The notes under the pieces: model-generated
The model's input: only the letters and a program-made list of their open reading frames with translations
The model's database searches: none
What the model was told of the DNA's origin: nothing
Assembly: GCA_964517155.1 (NCBI GenBank)
Contig: CAZFAZ010000037.1
Coordinates: 1 to 42,070, forward strand
Direction: 5' to 3'
DNA: 42,070 nt
Source of the DNA: an uncultured Thermoplasmatales archaeon
GTDB taxonomy: Archaea > Thermoplasmatota > E2 > DHVEG-1
Program-made: the position numbers and the translations under genes
Shown here: positions 1 through 42,070 of the stretch, one piece after another
Layout: the number at the start of each line of letters is the position of its first letter
How positions within the stretch are numbered: position 1 is the first letter of the stretch

Positions 1-74
1 AAAAACAAATAGAACATGTGATTTATATGTTTATTTGTTAACAGGAGAAAGCACTGTTTTTTCACCGGTGAAAT

Positions 75-101
75 AGGGATCAAATCCCTTCCCCTGCACC
101 A
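75..101 (+). pseudogene. 3'-terminal tRNA fragment (T-arm + acceptor strand + CCA), tRNA-Leu-like; possible att scar
   Basis: AGGG-ATCAAAT-CCCT T-arm-like hairpin followed by TCCCCTGC-A-CCA. The T-loop reads GATC instead of GTTC, and no intact D or anticodon arm lies upstream. Confidence 0.6.
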
Positions 102-176
102 TCTTCCATTTCATAAGAACAAACATACGAGCAAAAAAGATATTTAAAGAGTAAGTATTTATCAAAAAGAGCGACC

Positions 177-731
177 ATGCTAATCAAATATCCTGAGATT
201 GGAACTTGTGGGCTTTCTTGCAGATTATGCCCAATATATAATACTAAAGCAGAAAGCAGATGCCTTGGATGCAAGAGCCAAAATAGAATGACTGTTGGTT
301 GTCCATTTATAACTTGTGCTGTGAAGAAAAAAGGAATTGAGTTTTGTTGGGATTGCGAAGATAACAAAACATGTGAAAAATGGGAAAAACACAGGCAAGT
401 TAGTAAAAATAATGATTCTTTCAAATGTTATCAGAAACTTGAGGAGGATATTTCGTTTATACAAAATAGTGGAATAAGTGAATTTGAAAAAATACAGAAA
501 AAAAGAGAACATTTACTCAAAGAGATGCTAAAAGAATTTAACGAAGGACGTTCAAAAAGTTATTATTGTATTGCTGCAACAGTCTTAGAAATTGAAGAAC
601 TTGAAGAAGCATTGACAGAAGCAAAAAAAGAATCGCAAGGAGTGGATATAAAAGATAAATCAAAGATTCTTCATTCAATTTTAGAGGATATAGCTAAAAA
701 GAAATCTTATTACTTAAAATTAAGAAAATAA
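177..731 (+). CDS. DUF3795-like Cys-rich (metal/Fe-S binding) protein
   Basis: CGLSCRLCP, CLGC, CPFITC and FCWDC motifs. Confidence 0.7.
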   Translation: MLIKYPEIGTCGLSCRLCPIYNTKAESRCLGCKSQNRMTVGCPFITCAVKKKGIEFCWDCEDNKTCEKWEKHRQVSKNNDSFKCYQKLEEDISFIQNSGISEFEKIQKKREHLLKEMLKEFNEGRSKSYYCIAATVLEIEELEEALTEAKKESQGVDIKDKSKILHSILEDIAKKKSYYLKLRK

Positions 732-805
732 ATAAGATTAAAATAAAACCTTAAGTTTTATAACCAACAACTGTATTAATGGTATAGATAAAAGAGGAGA
801 GATGC

Positions 806-1555
806 ATGCCTGAGACTCAATTTAAAGAAGAAGAATTATGCGAAACTGGCATTGAGAAATTAGATGAAATGTTAGGTGGAGGAATACCTACGGGCAACAC
901 CGTTCTTGTTGTAGGAAGTAGTGGTTCTGGTAAAACCACGCTTTGTATGCAATACCTTATAAATGGTGCTAAAAAAGGCGAGCGTGGAGTTTTTTTTACA
1001 ATAACCGAGCCTTTGTTTAAACTTACCAAAAACCTAGATGGATTCTCGTTTTATGATAAAAAACTCATAGAATCAGGTATGGTAAACCTAATAGATCTTA
1101 GAATCATCAGTGAAAGACTAGGTCTTGATACTGAAAAATACACTGTTGAAGATGCAAGTGCATTACTTGATATATTAAGAGATATCGCAGATGAGCTTAA
1201 TGTAAAAAGATTAGTAATAGATTCTATAACTGCTCTTTGCTATAGACTTCAAACCCCTGAAATGATACGTGACTTTATATTCAAACTAGGCTCATCTCTT
1301 GCCGCTATGAACTGTACAACACTTTTAACATCTGAAGTACCACCTCGTAAATTCCAGTATTCCCAATATGGCATTGAAGAGTTTATCAGTGACGGAATTC
1401 TTTTCTTAGGAGATATAGAAAGAAAAGGGGACTTGATACGTACTTTTCAGATAGTTAAAATGAGAGGAGCAGCACATGATAGAACAAAAACTGCTATGAT
1501 AATATCTACTAAAAATGGAGTAGAATTAGAAACATTGCTCCGTTCTAGAGAGTGA
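806..1555 (+). CDS. KaiC/RAD55-family RecA-superfamily ATPase (single domain, intact motifs)
   Basis: TGIEKLDEMLGGG, Walker A GSSGSGKT, Walker B LVIDS, KMRG Arg-finger motif; GAGGAG SD upstream. Confidence 0.9.
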   Translation: MPETQFKEEELCETGIEKLDEMLGGGIPTGNTVLVVGSSGSGKTTLCMQYLINGAKKGERGVFFTITEPLFKLTKNLDGFSFYDKKLIESGMVNLIDLRIISERLGLDTEKYTVEDASALLDILRDIADELNVKRLVIDSITALCYRLQTPEMIRDFIFKLGSSLAAMNCTTLLTSEVPPRKFQYSQYGIEEFISDGILFLGDIERKGDLIRTFQIVKMRGAAHDRTKTAMIISTKNGVELETLLRSRE

Positions 1556-1562
1556 AATATAA

Positions 1563-2144
1563 ATGGCTAATGTTTTAATAGATGGACTAAAAGAAAGAAT
1601 ATCAAATGCAATAGCGGTAAATCAATCTATAGGAGTATTGCTACCTGGTGCTAATTACCAGGATTTACTTTTAGCATTATTTGAAAGAATTAAAAGCAAA
1701 CCAGAAGAAGCATGGGTATATGTAAATGTCACAAAACCTTTCCAGAATCTGTCAAATCAACTACCATATATATCTGAACTTAAAAACATACGTTTTATAG
1801 ATTGCATCTCACGAGCAGCAGGCATTTCAAAACCAACAAAAAACGTTATTTTTGTTGAAAGTCCAACTATGCTTGAAAAAATAGGTCTAGAGATAATGAA
1901 TATATTTAAGGAAGTAGATCCAAAAGCAAAAAAATATCTTGTAATTGATTCTTTAACAAACCTTATAATCTACAATGATCCAGAAATTATCACTGAGTTC
2001 TTTTACAACATAATAAACAGAACAAGAGCAAGAGATATACATGCAATATCACTTGCAATAGAAGAAGAAGGAATGGAAAGTTACCTCAACCGTTTAGTAT
2101 ATCTAAACGATAAAATACTAAAAGTTAGAGACTCGTTTATTTAA
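1563..2144 (+). CDS. Degenerate KaiC/RecA-fold protein lacking Walker A
   Basis: Retains FIDC and LVIDSL strands and an LNDKILKV terminal strand but has no P-loop; co-oriented between two KaiC-like genes. Confidence 0.65.
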   Translation: MANVLIDGLKERISNAIAVNQSIGVLLPGANYQDLLLALFERIKSKPEEAWVYVNVTKPFQNLSNQLPYISELKNIRFIDCISRAAGISKPTKNVIFVESPTMLEKIGLEIMNIFKEVDPKAKKYLVIDSLTNLIIYNDPEIITEFFYNIINRTRARDIHAISLAIEEEGMESYLNRLVYLNDKILKVRDSFI

Positions 2145-2170
2145 AAAAAAAAGGTAAATGATGAATAATA

Positions 2171-2938
2171 ATGTCAAAAAAAGAAGAATTCATAAGTACA
2201 GGCATCGAGAAACTTGATAAATTACTTGAAGGTGGAACACCTCAAGGATATTCCGTACTAATACTTGGAACACCTGGCAGCAGTATCGAAATTTTAAGTA
2301 AACAACTAGCTTCAAACGGCAAAGTTTTATATTTTACCACAGAAGAAACAGAAGAAGAACTAAAAGATACAATGACTCGTTTTGGATGGACTAAACCAAA
2401 TATGGAAGTAATAGATATTGCTTCACAATATTCCGAAGCACTGATGAGTGGAGAACAAAGAAGAGTCAATGTCTATGAACAACGATCAAAAGTCAAACTT
2501 AAAGAACTAATTGAAATTGGATCATCAGGTATGCCCCCTACTGCTAAAGGCAGCCAAGATTTTTTGGCAATACTATCAAACAAAATAAAAAATGCTGAAA
2601 AACAAAAAATAATAATAAATTCTTTAGATTTCTTCTTAAATCAGTATACTCAAGATGAAGTAATACGAACAATTCATGCTGCAAAAATATGTAATATACA
2701 ACACAAAGGTGTTCTATTCATGATTATGACTCGAGGGATACATGGCGATATATTTGAGCGCAGAATGGAAGGACTTGCTGATTGTGTTTTAGAACTTGAA
2801 GTACTACAGAAAGGTTCTACTTTTGAACGTTTTCTTGCTGTTAAAAAAATGAAGAATTATGCTAAAAAAATTGGTATCGCCAGATATGCAATAGACAGCG
2901 ATGGTTTTATACTAGAAATGATTGAAAGAATAATGTAA
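2171..2938 (+). CDS. RAD55/KaiC-like pseudo-ATPase
   Basis: STGIEKLDKLLEGG and LADCVLEL are present, but Walker A is degenerate (GTPGSSIE), Walker B reads IIINS, and KMKN replaces KMRG. Confidence 0.8.
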   Translation: MSKKEEFISTGIEKLDKLLEGGTPQGYSVLILGTPGSSIEILSKQLASNGKVLYFTTEETEEELKDTMTRFGWTKPNMEVIDIASQYSEALMSGEQRRVNVYEQRSKVKLKELIEIGSSGMPPTAKGSQDFLAILSNKIKNAEKQKIIINSLDFFLNQYTQDEVIRTIHAAKICNIQHKGVLFMIMTRGIHGDIFERRMEGLADCVLELEVLQKGSTFERFLAVKKMKNYAKKIGIARYAIDSDGFILEMIERIM

Positions 2939-2939
2939 A

Positions 2940-3083
2940 CTATTTTTCTTTTTGTGTATTTTTATAAATTTGATATAGTATACATTTATCTTCACCTGGA
3001 CACACTTCATCTTTTGGTGTAAGATTGCATCCAGGATACTCTCCATGTCTTATCTTTGATTTAAAATTATATTGTTTTATCAT
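2940..3083 (-). CDS. Putative 47-aa small Cys-containing protein (MIKQYNFKSKIRHGEYPGCNLTPKDEVCPGEDKCILYQIYKNTQKEK)
   Basis: ATG-TAG ORF translated by hand. It is a locally less AT-rich, protein-like stretch in an AT-rich gap, with His plus three Cys. Confidence 0.45.
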   Translation of the reverse strand: MIKQYNFKSKIRHGEYPGCNLTPKDEVCPGEDKCILYQIYKNTQKEK

Positions 3084-3333
3084 TCTTTTATCAATAAAAC
3101 ATAATATTTTCTATGTATTAAATTATAGCCATATTTTCAAAAAAAAAGAATAAAAAAAGGGGGACTTATTTTAAGAAGAGAAGAATTAAGGAAACGATTC
3201 AATTAATCCCCCTTATAAGTATATAGATTTCACAATATGTTATTATACTTTATGACTATATTTTAACATTTTTTCTAAAAAATGTTGTTATAATAACATA
3301 TTGTTACAAGTCAAAAATATTCAACTATCTTTT

Positions 3334-4020
3334 TTACATAAGATCTACAAGTGTTTTATTATTAGTACCTGGTGTCCTAAATAAAAAAACTCCAGGGGAA
3401 CCCATCTCAGGTATAACCATACCTTCAAGGTCTTCTCTAGAAGCCAAACCACCAAAACATGCTGAAAGATTCACAGTAAGAACCACTTTATCACCTTTAT
3501 TAATAACAGGATTTGAAGCCGTGCAAGAGCCATCAGCATCCTCAATTACAATAATTCCAAAATCATCAGCGCCTATATCAAACATATTAGCAGTTGAAAA
3601 TAAACCACTTGCTGAAGGAGCCAATGCAAAACTAGTATCCCAACTTAAAAGACATAATTTAGAGCCATTAGACATTTTAACAACCACTTGATCAAGATTT
3701 ACGCCTGATCCGCCTGAACGCGAGGTAATCATTACAGACATATTATGAAACCTATTATAATAGGTACCACTAACATTTCTATTACCATACTGGCCAACTA
3801 TTTTAACTACTCCGATACCTGAACTAACTTCATCACAAGTATCTTGCCCAGCTCGCATAGCCTGAGTTTCAAGCTGATTAGAAGTCTGTATCAAAACAGA
3901 CGCAGCAATACCTGCTACTAATACCGTTGCTATGAAAACTATCATTGCTCCTATTCCAATAGATGCTTTGCTGTTAGATTTAAAAGCAAATAATCTACTG
4001 AAAGCAGTATTTTTCTGCAT
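3334..4020 (-). CDS. flaB: Archaellin (archaeal flagellin)
   Basis: Class III signal KA|SIGIGAMIVFIATVLVAGIAASVLIQT, the conserved archaellin N-terminus; C-terminal INKGD...IPEMG motifs. Confidence 0.92.
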   Translation of the reverse strand: MQKNTAFSRLFAFKSNSKASIGIGAMIVFIATVLVAGIAASVLIQTSNQLETQAMRAGQDTCDEVSSGIGVVKIVGQYGNRNVSGTYYNRFHNMSVMITSRSGGSGVNLDQVVVKMSNGSKLCLLSWDTSFALAPSASGLFSTANMFDIGADDFGIIVIEDADGSCTASNPVINKGDKVVLTVNLSACFGGLASREDLEGMVIPEMGSPGVFLFRTPGTNNKTLVDLM

Positions 4021-4272
4021 CCCAATCCTTACATAAACAACGAATCAGTCTTTTAAATCATTTTTTCGCATTTGAATGTGTAAACGAATATGTATGTAGA
4101 TATGTCTAATACCATCCAAAAAATACATCTTTTTAAAAAAAATGAAATAAATACAATAGAATAAACAACTATAAACAATACAACGTTTTTTATCATATTT
4201 ACCATAGTGCTTAATAATAAGTTATGCATATCGGTTTTTGACCTATTACACTAATAAAAGGGGGCTTAAAAA

Positions 4273-5271
4273 ATGGTAAATTTAAATGAATTAAAATTTG
4301 GAACAGAAAAACTAAAAAAAGGTTTTGCCAAAATGCAAAAAGGCGGAGTTGTAATGGATGTTACAAACGCTAAACAAGCAATAATCGCAGAAGAAAGCGG
4401 AGCCGTGGCTGTAATGGCTTTAGAAAGAGTTCCTGCGGATATACGCGCACAAGGTGGAGTTGCAAGAATGGCAGATCCTACAAAAATAATTGAAATAATA
4501 GATTCAGTAAGCATTCCGGTTATGGCAAAAGCAAGAATAGGTCATTTTGTTGAAGCACAAGCCTTAGAATCATTAAATGTAGATATGATAGATGAATCAG
4601 AAGTCTTAACCCCTGCAGATCCATTTTATCATATAAACAAACACAAATTTACGATACCTTTTGTATGCGGATGCCGCAATCTTGGAGAGGCTGCAAGAAG
4701 AATCTGGGAAGGTGCTGCAATGATTCGTACAAAAGGCGAAGCAGGCACTGGAAACATAATAGAAGCAGTGAGGCACCAAAGAATGGTAACAAGCATGATT
4801 AAAACACTTAAAAAAATGGATGAAAACAAATTACATAAACTTGCAGAAAATTATTGTCAAAGTTATATAGATGCAACTAAAATATTAACATCAGTTGAAA
4901 AAATAGATAATAATACATTTGTTTTTGAAGAATATACATATAAAGATGTTTTAAATGGATTAAAAGATGTTTTAAAAGAAATCAAAAAGCTTCAAAGACT
5001 TCCTGTTGTAAACTTTGCAGCAGGCGGCATTGCAACACCTGCAGATGCAGCACTTATGATGCAACTTGGAAGCGACGGAGTTTTTGTAGGATCAGGTATT
5101 TTTAAATCCAAAAACCCTGAAAAACGTGCAAAAGCAATAGTGGAAGCTGTTGCAAACTATAACAAAGCAGAGATAATTGCAGAAGTAAGTAAAAATCTTG
5201 GTGAAGCAATGGTTGGAATAAACATAGATACAATACCAAAAGAAGAAATGCTCCAGGAGAGAGGATGGTAA
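4273..5271 (+). CDS. pdxS: Pyridoxal 5'-phosphate synthase lyase subunit
   Basis: [30 protein letters not shown] and [19 protein letters not shown] motifs. Confidence 0.98.
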
Positions 5272-5927
5272 AAAAAGTATCAATAGGTGTAATCGATATT
5301 CAAGGCGCAGTAACCGAACATATGCACTCCATGAAACAGGCTTTAAAAGAAGTAAATATTACTGGAGAAGTTTTTGCAATACGTGAAAAAGAAGATCTTA
5401 TAAAAGTAAATGCTTTGATAATACCTGGTGGAGAAAGCACAACTATTTCAAGAATACTATTAAAAAAAGGTATATATGAAGAAATTTTAAAACGTTTAGA
5501 AAAAAAAGATATCGCAATTATGGGAACATGTGCAGGATGTGTTCTTCTAAGTAAAAAAATCATTGATAATAAAAAAGAAATAAAAATCCTTAATGCAATG
5601 GATATAGAAGTTAAAAGAAACGCTTTTGGAAGTCAAAGAGAATCTTTTGAACAAAAAATAAAGATAAAAGGTTTTTCAAAACCTTATAATGCTGTTTTTA
5701 TACGTGCACCAATAATCGAAAAAATATACAATAACTGTGAAATCCTTGCAAAAATAGAAAATAAAATAATAATGGCTAGGCAGGATAACCTGCTAGCTAT
5801 TTCTTTTCATCCTGAACTTACAGACGACCTGCGAGTTCATAAATATTTTTTAGATATGGTTTTAAGCTTTCATTATCGCCATCAAAAATATTCCAAGAGC
5901 AACTGCTGCTCCAACAATAGCGCCTAG
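5265..5927 (+). CDS. pdxT: PLP synthase glutaminase subunit
   Basis: PGGESTT, GTCAG and FHPEL motifs; overlaps the pdxS stop. Confidence 0.97.
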
Positions 5928-6188
5928 GATAGCAATAACGCCCTGAAGTATTGTATCTTTAAAGTACAACATTCCTCCTTCTTGAGGTGCACCTAGCATT
6001 CCTTCAAGCCATCCAGCGCCCCACATAAATATGACAAATACCAATATCCCAATAGCAATTAGTATCCCGCCAACAATTCGGCTTTTACCTGAGCCAAAAT
6101 AAGCCGTGAAAATACCTGCTATTATGCTTGCTATCCCAAATACTAGCACCATCATACTCAAAAATTGAGCTAACCAATATACTTCCAT
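5862..6188 (-). CDS. Small Gly-rich three-helix membrane protein of unknown function
   Basis: Three hydrophobic segments; GGAGG SD upstream; follows the Lrp-domain gene. Confidence 0.75.
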   Translation of the reverse strand: MEVYWLAQFLSMMVLVFGIASIIAGIFTAYFGSGKSRIVGGILIAIGILVFVIFMWGAGWLEGMLGAPQEGGMLYFKDTILQGVIAILGAIVGAAVALGIFLMAIMKA

Positions 6189-6202
6189 TTTTTCTTTCCT
6201 CC

Positions 6203-6448
6203 TTAAAATTTTGTACCTGTTAATGTTTTAGTGTCAATTACACCTTCAATTGATCTGATACGGTCGACAACGATTTTGCCTAGTTTTTCAAAGTCATCTG
6301 CCTTTATCTTTGCAATTAAATCGTATTCTCCAAATAAGGGATGTAATTCAACTATCTCTGGTACTTTAGACAGTTTGTTATATACGTCATGTTCGCGTGC
6401 AGGTGCTGCACTTATTAACACAAAACCTATTGCCATTTGTTTTTTCAC
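6203..6448 (-). CDS. Stand-alone Lrp/AsnC ligand-binding (RAM) domain protein
   Basis: LFGEYDLIAKI and IRSIEGVIDTKTL motifs with no HTH. The start is GTG 6448 or ATG 6436. Confidence 0.88.
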   Translation of the reverse strand: MKKQMAIGFVLISAAPAREHDVYNKLSKVPEIVELHPLFGEYDLIAKIKADDFEKLGKIVVDRIRSIEGVIDTKTLTGTKF

Positions 6449-6519
6449 CTATTCTCCTGAAATATTATTGTATAATATAAACCTTTTCAAAAAAAGTTAA
6501 TTTAATAAACGAAAAAAAC

Positions 6520-7035
6520 CTATTTTTCGTCTTTTATTTTGATATTTATTGATTTCTTTTTTATCGTAACTATCTTTTTAATTTCCAACTTTAAGTCTTT
6601 ATCAATTTGGTATTCGTCTATTGGTTTCTCTGGCAAAATACCATTTACCTCGTAGATGTAATAACCGTTATCATCATTAATTGATTTTATGTAACCTTTA
6701 GCTCCTTGCTTTTTTACTTCTATGCCAGGTATCTGTTTTAATGCATCAAAAAGATTCTTATTTTTATTTATCACAATTGTTTGCGATTCAATAAACGGAT
6801 CTAATGCTTCTTCCATATTTTTGATGTTAGTCTTCAGGAGGTAGATATTACCAATAATTTTTTTGTTTATTAATCCTGCTTTTTCAAGTATTTTTATATG
6901 TCTTGATACAACAGGTTTTGATAAACCTATCTTTTTTGCAAGTGCCGTTAGATGTATTTCTTCATTTGCAAGCATCTTAAGGATTTTTATTCTTGTTGAA
7001 CTGCTAAGTGCTTTAAACAAGTATTCGTTACCCAT
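6520..7035 (-). CDS. ArsR-family wHTH regulator with C-terminal DUF4430/transcobalamin-like domain
   Basis: N-terminal LFKALSSSTRIKIL...VSRHIKILEKAGLI. The C-terminal YIKSIN..GYYIYEVNG..IDEYQI resembles the neighbouring DUF4430 protein. Confidence 0.8.
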   Translation of the reverse strand: MGNEYLFKALSSSTRIKILKMLANEEIHLTALAKKIGLSKPVVSRHIKILEKAGLINKKIIGNIYLLKTNIKNMEEALDPFIESQTIVINKNKNLFDALKQIPGIEVKKQGAKGYIKSINDDNGYYIYEVNGILPEKPIDEYQIDKDLKLEIKKIVTIKKKSINIKIKDEK

Positions 7036-7038
7036 ATT

Positions 7039-7054
7039 GATAACAATCGTTATC
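7039..7054. promoter_or_regulatory. Inverted repeat GATAAC-N4-GTTATC, candidate operator
   Basis: Perfect 6-bp arms lying 3 nt from the regulator start codon. Confidence 0.5.
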
Positions 7055-7060
7055 TAAAAT

Positions 7061-7078
7061 GTAAGATTTTAATCTTAC
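7061..7078. promoter_or_regulatory. Inverted repeat GTAAGATT-TT-AATCTTAC overlapping probable TATA boxes of both divergent genes
   Basis: Perfect 8-bp arms centred in the 62-bp divergent intergenic region. Confidence 0.65.
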
Positions 7079-7097
7079 GGTTTTTTTACATATAAAT

Positions 7098-7574
7098 ATG
7101 AATAAAAAAGAAAACAGCACACTAAAAGCAGTTATTATATCAGTTATACCGCTAATTATAGTAATAGCAATTTTTGCAACCGCAATAAATATGGGAATAA
7201 TGACTGATACAAACAATAAAATAAATAACATATCAAATAATAAAAACACAGGCGATCTAGAAGAAATAACTGCAACAATTACAATAGATTTTGGAAACGA
7301 AACAACTAAAACACATGAAATAAAAACTACCAATGCAACAGCATATCATTTCTTAATAGAAGCAGCTAAATTAGAAGGATACGGCATTAAAACAACATAC
7401 TATGCAATATATGACAGTATCTTAGTCGAATCCATTTCAAATATCGAAAACGGACAAGACAACAAATACTGGATTTACTACATAAATGGTGAATCAGGAG
7501 CTATTTCTGCAGACAAACAAATAATAGAAAATAACGATATAATAGAATGGAGATTTGAAGAATTCACATATTAA
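7098..7574 (+). CDS. Membrane-anchored DUF4430 (transcobalamin-like beta-grasp) protein
   Basis: N-terminal TM helix; LVESISNIENG..KYWIYYING..SAD..IENNDIIEW motif. Confidence 0.85.
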   Translation: MNKKENSTLKAVIISVIPLIIVIAIFATAINMGIMTDTNNKINNISNNKNTGDLEEITATITIDFGNETTKTHEIKTTNATAYHFLIEAAKLEGYGIKTTYYAIYDSILVESISNIENGQDNKYWIYYINGESGAISADKQIIENNDIIEWRFEEFTY

Positions 7575-7624
7575 AAAAAGAAAGTTAATAAACAAGATTT
7601 AGATTAATATATGGAGGGAAAAAA

Positions 7625-8239
7625 ATGATAAAAAAAATAATTGATGAAAAAAACAGGCTGATAGCCGCCTTAACACTAATTTTATTAGGTGCAATATGCA
7701 GAGTTTTATTAAAAGGAGTTATAATAGATGTATTCTTTGTAATCGCCGTAGTATCTATACTAAGTGGCTTACTACTTGGCGGTTATTACACATTTATAGT
7801 TCCAATTTCAATAATGATGATAACTGATTTAATAATCGGAAACAACATGATATTCTTGTTCACATGGTCAGGATTTGCAATACTTGCAACAATCGGATAT
7901 ATATTAAAATCAAAAAAGAGCCTAACAATAAAAAAAGCACCGATGATAATAGGCTCAGGCATAGCAGGAATACTAATATATGATATCTGGACAAACTTTG
8001 GCTGCTGGCTTGGCTGGTACCCACACACACTTGAAGGACTTACAACCTGCTACACAGCCGCAATACCTTTCATGTTATGGCATCTACTTACAACAACAAT
8101 TGCACTTACTGCAGTAATAATACCTCTAACACTATTAAACAAAGACGAAGATATAAGAATAAAACCACTAAAAAAACATACAACAATCGCAATACCTGCA
8201 ATGATAATGATTGCAGCGATAATAAGTCTAATAGTCTAA
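7625..8239 (+). CDS. ECF S-component-like membrane protein (DUF6580/CbrT-like), putative corrinoid transporter
   Basis: About 6-7 TM helices; TNFGCW..YPHTLEGL..CY.AAIPF motif; GGAGG SD. Confidence 0.72.
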   Translation: MIKKIIDEKNRLIAALTLILLGAICRVLLKGVIIDVFFVIAVVSILSGLLLGGYYTFIVPISIMMITDLIIGNNMIFLFTWSGFAILATIGYILKSKKSLTIKKAPMIIGSGIAGILIYDIWTNFGCWLGWYPHTLEGLTTCYTAAIPFMLWHLLTTTIALTAVIIPLTLLNKDEDIRIKPLKKHTTIAIPAMIMIAAIISLIV

Positions 8240-8311
8240 TCCTAACAAAACAACCTCTTTTTATTTTTTTTGTGCAAAACGCTTTAAACCATTTTTTATT
8301 TCTCAAATTAT

Positions 8312-10039
8312 ATGAAATATCCATATCAAAAAGCAAAAGATGAAACAAAAAAAATAATCCAAGATATATTAACAGAGTTAAAATGCAAAAACGAAATAAA
8401 ACTTGAAACTCCACCTGAAGGATTAGGAGATTTTGCATTTCCTTGTTTTTCTCTTGCATCCATCCTTCATAAATCACCAAACGACATATCAAAAGAAATT
8501 GCAAGTAAAATTATAAAAAATGACTGGATTGAAAAAATTCAAACCAACGGAGGATACATTAATTTTTATCTAGACACAAACAAATTAAAAGAATCAACTT
8601 TCAATATTCTTTTTGAAAAAAAAGAAAAATACGGCACACTTGAAAAAAAGAATAAAAAAGTAATTATTGAACACACCTCGGCAAATCCAAATGGCCCTTT
8701 GCATGTAGGACGAGCAAGAAATCCAATTATAGGTGATACAATCACAAGAATATTTAAAGCAGCCGGATACAACGCTGAATCACAATTTTATCTAGATGAT
8801 ATGGGTAAGCAAGTAGCAATTCTAGCATGGGGTGTAAAAAACCTAAAGCTTACAGACATACCAAAGACAGATTATGATAAAGCAGATCATAAAACTGTAG
8901 GATTTTATCAAAAAGCAAATACGCTTCTAAAAGAAAACAAAAAAGTTCAAGAAGGACTCAATGAGATAATCAAAAAACTTGAAGAATGCGATGAAAAAAC
9001 AATAGAGATGATCCATAAAGCATACAATCCAGTTCTTGAAGGTATGAAAGAAAGCATGAAAAAAATAAACATTGAAATCGACAGTTATATACCTGAATCA
9101 AAATTTGTTAAAGATAAAAGCGTTGATGAAGTCATAAAAAAACTTAAAAAATCAGAACATTGCAAAGATGAAAACGGCGCATTATATATCGATTTAGAAA
9201 CATTTGGTATAAAAGGCAGAAACACCAAGTTTTTCTTTCTTAGAGGAGATGGTACAACACTTTATGCAACAAGAGATATTGCATATCATATATGGAAAGC
9301 AAAAAACGCAGATATTCTAATAAACATTCTTGGGGAAGACCACAAACTAGAATCCAAACAAGTTGAAATAGCCTTAGATCTGATTGGAGAAGAAAAAAAA
9401 CCTAAGGTTGTTTTTTATTCATTTGTATCACTTCCAGGTGGAAAAATGAGCACACGCAATGCAAGAGTAGTTTATTTAGATGACTTAATAGAAGAATGTA
9501 TATCAAGAGCATATACTGAAGTCAAAAAAAGAAGGAAAGATGAGTTATCAGAAAAAGAAATGAAAAAAATCGCAGAAATCGTAGGCCTTGCAGCACTTCG
9601 TTTCAATATAATAAAAGTACAACCAGAAAAAGATATTGTTTTCAAATGGGAAGACGCACTAAACTTTGAAGGATTTTCTGCACCATTTATTCAATATGCA
9701 CATGCACGAACATGCGGCATTCTTTCAAAAGTAAAATTTGAACAAAAAGAATTTGATTCATCTTATTTAACACATGATTCAGAACTTAAACTTATCAAAG
9801 TACTTGCAAAGTTTCCAATTATAATAGACGAGGCTTGCGAAGGTTTCAAACCACATATTATTACCTCTTATTTATTTGAATTAGCATCACTTTTTAATCA
9901 ATTTTATCGCGATTGCCCAGTACTCCCTGAAGAAAACAAAGAAATTAAAAATGCAAGAATAGGGCTGGTTCATGCCACAAAAACTGTTATTTGCAACGGT
10001 TTAAATCTTTTAGGTATAACAGCACCCAAGGAAATGTAA
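8312..10039 (+). CDS. argS: Arginine--tRNA ligase
   Basis: EHTSANPNGPLHVGRARN (HIGH-like), KMSTR and QYAHAR motifs. Confidence 0.98.
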   Translation: MKYPYQKAKDETKKIIQDILTELKCKNEIKLETPPEGLGDFAFPCFSLASILHKSPNDISKEIASKIIKNDWIEKIQTNGGYINFYLDTNKLKESTFNILFEKKEKYGTLEKKNKKVIIEHTSANPNGPLHVGRARNPIIGDTITRIFKAAGYNAESQFYLDDMGKQVAILAWGVKNLKLTDIPKTDYDKADHKTVGFYQKANTLLKENKKVQEGLNEIIKKLEECDEKTIEMIHKAYNPVLEGMKESMKKINIEIDSYIPESKFVKDKSVDEVIKKLKKSEHCKDENGALYIDLETFGIKGRNTKFFFLRGDGTTLYATRDIAYHIWKAKNADILINILGEDHKLESKQVEIALDLIGEEKKPKVVFYSFVSLPGGKMSTRNARVVYLDDLIEECISRAYTEVKKRRKDELSEKEMKKIAEIVGLAALRFNIIKVQPEKDIVFKWEDALNFEGFSAPFIQYAHARTCGILSKVKFEQKEFDSSYLTHDSELKLIKVLAKFPIIIDEACEGFKPHIITSYLFELASLFNQFYRDCPVLPEENKEIKNARIGLVHATKTVICNGLNLLGITAPKEM

Positions 10040-10044
10040 TAGAT

Positions 10045-10836
10045 ATGATTGTAAAAGAATTAAAAGTTGATTCTGTTATTAAAAAAATTACTAGAAAAGA
10101 TAACCTTTTTAAAGGAGACTACACAACAGATCCCTATCAAAACTGTGATTTTGGTTGTATTTATTGTGATTCATCTTATGATAAAACTATTTATGTTAAA
10201 ATAAATGCTGCTGAAACACTTGAAAAAGAACTTAAAAAACTACCAAAAGGAAGAATAATTGTTGGATCTGTTCATGACCCATACCAAAACTCTGAAAAAA
10301 AATATATGCTCACTAGAAAAATTTTAGAAGTAATTAAAAAAAATGATTTTACATGTCATGTTTTAACTAAATCTGATCTTGTTTTAAGAGATATTGATAT
10401 TTTAAAAAAAATAGATAAATGTTTTGTAACAGTAAGCATTACCAGCCTAAAAGATAAAAACTCAAATTTCTTTGAAAAAAATGTTTCAAATCCAAAAAAA
10501 AGATTCAAAGTTATTGAAGAATTAAATAAAAATTCTATATATTCAGGTATTGCAGTAATGCCTTTTTTACCGTTTATTGCTGAATCTGAAATCAAACAAT
10601 TTTTTCAAGAAGCAAAAAACTATAACATAAAATATATTTTATATAAACATCTTGAATTAAAGGGAGATCAGAAAAAAATATTTTTTGAAGAAATCAAAAA
10701 TTTTTATCCAGATATTTTAGAAAAATACGAAAAATTATACAGTAATTGTTATCATCCAAATCAAGAGTATATTAAAAAAATTGATGATATAATGAAAAAA
10801 AATTCTAAAAAATATAATATTAAAATAAAAATTTAA
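10045..10836 (+). CDS. Radical SAM protein, spore-photoproduct-lyase-like family
   Basis: DPYQNCDFGCIYC (CxxxCxxC), DPYQ and LTKS..VLRD motifs. The ATG at 10045 is preferred over 9991. Confidence 0.85.
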   Translation: MIVKELKVDSVIKKITRKDNLFKGDYTTDPYQNCDFGCIYCDSSYDKTIYVKINAAETLEKELKKLPKGRIIVGSVHDPYQNSEKKYMLTRKILEVIKKNDFTCHVLTKSDLVLRDIDILKKIDKCFVTVSITSLKDKNSNFFEKNVSNPKKRFKVIEELNKNSIYSGIAVMPFLPFIAESEIKQFFQEAKNYNIKYILYKHLELKGDQKKIFFEEIKNFYPDILEKYEKLYSNCYHPNQEYIKKIDDIMKKNSKKYNIKIKI

Positions 10837-10856
10837 AAAAATGAAAAAAAAGTTTT

Positions 10857-13800
10857 TTATTTCTTTTTACCAAACAGAAGAATTGCCATAACTAGTATTA
10901 CTACCAAAACCAATATTACAACTATAAATAGTGGCATTCCAAAAAACAACGCTGGTTTTTCACGAGCATATGGATAACTTGTTGCACCAAAAGGCATATG
11001 ACCATTTATAGAAAGTTCTGCATCATATTTTATAGGACGAGTTTCGTCTTTTTCCCAATAATTATTATCACTGTATTCTGTACTTGGGACATACATTCTT
11101 AAATTTGGATCTCCAAAGTATACAACATTTTGAGCATCATCCCACCACCATTGCGGACCATCTTTACCACCACCTAAATATAAATTACCGACTGTACTCA
11201 TCCCGCGAGTATAGGCCTCACCAACTGTATAACCAAGTATTATATCACGGGGAATAGATTGCCTCCAAATAGCACCATACCATGATGTCGGCCAAGGATC
11301 TTGCACCTGGAATACTGAACCATGTCTAATCATCATCAAATGTAAATAAGTATTACTTGTTTGACATATACTTGTTACAAAACCCACTGAATAGATATTT
11401 TCAAGGCCTTCTTCAATTTGTAATGCATTTTTATCTACAAGTGGATATCTAGAAAAAGAAACAGTTCCAATAAGACCATCATATAGATTATCTGTATCAA
11501 ATGGATCAATAAAAGGTATAACTTGGTTTAATTTTTCCCGGATTGGTTTTCTTGCGAGAACCCAATCCATACCTGTAGCAGGAATTATCAAAGAATTATG
11601 ATTTGTAAAAGGCATCATTCCTTTAATATCCATAGTCATGGTATCAGGTTCTTGTGTACTTCCCAAATACCAGTCATATCCACGCCAAGGATTTACCTCA
11701 TACTTTGCACCAGCAAGTATTCCTGCGAGTTTATGATTCTCTCCAAAACCAGTATCAACATCCCAAAACAGCGTTCTTCCACCTTCCTGCTGTGTACCAT
11801 GAGATGCATGTATCCATAATAAAACTCCTTGATTTAAATTATTTTGCACTGCCTGTAAATTTGTTGAAAAAGCTGTATCAAAACCTCCTTTATTCAGGTA
11901 AAATGGCACTATTTCAGTTTCAGTCATATCTGGAAAATACATCCCTGCATCTCCAGTATACTTTTCATTCACACCTTGGTCAATATGCTGCATACTTGCA
12001 GTCTCACCTGGAACTCTTCCATCCGCACATTCATATTTTGTTTCATAATATGCACTTGCACGCTCGTTGAAACGATGTTTATGAGTCACAAATGAACATA
12101 AAACAGGAAAATCATATTTTTCTTCTCCGCCCTCTTTCACAACTAAAGTATTTAAATACGGTTTTTGAAACAAACCAAGAAGTCCTCCTCTTTCACTTTT
12201 ACTACCATTAATTAAGTTTACTGAACCTTTTAATGCAGGATTTTCAAAAATAAGCGCTGGATAAAACATACTCCTTGAAATAGACACCGCTGTATCAACA
12301 GGTGTTCCACAGAACCTGCCTGAATTTGCAACACCTACAAATACTCTATCCCATGAAACGCCTATATCATACTGATCTGCAACAGTAACTATGGTTTCAT
12401 CACCTGGTTTGTCAAAACCATACTTACCAAGAAAATCATAAACTCTAGCCCCTGTAAGAGACATCTCTGCAACAGATGGTTTATAGTTATATCGCTCAGC
12501 AGAATATCTCCTCCAAAATTCATTATGCCATACTGCTGCTGATGAAAGTTCAGGGTGATTGTCAATAATTAAAACAGGTGTTCCATGATGAGCAGCAATA
12601 TATGCAGCAGGACCTAAAAATAATCCTGCGTCTGTTTCATCACCTGGTTTAAGCTCTGCAACATACCATTTTGTCCAAGGATCAATTGTTGTAAAAACAA
12701 TACTATTACTACCTGTATCATTTAGTATATCTGTATATATATCCTCAAGTTTTAGATAGTTTTTTTCAATTTTTGCTATCTTTGTTAGTTCGTCAAATAT
12801 TTCTTTGTTTAAATTTTTATTTATATCAACAATATAAATATTTTTAACACCAAGTGTATACAAAGCATTACTTGTACATTCAGATAAACTATCAGCTTTA
12901 GTATAAAGCAATGGTGCATTTAGGTTACTTGCAAGAACCGCGCCATTACTTGCCGAAGCCAAAGAATCTGCTTTTTTTTCAGGTATTTCTTGTTTAAAAC
13001 TATATTCTAATGTAAAATCCACAGGTATTGTAACATCATTTAAAGAAAAAACAGATACTTTATAGCTTTCATCAGGTAAACATTCACCCAAGAAATCTAT
13101 TGTCATTTCCTGATTTTTTGTTTTACTTTCATTAATTTCTGTGTATATTGCCTCACCGCCAGGTCCAATAAGTGTAAAACCTAATACAACATCGGGATTG
13201 TTCCATGAAAGTTTAAATTCTGCATCTCTGCATCCAAAAGGAGGAGCATCAGGTAACTCAAAAGTAATCCCTGGAAACAATGTTATATCAACATGATAAT
13301 TAACAACTGGTTTAAAAAAATTGAAAAGAGATCCTTGCAACTGAAAAAGATTGGGAATACCACTACGCGGTGCATCAGACTCTGTTGGAAAATCAGTAAT
13401 TGTAACACGCCAATCTCCTGGACTATAAACATATGATTTTGTAATTTCATGACCTGCAGGATAATAAATATTCCAAGCAGCGGTCGCAACAGTCTGCATC
13501 CATTTATCATCTTTTTTGCAATATAATTGAATATCTGGGTCACCTGTAGGAAGCATAGTTCCTGCAACTAACATTCCATCCCACCATGCTTCTGCTTCTA
13601 TGAAACAGTACTTTTCATCAACTTCAAAAAATGCACTTACCGGATTTAATCTATTTGTCTGTTCAACATTAAACGTTTCAAGCTTTTTTATTTTATTTGC
13701 AGGCAACTGTTTTTTAATTTCATTATGTTTTTCTTGCAGATCTAAATTATCAAATGTTTCTTGAGAAACTGCAATTACAGCATTATCACTATAACTCCAA

Positions 13801-14324
13801 TCACTAAGAGCTATTTTACTTGCAATTTCATAAATATCTTCACCCGTAATCTCGACTATTTCATCTGCACGCCATTCAGGAGTTATTTTTTCTGCTCCAA
13901 GATTTATAAGAGTCATTTGATCTAATTTACCATTACAATAACTCATATAATCTTGCATAAAATAGTAGATACCAGTATATGCATCAAGAGAACGATACTT
14001 ATCATCGTTATATTCTAACTTATCTTGATAAAATAATAAAGGATGCGAAAAAAGTTTATTCTGTTCATTAAAAATAGCAGTTGGAATACTTGCTAGATAT
14101 GCATAATCATCAATATAACTATCTTCATCAAAATTTACAAAAGTCACCTTTTTCATAGGAACAACACTTGTATAAGAAGGACCTTTATCAAAACCCTGAT
14201 ATACACCTGTATCTAAACCCTGAATCAACGGTGCAAAACTACCTGCTAAAAAAAGAATTACTATCATTAATAATATAACTTTTTTTGATTTATCTTTAAA
14301 TTTTAACACAAGCTTTTCCCCCAA
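10857..14324 (-). CDS. Large secreted, C-terminally anchored protein with CWB2-like repeats and gingipain/C25-like peptidase domain (paralog 1)
   Basis: Signal peptide; ADSLASA..LNAPLLYT; HASHG...SICQ...GEAY...YFGDP; C-terminal TM plus KKK. Confidence 0.7.
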   Translation of the reverse strand: MGEKLVLKFKDKSKKVILLMIVILFLAGSFAPLIQGLDTGVYQGFDKGPSYTSVVPMKKVTFVNFDEDSYIDDYAYLASIPTAIFNEQNKLFSHPLLFYQDKLEYNDDKYRSLDAYTGIYYFMQDYMSYCNGKLDQMTLINLGAEKITPEWRADEIVEITGEDIYEIASKIALSDWSYSDNAVIAVSQETFDNLDLQEKHNEIKKQLPANKIKKLETFNVEQTNRLNPVSAFFEVDEKYCFIEAEAWWDGMLVAGTMLPTGDPDIQLYCKKDDKWMQTVATAAWNIYYPAGHEITKSYVYSPGDWRVTITDFPTESDAPRSGIPNLFQLQGSLFNFFKPVVNYHVDITLFPGITFELPDAPPFGCRDAEFKLSWNNPDVVLGFTLIGPGGEAIYTEINESKTKNQEMTIDFLGECLPDESYKVSVFSLNDVTIPVDFTLEYSFKQEIPEKKADSLASASNGAVLASNLNAPLLYTKADSLSECTSNALYTLGVKNIYIVDINKNLNKEIFDELTKIAKIEKNYLKLEDIYTDILNDTGSNSIVFTTIDPWTKWYVAELKPGDETDAGLFLGPAAYIAAHHGTPVLIIDNHPELSSAAVWHNEFWRRYSAERYNYKPSVAEMSLTGARVYDFLGKYGFDKPGDETIVTVADQYDIGVSWDRVFVGVANSGRFCGTPVDTAVSISRSMFYPALIFENPALKGSVNLINGSKSERGGLLGLFQKPYLNTLVVKEGGEEKYDFPVLCSFVTHKHRFNERASAYYETKYECADGRVPGETASMQHIDQGVNEKYTGDAGMYFPDMTETEIVPFYLNKGGFDTAFSTNLQAVQNNLNQGVLLWIHASHGTQQEGGRTLFWDVDTGFGENHKLAGILAGAKYEVNPWRGYDWYLGSTQEPDTMTMDIKGMMPFTNHNSLIIPATGMDWVLARKPIREKLNQVIPFIDPFDTDNLYDGLIGTVSFSRYPLVDKNALQIEEGLENIYSVGFVTSICQTSNTYLHLMMIRHGSVFQVQDPWPTSWYGAIWRQSIPRDIILGYTVGEAYTRGMSTVGNLYLGGGKDGPQWWWDDAQNVVYFGDPNLRMYVPSTEYSDNNYWEKDETRPIKYDAELSINGHMPFGATSYPYAREKPALFFGMPLFIVVILVLVVILVMAILLFGKKK
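10936..11063. repeat. Direct repeat copy 1 (126/128 identical to 14500-14627)
   Basis: Direct alignment of the two tracts shows two mismatches. Confidence 0.93.
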
Positions 14325-14417
14325 ACATTATATTTATATTGCCTATTGTATATTATTATTGGTTATTTATATATTGACTTTTTATTCTTTTATCTAAAAA
14401 AAATAAAAAGAATTTTT

Positions 14418-17400
14418 TTATTTTTTCTTACGACCAATGAATGCTATAACTATTACAAGCAGTATTATAACTAATAATAATACGAAGATAACTAGCGGTA
14501 TTCCAAAAAACAACGCTGGTTTTTCACGAGCATATGGATAACTTGTTGCACCAAAAGGCATATGGCCATTTATAGAAAGTTCTGCATCATATTTTATAGG
14601 ATGAGTTTCGTCTTTTTCCCAATAATTTTGAGCTTCATAATCGTATTCTGTACTTGGTGTCCAAACACGAAGATCAGGATCGCCATAGAATACAACGTTT
14701 TCATTTAAGTCCCACCACCATTGGTCGACTAGATACTGTATTCCTACTTCAGCCATTCCTTCTTCATATGCTTGACCTATTGTTTTACCGAGTGCTAATG
14801 CTCGGGGTATATTATGTAACCATATACCACTATACCAAGAAGTTGACCATGGGTCTAAGATTTGATATGGTGTACCGTGTCTTATGAGAGTCGTATGTAG
14901 ATAAGTATGCGCAACAAGACATGATACTGCATTAAGACCACAGCTGTGTAAGTTTCCTAAATCATCATCAAAATTTATACCATTTCTACCAGTTAAAACG
15001 TTTTCACCGCCTGGTAATGGATCTATTACTACACCATCGTCACCATATGCTCTGAATTGCCTACCAATAATGGGTATTAAACTTAGCCCTTTTGACTCCT
15101 TAATATGATAATCAACGCGAAATGCATCACAGAATATAGACACAGGTACTTGAGGGTTCATAACTGCAACATCCGGATCCTCTGTGCTGCCCCAATCAAC
15201 TGCTAAAAGATTAATAGGTGTTGTTAAAATGCTTCCTAATTTGAATAACAAACTAAAAGAAGGCATCCCCATCTCATGCAATAATTCTGGAGTATACTGT
15301 GTAAACTCTTTAAGAGTACCCGCAGATACAAGAGGTCTCTCATAAGCACGCCACGGGTTTTCTTCATAGACATAAGGACTTTCTGTATTCCAAAAGCCAA
15401 GGTTTCCATAATTACCATTTCCGCCATGGCAGCTTTCCATCCACATTATTACACCTTTGTTTAGATTTTCTACCGCTACGTCATAGTTTGTCGAAAAACA
15501 ATTACTGTAACCTGCTTTTTGACCATAAAAAGGTACAGCATATGTCTCATGTATATCTGGATAAAACGCTCCTACTTTATCTGTCGCTCCATTATCAATA
15601 GAATAAGGAGATGCTGTTTCATAAGGTATGACGCCATTTGCAGTTGTATACATACCTCCCCAGTGATTGCTTGCTACCTTGTTAAAATCAATTAAGTAAA
15701 CATTGTATGTATGCAATATTGGATAAGTATATTGTTCTTCTTGAGATTCGCGAATTATTCTTAAATCTGTACCTAAAGGTTTCATAAGTTTTCCAAGTAT
15801 TGGAACAACGGTACTTTTACTACCATTGACTAATGTAACTTCACCTTGAAGTGCTGGATTTTCAAATATTAGTGCTGGATAAAAGAAGTTTCTTGATGAC
15901 CAATAAGCAATATCCACTGGAGAACTACAAAAACGACCAGGTATAACTCTTCCTGTAAACGTTCTATCCCATGTAGCACCAATGTCAAATTGATCTGCAA
16001 CAGTAATCATTGTTGCAAGTTCTTCTTTATTTTTAGGTAGATCAAAGCCCATAGATTCTAAGAAGCTTATTACATTTCTACCCGTAAGAACCATACAAGC
16101 AACAGATGGAAGGTTAGGCCTATATTGATCATTTGCAGTTTTTCTCCAAAATTCTGTATGCCAAACAACAGCCTGTGAAAGTTCTGGATGATTATCAACG
16201 ATAACAACAGGCGAACCATGATGAGCAGCAATGTACGCTGCGGGACCTATAAATAATGCACCAGGATATTCATCTACTGGAACTGCATCTAACGAATAAT
16301 AATAGGTCCAAGGATCAACGGTTGAAATTATAATATCGTTACTGCCTGTGCGATCTCTTATTTCATCATAAATTTCTTTGTATTGATTGAAAGTTGTAAC
16401 TTCGCCAACTTGTTCTAATTCATCACATACTTCACCTGATGCATAGTTGCCTAAATCTACAAAGTAAATATTTTCGATGCCTAATTTGTATAGTACATCG
16501 CTAGTAACTTCTGGCACAGCATCTTTAGTTATGTAAAGTAAAGGTACATTTAATGTGCTTGCAAGAACTGATCCTTCCGTTGCACTAGCAAGCATATCGC
16601 CTCGCTCACGTGTATAATTTTGCTTCCAACTATAGCTAACTTCAAAGCTAAGATCACTTTTTATATCATCAAGAGAAAAGACACATATCTTATATTTATC
16701 AGTTTTAGAAGTCTCTCCTAATTTTTCAAGTTCTATATCAAGTTCAGTAGCCCCTCTCTCAATACCGGTTACTATTTCATCATTAGATGGAACAGAAGCT
16801 GTCTCTGCACCGGTAGGGTCTAGAACTAAAAAGCCTAGAGCAACATTTGGATTATTCCATTCAAGAGTAAATTCAATATCTCTGCAACCATATGGAACAG
16901 CATCATCTATTTCAACTTCTACACCAGGATATAAGTAAATTTCTACATCTTGTTTGTTACTTCCACCTAATGCTGTTTTTGAGAATAAACCTGTTGGTTC
17001 TTCAACTGTTTTAAAGTTTGATTCCATTAGTCCTTTATCAGCAGAACGCTGTGTTGGCATATATGTTACACCAACTTCCCATTTACCATAGTTGTATACA
17101 TATGAACTAGCTGTTTCACCTGCACCATAGAAAATGTTCCATTTTGAATCAGCATCAGCCATACCTAGCTGGTTATCATAAAGTTGTAGATCAAGATCTA
17201 TCGCCACATTATCCCAAAGCATGTTTGCTATAACATATTTGTAAGGCGAGTTTATTTCAAAGTCTTCATAGTTTCCACCTACACCTATAGTAGGGGTTTC
17301 CATCTGAAAAGTGAAATCTTTTGTATCATATCCTGCAGGTATAACACCCTTGATTACACCTTCATGTTCAATGTTTGGCGATTCAAATTCTTCATCAATT

Positions 17401-17942
17401 ACTGCGATTACTGCATCTTTTGAATAACTCCAATCATTAAGAGCAATATTACCAGCAACCTCATAAATATCATCACCAGAAATCTCAACAACCTCATCAG
17501 CACTCCACTCAGAATTTACCTCATCAACATCAAGATTCACAAGAGTCATCTGATCAAGCTTACCATTACAATAACTCATATAATCCTCCATAAAATAATT
17601 AATACCTGGGTAAGTGTCAAGTATTCTATATTTATCATCATCATAGTCTAGTTTATCTTGATAAAACAATAATGGATGCGAAAAAAGTCTACCTTGATCT
17701 TTAAAAACAGCAGTTGGAACACTTGCAAGATACGCATAATCATCAATTAATGTTTCTTCATCAAAATTTACAAAAGTTACCTTCTTCATAGGAACAACCG
17801 AAGTATACGATGGTCCTTTATCAAAACCGTCAATTCTATCAATATCTTTTGCATTTACCAAAGGTACTAGCATGCCTAAAGTTAATGCAGCTACTACTAA
17901 TACTGCAAAAAAACTTTTTTTAAAATTTTTTTTATTTATCAT
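14418..17942 (-). CDS. Large secreted, C-terminally anchored protein with CWB2-like repeats and gingipain/C25-like peptidase domain (paralog 2)
   Basis: Signal peptide; GDMLASA..LNVPLLYI; ESCHG...VSCL...GQAY...FYGDP; C-terminal TM plus RKKK; colinear with paralog 1. Confidence 0.7.
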   Translation of the reverse strand: MINKKNFKKSFFAVLVVAALTLGMLVPLVNAKDIDRIDGFDKGPSYTSVVPMKKVTFVNFDEETLIDDYAYLASVPTAVFKDQGRLFSHPLLFYQDKLDYDDDKYRILDTYPGINYFMEDYMSYCNGKLDQMTLVNLDVDEVNSEWSADEVVEISGDDIYEVAGNIALNDWSYSKDAVIAVIDEEFESPNIEHEGVIKGVIPAGYDTKDFTFQMETPTIGVGGNYEDFEINSPYKYVIANMLWDNVAIDLDLQLYDNQLGMADADSKWNIFYGAGETASSYVYNYGKWEVGVTYMPTQRSADKGLMESNFKTVEEPTGLFSKTALGGSNKQDVEIYLYPGVEVEIDDAVPYGCRDIEFTLEWNNPNVALGFLVLDPTGAETASVPSNDEIVTGIERGATELDIELEKLGETSKTDKYKICVFSLDDIKSDLSFEVSYSWKQNYTRERGDMLASATEGSVLASTLNVPLLYITKDAVPEVTSDVLYKLGIENIYFVDLGNYASGEVCDELEQVGEVTTFNQYKEIYDEIRDRTGSNDIIISTVDPWTYYYSLDAVPVDEYPGALFIGPAAYIAAHHGSPVVIVDNHPELSQAVVWHTEFWRKTANDQYRPNLPSVACMVLTGRNVISFLESMGFDLPKNKEELATMITVADQFDIGATWDRTFTGRVIPGRFCSSPVDIAYWSSRNFFYPALIFENPALQGEVTLVNGSKSTVVPILGKLMKPLGTDLRIIRESQEEQYTYPILHTYNVYLIDFNKVASNHWGGMYTTANGVIPYETASPYSIDNGATDKVGAFYPDIHETYAVPFYGQKAGYSNCFSTNYDVAVENLNKGVIMWMESCHGGNGNYGNLGFWNTESPYVYEENPWRAYERPLVSAGTLKEFTQYTPELLHEMGMPSFSLLFKLGSILTTPINLLAVDWGSTEDPDVAVMNPQVPVSIFCDAFRVDYHIKESKGLSLIPIIGRQFRAYGDDGVVIDPLPGGENVLTGRNGINFDDDLGNLHSCGLNAVSCLVAHTYLHTTLIRHGTPYQILDPWSTSWYSGIWLHNIPRALALGKTIGQAYEEGMAEVGIQYLVDQWWWDLNENVVFYGDPDLRVWTPSTEYDYEAQNYWEKDETHPIKYDAELSINGHMPFGATSYPYAREKPALFFGIPLVIFVLLLVIILLVIVIAFIGRKKK
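14500..14627. repeat. Direct repeat copy 2
   Basis: Near-identical to 10936-11063. Confidence 0.93.
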
Positions 17943-18276
17943 TTATTTGTCTTACCCCCAAATTCTTTTTATTATACAAATATGAATATTTTTTTTATTT
18001 ATATAAATTTTCTTGATATTCTATATTTTAATTTTTTAATTTAACACAATATATTATTATACTACAAGTTATATAAATTTATTGTAATATATTAGGAGAA
18101 ATATTGTTAAATTAGACATTTTGTAGCAATATAAAATGATTATTGCTCTAATAATAACAGATAATTCACATGTTATTTATTAAAAAAATGACAAAAAATA
18201 CTATTTTTAAAACTTAAGTAAAAACTCTTATTATAGATAGCATTATACCAAATAAAAAAAATAGAAAGGAATCCAT

Positions 18277-19218
18277 ATGCGCCCGGAATTAGAAAAAATA
18301 CTAAAAAAACAACACTATGCAATTGTTGGAAACCATTCAGCAGTAAAGCTTTGCCACTGGATGAGACAAAGCCTACTTTTTAAAAGAGAATGCTACAAAC
18401 AGACATTTTATGGAATAAAAACACACAGATGCCTACAGATGACGCCTTCAATTAATCAGTGCAATCATATGTGTCTTTTTTGCTGGAGACACCAAGGTTT
18501 TACCGAAAAAGAGTTTGAAAAAGTTGACGATCCAACATTCATACTAGATTCTGCAATCGAATCACAAAGAAAACTTATTACAGGTTTTAAAGGTGACGAG
18601 CGCTGTGATCTTAAAAAATGGGAGGAAGCAAACAATCCCAACATGCTTGCTTGCTCGCTATCAGGTGAACCTACTCTTTATCCTTATCTTAGTGATTTTT
18701 TTGCTGAATGCCACAAAAGAAACATTACAACTTTTCTTGTAACAAATGGTACAAACCCAGAAGCATTAGAAAAAATGGATACACTTCCAAAACAACTTTA
18801 TGTATCTATTGTCGCACCAAATAAAGAAGTTTATAAAAAAATTTGCTCACCTTTAATATCTGATGGTTGGGAGCGAATAAATAAGACTCTTGAACTAATA
18901 CCTTCTCTTAATACACGAACTGTTATACGTAATACTTTGGTTCAAGAATGGAACATAGATGAAAAATATATACAAGAATATGCAAAACTAATAAGTAAAG
19001 CAAACCCGATGTTTATCGAACCTAAAGGTTATGTTTTTGTTGGTTATTCTCGTAAAAGAATGACAATTAAAAATATGCCATCTCACGAAAATATCAGAGA
19101 TTTTGCAAACAAATTGGCAGAAGAAACAGGATATAATTTTTTAATGGAAAAATCTGATTCACGTGTTGTTTTGCTTTCAAATAAGTTAAAACCGACAAGA
19201 TTTGATAAACAAAGTTAA
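18277..19218 (+). CDS. taw1: 4-demethylwyosine synthase (TYW1/Taw1, radical SAM)
   Basis: HSAVKLCHW, CYKQTFYGI.THRCLQMTP, CNHMCLFCWR and SLSGEPTLY motifs. Confidence 0.96.
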   Translation: MRPELEKILKKQHYAIVGNHSAVKLCHWMRQSLLFKRECYKQTFYGIKTHRCLQMTPSINQCNHMCLFCWRHQGFTEKEFEKVDDPTFILDSAIESQRKLITGFKGDERCDLKKWEEANNPNMLACSLSGEPTLYPYLSDFFAECHKRNITTFLVTNGTNPEALEKMDTLPKQLYVSIVAPNKEVYKKICSPLISDGWERINKTLELIPSLNTRTVIRNTLVQEWNIDEKYIQEYAKLISKANPMFIEPKGYVFVGYSRKRMTIKNMPSHENIRDFANKLAEETGYNFLMEKSDSRVVLLSNKLKPTRFDKQS

Positions 19219-19249
19219 TATATTATGTTAATAATATAATTAATATCAA

Positions 19250-21181
19250 ATGAAGAAAACAAAAAATGTAAAGATATTATCATTTCTTATTATATGTTTA
19301 TTATTTTTAACTATATTTTCAAGTATTGCATCAAGTTTTAAAGTTGAAAAGTATGAAAGAGAAAATAATGAAAAAAACGATTTTATTATAGAGCTGATAG
19401 ATAAACCTAGTTTTATGTATTTTAATTGTCTTAAAAAAGAGAGAAGTTCTTTTTTTTCCAAATATTCTGATTCATTCTTAAAAAACAAAGTTGAAAGTTA
19501 CCGCAGTTCACTTTTGAATTCTCATGAACAAGTCATTAGTTCAATTTTAGCTTTAGTAGATGAAAAAGATCAAACAAACATTGTTTTTTCTCGACAGTAT
19601 ACTGGTATTTTTAATGGTTTTTTTATCAAGAGTATGCCTGTTAGTTTAGTTGAAAAAATAAAAAATTTACCTTTTGTTAAAAACGTTTATCCAAACTATA
19701 AATTTTCTGTTTGTTTGGCCGAATCTGTTCCTTTGATTAAAGCAACTGAAGCATGGAACGTAAAAGATAAAATTGGTAGAAATATAACTGGCCAAGGAAT
19801 AAATATTGCAATTCTTGACACAGGTATCGATTATATGCATCCTAGCCTTCAAAGTAGTTATATCGGCGGCTATGATTTTGTAAATGATGATGACGATCCA
19901 ATGGATGACCACGGACATGGAACCCACTGCGCAGGAATTATTACAGGAGATAAAATAAACTCAAACTACCCCGGGGTTGCGCCTGACTCAAATATTTATG
20001 CTTTTAAAGTTTTAGATTCCCTAGGATCTGGGGACCTTAATAATTATCTTGCAGCTCTAGATGCTGCAGCTGATCCCAATGGAGACGGCGATCCATCAGA
20101 TCATGTTGATATTTTATCAATTAGTTTTGGTACTAATCAGGCTGGTTCACCTGATGATATTGTTAGTTTAAAAGCAGATGAAATGATGGATATGGGCATA
20201 ATAGTAATTGCCGCTGCAGGAAATAATGGTCCAGCGCATAATAGTATTACTTCACCTGGTTGCAGTCTTAAAAGCATCACGGTTGGATCCATTAATAAAA
20301 ACAGTCAGATTTCATCCACTAGCTCGCGTGGGCCTGTTGAACTCAATGGTTCATATTATATAAAACCAGATATCGTAGCCCCTGGAGTTCAAATAAAAAG
20401 TACATATCTTGACGGCAGATATGCTGTTATGAGTGGCACATCTATGGCTGCTCCACATGCCGCGGGTGCTGCTGCACTGTTACTTCAAGCAAATCCTGAC
20501 TTAACATCTGCAGAAGTTAAACAAATTTTAAAAGACTCTGCTTTTGATCTTGGGGAAAATGGCGATGATAATACATATGGAAGCGGAAGAATTGATGTAT
20601 TAAATGCTTTAAATCCACCTGTTGCATTTTTAAATATTTCAAATAGAATTTCACATGGTTTAGTAGAAATAAAAGGATCTGCTAGAAATAGTTCAGGAAC
20701 TACTGATGATTTAATAAATTATAGTTTATATTATTCTTATGAAAGCTCTTGGGTTAAAATATTTGAAAATGACAAAGAAGTTGACAATGATATATTATAT
20801 ATTTGGAATACAACTAATCTTACATCAGGTTTTTATAAATTAAAACTTGAAGTTAAATGCATAAATCAGACAAATGTAATTGTCAAAAACCTAGTAATTG
20901 GTTATAATGACAACCCTTTTGTTGTTTCATTTCCAAAAATTGTTAATGAATCAAGTATTTTTCAGGTTAAAATCACTGATTTTAATGGTACCCCTATCAA
21001 AGCATTTGTTATACTTTTTTCACCATTTAATCTACCACGTATTAAATACGGCAGCGAGGTAGATTTCAAAGCACCACTTGTTCATAGTTCAGTATCTGAA
21101 TCAAAAAAAGGAAAAATAGTAGTAATTAGATTGCTAAAAGGAGAACGTGTAACTGAAGAAATAACAATAGTAAATAGCTAA
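19250..21181 (+). CDS. Secreted subtilisin-like S8 serine protease with I9-like propeptide
   Basis: Signal peptide; catalytic triad motifs ILDTG, HGTHCAG and GTSMAAP; AAAGN oxyanion motif. Confidence 0.95.
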   Translation: MKKTKNVKILSFLIICLLFLTIFSSIASSFKVEKYERENNEKNDFIIELIDKPSFMYFNCLKKERSSFFSKYSDSFLKNKVESYRSSLLNSHEQVISSILALVDEKDQTNIVFSRQYTGIFNGFFIKSMPVSLVEKIKNLPFVKNVYPNYKFSVCLAESVPLIKATEAWNVKDKIGRNITGQGINIAILDTGIDYMHPSLQSSYIGGYDFVNDDDDPMDDHGHGTHCAGIITGDKINSNYPGVAPDSNIYAFKVLDSLGSGDLNNYLAALDAAADPNGDGDPSDHVDILSISFGTNQAGSPDDIVSLKADEMMDMGIIVIAAAGNNGPAHNSITSPGCSLKSITVGSINKNSQISSTSSRGPVELNGSYYIKPDIVAPGVQIKSTYLDGRYAVMSGTSMAAPHAAGAAALLLQANPDLTSAEVKQILKDSAFDLGENGDDNTYGSGRIDVLNALNPPVAFLNISNRISHGLVEIKGSARNSSGTTDDLINYSLYYSYESSWVKIFENDKEVDNDILYIWNTTNLTSGFYKLKLEVKCINQTNVIVKNLVIGYNDNPFVVSFPKIVNESSIFQVKITDFNGTPIKAFVILFSPFNLPRIKYGSEVDFKAPLVHSSVSESKKGKIVVIRLLKGERVTEEITIVNS

Positions 21182-21951
21182 TCGCTGAGTAAATCTTCTC
21201 CGCCTTTAAATTCTAATTGTACTGCAGTATAAATATTAGATATACCTTGAAACTCTTCTTTTCCTGTGGGATATATTTTTAATTGTTCTTGAAAATCTTT
21301 GATAAGATTTAGAATTCCTCTGCTCATCTCTTGATAAATTGATGCTTTTTCAGAAAGCATAGATTCCTCAAGTATATCTGGTTCTTCAGCCCATCTAAAT
21401 ATAAGATCTAGTTCTTCTTGCGGTAAAATATCTGATTTGCTAAGTATGTTTACCTGAGGTTTTCCAAGTCTAAAACTAGTATTTAATGCAAGCAACATCT
21501 GAGATACAAAACCTGATGAAGTCTTTGAAAGACCAGGATCTATAAGATAAGCAATCATACTGCGTGCGGGATTTAAAAACTCAATTATGTATTTACCTGC
21601 TTCTCTGAAAACAAACAGCTCAAGCTGCCCGGGCGTATCCATTAACACATAGTCTGTTTTAAAAGATTCAATACTTTCTTTAACATCAGAAGTATTTAGC
21701 GCAAGCATATCTGCACAGGCAATCTGTGCACCGTTAGGGCCAAGGCCGTATTCTTTCATCACTTCGTTTAAAGATATCCAATCACGAATATCTACATCTG
21801 GGGAATAAGGTAGATTCTCTGCACCTGGATCAAGGTTAACAGTTATTGCATCAAGACCATGATTTGTCATCCATTGTTTAAAGATACTTGTAAGAGTCGA
21901 TTTACCTGAGCCTGCTGTTCCTATAAAATAAAGATAAACTTCTTCTTTCAT
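21178..21951 (-). CDS. GPN-loop GTPase
   Basis: GTAGSGKST, NLDPG, LGPNG and DTPGQLE motifs. Confidence 0.95.
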   Translation of the reverse strand: MKEEVYLYFIGTAGSGKSTLTSIFKQWMTNHGLDAITVNLDPGAENLPYSPDVDIRDWISLNEVMKEYGLGPNGAQIACADMLALNTSDVKESIESFKTDYVLMDTPGQLELFVFREAGKYIIEFLNPARSMIAYLIDPGLSKTSSGFVSQMLLALNTSFRLGKPQVNILSKSDILPQEELDLIFRWAEEPDILEESMLSEKASIYQEMSRGILNLIKDFQEQLKIYPTGKEEFQGISNIYTAVQLEFKGGEDLLSD

Positions 21952-21956
21952 AATAA

Positions 21957-23291
21957 TTACATTCCACGAAGCTTGTTCATATGATCAATTCTTTTCTGTA
22001 TAAGCTTTGTTGTACCAATGTCATGACGTATAAAGATATGCTCGCCTTTAATATAAGTAAGTGCTTTTTCACATATCTTTTCAGCCTCAGAGATACTTTG
22101 CGAGATTCCAACAACAGCAAGAGAGCGAGAAGAAGTAGTTGTAACAGAAGTATTTTCTTTATTTACAGATGCATAAAAAAGTTGAGAGCCAGTTTTCTTA
22201 ATATTTTTTTCATCAACAAAAACTTTTTTACCAGTTATACTTTTAGAGCCATAACCTTCTGGCACTATATATTTACATACAGTTGAATTCTTCTTCATTT
22301 TAAGTTTTAGTTTACTAAGTTCACCCTTTATCATTGCTTCACATAGTTTAACAAAATCTGTTTCTAGTATTGGTAGTACATTCATCGCTTCAGGATCACC
22401 AAAACGTGCATTTATCTCAATTATTTTAGGACCATCTGCAGTAAGCATAAACTGACCATAAATAGGACCGATATACGAACATCCTTCATTGCCTAATGCC
22501 TCTACAATTCTTTGCAGAATTACAGCTCCCTCTTCATAATCACTTTTATTTAAAAAAGGTAGAAGACCGTTTTCACAGGAATAAGATCCCATACCTCCTG
22601 TATTTGGTCCTTTGTCACCCGGTAAAAGTCTTTTATGGTCTTGTACTGCATGAAGTGGAAGAATTGTCTTACCATCTGAAAAAGCTTGTAAAGTGAATTC
22701 TTCACCTATTGCTTTTTCTTCAATTAAAACCTTTGATTTACCACCTATTTTATTATCTATTACCTCTTTTACATATTTCATTGCTTCATTAATACCATCA
22801 AAATGATCACCTGATACACGTACACCTTTTCCACCTGTAAGACCAATTGGTTTTATTGCAACTTCACAGTTTAAATCTTCTATAAACTTTTTAGCTTTTG
22901 AAGCATTTGTAAAAGTTTCACAACGTAGCTGCCCAGGGATATTATGTTTTTTAAGTAAATTTCTCATCCATTCTTTATCTGTTTCTATTCTTGCAGCTTC
23001 TTTTGTTGGTGCACATGATTTAATGCCATTTTTTTCAAGTGCGTTTACAAGTCCTGCCTCAAGTGGTGCCTCTGGGCCAACAAGAGCAATATTTATATTT
23101 TTTGTTTTTGCAAAATCTAGAACTTTTTCGATATCAGTTTCTTTTTCTAAAATATAATCTTTTACGATTTCCTTAATACCTGGATTTAGGTTTTTCATCA
23201 CAGAGAATAACTCTACATTTTCATTAGAGCGGACAACGGCATCACATATAGCATGTTCTCTAGCACCGCCTCCAACTACAAGTATTTTCAA
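21957..23291 (-). CDS. purD: Phosphoribosylamine--glycine ligase
   Basis: GGGAREHA, GPEAPL, QDHKR..GD.GPNTGGMG and NARFGDPE motifs; TTG start. Confidence 0.98.
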   Translation of the reverse strand: MKILVVGGGAREHAICDAVVRSNENVELFSVMKNLNPGIKEIVKDYILEKETDIEKVLDFAKTKNINIALVGPEAPLEAGLVNALEKNGIKSCAPTKEAARIETDKEWMRNLLKKHNIPGQLRCETFTNASKAKKFIEDLNCEVAIKPIGLTGGKGVRVSGDHFDGINEAMKYVKEVIDNKIGGKSKVLIEEKAIGEEFTLQAFSDGKTILPLHAVQDHKRLLPGDKGPNTGGMGSYSCENGLLPFLNKSDYEEGAVILQRIVEALGNEGCSYIGPIYGQFMLTADGPKIIEINARFGDPEAMNVLPILETDFVKLCEAMIKGELSKLKLKMKKNSTVCKYIVPEGYGSKSITGKKVFVDEKNIKKTGSQLFYASVNKENTSVTTTSSRSLAVVGISQSISEAEKICEKALTYIKGEHIFIRHDIGTTKLIQKRIDHMNKLRGM

Positions 23292-23348
23292 ACTTAATCA
23301 AGCCTCCCGGGAATCTTATTGAATGCAAAACAGATATTTAAAATTAAA

Positions 23349-23870
23349 CTATTTTTTTAAAATATCACTAATAGACAAAAGAGGAATAAAACTTATATCA
23401 ATCTGCTGAAGTTTTTCTTCAGCTCCATTTTCTCTATCCACAACTGTTATCACCTCATCAACTACTGCCTTGTTTTGACGTAGTATTTGAACTGATTTAA
23501 TAACAGAGCCGCCACTGGTTGTTACATCTTCAACAATTATTACTTTTTTTCCTTTTACATCAACACCTTCAATTTGCTTTCCTGTCCCATGTTCTCTTTT
23601 TTCCTTTCTAAGAATGACATAGGGAATACCTGTTTGCAGAGATAATGCTACAGCAAGAGGTACTGCACCCAGCTCCATACCCGCAATTATATCATAGCCT
23701 TCTGCATATTCTGCCATTGCCTCTGCAATCTTTTTTAAGATACGCGGGTTTGTACTTGCTTGTTTTATATCAATATAATAATCACTTACCGCACCTGATG
23801 TTAAAACAAAACGGCCGAATTGTATTGCTCCGCAGTCTTTCAGAAGATTGATGAGCTCTTTTTTATCCAT
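23349..23870 (-). CDS. pyrE: Orotate phosphoribosyltransferase
   Basis: FVLTSG..SDYYID, RKEKREHG and VEDVTTSGGS motifs. Confidence 0.97.
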   Translation of the reverse strand: MDKKELINLLKDCGAIQFGRFVLTSGAVSDYYIDIKQASTNPRILKKIAEAMAEYAEGYDIIAGMELGAVPLAVALSLQTGIPYVILRKEKREHGTGKQIEGVDVKGKKVIIVEDVTTSGGSVIKSVQILRQNKAVVDEVITVVDRENGAEEKLQQIDISFIPLLSISDILKK

Positions 23871-23942
23871 TAAAAAGCCTATAACACATAGTGTTATATA
23901 AAATTTTTATAAAAGAAAAAAAGAAAAGATAAAGATTTTAGA

Positions 23943-24518
23943 TTAGATTTCTTTGTATATATGCTCAGAGAAATCATGCTGTACAGATGTAACCACACAT
24001 TTACTATTCTCTAAATTCCAATCACTTCTTATTACATCTCCTTCCAAACCATATTTAAAGGTCTGTACTGCTTTAACTGTAAAACTACCTTTTAAAACTA
24101 GTTTTTCATCTTCAAATATTAATAGATCAACTTTGAAGTTATCTGCAGTAAGAACTATTGGAATTTCTATCTCAGCAGTTGTATCTCCTGCTATTTTTCC
24201 AATTTCAACTGTATTCTTATACTCAGCTATTTTATTGCTGGTTTTTACAACATATGCAATAATTTTTATATCGCCTGATTCTTCATCCCAAATATTAGTC
24301 ATATAAGGAGTACAAGTAACATTTACAGTTTCATTTGTCTCCCCTGTTTTAAGAAGATATGTCTCTTCAATGAAGAGATGCTCTTCAGGTTTTTCAGATG
24401 TTGCTACAATAGGTTCGTTCATAATCCCTAGAAATACGCCTGCGCATACTAACACAGTAATAGATAACGCTGCTCCGCTTAGGATACCTGCTTTTTTTGC
24501 TTTTTTAGACATGGTCAT
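23943..24518 (-). CDS. Membrane-anchored surface protein with beta-sandwich-like domain
   Basis: Basic N-terminus plus a single TM helix, followed by a beta-rich extracellular region. Confidence 0.7.
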   Translation of the reverse strand: MTMSKKAKKAGILSGAALSITVLVCAGVFLGIMNEPIVATSEKPEEHLFIEETYLLKTGETNETVNVTCTPYMTNIWDEESGDIKIIAYVVKTSNKIAEYKNTVEIGKIAGDTTAEIEIPIVLTADNFKVDLLIFEDEKLVLKGSFTVKAVQTFKYGLEGDVIRSDWNLENSKCVVTSVQHDFSEHIYKEI

Positions 24519-24572
24519 TAAATCACCAAATACTTATTATCTAGCTGGTTTGTATATAAAAGCTCAGAAAAC

Positions 24573-24590
24573 GTTCGGAAAAAACCGAAC
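24573..24590. promoter_or_regulatory. Inverted repeat GTTCGG-A6-CCGAAC, candidate operator between divergent TATA boxes
   Basis: GC-rich perfect 6-bp arms in an AT-rich gap; TATATAAA near 24553-24560 and TATATAA near 24604-24610. Confidence 0.6.
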
Positions 24591-24638
24591 AAAAGCAAAC
24601 ACTATATAACTAAATTAAGAATAAACTATAATATTAGA

Positions 24639-25670
24639 ATGTCTAAACTAACACTTGATATGAATACATTCAAAGCACTTGCATCTGATACAAGGCTTGA
24701 TATTTTACGCGCTCTTGATGGTAAAAAATTAAGTTTAAACGATATCTGCAAAGCAACAAACCTTAACAAGGCAACTCTTCATGAGCATCTGATAAAACTT
24801 AATGAGGCAGGTCTTGTTAAAAAGAATGAGCGAGAAGGACATAAATGGGTATACTATAAACTTACATGGAAGGGTGAAGGGCTTCTTCATCCAGAAAATA
24901 CTAGAATTGTTGTAATGTTCAGTAGTACATTTATTTCTTTATTAATTGCAGTTATACTTATAGTAAATTTTTTACAGCCCATTCCTATAGGAATTGCTGA
25001 GACGATAAATGATACAACATATCTTTATGAAGTAGAATCTGCAGGTATTCCTATACTAGGTGAAAAAAGTTATAATTTCAGATATCTTGCAGAGGTTGAT
25101 GCAAGAGAAAAAACTGTGGAAAATATAACAGTGACGCTTCAGCAAAATGCTCTTCCTACGAACAGCATAGGATATACTTACGATCAGGCCGATATAGTTT
25201 GGTTTAATATAGAATCTGCAAATATACAAAATTTTGATGATGCCTGCGGTGATAAGTATATCTTATCTGCAGAGCAATCTAATCAAAAGTTAAAGATCGA
25301 AACAGATTGTGCACATATCCCCAATCAACAAAATATGGTATATGTAATATTTGAAGAGAAATATATGTTTAATAATGACACAAATATCTCAGCTAAAAAA
25401 ACATTAAAAGGAAATAGTACAGAAGGCAACGAAACAAATGTCTCCCCTAATGATGAATTTGTAAGAGATGAAAACGAAACAAATGAAACTACTTTGGGAT
25501 TTGAATATGGCGAAGGATCTTTACATTTTTACCCCGCAGTTCCAACAATGATAGCAACTGTACAAGATACAACATTACTATATTTAGCAGTTGCGTGTCT
25601 AACATTTTTTACAACATTATTTACTATATCACTTTGGAGATTTAAAGTAAATAAAAAACCTAAACTCTAA
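24639..25670 (+). CDS. Membrane-tethered ArsR-family regulator (wHTH-TM-extracellular domain-TM)
   Basis: FKALASDTRLDIL...LHEHLIKLNEAGLV...YYKLT; two TM helices flank a loop rich in N-x-S/T sequons. Confidence 0.85.
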   Translation: MSKLTLDMNTFKALASDTRLDILRALDGKKLSLNDICKATNLNKATLHEHLIKLNEAGLVKKNEREGHKWVYYKLTWKGEGLLHPENTRIVVMFSSTFISLLIAVILIVNFLQPIPIGIAETINDTTYLYEVESAGIPILGEKSYNFRYLAEVDAREKTVENITVTLQQNALPTNSIGYTYDQADIVWFNIESANIQNFDDACGDKYILSAEQSNQKLKIETDCAHIPNQQNMVYVIFEEKYMFNNDTNISAKKTLKGNSTEGNETNVSPNDEFVRDENETNETTLGFEYGEGSLHFYPAVPTMIATVQDTTLLYLAVACLTFFTTLFTISLWRFKVNKKPKL

Positions 25671-25711
25671 CAAACCCACCATAAACGTATAAATAAAAAA
25701 ATAGATTTTAG

Positions 25712-25783
25712 TTAATGTAAACTATCTCTTAATTCATTAATTTCCTCATTTTCTTCAAAGAAATCAAATAACGTCTTTTGCAT
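25712..25783 (-). CDS. Putative 23-aa PIP-box microprotein MQKTLFDFFEENEEINELRDSLH
   Basis: ATG-TAA ORF; GAGGTGA SD 6 nt upstream (25790-25796); BRE/TATA-like CGAAAGAAATATAAC at 25821-25835; T-tract downstream. Confidence 0.6.
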   Translation of the reverse strand: MQKTLFDFFEENEEINELRDSLH

Positions 25784-25855
25784 CCAGCATCACCTCAAAA
25801 AATATGTATGAAAAAACATAGTTATATTTCTTTCGATGAAGACAGACTAAAACAT

Positions 25856-26965
25856 CTATTTAATCGTTTTAAGATCTACTGCATTATATGTGCATACTTC
25901 ATGACAGCAGTAACATTTTATACACTTTGAATAATCTATTTTGGCTCTTTTATCAATTATCTTTATTGCTTCTCTAGGACATATTGCTTTACACTCACCA
26001 CAGCCTACACACTTTTCAGTTATACAAGGAAAACGATTTGGTGTTTCTTCACCTGTAAGAAGATAACCTGCCGTAGAAGGAAGCAAAAAATTCTTATATT
26101 CAGCATCTTTTGGAGAAAGCAAGGGATAATTAATTTTTGTTGGCCACATGTTTCTTATTTTTGCTTCTTTTAACGTTGGTATACCTACAGGCTCTATACC
26201 AAGTATCTTGCAGACAGCAAGATCTAAGGCTACAGCATTATCTGATGCAAGCATAACTCCCAACTCAACAGGTATGCCGCCCATAGGCCCATCACCTTGC
26301 ATACCAACTATTCCATCCATAATTATTAAATCAGGTTTTGCAACAGAAAACACGTCAAGTAACATTTCAGAAAAAGCTTTTTGCCTAATAAAAATAGAAT
26401 GATATTTAACCTTGTTTAGACCAGGAACAACACCAAACATTATTTTTGTTGCAAGAGTCATCATCATAAGTGAATGTGTTTTTATTTTAGGCATAGCTAT
26501 TGTTTTATCTGCCTTTAGAAAAAAATTACATAAAGGTATCTTTTGTAATCTTTTACCGCCAGGAGAATCAATTTTTTTATAGCTAGTATCATAATTTAAT
26601 TCAATTCCTAACTCTTTTGAAAGTTTTATTAAACCTGATTTTTCATATACTTTTTTTAATCTTCTTTTTGTAAATGGACCTGACGGCGAATCTCCAATAT
26701 ATGGTATTCCTCCTATGTTTAAAACAGATTTAGCAACAGCACTAATCAGAACAGGATGTGTTACCACAGCTTTTTCAGGTTCAGTTGCATTCAAAAGATT
26801 TGTTTTTAATAAAACTCTTTCACCTTTATTTATATAGTTTTTAAAACCTCCAATTGGTTTTAAAAGAGATTCAACATCTAAATTTTCATATGTTGATTTT
26901 TGGATACTTACCGATGCTGTATTACAGACTTGATTATACTTCACAGAATGGCAAATGTTATTCAT
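25856..26965 (-). CDS. DUF362 protein with C-terminal 2x[4Fe-4S] ferredoxin domain
   Basis: VLLKTNLL, VTHP and PKIKTH motifs; CVGCGECKAICP and CIKCYCCHEVC. Confidence 0.9.
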   Translation of the reverse strand: MNNICHSVKYNQVCNTASVSIQKSTYENLDVESLLKPIGGFKNYINKGERVLLKTNLLNATEPEKAVVTHPVLISAVAKSVLNIGGIPYIGDSPSGPFTKRRLKKVYEKSGLIKLSKELGIELNYDTSYKKIDSPGGKRLQKIPLCNFFLKADKTIAMPKIKTHSLMMMTLATKIMFGVVPGLNKVKYHSIFIRQKAFSEMLLDVFSVAKPDLIIMDGIVGMQGDGPMGGIPVELGVMLASDNAVALDLAVCKILGIEPVGIPTLKEAKIRNMWPTKINYPLLSPKDAEYKNFLLPSTAGYLLTGEETPNRFPCITEKCVGCGECKAICPREAIKIIDKRAKIDYSKCIKCYCCHEVCTYNAVDLKTIK

Positions 26966-27006
26966 TAATATAAAGTATTATAAAATTTCATCTAAGATAT
27001 AAAAAG

Positions 27007-27079
27007 TGGGCCCGCTGAGATTTGAACTCAGGTTACTACCACCCCAAGGTAGAAGGATGCCAAGCTACCCCACGGGCCC
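27007..27079 (-). tRNA. tRNA-Pro(GGG)
   Basis: Acceptor stem GGGCCCG/CGGGCCC; anticodon arm CTACC-TTGGGGT-GGTAG; T-arm CTGAG-TTCAAAT-CTCAG; CCA not encoded. Confidence 0.96.
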
Positions 27080-27135
27080 AATAAACGTTGAGAAACGCAA
27101 TATAATTTACATACAAAAACTTATTCTCATAAAAA

Positions 27136-27807
27136 TCAATTATTTTGTTGTTTTCTTTTTTTAAAAAATAGCAGTAAAATCAAAAAAATAATAACAAATA
27201 TTAGCTGAAAACCTAAATAATCAACTGATGATTCATAACTATCTTCAACTGGATATATAGTAACCACCTCACTTGATTTGTAATCACTCCATGTCTCATT
27301 TATTATGTTTACACTTACAACTGTGAAATAAAATGATTCTGTATTTTTCCCAAAAAACTCAAAATCAATATTCAAAGGAACATTACCCTCAATAAAATCA
27401 CTATCCGGTTTAACACGCATCTTCCAAACCATAATATGCTCATCATATTTTTCAGGGTTCCAAAAAGTTATATCTCCTATTGCCCTTGGATCAAAATCAT
27501 ATAATTGTGCATTACTAGGCAGATTACTAGGTTTTTCAAGTAACTCAAAATCATATGGTGGACCATAACAAGACATATGATAACTTATAGATTTTAAATC
27601 TGTTTTTGTTTTAACCCATATCTTTACATAAAATGGTTGACCAAGTTTAAGACTTGTATACGCAGTTGCATTTTCCCAATTTAAAGAATCTTTGCTAAAC
27701 CATACATCACAGATACCTAAACTGTTTTCAGCAGGTTTGTTTGCAAAAATTATCTCTGAAAAAAGAAGTAAAAAAATTGTTGTAATTAAAAAAATACTTT
27801 TTTTCAA
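27136..27807 (-). CDS. Cell-surface protein, sarcinarray/MAST-domain-like, with C-terminal TM sorting signal
   Basis: Signal peptide; WF..NATA..LKLGQPF.VKI motif; C-terminal LGF-TM-KKRK; TTG start overlaps the upstream stop. Confidence 0.6.
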   Translation of the reverse strand: MKKSIFLITTIFLLLFSEIIFANKPAENSLGICDVWFSKDSLNWENATAYTSLKLGQPFYVKIWVKTKTDLKSISYHMSCYGPPYDFELLEKPSNLPSNAQLYDFDPRAIGDITFWNPEKYDEHIMVWKMRVKPDSDFIEGNVPLNIDFEFFGKNTESFYFTVVSVNIINETWSDYKSSEVVTIYPVEDSYESSVDYLGFQLIFVIIFLILLLFFKKRKQQNN

Positions 27808-30548
27808 CTCCAGCCATCCTCCTCAGAATAATCCCCCCAATCTCCAACCATAAAACCCCAAGAAGGCACAACTGAAAAAGAAACTGTCGTAAAACCAAAT
27901 TTCAAGCGGGTGTTTCTACCTACTTTAATAGTATTTTCAAGGTTGTATACATCTTGCTCTTTTCGTACATATATCTGCGGGTCATGACCAAAAATAGGGT
28001 TAAAAATTGTTTCATCGCTACTGTCGACAACCTTGAATTCAGCGTATTCACCTTTAACATCTATAATCCATATATTAAGTGTTATAATCCATGGTGTAAC
28101 AGGGGTAGGTGGTAGAATTGGCAGACCTGTTGGACCTAAAGTACAGATGTTTCTAAGACCCATTGTTTGAATTGTTTTACCTTCAAACTCTGTTTTTTTA
28201 AAAGGCGTTAAATAATCAGGAGATTGGTCAACTGCAAGTTTTACTGTTTCGCCCCATTCAAGTTCATCGTTTTTATATCTTGATAAATCCATATCAAAAC
28301 CAAATGGAATAAAAAATTGATTTTGTAAAAAATTCATACCTTCACTTGATAATGTATCTTTTATATCTGATGCACTAAAGCCTTGATCTGTAACATGTTG
28401 TGTAATAAGATTATCAATTTGATTGTTTATTGCATTTTCAACTTGTAAAAAAACATTTTCGATGTCTTGTCGTACTTTATATACATACCAGTCGCGTACA
28501 TAGTATACTGCTTTGTTACCTGTGCTTTTAAACAAATCAGAATCAGCATATCTTTGTTTATCTAAGAAGTCATCAAGCTTATTGTCATATTTTTGAAGTA
28601 AATCAGTTTTTATAAGCTGTAAAAGCTCAAAGGTATTTGGATAATTTGTTGAATTAAGAGCAGGGTCTTGTTTGATTTCTGAAATCTGAGTATATATCTC
28701 TTCTAAAGAAAGCCACGCATTATCTTGAACCCAGCTTGGAACTGTACCACTTATTTTTTCGTTGTAATATGAACCTGAAATTTTCTGTAAAAGCTCAACA
28801 TAATTTGGAAAATAAAAAGAATAAAGATATGTGTTTAGAGTATCCTCAAGGTTTATATCATTATAAACTGTGTTTTTGTATAAAACATCAATTATGTCGC
28901 TTTCAGAGCTTTTATATTGTGAATAAGCACTAAGTATTACACGGAGGGTTACATCATCTTCTGTTTTTATGTCAATTGCAGTATATTCATACCAGGTATC
29001 ATTAATTTTTTTACTCCAAGTATGCTCTCTTTCAAAGACAAGATCATACACCTCACCATATAACGTACAACCTGGGGTGATAAAGCCTTTATCTGGCTTG
29101 TCAAAAGTCTGAGTAAGAGCCATAGAAACAAGACTCCAATCAGATGTACCATTGTCGATAGGATACCCTGTGTGATCCCCTATGCTAATAACTGGAGCTG
29201 AAAGATGCGCAACAGTTGTTTTAATACTAGCAGTATAAACATCTTGTAAAATTTCAGTTATTTTATCTACCGTAGTCTGATTTGTCTTTGTTTTTGCTTG
29301 GAGTAATTGTTCAAATTTATACCCTTGAGATTTATAATCATTTATAATCTGAGTGACATCTTCTTCTGTAAAAGGTGTAAAAATCTCTATTTTTATAGTA
29401 TCATCAGGTTTGCTTAAAACAACATATGCACTTTCCCAGTCATATAACGGCCTTTGTGCAATCTCAGAAAGATTAATCTCAGGACAATCATTTGTATCCT
29501 CTGGAACACTTGCAGGATCGGTAATATCTACCTCATTTGAAAAATCAGATGTAACTATCTGCAGGCCAGAAGGATCTGATAAATCAGTGTTTATTAAATC
29601 TGTTAAATCAGAGTCTTTGTTTTTCAATGTTTTATATGTATTATTTACAAGTTGGATAAGAGCCATCGGATCTGCACTTCCAAATGTAAAACTTTGTTCA
29701 AATAAAAGACCTGCATTTACAATAAGTGCGAGATGCTTATTATCAACAACATTTTCAGGATCCCCATTTTGGTAGTGTTGATAACCTCTTATAAGAGTAT
29801 ATAGGTTTGCGATAATTGTTGTAAAAGTCCACAGTTCATTTATACCATTAATTGTTTTATTATAATCTTTGTCAACAAGATTTCTAAGAAGCAAAAAACG
29901 TGAGGTCAAAATACATGAAACATCAATTTTTCTCTTTGTTAAAAATTGGCTAGGTTTACCAGTTTCAAGTTTTTTTATTTCAACTTCAACAGGTATAAAT
30001 GCCATATAATAACTTGGATGAGACACTTCACCAAGAGGTGTAATAAAAGGTATGCTCATCGGTCTTTTAAGTTTCATTTCAAGTTCTTCAAAAGAAATCA
30101 TATCACACGAATAAACAGGATAGCTCTGTCCTTCAGGAATTAAAATATTTACTGCATATTTACCGTCGTTAAACATTTCATAAAGATAATTACCAGTCAG
30201 ATAAACATTCATTTCATCCATTATTATTTCACGAACAAGGTTTTTGTTTACATCTTTGACAGTATCACCATAAACAGTTGAACCCGCTTCAAAAACAGGC
30301 ATTTCACCTATTTTTTTTAAACCTTTAAGACCAGCTATGTTTAAAGCAGTAGTCATATCTGCTTCTGCAAGGCGAAGAAGGTTTTCTACTTCATTAAAAT
30401 CAACGGTATCTGAAAGTTCAATGGTTTTCTCAGTTTCAAGTTTTGCAATATAAACAGTTGTCATACTACTTCCAAGAATTAAAAAAACACCTATAACTGA
30501 AAAAGGAACACGAGCATAATTATTTCTAATAATATCTTTAATTTTCAT
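27804..30548 (-). CDS. Large (914 aa) class III signal-peptide protein, candidate pilus adhesin or minor pilin
   Basis: RNNYA|RVPFSVIGVFLILG N-terminus; coupled to the upstream gene by an ATGA overlap. Confidence 0.65.
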   Translation of the reverse strand: MKIKDIIRNNYARVPFSVIGVFLILGSSMTTVYIAKLETEKTIELSDTVDFNEVENLLRLAEADMTTALNIAGLKGLKKIGEMPVFEAGSTVYGDTVKDVNKNLVREIIMDEMNVYLTGNYLYEMFNDGKYAVNILIPEGQSYPVYSCDMISFEELEMKLKRPMSIPFITPLGEVSHPSYYMAFIPVEVEIKKLETGKPSQFLTKRKIDVSCILTSRFLLLRNLVDKDYNKTINGINELWTFTTIIANLYTLIRGYQHYQNGDPENVVDNKHLALIVNAGLLFEQSFTFGSADPMALIQLVNNTYKTLKNKDSDLTDLINTDLSDPSGLQIVTSDFSNEVDITDPASVPEDTNDCPEINLSEIAQRPLYDWESAYVVLSKPDDTIKIEIFTPFTEEDVTQIINDYKSQGYKFEQLLQAKTKTNQTTVDKITEILQDVYTASIKTTVAHLSAPVISIGDHTGYPIDNGTSDWSLVSMALTQTFDKPDKGFITPGCTLYGEVYDLVFEREHTWSKKINDTWYEYTAIDIKTEDDVTLRVILSAYSQYKSSESDIIDVLYKNTVYNDINLEDTLNTYLYSFYFPNYVELLQKISGSYYNEKISGTVPSWVQDNAWLSLEEIYTQISEIKQDPALNSTNYPNTFELLQLIKTDLLQKYDNKLDDFLDKQRYADSDLFKSTGNKAVYYVRDWYVYKVRQDIENVFLQVENAINNQIDNLITQHVTDQGFSASDIKDTLSSEGMNFLQNQFFIPFGFDMDLSRYKNDELEWGETVKLAVDQSPDYLTPFKKTEFEGKTIQTMGLRNICTLGPTGLPILPPTPVTPWIITLNIWIIDVKGEYAEFKVVDSSDETIFNPIFGHDPQIYVRKEQDVYNLENTIKVGRNTRLKFGFTTVSFSVVPSWGFMVGDWGDYSEEDGWS

Positions 30549-31846
30549 CCTCTAACCTCCCAGATCATAAGTCTTACTTGGGCTTTATTTAACGAAATCT
30601 GATCAAAAAGCCAAGTAGAAATAAAATCATACAAATCTACAATATCAAAATCTGATAAAACAAAATCAATAAAATTTTGGATATAAACTGGAAAAACATT
30701 TGCAACTAACTTTGTTACTTCCTCTTTTATCATTTCTTCTAAAAAATTTAAACCTTCATCAAGTGATGCAAAAGAACTTCCAATAAAATCAGATATCTGC
30801 TCATTTATTTGTTCTGCAATACCATTAAAAATAGGATTACCGCCACCTCCAATGTCTGCAAAAAAGCTGTCAACTGAACCAAGAGCCTCACCCATAAAAC
30901 TGTTTATTAAATCATCAGTAAAAACATTTATCACAGAGTTTATACTACTAAAACCATAATCTATCGCTAGATCAACAATGCCTGGAAATAATAAAGTATT
31001 GTTTGAATCTTTAATGCCTCCTACTAAAAATCCTTGTACAAGTTTAGTTAAATTTTCATTTGCAGCTATGGTAGCATTGGTTTTATTATCAAAAGGTGGC
31101 ACACCTGCAGTATAACTGTTGACAATTGTAGTGATGTTTCCAACATTAGGAGTTTTTTTAAGTATTTCTTCTTCAACCCAGTATCTGGTAAAAGTATAAT
31201 TTTTCCCATTGAAACTAAAAGTTGGTTTGAAAGGCATCATAATAAAACTTTTTGAAACATAACAATTTGTATCTGGCGGGGTATCACCAATTTGAATTTC
31301 TCCACCAAATGTTACACCTTTTATAGGATGCCAAATTGCTGTAAAATTAAATTTGTATTTATCTGAGAGATAATCGTTGAAAAAATCCTGTGTTTCTTTT
31401 TTAAGTTGCCTGTCAAAATCTCCTGTAAATATATTAAATCGATTTGTTCCAAAAACTGAAATCGGCAGTCTTATTTGACATGCAAGGTTTTCTGCGATAA
31501 GGTTTGCATGTGTTTTATGAAGTTGCTCTCTTGCCAGAATCCAGTCAGTAATTGATTTATATAAACCATCTGAAGAATTATCAATACCTATACTTCCTGC
31601 AACGTCATCTATTAAATCACCTGCTAGTTTATAACTAAATTTATCCATTCTGGAGACAAGGTAAGTGTTTAATGCATTATCTGCAACATGCTCGCGATGT
31701 TTATCAATCGAGCCTTTTACAGCTATATCACTTTGAAGAGCGGGCAGAAGTACTACTGCTGAAAGGGATACTAAAACTAGAAAGAAAACTGCATCGTACA
31801 TCACCGCAAGAGCCTTTGTATTTTTTAAAAAAAATCTTTGTTTCAA
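30545..31846 (-). CDS. Class III signal-peptide pilin-like protein (433 aa)
   Basis: KNTKA|LAVMYDAVFFLVLVSLSAVVL N-terminus; TTGA overlap. Confidence 0.65.
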   Translation of the reverse strand: MKQRFFLKNTKALAVMYDAVFFLVLVSLSAVVLLPALQSDIAVKGSIDKHREHVADNALNTYLVSRMDKFSYKLAGDLIDDVAGSIGIDNSSDGLYKSITDWILAREQLHKTHANLIAENLACQIRLPISVFGTNRFNIFTGDFDRQLKKETQDFFNDYLSDKYKFNFTAIWHPIKGVTFGGEIQIGDTPPDTNCYVSKSFIMMPFKPTFSFNGKNYTFTRYWVEEEILKKTPNVGNITTIVNSYTAGVPPFDNKTNATIAANENLTKLVQGFLVGGIKDSNNTLLFPGIVDLAIDYGFSSINSVINVFTDDLINSFMGEALGSVDSFFADIGGGGNPIFNGIAEQINEQISDFIGSSFASLDEGLNFLEEMIKEEVTKLVANVFPVYIQNFIDFVLSDFDIVDLYDFISTWLFDQISLNKAQVRLMIWEVRG

Positions 31847-32334
31847 GAGCTCGTGCTCCAGAGTATTACGGTTAGTTTACCAGGTTTGGTTTGAGCCTCA
31901 TTTAAGTAAACACCTATTTCTTTGGAGATTGCTATTCGATTATAAACGCCATTTGGTAAATCGTCTGGAAAATCACTATAAGTATCAGCCCATTCTATTC
32001 TAACTACAAAATCTAGACCTGATTTTTTGTATTCTTCTTTTAAGTCAGCTAATAAATCCTTGCTTTCTTTAGTGTTTAAAAGAGGTATGCTTATAATTCC
32101 ACCTTCTTTTACAAAAGAGCAATCAGGGTTGGTAATTTTTGTTACAATAAAATCAGCGGTCGTATATTTTTCGATAGCATTTATTCTTATTTCATATGCG
32201 TTGTATGTATTGGTAATCAGAAGTAAAAAAAGCGTAAATCCTATCATCACGAGGGAAATGGCAGGTAGTGTTGTAAACTCCTCAGAAACTGCTTTTTCAT
32301 TTTTTATAAATTTTCTGAGAGTTTTGTTTTTCAT
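31843..32334 (-). CDS. Class III signal-peptide pilin-like protein (163 aa)
   Basis: KNEKA|VSEEFTTLPAISLVMIGFTLFLLLI N-terminus. Confidence 0.7.
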   Translation of the reverse strand: MKNKTLRKFIKNEKAVSEEFTTLPAISLVMIGFTLFLLLITNTYNAYEIRINAIEKYTTADFIVTKITNPDCSFVKEGGIISIPLLNTKESKDLLADLKEEYKKSGLDFVVRIEWADTYSDFPDDLPNGVYNRIAISKEIGVYLNEAQTKPGKLTVILWSTSS

Positions 32335-32681
32335 GTAAATCCCTTCTTTTTCAAAACAATAATTTTTTATTTTATCTTTAAAATAAAATCTAGATATTTA
32401 ATATATAATAAATGTGTTATTTTTATAACAAATTATTTATTAAAATTGTATATACGAGACAAAACACTCTGGTTTTAAGTATGATACCTGTTTTCAGCAA
32501 AATAAAAACAAAACAATAAGTATTTGGCAGTATACAAACAAATTAGTCTTATTCTAATATTATTATAATAAATTTATTAAAATTATTACATAATATTATT
32601 ATACTTTTGCAACATGAAAATATAAGTTAAAAAATTAACAAAACAAAAAAACCTGTTACAAAAACAGGGGGATAAAAAAAT

Positions 32682-33140
32682 ATGAAAATTAGAAGAATTA
32701 AAACAAACGAAAAGGCGCAGGTATTAGGTCTACCAATGTATCTCATAATAATAATGATTGTCGCAGTAGCAGTAATAGCAGCAGTAATTATGATGATGCC
32801 GCAAGGTACAAAAATGATGGATGCACAAGTAATGTCTGGCTCTGTAGCAAAAGGAAACGGCAATGTTGGAGACCTCGATATAGATTCTTTTACTGTAACA
32901 ATAAAAGTAACAACAGATGATGACCGAAGAGATCCTATAGAAGGAGCCGTAGTAAGATTATCAGGTGCACATGATGCAGCAGAATCGCTTCCAACAGGCA
33001 CAGATGGCATTGCAACAATAACACTTGCTGAATGCAAACTTGACTCAGGTATTAATGAAGCATACATAAAAATGACTGTGAAAGCCTCAGGTTATGAAGA
33101 CTTTGAAGAACCCAAAGCAGTAATAGTTTACAGAGGATAA
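32682..33140 (+). CDS. Type IV pilin-like protein, candidate major pilin
   Basis: NEKA|QVLGLPMYLIIIMIVAVAVIAAVI; GGGGGA SD; beta-sandwich C-terminal domain. Confidence 0.75.
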   Translation: MKIRRIKTNEKAQVLGLPMYLIIIMIVAVAVIAAVIMMMPQGTKMMDAQVMSGSVAKGNGNVGDLDIDSFTVTIKVTTDDDRRDPIEGAVVRLSGAHDAAESLPTGTDGIATITLAECKLDSGINEAYIKMTVKASGYEDFEEPKAVIVYRG

Positions 33141-33224
33141 AATTAAATCTATTTTATCCAAAAACAAGAAGAATAAAAAACTTTTGCGTTTAATAATTTT
33201 ATTGTTTTGGGCGGAGAATAAAAA

Positions 33225-33902
33225 ATGTTAGTTAACAAAAAAAACCACAAAAAGAAAAACGAATCAAAAATAGTTGAAGACAACATACAAGCCATGCGAA
33301 GCTGGGTTAGAAAAATAGAACAAACAACAAGCAGTATAAGCTCACGATTATCTGCCGTTGAAAAAAGAATTTCAACACAAAAAATAGATCCTGCAAAACA
33401 TTCAATCTCTGGCGTAACAATAATAGAAGGACCAATTGAAAAAGTAATATCTGAGTTAAAAGAAAACGGTAAATCAGAAGAAAAACTAGATTATATTTTT
33501 GGCGTAGTCGACAATGAATTTTCTATGCTACAGGATGAAATCGACACCCAACAAAAAAAACTAAACGATTTTGCAGATAAAATTCAGCAGATAAATAGAT
33601 ATATACACGGACTAGAAGACAATCTTAAAAAAACTAGAGAAATAGAAATAAAATTTTTAACTAATTTTAGACAACGCATAGAAAAAATTGAACACTCTGC
33701 ACCACCAGTTATGAAAATAGGTAAAATAGAAGTGCCAATCGAAATCTCTGGATTAATAGCAGGTTTTATTGCAATAACTGCAGCAGTATTTGTAAACTAT
33801 GAAATGACTGAATTATTAATAAGCCCAGTTTTTTTAGGCACAATAGGACTTATCTTTATTGCATCTGCATTGTTTAAAAGTATTAAAACAAGACCCAGTT
33901 AA
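33225..33902 (+). CDS. Coiled-coil protein with two C-terminal TM helices
   Basis: Heptad-like charged segments and a hydrophobic C-terminal hairpin. Confidence 0.7.
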   Translation: MLVNKKNHKKKNESKIVEDNIQAMRSWVRKIEQTTSSISSRLSAVEKRISTQKIDPAKHSISGVTIIEGPIEKVISELKENGKSEEKLDYIFGVVDNEFSMLQDEIDTQQKKLNDFADKIQQINRYIHGLEDNLKKTREIEIKFLTNFRQRIEKIEHSAPPVMKIGKIEVPIEISGLIAGFIAITAAVFVNYEMTELLISPVFLGTIGLIFIASALFKSIKTRPS

Positions 33903-33915
33903 CAGTGGTTTTTAA

Positions 33916-34368
33916 ATGGATATGCAAAAATATGAAGGTTTAACTAAAAATAATTATGCAGTTATAGGACTTCCTTTAAGATTAACTGTTTCAATTGTTA
34001 TTGGGACAATAGCACTTTCTTTTATTCTTCTTTACATATTAAATCCATGCATATTCCCAGGAAAGATGATTATTTCAATCGATCCGCTGATAAATAAAAT
34101 ACCTTTGGATTCTGAGGAGTATGACTTTGAAATAAATATAAATGTAAAAGATAGACATGGTTACCCTGTTAAAGAGGCAAATGTCTTAGTTAGAGGTTTA
34201 GGTGATGTTTTTTCTAATCTTACAAATGAAAATGGAATAACAAAAATTCATATAAAACCCAGACTTCAAAAAGGTGTAAATGAAGGATATCTTGATATTG
34301 TTGTAAAAGCACAATGCCTTGAAACTTTCTCACAAAATAAAATGATAAAAGTTGTTAGGGGCAACTGA
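33916..34368 (+). CDS. Type IV pilin-like protein, paralog of 32682-33140
   Basis: KNNYA|VIGLPLRLTVSIVIG; shares the GVNEGY..VKA motif with the 152-aa pilin. Confidence 0.72.
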   Translation: MDMQKYEGLTKNNYAVIGLPLRLTVSIVIGTIALSFILLYILNPCIFPGKMIISIDPLINKIPLDSEEYDFEININVKDRHGYPVKEANVLVRGLGDVFSNLTNENGITKIHIKPRLQKGVNEGYLDIVVKAQCLETFSQNKMIKVVRGN

Positions 34369-34373
34369 TTTTT

Positions 34374-34865
34374 ATGAAAAACGCTGATGACAGAGCAGTA
34401 ATTGGAATGCCTGTTTATTTACTGGTTGCAATAACCACTTCATCAATTATACTTACTGTTTTTTCTTTATCTATCTTAAATATAACAAAAAACGCTGAAG
34501 TAGACTCTGTAAAAAAAGAAGTTGAAAAGATAGTATCTCAAGCAGAAAACATGTTTGAATACGCAGATAGCGGCACAGTTTTAACAATAAATGTTAACCT
34601 GCCAAATTCTTTAAATAAACTTGTTTTTGGCAGCCTTCCTCAAAAAAATGTTTTTGATGAAAAAGACATAATATTTGACGAAGACACAAATAACAACTAT
34701 TTTTTTGTAATGGACGATGGAACTACAAATGTATATTCTTCTAACGCAAGATTCACAGGTGAAAACATAGAACAAGCCTCTTTACTAAAATCAGGAACTT
34801 ATAACCTTGTGATTGAACTTATAAAAAACAAAGGTAAAACCTATGTCAAGATTTATCAAAAATAA
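34374..34865 (+). CDS. Type IV pilin-like protein
   Basis: DDRA|VIGMPVYLLVAI N-terminus. Confidence 0.7.
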   Translation: MKNADDRAVIGMPVYLLVAITTSSIILTVFSLSILNITKNAEVDSVKKEVEKIVSQAENMFEYADSGTVLTINVNLPNSLNKLVFGSLPQKNVFDEKDIIFDEDTNNNYFFVMDDGTTNVYSSNARFTGENIEQASLLKSGTYNLVIELIKNKGKTYVKIYQK

Positions 34866-35493
34866 TCAAGCATTTATGAGTTTAACATTCTCACAAATAG
34901 GTTTAATTATTGCGACAGGAATTCTGCTTTCTGCAGTTTTTTCAGCAGTTTTTTTAAACGATTGGCATAAAAACTCTGAATTAAATAATATTAGCTCACA
35001 TTTCTCAACTCTTATAGAAGGAATGGATACGTGTTTTTTTGAAAACAAAAAAACTTATTATTTTCCAGATAAAGACTATGAATATAATGCATTTATCTCA
35101 ACAGAATATATAACTTTAATTGCAAAGGGTAATTGGGATAATATAATATCTAATAAAATAAAAATTGTGAAAAAACCATTCATTTGTGGTGCAGAATCTA
35201 ATTGGTCTTCTGGCGAAGAGTTTCATGTTTTTCTAAATGATACATATGATAAATTTGGAAATGAAACGCATCCTATTTTTAAAAAAGATATAAATTCTGT
35301 TAAAAAAATGATATCTAATGACTTTGAGAATATGAGTTATTTTTATTCAACAAATCCATTAGAGTTTGACATTTATAAACCGGTTGAAATTGAAAAAATC
35401 TATATTTTTTATGACAATAATGATGATAAAAAATGGGATAAGACAAACGATGAAAAACAAAGCTTTATTTTAATTCATCAAAATGAAAATTAA
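34843..35493 (+). CDS. Type IV pilin-like protein
   Basis: KNNQA|FMSLTFSQIGLIIATGILLSAV N-terminus. Confidence 0.65.
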   Translation: MSRFIKNNQAFMSLTFSQIGLIIATGILLSAVFSAVFLNDWHKNSELNNISSHFSTLIEGMDTCFFENKKTYYFPDKDYEYNAFISTEYITLIAKGNWDNIISNKIKIVKKPFICGAESNWSSGEEFHVFLNDTYDKFGNETHPIFKKDINSVKKMISNDFENMSYFYSTNPLEFDIYKPVEIEKIYIFYDNNDDKKWDKTNDEKQSFILIHQNEN

Positions 35494-35536
35494 AAAAGAA
35501 AAAAATGTTTTTTGGCCACTTTATAAAATAAAAAAA

Positions 35537-36391
35537 TTATTTTTCTATACAATTCTTAAAAGTTTTAGCCATATTTACAAGAGAGCAGGCAACTGTTACA
35601 GGTCCTACACCACCCGGAACGGGGGTAATTTTACCTGCGATTTCTTTTACTTCTTCAAACTCAACATCACCCGTGATGCCATTAGCAGTTTTAACAATAC
35701 CTACATCAATTACAAAGCAACCAGTTTTTACATGTTCTTTTTTAATCAACTTTGGAACACCTGCGGCTGTGACAAGAATATCTGCTTTAGACGTATAATC
35801 TTTTAAATCTTTTGTAAAAACATGTGTTACTGAAACAGTAGAATTCCTGTTAAGAAAAAGAGCAGATAAAGGTTTACCAACGATATTGCTGTGATTTACT
35901 ATTACAACGTTTTTGCCTTGAAGTCTTATTTTTTCTTCTTCAAGAATTTTTAAAACAGCAAGAGATGTACATGGAATAATATATTCATCACCTCTTAGCG
36001 TCAATCCCATATTTAAAGGCGTTAATCCTTCTACATCTTTTTTTGGATTTAAAACATTTATTAGTTTATCTGAAGAAAGATGTTTTGGAATTGGAAACTG
36101 TATAAGTATACCATGAACCAGTTTATCCTCATTTTGTTTGATTATCAGATCAACAGTTTCTTTTTCAGATACATTCTCTGGTAAACTAATGTGATTAGAT
36201 TTAATACCTACTTTTTCACAAGCAGTATCTCTAAGCTTTAGGTATATATCAGATTCAGGATTGCTGCCTATTTTTATCGTAGTAATATTGGGTTTTATAT
36301 TATATTTTGATTTTAATTTTTGAATTTCAAAAGCAACATTTCTACGGATTTTCTCAGCTATTTTTTTACCATCAACTATTTCTGCAGACAT
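35537..36391 (-). CDS. folD: Methylenetetrahydrofolate dehydrogenase/cyclohydrolase
   Basis: KDVEGL, PCT, SNIVGKP and TPVPGGVGPVT motifs. Confidence 0.96.
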   Translation of the reverse strand: MSAEIVDGKKIAEKIRRNVAFEIQKLKSKYNIKPNITTIKIGSNPESDIYLKLRDTACEKVGIKSNHISLPENVSEKETVDLIIKQNEDKLVHGILIQFPIPKHLSSDKLINVLNPKKDVEGLTPLNMGLTLRGDEYIIPCTSLAVLKILEEEKIRLQGKNVVIVNHSNIVGKPLSALFLNRNSTVSVTHVFTKDLKDYTSKADILVTAAGVPKLIKKEHVKTGCFVIDVGIVKTANGITGDVEFEEVKEIAGKITPVPGGVGPVTVACSLVNMAKTFKNCIEK

Positions 36392-36424
36392 AAAAGCATC
36401 TAAAAAAGGAAATTTTACAACTGG

Positions 36425-37237
36425 TTATAAAGTCATTGGTTTACATCCAATTGCATAAAACTGTGGAAAAAAATTTAGTTGAACGCCTTCATCCAAGGAT
36501 TTAAGGTAATCATATTCCCATTTATCTATTTCTTTGGAAGAAAGACCTGCATCTTTTAATGCTTTCACATAAAAATCACGAGCATGTTGGTAATAAGATT
36601 TATCTTCTTCACAACTCCAGATGCGGTTATTGCCGATTCCTACTTTTGTATCAAGTCCTGCTCTTACAAATAAAAGCCTTAGTTTTCGACCAATATGCGG
36701 ATCTCCGCCACGTTTTTTAATTGCTTCTCCTGCAAAGACGGGATCAATTTTTGGGTTTTCTGGATAATGCAACTTGCCTCCATAATCTGGCTCAAGTGAT
36801 GCTAAAACAATACCACCTGGTTTTACAACACGAGCCATTTCACAAACTACTTTCTGAGGAGTATTTGCCCACATTAAAACAAGGTTGCATGTTACAACAT
36901 CAAATGTGTTATCCTCAAAAGGTAACTTTTCTGCATTTCCAACTTTTAACTCAACATTTTTAAAATCTTTAAGAACTTTTTTTGCAACGCATATCATATC
37001 TTCTGAACCATCAATTGCAATAACTTTACCTTTGGTAAGACGTGCTATATCACGTGTAACCATTCCTGAGCCGCAGCCGACATCAAGTATTAAATTTGCA
37101 TCTTTTAAATCAATTTCCAGATACAAAGGCAGTCTTTCTTCAGCAGTTTCCAATGCCTGCAGCTCTAATTTTTTTATAAAATCCTCAAAATCTTCTTTTG
37201 AACGTTTATGAAATTCTGCTTCTTTTGTAGGTTTCAT
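36425..37237 (-). CDS. Class I SAM-dependent methyltransferase
   Basis: ILDVGCGSG, LPFEDNTFDVV and RVVKPGG motifs. Confidence 0.92.
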   Translation of the reverse strand: MKPTKEAEFHKRSKEDFEDFIKKLELQALETAEERLPLYLEIDLKDANLILDVGCGSGMVTRDIARLTKGKVIAIDGSEDMICVAKKVLKDFKNVELKVGNAEKLPFEDNTFDVVTCNLVLMWANTPQKVVCEMARVVKPGGIVLASLEPDYGGKLHYPENPKIDPVFAGEAIKKRGGDPHIGRKLRLLFVRAGLDTKVGIGNNRIWSCEEDKSYYQHARDFYVKALKDAGLSSKEIDKWEYDYLKSLDEGVQLNFFPQFYAIGCKPMTL

Positions 37238-37329
37238 CTATTTTTCAGTAAAACGTGTTTTTGTATAAATTTTTCCGTTTCAGAACAAAAAAATTAATAA
37301 CAATTATATTATTTATCTAATGAATTGAG

Positions 37330-37845
37330 ATGTGGATGAATAAAAGATTATTAGATTTAGTAATAGTATGTAGTATATTATTAATATCTGCTTTAGCAGG
37401 TTGCATATCAATTGATCCAGATGAAGATACTACACCAAATGTCCCATATCCTTTATTTTCAAATGCTCAGGAAACATCATACAAAAACGATACAATCTGT
37501 AATATACTAAATGTTAGCTCTGATTTGAATAAAACCTTTTATGTTACAGATTCTAATATACTAGATATAGTCAACTGGTACGAAAACAAAGAAAACTTAG
37601 GGGATTATACTCTTCTTGACGGCGGACGTACTGGAATATCAACTACAAATATCGACCCTAACAACATCTCATATGGTTTTGTACAAGTTCATAAAAACAA
37701 TAAAACCCAAGGATTGTTTATATTTATAATAAAAGGATTAGAAGAAATGAATTTAGAAAAAGAAAATTTAATGGGCGTAGTAACGGGACATTGGGATTTA
37801 ATAAAAGCTTGTGAAAAAACCGGAAATTTTACTTCATTAAAATAA
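37330..37845 (+). CDS. Putative lipoprotein
   Basis: Hydrophobic leader ending in the lipobox LAGC; the start may be 37336. Confidence 0.7.
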   Translation: MWMNKRLLDLVIVCSILLISALAGCISIDPDEDTTPNVPYPLFSNAQETSYKNDTICNILNVSSDLNKTFYVTDSNILDIVNWYENKENLGDYTLLDGGRTGISTTNIDPNNISYGFVQVHKNNKTQGLFIFIIKGLEEMNLEKENLMGVVTGHWDLIKACEKTGNFTSLK

Positions 37846-37885
37846 GCACTATCTTTTAAATAACGATTTGTTTATTCTCTTTTTA

Positions 37886-39178
37886 ATGAAACCAATACTG
37901 CAAGTAGCATTAGATTTACTTAATGAGCACAGAGCAATACAAATCGCAAAAGAAAGTGTTAAAGGTGGTGCAGACTACCTTGAAGCAGGGACACCTCTTA
38001 TAAAATCTGAAGGAATGGATATTATAAGAAAGCTTAAAGAAAAACATCCTGACAAAATAATTGTCGCAGATATGAAAACAATGGATACAGGTGCTTTTGA
38101 AACAGAGATGGCCTCAAAAGCAGGTGCAGATATAGTGGTAATTCTTGGTGCAGCAGATGACTCAACGATAAAAGATGCTTTAAAATCAGCACGTAAATAC
38201 GGCTCAAAAATAATGATTGATTTAATCGGTGTAAAAGATGAAATCAAAAGAGCAAAAGAACTAGAAAAGTTAGGTGTAGATTATTTATGTATTCACGTTG
38301 GAATAGATGAACAAATGATTGGTAAAAAACCATTAGAGCTGGTAAAAGAAATAGTTAAAAACACAAATACACCAGTTGCTGTTGCAGGTGGAATCAACAG
38401 TGAAACAGCAGCAAAAATAGTCAAAGCAGGTGCAAGCATAATAATTGTAGGTGGAGCAATTACTAAAGCAAAAGATGTAACTGAGGCAACAAAAAACATT
38501 AAAAAAGCAATAAATGAAAAAAAAATAATAAAAACCCAGCTTTTTAAAAAATATGATAAAACACAACTTAAAAAAGCATTTAGTCTTGTATCAACACCAA
38601 ATATTTCAGATGCAATGCATAAAAAAGGTGCGATGAGTGATATAAAACCTGTAAAACTTGGTTTTCATATGCTTGGACGTGCACTTACAGTAAGAACTAT
38701 TGATGGCGATTGGGCAAAACCTGTTGAGGCAATAGATAAAGCCGATAAAGAAACTGTTTTGGTAATAGATGTAAACGGCGGGAAAACTGCCATTTGGGGT
38801 GAGCTTGCAACTCATAGCGCAAAAAAGAAAGGACTTGCCGGAGTAGTAATAGATGGTGCTATTCGTGATCTTGATGATATAATAAAAATAGATATTCCTG
38901 TGTATAGTAGATATGTAAGTCCAAATGCTGGAGAGCCAAAAGGATTAGGCGAGATTGGTGCTGAGATAAACTGCGGAGGTCAAACTGTGAAAACAGGTGA
39001 TTGGATAATAGGAGATGACTCTGGAGTTGTGGTGGTTTCAGAAGAAATAGCCCAAGAAATAGCAAACCGTGCACTTGATGTAAAAGAACATGAGAATCGT
39101 ATACGTGAAGAAATAAAAAAAGGCAGTAGTCTTGGCACAGTTGAAAAAATTAAAAAATGGGAGAAAAAAATAGGGTGA
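37886..39178 (+). CDS. hps: 3-hexulose-6-phosphate synthase fused to RraA-like domain
   Basis: LQVALD, EAGTPLIK, ADMKTMD and HVGIDEQ; C-terminal AIWGEL..VIDGAIRD..GDWIIGDDSG. The ATG at 37886 is preferred. Confidence 0.93.
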   Translation: MKPILQVALDLLNEHRAIQIAKESVKGGADYLEAGTPLIKSEGMDIIRKLKEKHPDKIIVADMKTMDTGAFETEMASKAGADIVVILGAADDSTIKDALKSARKYGSKIMIDLIGVKDEIKRAKELEKLGVDYLCIHVGIDEQMIGKKPLELVKEIVKNTNTPVAVAGGINSETAAKIVKAGASIIIVGGAITKAKDVTEATKNIKKAINEKKIIKTQLFKKYDKTQLKKAFSLVSTPNISDAMHKKGAMSDIKPVKLGFHMLGRALTVRTIDGDWAKPVEAIDKADKETVLVIDVNGGKTAIWGELATHSAKKKGLAGVVIDGAIRDLDDIIKIDIPVYSRYVSPNAGEPKGLGEIGAEINCGGQTVKTGDWIIGDDSGVVVVSEEIAQEIANRALDVKEHENRIREEIKKGSSLGTVEKIKKWEKKIG

Positions 39179-39187
39179 ACATTTTTT

Positions 39188-40174
39188 ATGAAAAAAGTTG
39201 TTTTTTTCACAGATGAAAATAAAATAGGAGAAGCATTTGATAATTTTAATATGAAAGGTTTTGAAAATAAAAAAGTACCTTTTAAAGTTCATATGGGTGA
39301 AAAAGGAAATATTTATTTTCCAAGAGTAGAAACTGTTAAAAAAGTAGTTAAAAACCTCAAAGAAAGAAAAATTAAGCCTTTTTTGTTTGATACAACTGTT
39401 GCATATCAAGCTATGAGGCATACTAAAGAAGGGTATCACAAACTTGCAGAAATGCATGGTTTTACAAAAGAAAATATAGGATGTAATATAGTAATTGATG
39501 AAAAAGGAATACCTGTTAAAATTGAAGATAGAAATTTTGAAGTAGCAGAGCATTTATACAAAAGCCAGTATATTTTTGCATTTTCACATGTAAAAGGCCA
39601 TATTGCAACTGGTTTTGGTGGAGCAATAAAGAACTTTGGGATGGGTGGTGTTACAAAAGAAACAAAACGCAGGATGCATCATGCAAGCCGCCCTATATTT
39701 CAAAAAGATAAATGTAACTATTGCGGTGTTTGTGCTAAGGTCTGTCCATTTGACGCTATAACTGTAAAAGAAAACATTTGGACTCAGGATATAAATAAAT
39801 GTTTTGGCTGTGGAGTATGTGTTGAGAACTGTAAAGCTCAGGCAATAACTTATAAAGATGCTGATTTGCAGTTTGTCCTTGCTTGTGCTGTAAAAGCATG
39901 TTTGCAAGATAAAAACATAGTTTATTTTAATGATGTAAACCGCATTGCAAAAGGTTGTGACTGTGATCCAGATGCCGGGCCTGTGATATGTCCTGATATA
40001 GGTTATCTAGTCTCAGATGATATTGTAGCAGTTGATAAAGCAAGTCTTGATTTAATAAATGAAGTAAAACCAGGTGTTTTTGAAAAATTTAATCATGTAA
40101 ACCCTGAAAAACAAATTTTGTATGCTGAAAAATTAGGTCTTGGTTCATCAAAATATAATTTAATCAAAATCTAG
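39188..40174 (+). CDS. DUF362 protein with inserted 2x[4Fe-4S] domain
   Basis: KVHMGE, SHVKGH..GFGGAIKNFGMG, two CxxCxxCxxxC motifs and CDC. Confidence 0.9.
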   Translation: MKKVVFFTDENKIGEAFDNFNMKGFENKKVPFKVHMGEKGNIYFPRVETVKKVVKNLKERKIKPFLFDTTVAYQAMRHTKEGYHKLAEMHGFTKENIGCNIVIDEKGIPVKIEDRNFEVAEHLYKSQYIFAFSHVKGHIATGFGGAIKNFGMGGVTKETKRRMHHASRPIFQKDKCNYCGVCAKVCPFDAITVKENIWTQDINKCFGCGVCVENCKAQAITYKDADLQFVLACAVKACLQDKNIVYFNDVNRIAKGCDCDPDAGPVICPDIGYLVSDDIVAVDKASLDLINEVKPGVFEKFNHVNPEKQILYAEKLGLGSSKYNLIKI

Positions 40175-40687
40175 AAAATCAACAAGACCTGATTCAAGAT
40201 TATAAACAGCGCAGACAATTTTTAATTTATTGTCTTTTACCGCTTCTGATATAATTTTGCTGCGTTGGAATAATACATGATGCTGTCTTTTAATATTTCC
40301 AATAATATGATTAGCATCAAGTGAAAAACATTTTTTTATCTCTTCAAATAAAGCAACACTATCATCATTTGATTCCTCTGATGCTTTTACTGCTCCGCAA
40401 TGTGTATGACCAAGAAGTATCAAATGACTTATATTAAGGTGATCAACAGCATATTCAAGTGATGTAATAAGAGATGAATCCATTGCAACGTTTCCTGCAA
40501 CACGTACAACGAAAAGCTCACCAATTTTTTTGTTAAAAATAAACTCTGGGACAACACGTGAGTCTGAACAGGTAAGAACAGCAATTTTTGGTTTTTGACC
40601 AGATACATGTTTTTTTAGTTCAGATGAATTTTCATCTGCATATTTTTTGTTTAAATTTATAAGTTCTTGGATTATTTTATCAGTCAT
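40160..40687 (-). CDS. Beta-class carbonic anhydrase
   Basis: CSDSRV, RVAGN and GHTHCGA zinc motifs. The ATG at 40687 is preferred. Confidence 0.93.
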   Translation of the reverse strand: MTDKIIQELINLNKKYADENSSELKKHVSGQKPKIAVLTCSDSRVVPEFIFNKKIGELFVVRVAGNVAMDSSLITSLEYAVDHLNISHLILLGHTHCGAVKASEESNDDSVALFEEIKKCFSLDANHIIGNIKRQHHVLFQRSKIISEAVKDNKLKIVCAVYNLESGLVDFLDFD

Positions 40688-40743
40688 ACAAAAATGTATT
40701 ATCACTAAAGAGTATAAAAAAATATAGAAAAAGAAAAAAAGAA

Positions 40744-42066
40744 TTATTTTTGTTCAACTTGTGGTTTGTATATAAGTGCAATTCCTGCGGCAACAAAACA
40801 AAGAATTGCTGCTGGGACAAATGCATACATGTAGCTCATCCCTGCATCTTTTACCATACCTGCAAGTATTGGCCCTACTATTCCACCAACACCATATGAG
40901 GTAAATACAAAACCATAGTTCAGACCTACGTTTTCTGAGCCGAAGCTATCTGCGGTTGCTGCTGGAAACAATGCAAAGTTTGCACCAAAGTTAAAACCTA
41001 TTAGTGCTGCTGCCACATAGAAAAACAATGGATTTGCTGTTGTATAGAAAAATGCAAGCATCATTATTCCCTGTAATATACACATTATAATAAGAGATTT
41101 TTTTCTACCAAGGTTATCTGATACTTTACCCCAGACTATTCTTCCAATTCCATTAAAAATTGGTAGGCATACTGCAGCACCTATCACTGCTATATCTACT
41201 GCTGAGCTTGAAAATTCTGGGTTTGCTGCAAAACCATCGACATCTGATGTAGCAAAGTTTTGAATGTTTCCGATAACCATAAGTCCTGCGAGGGCACCTA
41301 TAAAAAACATCATCCATAAAAGATAGAATTGTCTTGTATGAAGCATTTCTTTTGGTTTTAAATCTACTAAATATTTCTTTTTTGAAGATTTATCTTCTTG
41401 CGCAGGTTTGTATCCTTTTGGCAGCCATCCTTTTGGCGGGTTAATCATAACCAGTGAGCCGATGACAACTAATGCCATAAATGCTATTCCATAAACTAAA
41501 AAGACGTTATCAACCATTGAAACTGTATATGATGCACCTTGACTTAATGTCAAAAACCCATTAAACCCAAGTACACTTGGCGGATTTGCCATTAATATCC
41601 ATATAAAGGCACCAAAGCCAAATCCTGCTACTGCAAGACCTGATACAAGTCCTTTTTTATCTGGGAACCATTTTACACCAACGGCTATTGGTACAACGTA
41701 TCCTAAGCCAATACCTGCTCCACCCATTATTCCAAGTAATATAAGTTTTAATGCAAAGTTTGCACCAACAAAACTTGCAAGGATATATCCTAAACCTAAA
41801 AATACGCCGCCTAATAAAGCTATAATTCTTGGACTGTATTTTTTTGCAAGTCTGCCGCCAATTATTGTAAATATCGCAAATGTTGCAAGTCCTGCGCTAA
41901 ATATTGCTTGTGTTTCTGTTTTACTAAAGCCAAATGCAGTAGATTGTAGTGCACCGGTAAATGCACTCCATGCATATATTGCACCAAGTGCCACCTGTAT
42001 CATTATTGCACCAATTACAATTATCCATCTATTCATAACTTTAACATCAGTTTTTTGATCTGTCAT
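40744..42066 (-). CDS. OFA-family (oxalate/formate antiporter-like) MFS transporter
   Basis: About 12 TM helices; GAIYAWS, KWFPDKKGL..GLAVAGFG and GRIVWGKVSD motifs. Confidence 0.92.
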   Translation of the reverse strand: MTDQKTDVKVMNRWIIVIGAIMIQVALGAIYAWSAFTGALQSTAFGFSKTETQAIFSAGLATFAIFTIIGGRLAKKYSPRIIALLGGVFLGLGYILASFVGANFALKLILLGIMGGAGIGLGYVVPIAVGVKWFPDKKGLVSGLAVAGFGFGAFIWILMANPPSVLGFNGFLTLSQGASYTVSMVDNVFLVYGIAFMALVVIGSLVMINPPKGWLPKGYKPAQEDKSSKKKYLVDLKPKEMLHTRQFYLLWMMFFIGALAGLMVIGNIQNFATSDVDGFAANPEFSSSAVDIAVIGAAVCLPIFNGIGRIVWGKVSDNLGRKKSLIIMCILQGIMMLAFFYTTANPLFFYVAAALIGFNFGANFALFPAATADSFGSENVGLNYGFVFTSYGVGGIVGPILAGMVKDAGMSYMYAFVPAAILCFVAAGIALIYKPQVEQK

Positions 42067-42070
42067 AATA

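Follow-up and report, generated by a model that had tools for sequence, protein, structure and literature searches.

How an archaeon that seems to depend on imported vitamin B12 might match its uptake to its own needs is the question raised by the locus described here, cobamides being widely used and exchanged by archaea. The host genome (90.8% complete) encodes both the large and the small subunit of the AdoCbl-dependent methylmalonyl-CoA mutase (MCM) together with a CobA adenosyltransferase on one contig (C77), as well as about eight proteins with a B12-binding domain; neither CobS nor a corrin methylase set was found in it, only one TP_methylase being present, and among 61 genomes of the same order CobS was over its cut-off in none (0/61) and MCM was present in 37. 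Its gene content suggests that the host uses B12 without being able to make it, which would mean that B12 must be imported. The cobalamin riboswitch (RF00174) had no match in the window (the whole stretch of 42,070 nucleotides analyzed) or in the host genome, in a search that was positive in 7 of 14 control genomes, all seven bacterial, and in 0/4 archaeal controls. The length of the gap between the two divergent genes (7036-7097, 62 bp), which had been taken to be too short for such a riboswitch, was confirmed, and no Rfam family reached its gathering score within the window; a characterised archaeal B12 sensor was likewise not found in the literature searched. The explanation proposed here, to which a probability of roughly 55% is given, is that the locus encodes a one-component ligand-sensing local transcription factor, i.e., a corrinoid-sensing ArsR-DUF4430 protein that is autoregulated and governs a divergent capture/import pair. 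Since the host uses B12 and appears unable to make it, such a module would set uptake by the intracellular B12 level, the job of B12 riboswitches in bacteria, so that B12-dependent control of corrinoid uptake genes would be common to both, with a protein in the place of an RNA.

The regulator gene (6520..7035, minus strand), as delimited by its open reading frame and Pfam matches, encodes a 171-aa protein in which an ArsR-type winged helix-turn-helix (wHTH) is followed by a transcobalamin-beta-like (DUF4430/SLBB) domain and then by a tail rich in Lys. The wHTH DNA-binding domain (6862..7002, minus strand, residues 12-58) matches HTH_5 (PF01022) with an E of 8.9e-13 and a score of 48.3 bits (cut-off 22), and a Foldseek search with the full-length AF2 model (pLDDT 78.7) ranked ArsR/SmtB proteins first (SrnR, 7p6f, E 7.2e-6); as the matches of this full-length model in the PDB were ArsR wHTH proteins only, the C-terminal domain was folded by itself. 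The protein, which is probably dimeric and shows no evident signal peptide or membrane segment upon inspection of its sequence, has 302 homologues at an E of at most 1e-3, nearly all of which are about 170 aa long, and 90% or more of the sequences share its N3.

Whether the C-terminal half is specifically related to the B12 carriers or is just another small beta-grasp was asked of both its sequence and its modelled structure. The domain (6556..6786, minus strand, residues ~84-160) contains a Pfam DUF4430 match (PF14478; residues 93-147, envelope 6595-6759) that scores 26.4 bits against a cut-off of 23.8, and 27.8 bits in a genome-wide repeat of the search, so that both domains of the fusion suggested by the sequence-only reading are over their Pfam cut-offs. 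Modelled alone by AF2 (pLDDT 91.6), it was matched by VIA-align to 15 entries comprising the beta domains of transcobalamin (TC), haptocorrin (HC) and intrinsic factor (IF) and the bacterial DUF4430 structure 3u7z at Z of 8.9-9.6 (rmsd 1.7-2.1 Å over 74-75 residues), ThiS coming next with 6.5 and 5.1, and ThiS/MoaD/SAMP-type beta-grasps in general giving Z of 4-6.5. The Foldseek rows listed for the domain at ranks 1-17 were likewise all 3u7z or TC/HC/IF, with none at an E of 1e-3 or below (the best being 1.4e-2), and the identities are as low as 11-15% to TC and 9-15% across the TC/HC/IF beta domains and bacterial DUF4430. A profile of 54 regulator C-terminal domains retrieved no TC chain at an E of up to 10 from the PDB sequences, its two rows being at chance level (E 0.64 and 1.5). 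As modelled, the effector domain is nevertheless specifically transcobalamin-beta-like, not a generic ubiquitin fold.

The same profile was aligned by hhalign with one built from 27 anchored DUF4430 proteins at a probability of 92% (E 6.5e-7, 63 columns), and the register is the very one that had been noticed by eye between the two divergent genes (LFDALK/AYHFL, YIKSIN/LVESISN and GYYIYEVNG/KYWIYYING); a pairwise BLASTP of the regulator against its neighbour found a weak match (7/11 identities, E 0.006). The most conserved motifs of the C-terminal domain, Y115-I116-x-S118 and G124-Y-Y-I-Y128-E129, coincide in the hhalign register with the SI and aromatic motifs conserved among the extracellular binders, W125, invariant in the extracellular DUF4430 partners, being a Tyr in the regulators. 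These conserved segments presumably correspond to the Cbl-contacting strands of TC. In the proposed explanation, this cytoplasmic domain would sense a corrinoid, with cobalamin or a cobamide as the most likely candidate.

The divergent gene (7098..7574, plus strand) encodes a membrane-anchored, extracellular DUF4430 protein of 158 aa, with a predicted anchor at residues ~10-33 and a Pfam DUF4430 domain at residues 80-154 (E 1.2e-10), and the two DUF4430 domains of the host genome are those of the regulator and of this very neighbour. In the PDB, the profile of anchored proteins matched haptocorrin (4kki, E 0.0031) as well as 5no0, the TC beta domain (E 0.44). Downstream, GGAGGG (7613-7618) ends 6 nt before the ATG of a gene (7625..8239, plus strand) for a 204-aa polytopic membrane protein of the DUF6580 family (PF20221, E 8e-26), a candidate importer of which the host genome has one copy. 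A complex model of the two proteins scored 0.65, the best control scoring 0.01; 116 of 157 solved complexes attain that mark, as do 2 of 215 mismatched pairs, and the runs shared at least 69% of the contacts with a partner pLDDT of at least 72. DUF6580 is fused to DUF4430 (as at locus L009) or lies less than 1 kb away from it in 46 of the 53 DUF6580-carrying genomes of the order, which fits the suggestion that the surface-tethered binder and the membrane protein may together capture and import the corrinoid. NCBIfam has a specific name for neither of these two proteins nor for the regulator, no publication on DUF6580 was found, and none of the listed literature matches for DUF4430 concerned regulators.

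What the regulator might bind is indicated by the gap itself, where a perfect 6-4-6 inverted repeat, the predicted operator palindrome GATAAC-N4-GTTATC (7039..7054), is accompanied by a third half-site, GTTACC on the plus strand (7027..7032), 6 nt from the palindrome and overlapping codons 2-3 of the regulator gene; the ArsR-type winged helix would bind the resulting GTTAYC-N6-GATAAC-N4-GTTATC element in this divergent promoter region. An 8-2-8 palindrome read from the sequence nearby (7061..7078), with an A/T-rich, TATA-like core (7066-7073), forms a block that is conserved in divergent loci and is, going by archaeal promoter rules, probably a shared bidirectional BRE/TATA element. In Thermoplasmatota-type loci, the operator palindrome occupies positions -19 to -4 relative to the start codon of the regulator, and 25 of 29 such fixed-offset sites score at least 14.8 bits. 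Across the 1.59-Mb genome, 15 sites score at least 12 bits with the operator matrix, compared with 31-37 in shuffled sequence, the window site being the top one (24.4 bits) and the sole intergenic one, so no second intergenic operator was found in this regulon search of the host genome. Where the two genes are not divergent, 7 of 9 loci carry a second copy of the operator 43-46 nt ahead of the start codon of DUF4430, the corresponding spacing in the window being 44 nt; the half-site-N6-palindrome layout also occurs upstream of DUF4430 genes at L006, L007, L012, L016, L019, L023 and L057, and at locus L047 an operator-like site precedes CbiM by 42 nt. As the operator of the window is situated between a TATA-like box and the regulator's own ATG, the protein is expected to autoregulate, and it would also control the divergent DUF4430-DUF6580 operon. 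With respect to the latter, the operator is placed just upstream of the TATA-like box, a position that would be compatible with activation as well as with occlusion.

Surveying the neighbourhoods of homologues, as had been suggested from the sequence, largely upheld the link to corrinoid-related genes. Of the 61 genomes of the order, 30 encode the regulator; a further DUF4430 gene lies no more than 3 kb away from it in 27 of these 30 and DUF6580 in 18, and the regulator family extends to Methanosarcinales and Methanomicrobia MAGs. Among the 56 loci drawn from a species collection, a DUF4430 neighbour was seen in 31 (hence not in 25) and DUF6580 in 22; in more distant archaea (L037, L040, L047 and L048), the regulator stands beside CbiM/CbiQ/CbiO or a tetrapyrrole methylase, and several distant loci adjoin unrelated genes (T2SSE ATPases, ThiI, NrdD, NikR). 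The remaining 31 of the 61 genomes are without the regulator and mostly retain DUF4430 and DUF6580, which indicates that it is dispensable.

The nature of the ligand is where the proposed explanation has its most serious competitor: the same architecture and local regulon might respond to another tetrapyrrole (heme or a corrin/porphyrin precursor) or to an unrelated soluble metabolite imported by the DUF4430 and DUF6580 proteins, a reading judged unlikely, if with a real share of the probability. A related ECF operon of Lactobacillus sakei, encoding TC-alpha-like and TC-beta-like proteins, is reported in a preprint to be a heme uptake system (bioRxiv 10.1101/864751), which means that the fold does not fix the ligand, and the ligand of the HTH-fused forms was left open by Burroughs et al. 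and by the referees of their paper (PMC1796856). The replacement of the conserved extracellular Trp by Tyr in the regulators, and the distant loci situated by Ni genes (NikR/NicO; L042 and L043) or unrelated genes, would also suit a different ligand. We infer a corrinoid nonetheless, as all solved relatives of the effector domain with a known ligand bind corrinoids, the host combines clear B12-dependent enzymes with no CobS found, distant members neighbour cobalt-transport and corrin-methylase genes, and cytochrome bd oxidase, the sole heme enzyme searched for, was not found in the host.

It is rather improbable that the beta-grasp has no small-molecule ligand at all and is an oligomerisation or protein-contact module of a local regulator that is constitutive or otherwise controlled: beta-grasp domains frequently serve in protein contacts, ThiS/MoaD/SAMP-type structures do match at the Z given above, and a three-half-site operator is suggestive of a higher-order assembly, yet the TC/HC/IF/3u7z matches lie about 3 Z units above those of other beta-grasps, the most conserved motifs are those shared with the extracellular binders, and a shared ligand would lead one to expect the persistent pairing with same-fold, ligand-binding genes seen in 27 of 30 genomes. 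Least credible is a classical ArsR/SmtB sensor of cobalt or nickel with an incidental extra domain, to which the CbiM/CbiQ or NikR/NicO neighbours at L037, L042, L043 and L047 and a generic NCBIfam metalloregulator subfamily model that narrowly passes its cut-off (score 56.6, cut-off 55) might be thought to point. The regulator has the wHTH fold and family, the palindromic operator and the probable autoregulation in common with metalloregulators such as SrnR (7p6f), CzrA and SmtB, but differs in its additional beta-grasp effector domain and in the absence of Cys/His metal sites: it contains no Cys and only two His (28 and 46), none of them in residues 60-171, and neither a Cys-rich alpha3 site nor, in the post-wing helix (residues 71-81), an alpha5-type Asp/His site was seen. 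The genes regulated in the host genome are not metal transporters either.

A corrinoid-sensing ArsR-DUF4430 protein would not be the only transcription factor with cobalamin as its proposed effector, as CarH/LitR-type regulators combine a MerR HTH with the B12-binding domain PF02310, CarH being a light sensor. They belong to another DNA-binding family and use another B12-binding fold, and PF02310 was absent among the best 25 of the 32 families matching the regulator at an E of at most 1. The effector domain shares its fold with the beta domains of TC/HC/IF and with bacterial DUF4430 (5no0, 5np4, 4kki, 2pmv and 3u7z), from which it is set apart by being cytoplasmic, fused to a DNA-binding domain, devoid of an alpha-domain partner and changed from Trp to Tyr; the TC beta domain binds both Cbl and Cbi on its own (PMC5599065) and is the first part to contact Cbl (PMC11107200). 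The sequence-only reading was aware of no characterised regulator of this architecture, which stands as regards experiment (no experimental study of the ArsR-SLBB architecture was found in the literature on SLBB/B12 transcription factors), and does not stand as regards prediction: Burroughs, Balaji, Iyer and Aravind (Biol Direct 2007, PMC1796856) had predicted one-component B12 sensors made of an ArsR wHTH and a transcobalamin-clade SLBB domain, so the architecture and the inference have been in print since 2007. Their factors, illustrated by a Methanosarcina example (compared here by its description) and proposed to sense B12, its precursors or another soluble ligand, agree with the present regulator in joining an intracellular ArsR wHTH to a TC-like beta-grasp in archaeal hosts; the passages dealing with them give no operator, regulon or experiment, and at the present locus the partner genes are those for DUF4430 and DUF6580, in what looks like a B12 auxotroph. 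With a 171-aa protein, a 28-bp operator, a two-gene target and a host apparently reliant on imported B12, the locus makes a compact test case for that prediction, which, if true, would extend the binding fold of animal B12 carriers to a role as cytoplasmic sensor.

The label "ECF S-component-like", originally attached to the gene at 7625-8239, is not supported. Neither a significant match to an S-component family nor an EcfT partner was found: ECF_trnsprt (PF12822) was hit by 1 of 21 DUF6580 family members, weakly (E 0.047), CbiQ/EcfT (PF02361) had no match in the host genome (90.8% complete), and among the 61 genomes of the order EcfT was over its cut-off in 3, all of them outside the 53 that carry DUF6580. 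The protein as a single sequence found no relative among the PDB sequences, its family profile found a chance match only (thymidine kinase, E 0.1), and a protein atlas search returned DUF6580 clusters only. BtuM is reportedly a solitary S-component-like protein. Like it and like ECF-CbrT, which is described for the nrdJ-cbrS-cbrT-pduO cluster of Lactobacillus delbrueckii (eLife 2018, PMC5997447), DUF6580 would be a small corrinoid-uptake membrane protein of a B12 auxotroph, with an accessory gene as its neighbour; unlike for ECF-CbrT, neither an EcfT partner nor any sequence relation to a PDB chain was found for it, and an ECF-CbrT entry would be included among those chains. If the proposed explanation is true, DUF6580 would gain a function as a corrinoid importer.

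As to the sign of regulation, classical ArsR proteins come off DNA upon ligand binding, the opposite of what simple repression of an uptake operon would require. A bolder version of the proposed explanation, offered only tentatively and with less than even odds, sees the locus as the archaeal protein answer to the missing B12 riboswitch: because the operator is upstream of the target's TATA box and covers the start site of the regulator gene itself, the ligand-free form might activate uptake and repress itself until a corrinoid releases it from DNA, with DUF4430 and DUF6580 forming a new, ECF-independent corrinoid importer that is near-universal in this B12-auxotrophic Thermoplasmatota order, its place being taken by a DUF4430-ECF unit in the few members without it. 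In three relatives devoid of DUF6580, a DUF4430 frame lies directly upstream of CbiQ/EcfT.

The regulator ORF (171 aa; 6520-7035, minus strand) joins a Pfam HTH_5 (ArsR) domain at residues 12-58 (E 8.9e-13) to a DUF4430 domain (PF14478) at residues 93-147 (26.4 bits; cut-off 23.8). A 62-bp gap parts it from the divergent ORF of a 158-aa DUF4430 protein with an N-terminal hydrophobic anchor (7098-7574, plus strand; Pfam DUF4430 at residues 80-154, E 1.2e-10), 50 bases past which, and preceded by a GGAGGG box, starts the ORF of a 204-aa polytopic membrane protein matching DUF6580 (7625-8239, plus strand; E 8e-26). The window is AT-rich archaeal DNA, in which no Rfam family reached its gathering score, from a genome of 1.59 Mb in 91 contigs (31.8% G+C, 90.8% complete), and the nearest named homologues are from Thermoplasmatales/Thermoplasmatota MAGs. 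The next gene downstream on the regulator's own strand encodes an 81-aa protein with a stand-alone Lrp/AsnC ligand-binding (RAM) domain and no HTH (6203-6448; Pfam E 1.7e-15) and is followed by that of a 108-aa membrane protein (5862-6188); both may be co-transcribed with the regulator. In L034-L036, too, the regulator adjoins an AsnC-family gene.

Proteins matching the regulator at E<=1e-3 in a word-indexed search number 302, nearly all of 165-217 aa, and are annotated at source as “ArsR family” only; a two-domain profile run against a library of 1.84 billion representatives returned 21 clusters at E<=1e-30; looser thresholds gave 75 at E<=1e-10 and, for the most part as generic ArsR domains, 6317 matches at E<=1e-3. 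The family's hosts are Thermoplasmatota, Hydrothermarchaeota, Methanomicrobia/Methanosarcinales MAGs, Altiarchaeota and DPANN lineages, and conserved positions of the C-domain include F96, L99, Q101, P103, Y115, I116, S118, G124, Y128, E129, P135 and P138. The regulator has no Cys, and His at 28 and 46 only, which, by the usual definitions of classical ArsR metal sites, speaks against such a site.

Pairwise BLASTP of the regulator and its divergent partner recovers just the GYYIYEVNG/KYWIYYING stretch (7/11 identities, E 0.006), whereas a profile of 54 regulator C-domains aligns with one of 27 anchored DUF4430 partners over 63 columns (92% probability, E 6.5e-7), in the same register that had been drawn by eye in the sequence-only reading, and the two domains are clearly homologous at the family level. 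Against the PDB, the partner profile matched haptocorrin (4kki, E 0.0031) and, more weakly, the transcobalamin beta domain (5no0, E 0.44), neither of which was matched by the regulator profile. A model of the full-length regulator (pLDDT 78.7) recovers ArsR proteins only; for the C-domain modelled alone (pLDDT 91.6), Foldseek gave nothing at E<=1e-3, its listed rows 1-17 all being chains of transcobalamin, haptocorrin, intrinsic factor or 3u7z, a bacterial DUF4430 protein (best E 1.4e-2, TM 0.55-0.65). Fifteen entries of these same kinds aligned by VIA-align at Z 8.9-9.6 (rmsd 1.7-2.1 A over 74-75 residues), followed by ThiS at 6.5 and 5.1 and other beta-grasps lower still, so the C-domain did not prove to be the generic ubiquitin-like fold which the sequence-only reading had named as its counter-case.

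The 62-bp gap holds a perfect palindrome, GATAAC-N4-GTTATC (7039-7054), as a candidate operator, with a third half-site 6 nt away (7027-7032) covering regulator codons 2-3, which fits the near-invariant N3 of the regulator. In Thermoplasmatota-type loci the palindrome keeps a fixed place relative to the regulator ATG, at -19 to -4 (of 29 sites taken at this offset, 25 have >=14.8 bits and the remaining four 1.3-11.4 bits), and is preceded at ~25 nt by an A/T-rich box of the aaAGATTTAAA type. In loci whose DUF4430-DUF6580 pair does not diverge from the regulator, another three-half-site copy precedes the DUF4430 ATG by 43-46 nt in seven of nine cases (L006, L007, L012 at 11.9 bits, L016, L019, L023, L057; absent in L026 and L049), 10-12 nt upstream of a TTTTAA-type box; the corresponding spacing in the window, 44 nt, matches. 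A scan of the host genome placed the window site on top (24.4 bits) and as the sole intergenic match at >=12 bits, the 14 others all falling within genes (15 in total, fewer than the 31-37 in three mononucleotide shuffles); with a single intergenic site, the regulon in this host is probably limited to this locus. Elsewhere, operator-like sites precede CbiM in L047 (12.7 bits) and, in DPANN-type loci, large alpha/alpha-toroid + DUF4430 surface proteins, and one lies between an unnamed gene and NikR in L043 (18.9 bits).

What the regulator would do at these sites can be inferred from the archaeal promoter rules (BRE/TATA, TFB/TBP). Placed over the predicted start of the regulator's own transcript, the operator points to autorepression. 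At the DUF4430 promoter, it sits just upstream of BRE/TATA, a position that would let a bound factor recruit TFB/TBP as well as block them, and the term “repressor” of the uptake operon is therefore not established; speculatively, the apo-regulator would activate the uptake operon and leave the DNA upon ligand binding, which fits ArsR-type allostery and homeostatic logic alike.

Among 56 regulator loci (from one-genome-per-species contigs, with neighbours assigned by phmmer, Pfam and our own HMMs), another DUF4430-domain gene neighbours the regulator in 31, DUF6580 in 22 and cobalt-transport or corrin-methylase genes in four (L037, L040, L047, L048). In three further loci (L002, L018, L022) the divergent gene encodes an alpha/alpha-toroid surface protein of prenyltransferase-like type; across the survey, several toroid proteins combine DUF4430 with weak Cobalamin_bind matches in a layout like that of whole transcobalamin. 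Other or unidentified neighbours, including T2SSE ATPases, ThiI, NrdD with AsnC, NikR/NicO and PQQ-type beta-propellers, are seen in L027-L031, L033-L036, L039, L041-L044, L050, L055 and L056, many locus contigs being short, which makes missing neighbours soft absences.

The order sample comprises 61 genomes, which are kin rather than independent and probably overlap the 56 loci; distances and fusions were counted by hand from search rows. Thirty genomes have the regulator domain, 54 DUF4430 and 53 DUF6580; at a distance of up to 3 kb, the regulator is accompanied by a further DUF4430 gene in 27 of its 30 genomes (exceptions G008, G012 and G042) and by DUF6580 in 18 of 30. DUF4430 and DUF6580 are fused or <=1 kb apart in 46 of 53 genomes; genomes with a split pair have the regulator in 22 of 23 cases, those with a single fused frame of 342-390 aa (as L009:638-1684) in 5 of 24. 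In genus g3, none of the 12 genomes carries the regulator.

The ECF S-component-like label that the sequence-only reading had put on 7625-8239 is not supported: the ORF matches DUF6580, CbiQ/EcfT was not found in the host genome (90.8% complete), and the only order genomes with CbiQ over cut-off (3/61: G002, G032, G034) are among the eight without DUF6580, so by the tests run DUF6580 is not an ECF S-component. In each of those three, CbiQ is directly preceded by a DUF4430-bearing frame of ~330 aa, and this complementary distribution suggests DUF6580 and the ECF module to be alternative partners of the DUF4430 binder. Complex modelling supports a predicted binding between the window's DUF4430 and DUF6580 proteins: the score is 0.65, a level that 116 of 157 solved complexes but 2 of 215 mismatched pairs attained, and the best control has 0.01. 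The runs share at least 69% of contacts, with partner pLDDT at least 72, and in the predicted interface residues 5-31, the anchor helix, contact helices of DUF6580 at residues 7-51 and 156-177. There is evidence for DUF4430 + DUF6580 as an ECF-independent unit, near-universal in an order without a detected cobalamin synthase (CobS over cut-off in 0/61 genomes, MCM in 37/61).

The host itself encodes an “activate and use B12” operon on contig C77 (G000:C77:8684-11254; rows L060, L068, L073), where the genes for a CobA-type adenosyltransferase and for the large and the B12-binding small subunit of methylmalonyl-CoA mutase follow one another in the same orientation; the listed matches include no operator-like site >=12 bits on C77. 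The genome (90.8% complete) has ~8 further B12-binding-domain proteins of ~430-445 aa each, one tetrapyrrole methylase only, and no detected CobS, PduO-type adenosyltransferase or cytochrome bd. With B12 enzymes present and neither CobS nor a corrin-methylase set found, the host is a B12 user, apparently unable to make the cofactor and bound to import it; one strong FecCD permease could be a second uptake route.

The idea of such a sensor is not new, and the locus is a further member of a predicted kind: the paper that defined the SLBB superfamily (Burroughs, Balaji, Iyer and Aravind, Biol Direct 2007, PMC1796856) already describes fusions of ArsR-like wHTH (with an example from Methanosarcina) and AraC-like domains to intracellular SLBB domains of the transcobalamin clade, and a referee wanted the B12 claim softened. 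No experimental follow-up of this architecture was found in the literature searched, which covered few subscription journals. Caution in reading a ligand from the fold comes from an L. sakei preprint (bioRxiv 10.1101/864751), by which heme may be what some extracellular proteins of transcobalamin-like type help to take up. The original observation, its ECF label excepted, is sound, and the B12-sensor interpretation, with ligand and regulatory sign predicted, is plausible and better supported than before owing to the specific fold, the conserved operator, the linkage and the auxotrophic host; the most useful additions are the three-half-site operator with its fixed geometry at both promoters, the regulon probably confined to this locus and the evidence for the ECF-independent unit.

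Some observations stand apart. Among Hydrothermarchaeota-type loci, the regulator lies near the anaerobic ribonucleotide reductase NrdD with an AsnC-family gene (L034-L036) or adjoins NikR and a NicO-like nickel/cobalt permease (L042-L043). In two distant loci (L031:770-2326, L046:4118-5884) the divergent gene encodes, instead of DUF4430, a secreted beta-propeller of the PQQ type that also bears dockerin or CARDB domains, in L046 with an operator-like site 67 nt before it, which brings to mind Bacteroides BtuG, a beta-propeller B12 binder. Contigs labelled as Falkowbacteria and Chloroflexi MAGs (L051, L052) carry regulator, toroid-DUF4430 and DUF4430 genes arranged as in L053, an Iainarchaeum contig of the same sample series, and may be wrongly binned archaeal contigs. 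Within the window, tandem ORFs of 1155 and 1174 aa (10857-14324 and 14418-17942, both minus strand) have no Pfam match at E<=1e-5 and may encode surface proteins, the former having a hydrophobic anchor at its end, and a second ArsR-type HTH protein (343 aa; 24639-25670, plus strand) has a C-terminal ~280 aa free of Pfam matches.

Follow-up and report, generated by a model that had tools for sequence, protein, structure and literature searches.

A micro-ORF of 23 codons, located in the stretch of 42,070 nucleotides that was analysed here (referred to as the window; it is AT-rich, with a G+C of 29–34%), is evidently a real, independent, protein-coding gene under protein-level purifying selection, as judged from the way its relatives differ from each other. 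The peptide starts with a PIP box, the motif by which client proteins dock on the sliding clamp PCNA. PCNA, with its three identical pockets and many competing clients, coordinates replication and repair. The best explanation overall, to which we give a probability of about 0.6, is that this is an independently transcribed and translated micro-protein gene, with its own promoter and Shine-Dalgarno sequence (SD), whose PIP peptide competes for the PCNA pocket. The micro-gene is unannotated and illustrates well how standard gene callers can miss a gene that is conserved and functional. Searches of open-access literature found no description of such a micro-peptide, and an exact-sequence look-up in a collection of about 15 billion proteins found 1 of 9 distinct member peptides, unnamed.

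The micro-ORF lies within a gap of 185 nt between a plus-strand and a minus-strand gene, and the features of the locus are as follows.

25712..25783, minus strand: micro-ORF of 23 codons plus stop, encoding MQKTLFDFFEENEEINELRDSLH (23 aa), with the start ATG at 25783–25781 and the stop TAA at 25714–25712; it is made up of M-QKTLFDFF, in which the PIP box covers residues 2–9, followed by the tail EENEEINELRDSLH
25790..25796, minus strand: Shine-Dalgarno sequence GAGGTGA, separated by 6 nt (25789–25784) from the ATG of the micro-ORF
25822..25835, minus strand: BRE/TATA-like promoter element, with the BRE-like cgaaa at 25835–25831 and the TATA-like aaatataa at 25829–25822, the latter centred about 42 nt upstream of the ATG; assigned from the sequence and from the motif in relatives
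25695..25701, minus strand: run of seven Ts, a likely archaeal terminator signal of the micro-gene, 11 nt past its stop
24639..25670, plus strand: convergent neighbour encoding a 343-aa ArsR-type winged-helix protein (Pfam HTH_5, 1.9e-11)
25856..26965, minus strand: upstream gene on the same strand, DUF362 with 4Fe-4S, given for context only

Re-reading and translating the sequence returned the ORF, the exact peptide and the SD at 6 nt just as the preliminary description had given them, and its promoter-like element at about 40 nt and T-tract after the stop were found where it had placed them. The stop of the ArsR-type gene and that of the micro-ORF are 41 nt apart, and the ArsR-type protein has a hydrophobic (membrane) segment after its HTH. 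On the other side, the DUF362 gene stops 72 nt ahead of the ATG, and the promoter of the micro-gene falls inside that gap. A scan for sigma-70 promoters and hairpins, by a scanner not designed for archaeal signals, found nothing relevant at the micro-gene. Six-frame translation of this 1.585 Mb genome yields 25 instances of a strict PIP pattern, and only in the micro-ORF does it come straight after a start codon. The ORF and its signals recur together in 83–84 distinct sequence versions from relatives, more than chance would give.

We compared the region by blastn with 41 related genomes, in which the ORF start and its upstream signals were kept well beyond the genus and the translated matches gave the same type of peptide. 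A profile was then built from 14 members of the micro-protein and searched at several taxonomic levels. It matched 81 of the 108 genomes of its own family at E≤1e-3 (92 at E≤1) and 35 of the 40 genera at E≤0.01, nearly every match being a single copy in an open frame of 19–65 aa. The conservation of motif, SD, frame and synteny that had been proposed as a check in related genomes was observed across the family. Outside it, the profile matched none of the 89 genomes in the rest of the class and, at E≤1e-4, none of the 347 genomes (49 other families) in the rest of the phylum, while the rest of the order (10 genomes) gave one weak match to the tail of another protein. Within the family, 16 of the 108 genomes had no match even at E≤1; these are MAGs of 63–93% completeness, and one of them, G016, carries a divergent copy that was found via synteny. 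Synteny also brought in divergent members with a weak profile score or none, starting with MQTTLLDF in G016, MQMTLFDF in G006 and MQKTLSDF in G009.

The exact word MQKTLFDF, searched in one genome per prokaryote species, occurred in 48 stretches, of which 21 were confirmed. The confirmed ones come from MAGs labelled Thermoplasmatota, Thermoplasmata or Thermoplasmatales, plus one labelled Methanobacteriota; the SG8-52 MAGs among the carriers we take to be Marine Benthic Group D (DHVEG-1, 'Thermoprofundales'). With 57 further loci added, the collection reached 118 instances, which represent 84 distinct DNA versions and 81 distinct peptides, and since the carriers are kin these counts overstate the number of independent observations. 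As for paralogues, the first blastn search gave 2–3 partial matches in some genomes, and the second match in G004 was spurious. Two near-identical copies on two contigs of G007 are probably assembly or strain duplicates, and G058 has two similar copies; otherwise there is one copy per genome.

The peptide QKTLFDFF fits the PIP-box pattern Q-x-x-[L/I/M]-x-x-[F/Y]-[F/Y, or aliphatic in archaea]. Among the 84 versions, Q2 is kept in 84, L5 in 83 and an F or Y at residue 8 in 84, and residue 9, the eighth position of the motif, is aromatic in only 32. The N-terminal PIP box, M-Q-K-T-L-[F/L]-D-F-[F/I/L], is the sole universally conserved part of the micro-protein. The weak match in the rest of the order (E 0.023) corresponds to the C-terminus, ...NQQKSLLDF, of a 411-aa protein that is presumably EndoQ-like; Pfam has no family for its orthologue in the genome studied here. 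This match prompted a survey of C-termini in this genome, with the tails listed below, each written up to its last residue.

EndoQ-like protein (name assumed by us): ...DKQTSLFDYK
RFC large subunit: ...NNQQSLFDF
NucS: ...NQKTLKEFKG
Nre: ...YQKRLEDF
PolB: ...KQTGLDSWM
FEN1: ...MMKQKTLF, shortened; stop codon at 4185–4187 of contig C54, minus strand
PolD DP2: ...KTTKLDDFF, PIP-like without the Gln
RNase HII: ...KKLSDF, PIP-like without the Gln

The tails of FEN1, RFC-L, NucS, Nre, the EndoQ-like protein and PolB follow Q-x-x-L-x-[D/E/S]-[F/Y/W] or a shortened form of it. The motif Q-x-x-L-x-x-F-F, which had been called the canonical PCNA-interacting motif on first reading, deserves that name here and is of the same type as the tails of the genome's own FEN1, RFC-L, NucS and EndoQ-like proteins. 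Because the client tails share the motif, the first eight residues of the micro-protein correspond to the docking peptide of the lineage's own FEN1 and RFC-L, placed at the N-terminus of a free peptide. In FEN1 C-termini from 29 relatives, KQKTLF is the ending in 13 of 20 family genomes and KQKNLFDF in the other 7, as well as in families f3 and f4. The short FEN1 tail ends right after the fifth residue of the motif; family f2 has Q..RLF and family f6 QTTLF at this place. According to a review, archaeal PCNA clients, both core and non-core, dock through C-terminal PIP motifs (PMC4929162). A single PCNA gene, a frame of 251 aa on contig C51, is present in the genome studied here, and its two Pfam domains both score above their cut-offs.

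From this likeness, the free PIP peptide most likely occupies the PIP pocket of the organism's PCNA. It would insert its N-terminal PIP box into the pocket under the interdomain connector loop of the single PCNA, with the Gln in the Q-pocket and Leu5 and Phe8 in the hydrophobic pocket. The tails with which FEN1, the RFC large subunit, NucS, Nre, the EndoQ-like protein and PolB end, each with its PIP motif, would be its competitors at this site. The peptide would therefore be a small clamp ligand that can be titrated, in the manner of TIP from the Thermococcales. We infer binding to PCNA and competition in this way, and likewise the direction of the effect, be it inhibition or tuning.

The residues that follow the PIP box vary. 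On average, residues 10–16 are acidic (net −3.3), whereas the C-terminal end has a slight positive charge (+1.2). The majority type of tail is acidic and partly amphipathic, and a hydrophobic pair at positions 15 and 18, seen in 25 of 80 peptides, is spaced as if on one face of a helix. In 15 of the 80 distinct peptides, all from one subclade, the tail is instead basic (...GEKNKR...AAK). The acidic tail that the preliminary description attached to the peptide therefore holds for most members and fails for these 15, and any mechanism that needs an acidic tail fails for the same part of the family. As no tail type is universal, the tail cannot be the conserved working part.

The tail bears on one other way of using the same pocket, in which the peptide binds PCNA as a positive factor or an adaptor rather than as a brake: it could cap pockets for the hand-off of clients, stabilise PCNA, or recruit a second factor through its tail. 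The evidence from the PIP motif is the same for such a role as for competition. The gene is moreover family-wide, single-copy and in a housekeeping context (behind an S9/RpoN cluster in one subclade), its strong consensus promoter and SD suit constitutive rather than emergency use, and the hydrophobic pair at 15 and 18 could form a helix face. The deletion of TIP is likewise reported to have no phenotype (PMC4929162). However, 17–25 aa leave little room for a second interface, and the tail that would have to provide it is not conserved across the family, and we consider a role of this kind unlikely.

The surroundings of the micro-gene leave room for a different partner, since the only conserved neighbour is the membrane-anchored ArsR-type regulator and not a replication gene. 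Of 79 loci, 75 have a downstream neighbour encoded on the opposite strand, at a gap of 10–196 nt (median 42 nt), and in 73 of the 79 this neighbour has an ArsR-type HTH. The six exceptions have a phosphoribosyltransferase next to the micro-gene (three loci), an arylsulfotransferase (one) or ORFs truncated at contig ends (two). The upstream neighbours, tested for 53 of 73 loci with near-duplicates left out, were RNA_pol_N (5), Ribosomal_S9 (5), MscS-type (4), TFIIB (2), DUF362 (2), radical SAM/B12 (2) and nine families found once each, and 24 had no family. Because the upstream neighbour differs between genera, the upstream gene is not part of the unit. Replication or repair genes were absent from the 19 ORFs tested around the micro-gene in the window, which include purD, a phosphoribosyltransferase, TYW1, a subtilase, folD and a DUF7286 cluster.

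Some further features of these surroundings were recorded. In one subclade (10 loci), the micro-gene is located 350–720 nt downstream of the cluster of ribosomal protein S9 and RNA polymerase subunit N, on the same strand. The first ~113 residues of the ArsR-type protein are 68–75% identical across genera of the family and the remainder diverges; its length ranges from ~185 to 343 aa, the C-terminal part is variable, and orthologues are present in sister families too. Within the window, the minus strand of 27139–32334 holds four ORFs in the same direction (223, 914, 433 and 163 aa) whose stops and starts overlap or abut, where the sole Pfam match is DUF7286 in the C-terminal 100 residues of the 914-aa protein; the 223-aa ORF looks secreted or anchored and the run resembles a surface-structure cluster. 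Two adjacent ORFs of 1155 and 1174 aa on the minus strand of 10860–17942 have no Pfam family at E≤1e-8. Elsewhere in the assembly, contigs C57 and C58 have near-identical 332-aa ORFs (1394–2392 in each) with tails that differ by few residues, probably a strain-level duplication in the assembly.

The micro-protein could be real with a partner other than PCNA, bound through the same short hydrophobic-acidic motif, for instance the convergent, membrane-anchored ArsR-type regulator, or the two genes could regulate each other via overlapping transcripts. The tight convergent pairing described above, the variable upstream neighbour and the lack of a replication or repair gene among the 19 ORFs would all suit such an arrangement. 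Against it, the motif is of exactly the PIP type of this genome's PCNA clients, and in genus g7 (L017 and L104) the micro-ORF is intact while the ArsR gene is not adjacent and a phosphoribosyltransferase takes its place. The sister family f2 has the ArsR-type orthologue in 7 of 8 genomes, yet no PIP micro-ORF was present behind it in the six f2 loci inspected, and so the regulator does not need the peptide. Mutual regulation meets the further difficulty that convergent genes are not co-transcribed. We consider a partner other than PCNA, or a regulatory coupling with the ArsR-type gene, to be the main rival but improbable, slightly more so than a positive role at the clamp. The ArsR-type gene is the conserved synteny partner, with a putative functional link. 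The micro-gene itself is an innovation of one family, in which it was placed behind a regulator gene that already existed and has stayed there.

That the conserved element is a translated gene, as the reading of a competing PIP peptide supposes, is indicated by its codons. Across the 84 distinct DNA versions, Q2, K3, T4 and D7 are invariant while the third codon positions vary freely, as seen in the codon counts below.

Q2: CAA 53, CAG 31
K3: AAA 77, AAG 7
T4: ACA 60, ACC 16, ACT 5, ACG 3
L5: TTA 57, TTG 14, CTA 9, CTC 3, and one Ile
D7: GAT 81, GAC 3
F8: TTT 48, TTC 34, and two Tyr

Residue 6 is F in 56 versions, L in 26 and Y in 2, and residue 9 is I in 34, F in 32, L in 11, V in 4 and M in 3. 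The identity per nucleotide shows a period of three. All versions are 17–25 codons long, with the stop at codons 18–26; they start with ATG (76), GTG (7) or TTG (1) and stop with TAA (63), TAG (14) or TGA (7). A change pattern that is only synonymous fits a translated gene and not an RNA or DNA element.

The signals around the frame are also kept. An SD-like GGTGA or GTGAT is found within 16 nt upstream in 81 of 83 distinct sequences; for 75 of the 83, the first base of GTGA is at −9 or −10. The promoter motif cgaaa(a/g)nAtataa is visible in relatives, and 72 of the 83 have a TATA-like element that begins 38–44 nt ahead of the start codon, which would place the transcription start about 15 nt before the ATG. 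The T run past the stop is only moderately conserved (T5 or more within 30 nt in 36 of 83; T4 or more in 51). An in-frame ATG two codons upstream, inside the SD as GGTGATG, exists in 52 of 83 members, where the protein could begin M-x-M-QKT; 22 of the 83, this genome included, have no in-frame upstream ATG. Seven of the eight members that start with GTG or TTG have an upstream ATG, six of them inside the SD and one further upstream. Since an upstream ATG is present in some members and absent in others, the true N-terminus may differ between them.

These data bear on the proposal that the conserved element is non-coding, a cis-regulatory or RNA element with a fortuitous ORF. Such an element could be a small RNA, or it could belong to the ArsR-type gene as a 3′ UTR, a terminator or an antisense region. 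It would agree with this that the element follows immediately on the ArsR-type gene, between convergent genes, and that the DNA identity of its first 27 nt is high. On the other hand, variation has a period of three and is synonymous-only at residues 2, 3, 4 and 7 in 84 DNA versions, a start codon is always present, stops fall at codons 18–26 with all three stop codons in use, and the SD and TATA are at fixed distances. RNAalifold on 40 members gave 0 consensus pairs, and no Rfam family was over threshold, the only match, plasmodium_snoR21, scoring 28.9 bits where the gathering threshold is 90. A search of 12 loci with ARAGORN for tRNAs or fixed upstream features found one tRNA-Pro, at one locus only. 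The non-coding reading is already contradicted by the codon pattern and looks refuted; we give it a very small chance.

The faintest chance of all goes to a decayed or split-off tail of a longer gene, such as a pseudogenised PCNA client or a detached end of the DUF362 gene. PIP boxes are normally on long proteins, and the shortened FEN1 ending QKTLF, found in 13 of 20 family genomes, hints that such tails have been on the move in evolution. This reading nevertheless looks refuted by the data. In 83 distinct versions the PIP box is N-terminal, straight behind a start codon, and the frame has a promoter and an SD of its own; the gene upstream is not the same from genus to genus and in this genome ends with its own stop 72 nt earlier; and all PCNA clients sought in this genome are uninterrupted open frames, five intact ones having a Q-type PIP tail (that of FEN1 shortened) and PolD DP2 and RNase HII a PIP-like ...LxDF without Gln.

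Competition of the PIP peptide for the PCNA pocket thus remains our preferred reading, and it can be extended to a fuller picture that we propose tentatively, at somewhat less than an even chance. The micro-protein would be a well-expressed 'naked' PIP peptide kept throughout a family of uncultured benthic Thermoplasmatota, the smallest natural cellular clamp ligand known, that titrates PCNA pockets in competition with FEN1, RFC and repair nucleases. It would have a single origin at the root of the family, perhaps in a client tail captured from FEN1 or RFC-L, and would be what TIP and viral PIP micro-proteins are elsewhere, in a cellular setting. Through transcriptional interference, its fixed convergent pairing with the membrane-anchored ArsR-type gene would tie the availability of the clamp to a signal from the envelope or the environment. 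PIP-based ligands as such are already known; what would be new here is such a clamp ligand in minimal, cellular and family-wide form. If true, a second archaeal lineage would have arrived on its own at regulating the clamp with a free motif, and in the most minimal form of it. The subject bears on how archaeal cells set the occupancy of PCNA pockets, and the micro-protein is a directly testable reagent, as a synthetic peptide with recombinant PCNA.

To our knowledge, TIP is the only described archaeal small PCNA inhibitor, and it is confined to the Thermococcales. Like TIP of Thermococcus kodakarensis, the micro-protein is small, archaeal and confined to one lineage, and its PIP box is N-terminal, from residue 2 (or from residue 4 where the ATG in the SD is used, which does not apply to this genome). 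Unlike the micro-protein, TIP has a partial PH-like C-terminal half and a non-canonical PIP and breaks the PCNA trimer, whereas the micro-protein, at 17–25 aa, has the canonical Q-x-x-L-x-x-F and no room for a domain; the micro-protein belongs to a family of Thermoplasmatota and TIP to a different phylum-level lineage. A profile search of PDB chains gave 22 weak matches with no TIP chain among them; MQKALFDFLK in calcium-channel beta subunits (best E 0.32) was put down to chance. By these comparisons the micro-protein does not appear to be a member of the TIP family, and TIP is its closest known analogue, non-homologous to it. TIP has 64 aa with a PIP proposed at residues 2–8, inhibits PCNA-PolB and PCNA-Fen1 in vitro and has no deletion phenotype (PMC4929162), and the choice of TIP as a precedent in the preliminary description was a fair analogy; in a second report, TIP is described as disrupting the PCNA trimer (PMC6204406).

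Viral contigs scanned with the family motif gave 22 pattern matches, none of which was confirmed. In eukaryotes, the C-terminal peptide of p21 (CDKN1A) and PAF15/p15 are PIP regulators that compete with polymerases and FEN1. They resemble the micro-protein in being short or disordered proteins that occupy the PCNA pocket, and differ from it in being much longer, eukaryote-specific and non-homologous, with basic flanks. The tails of FEN1, the RFC large subunit, NucS, NreA, EndoQ and PolB have the same motif as the micro-protein, down to the choice of residues; in the clients, however, the PIP box forms the last residues of large enzymes, whereas in the micro-protein it forms the first residues of a free peptide with no catalytic cargo.
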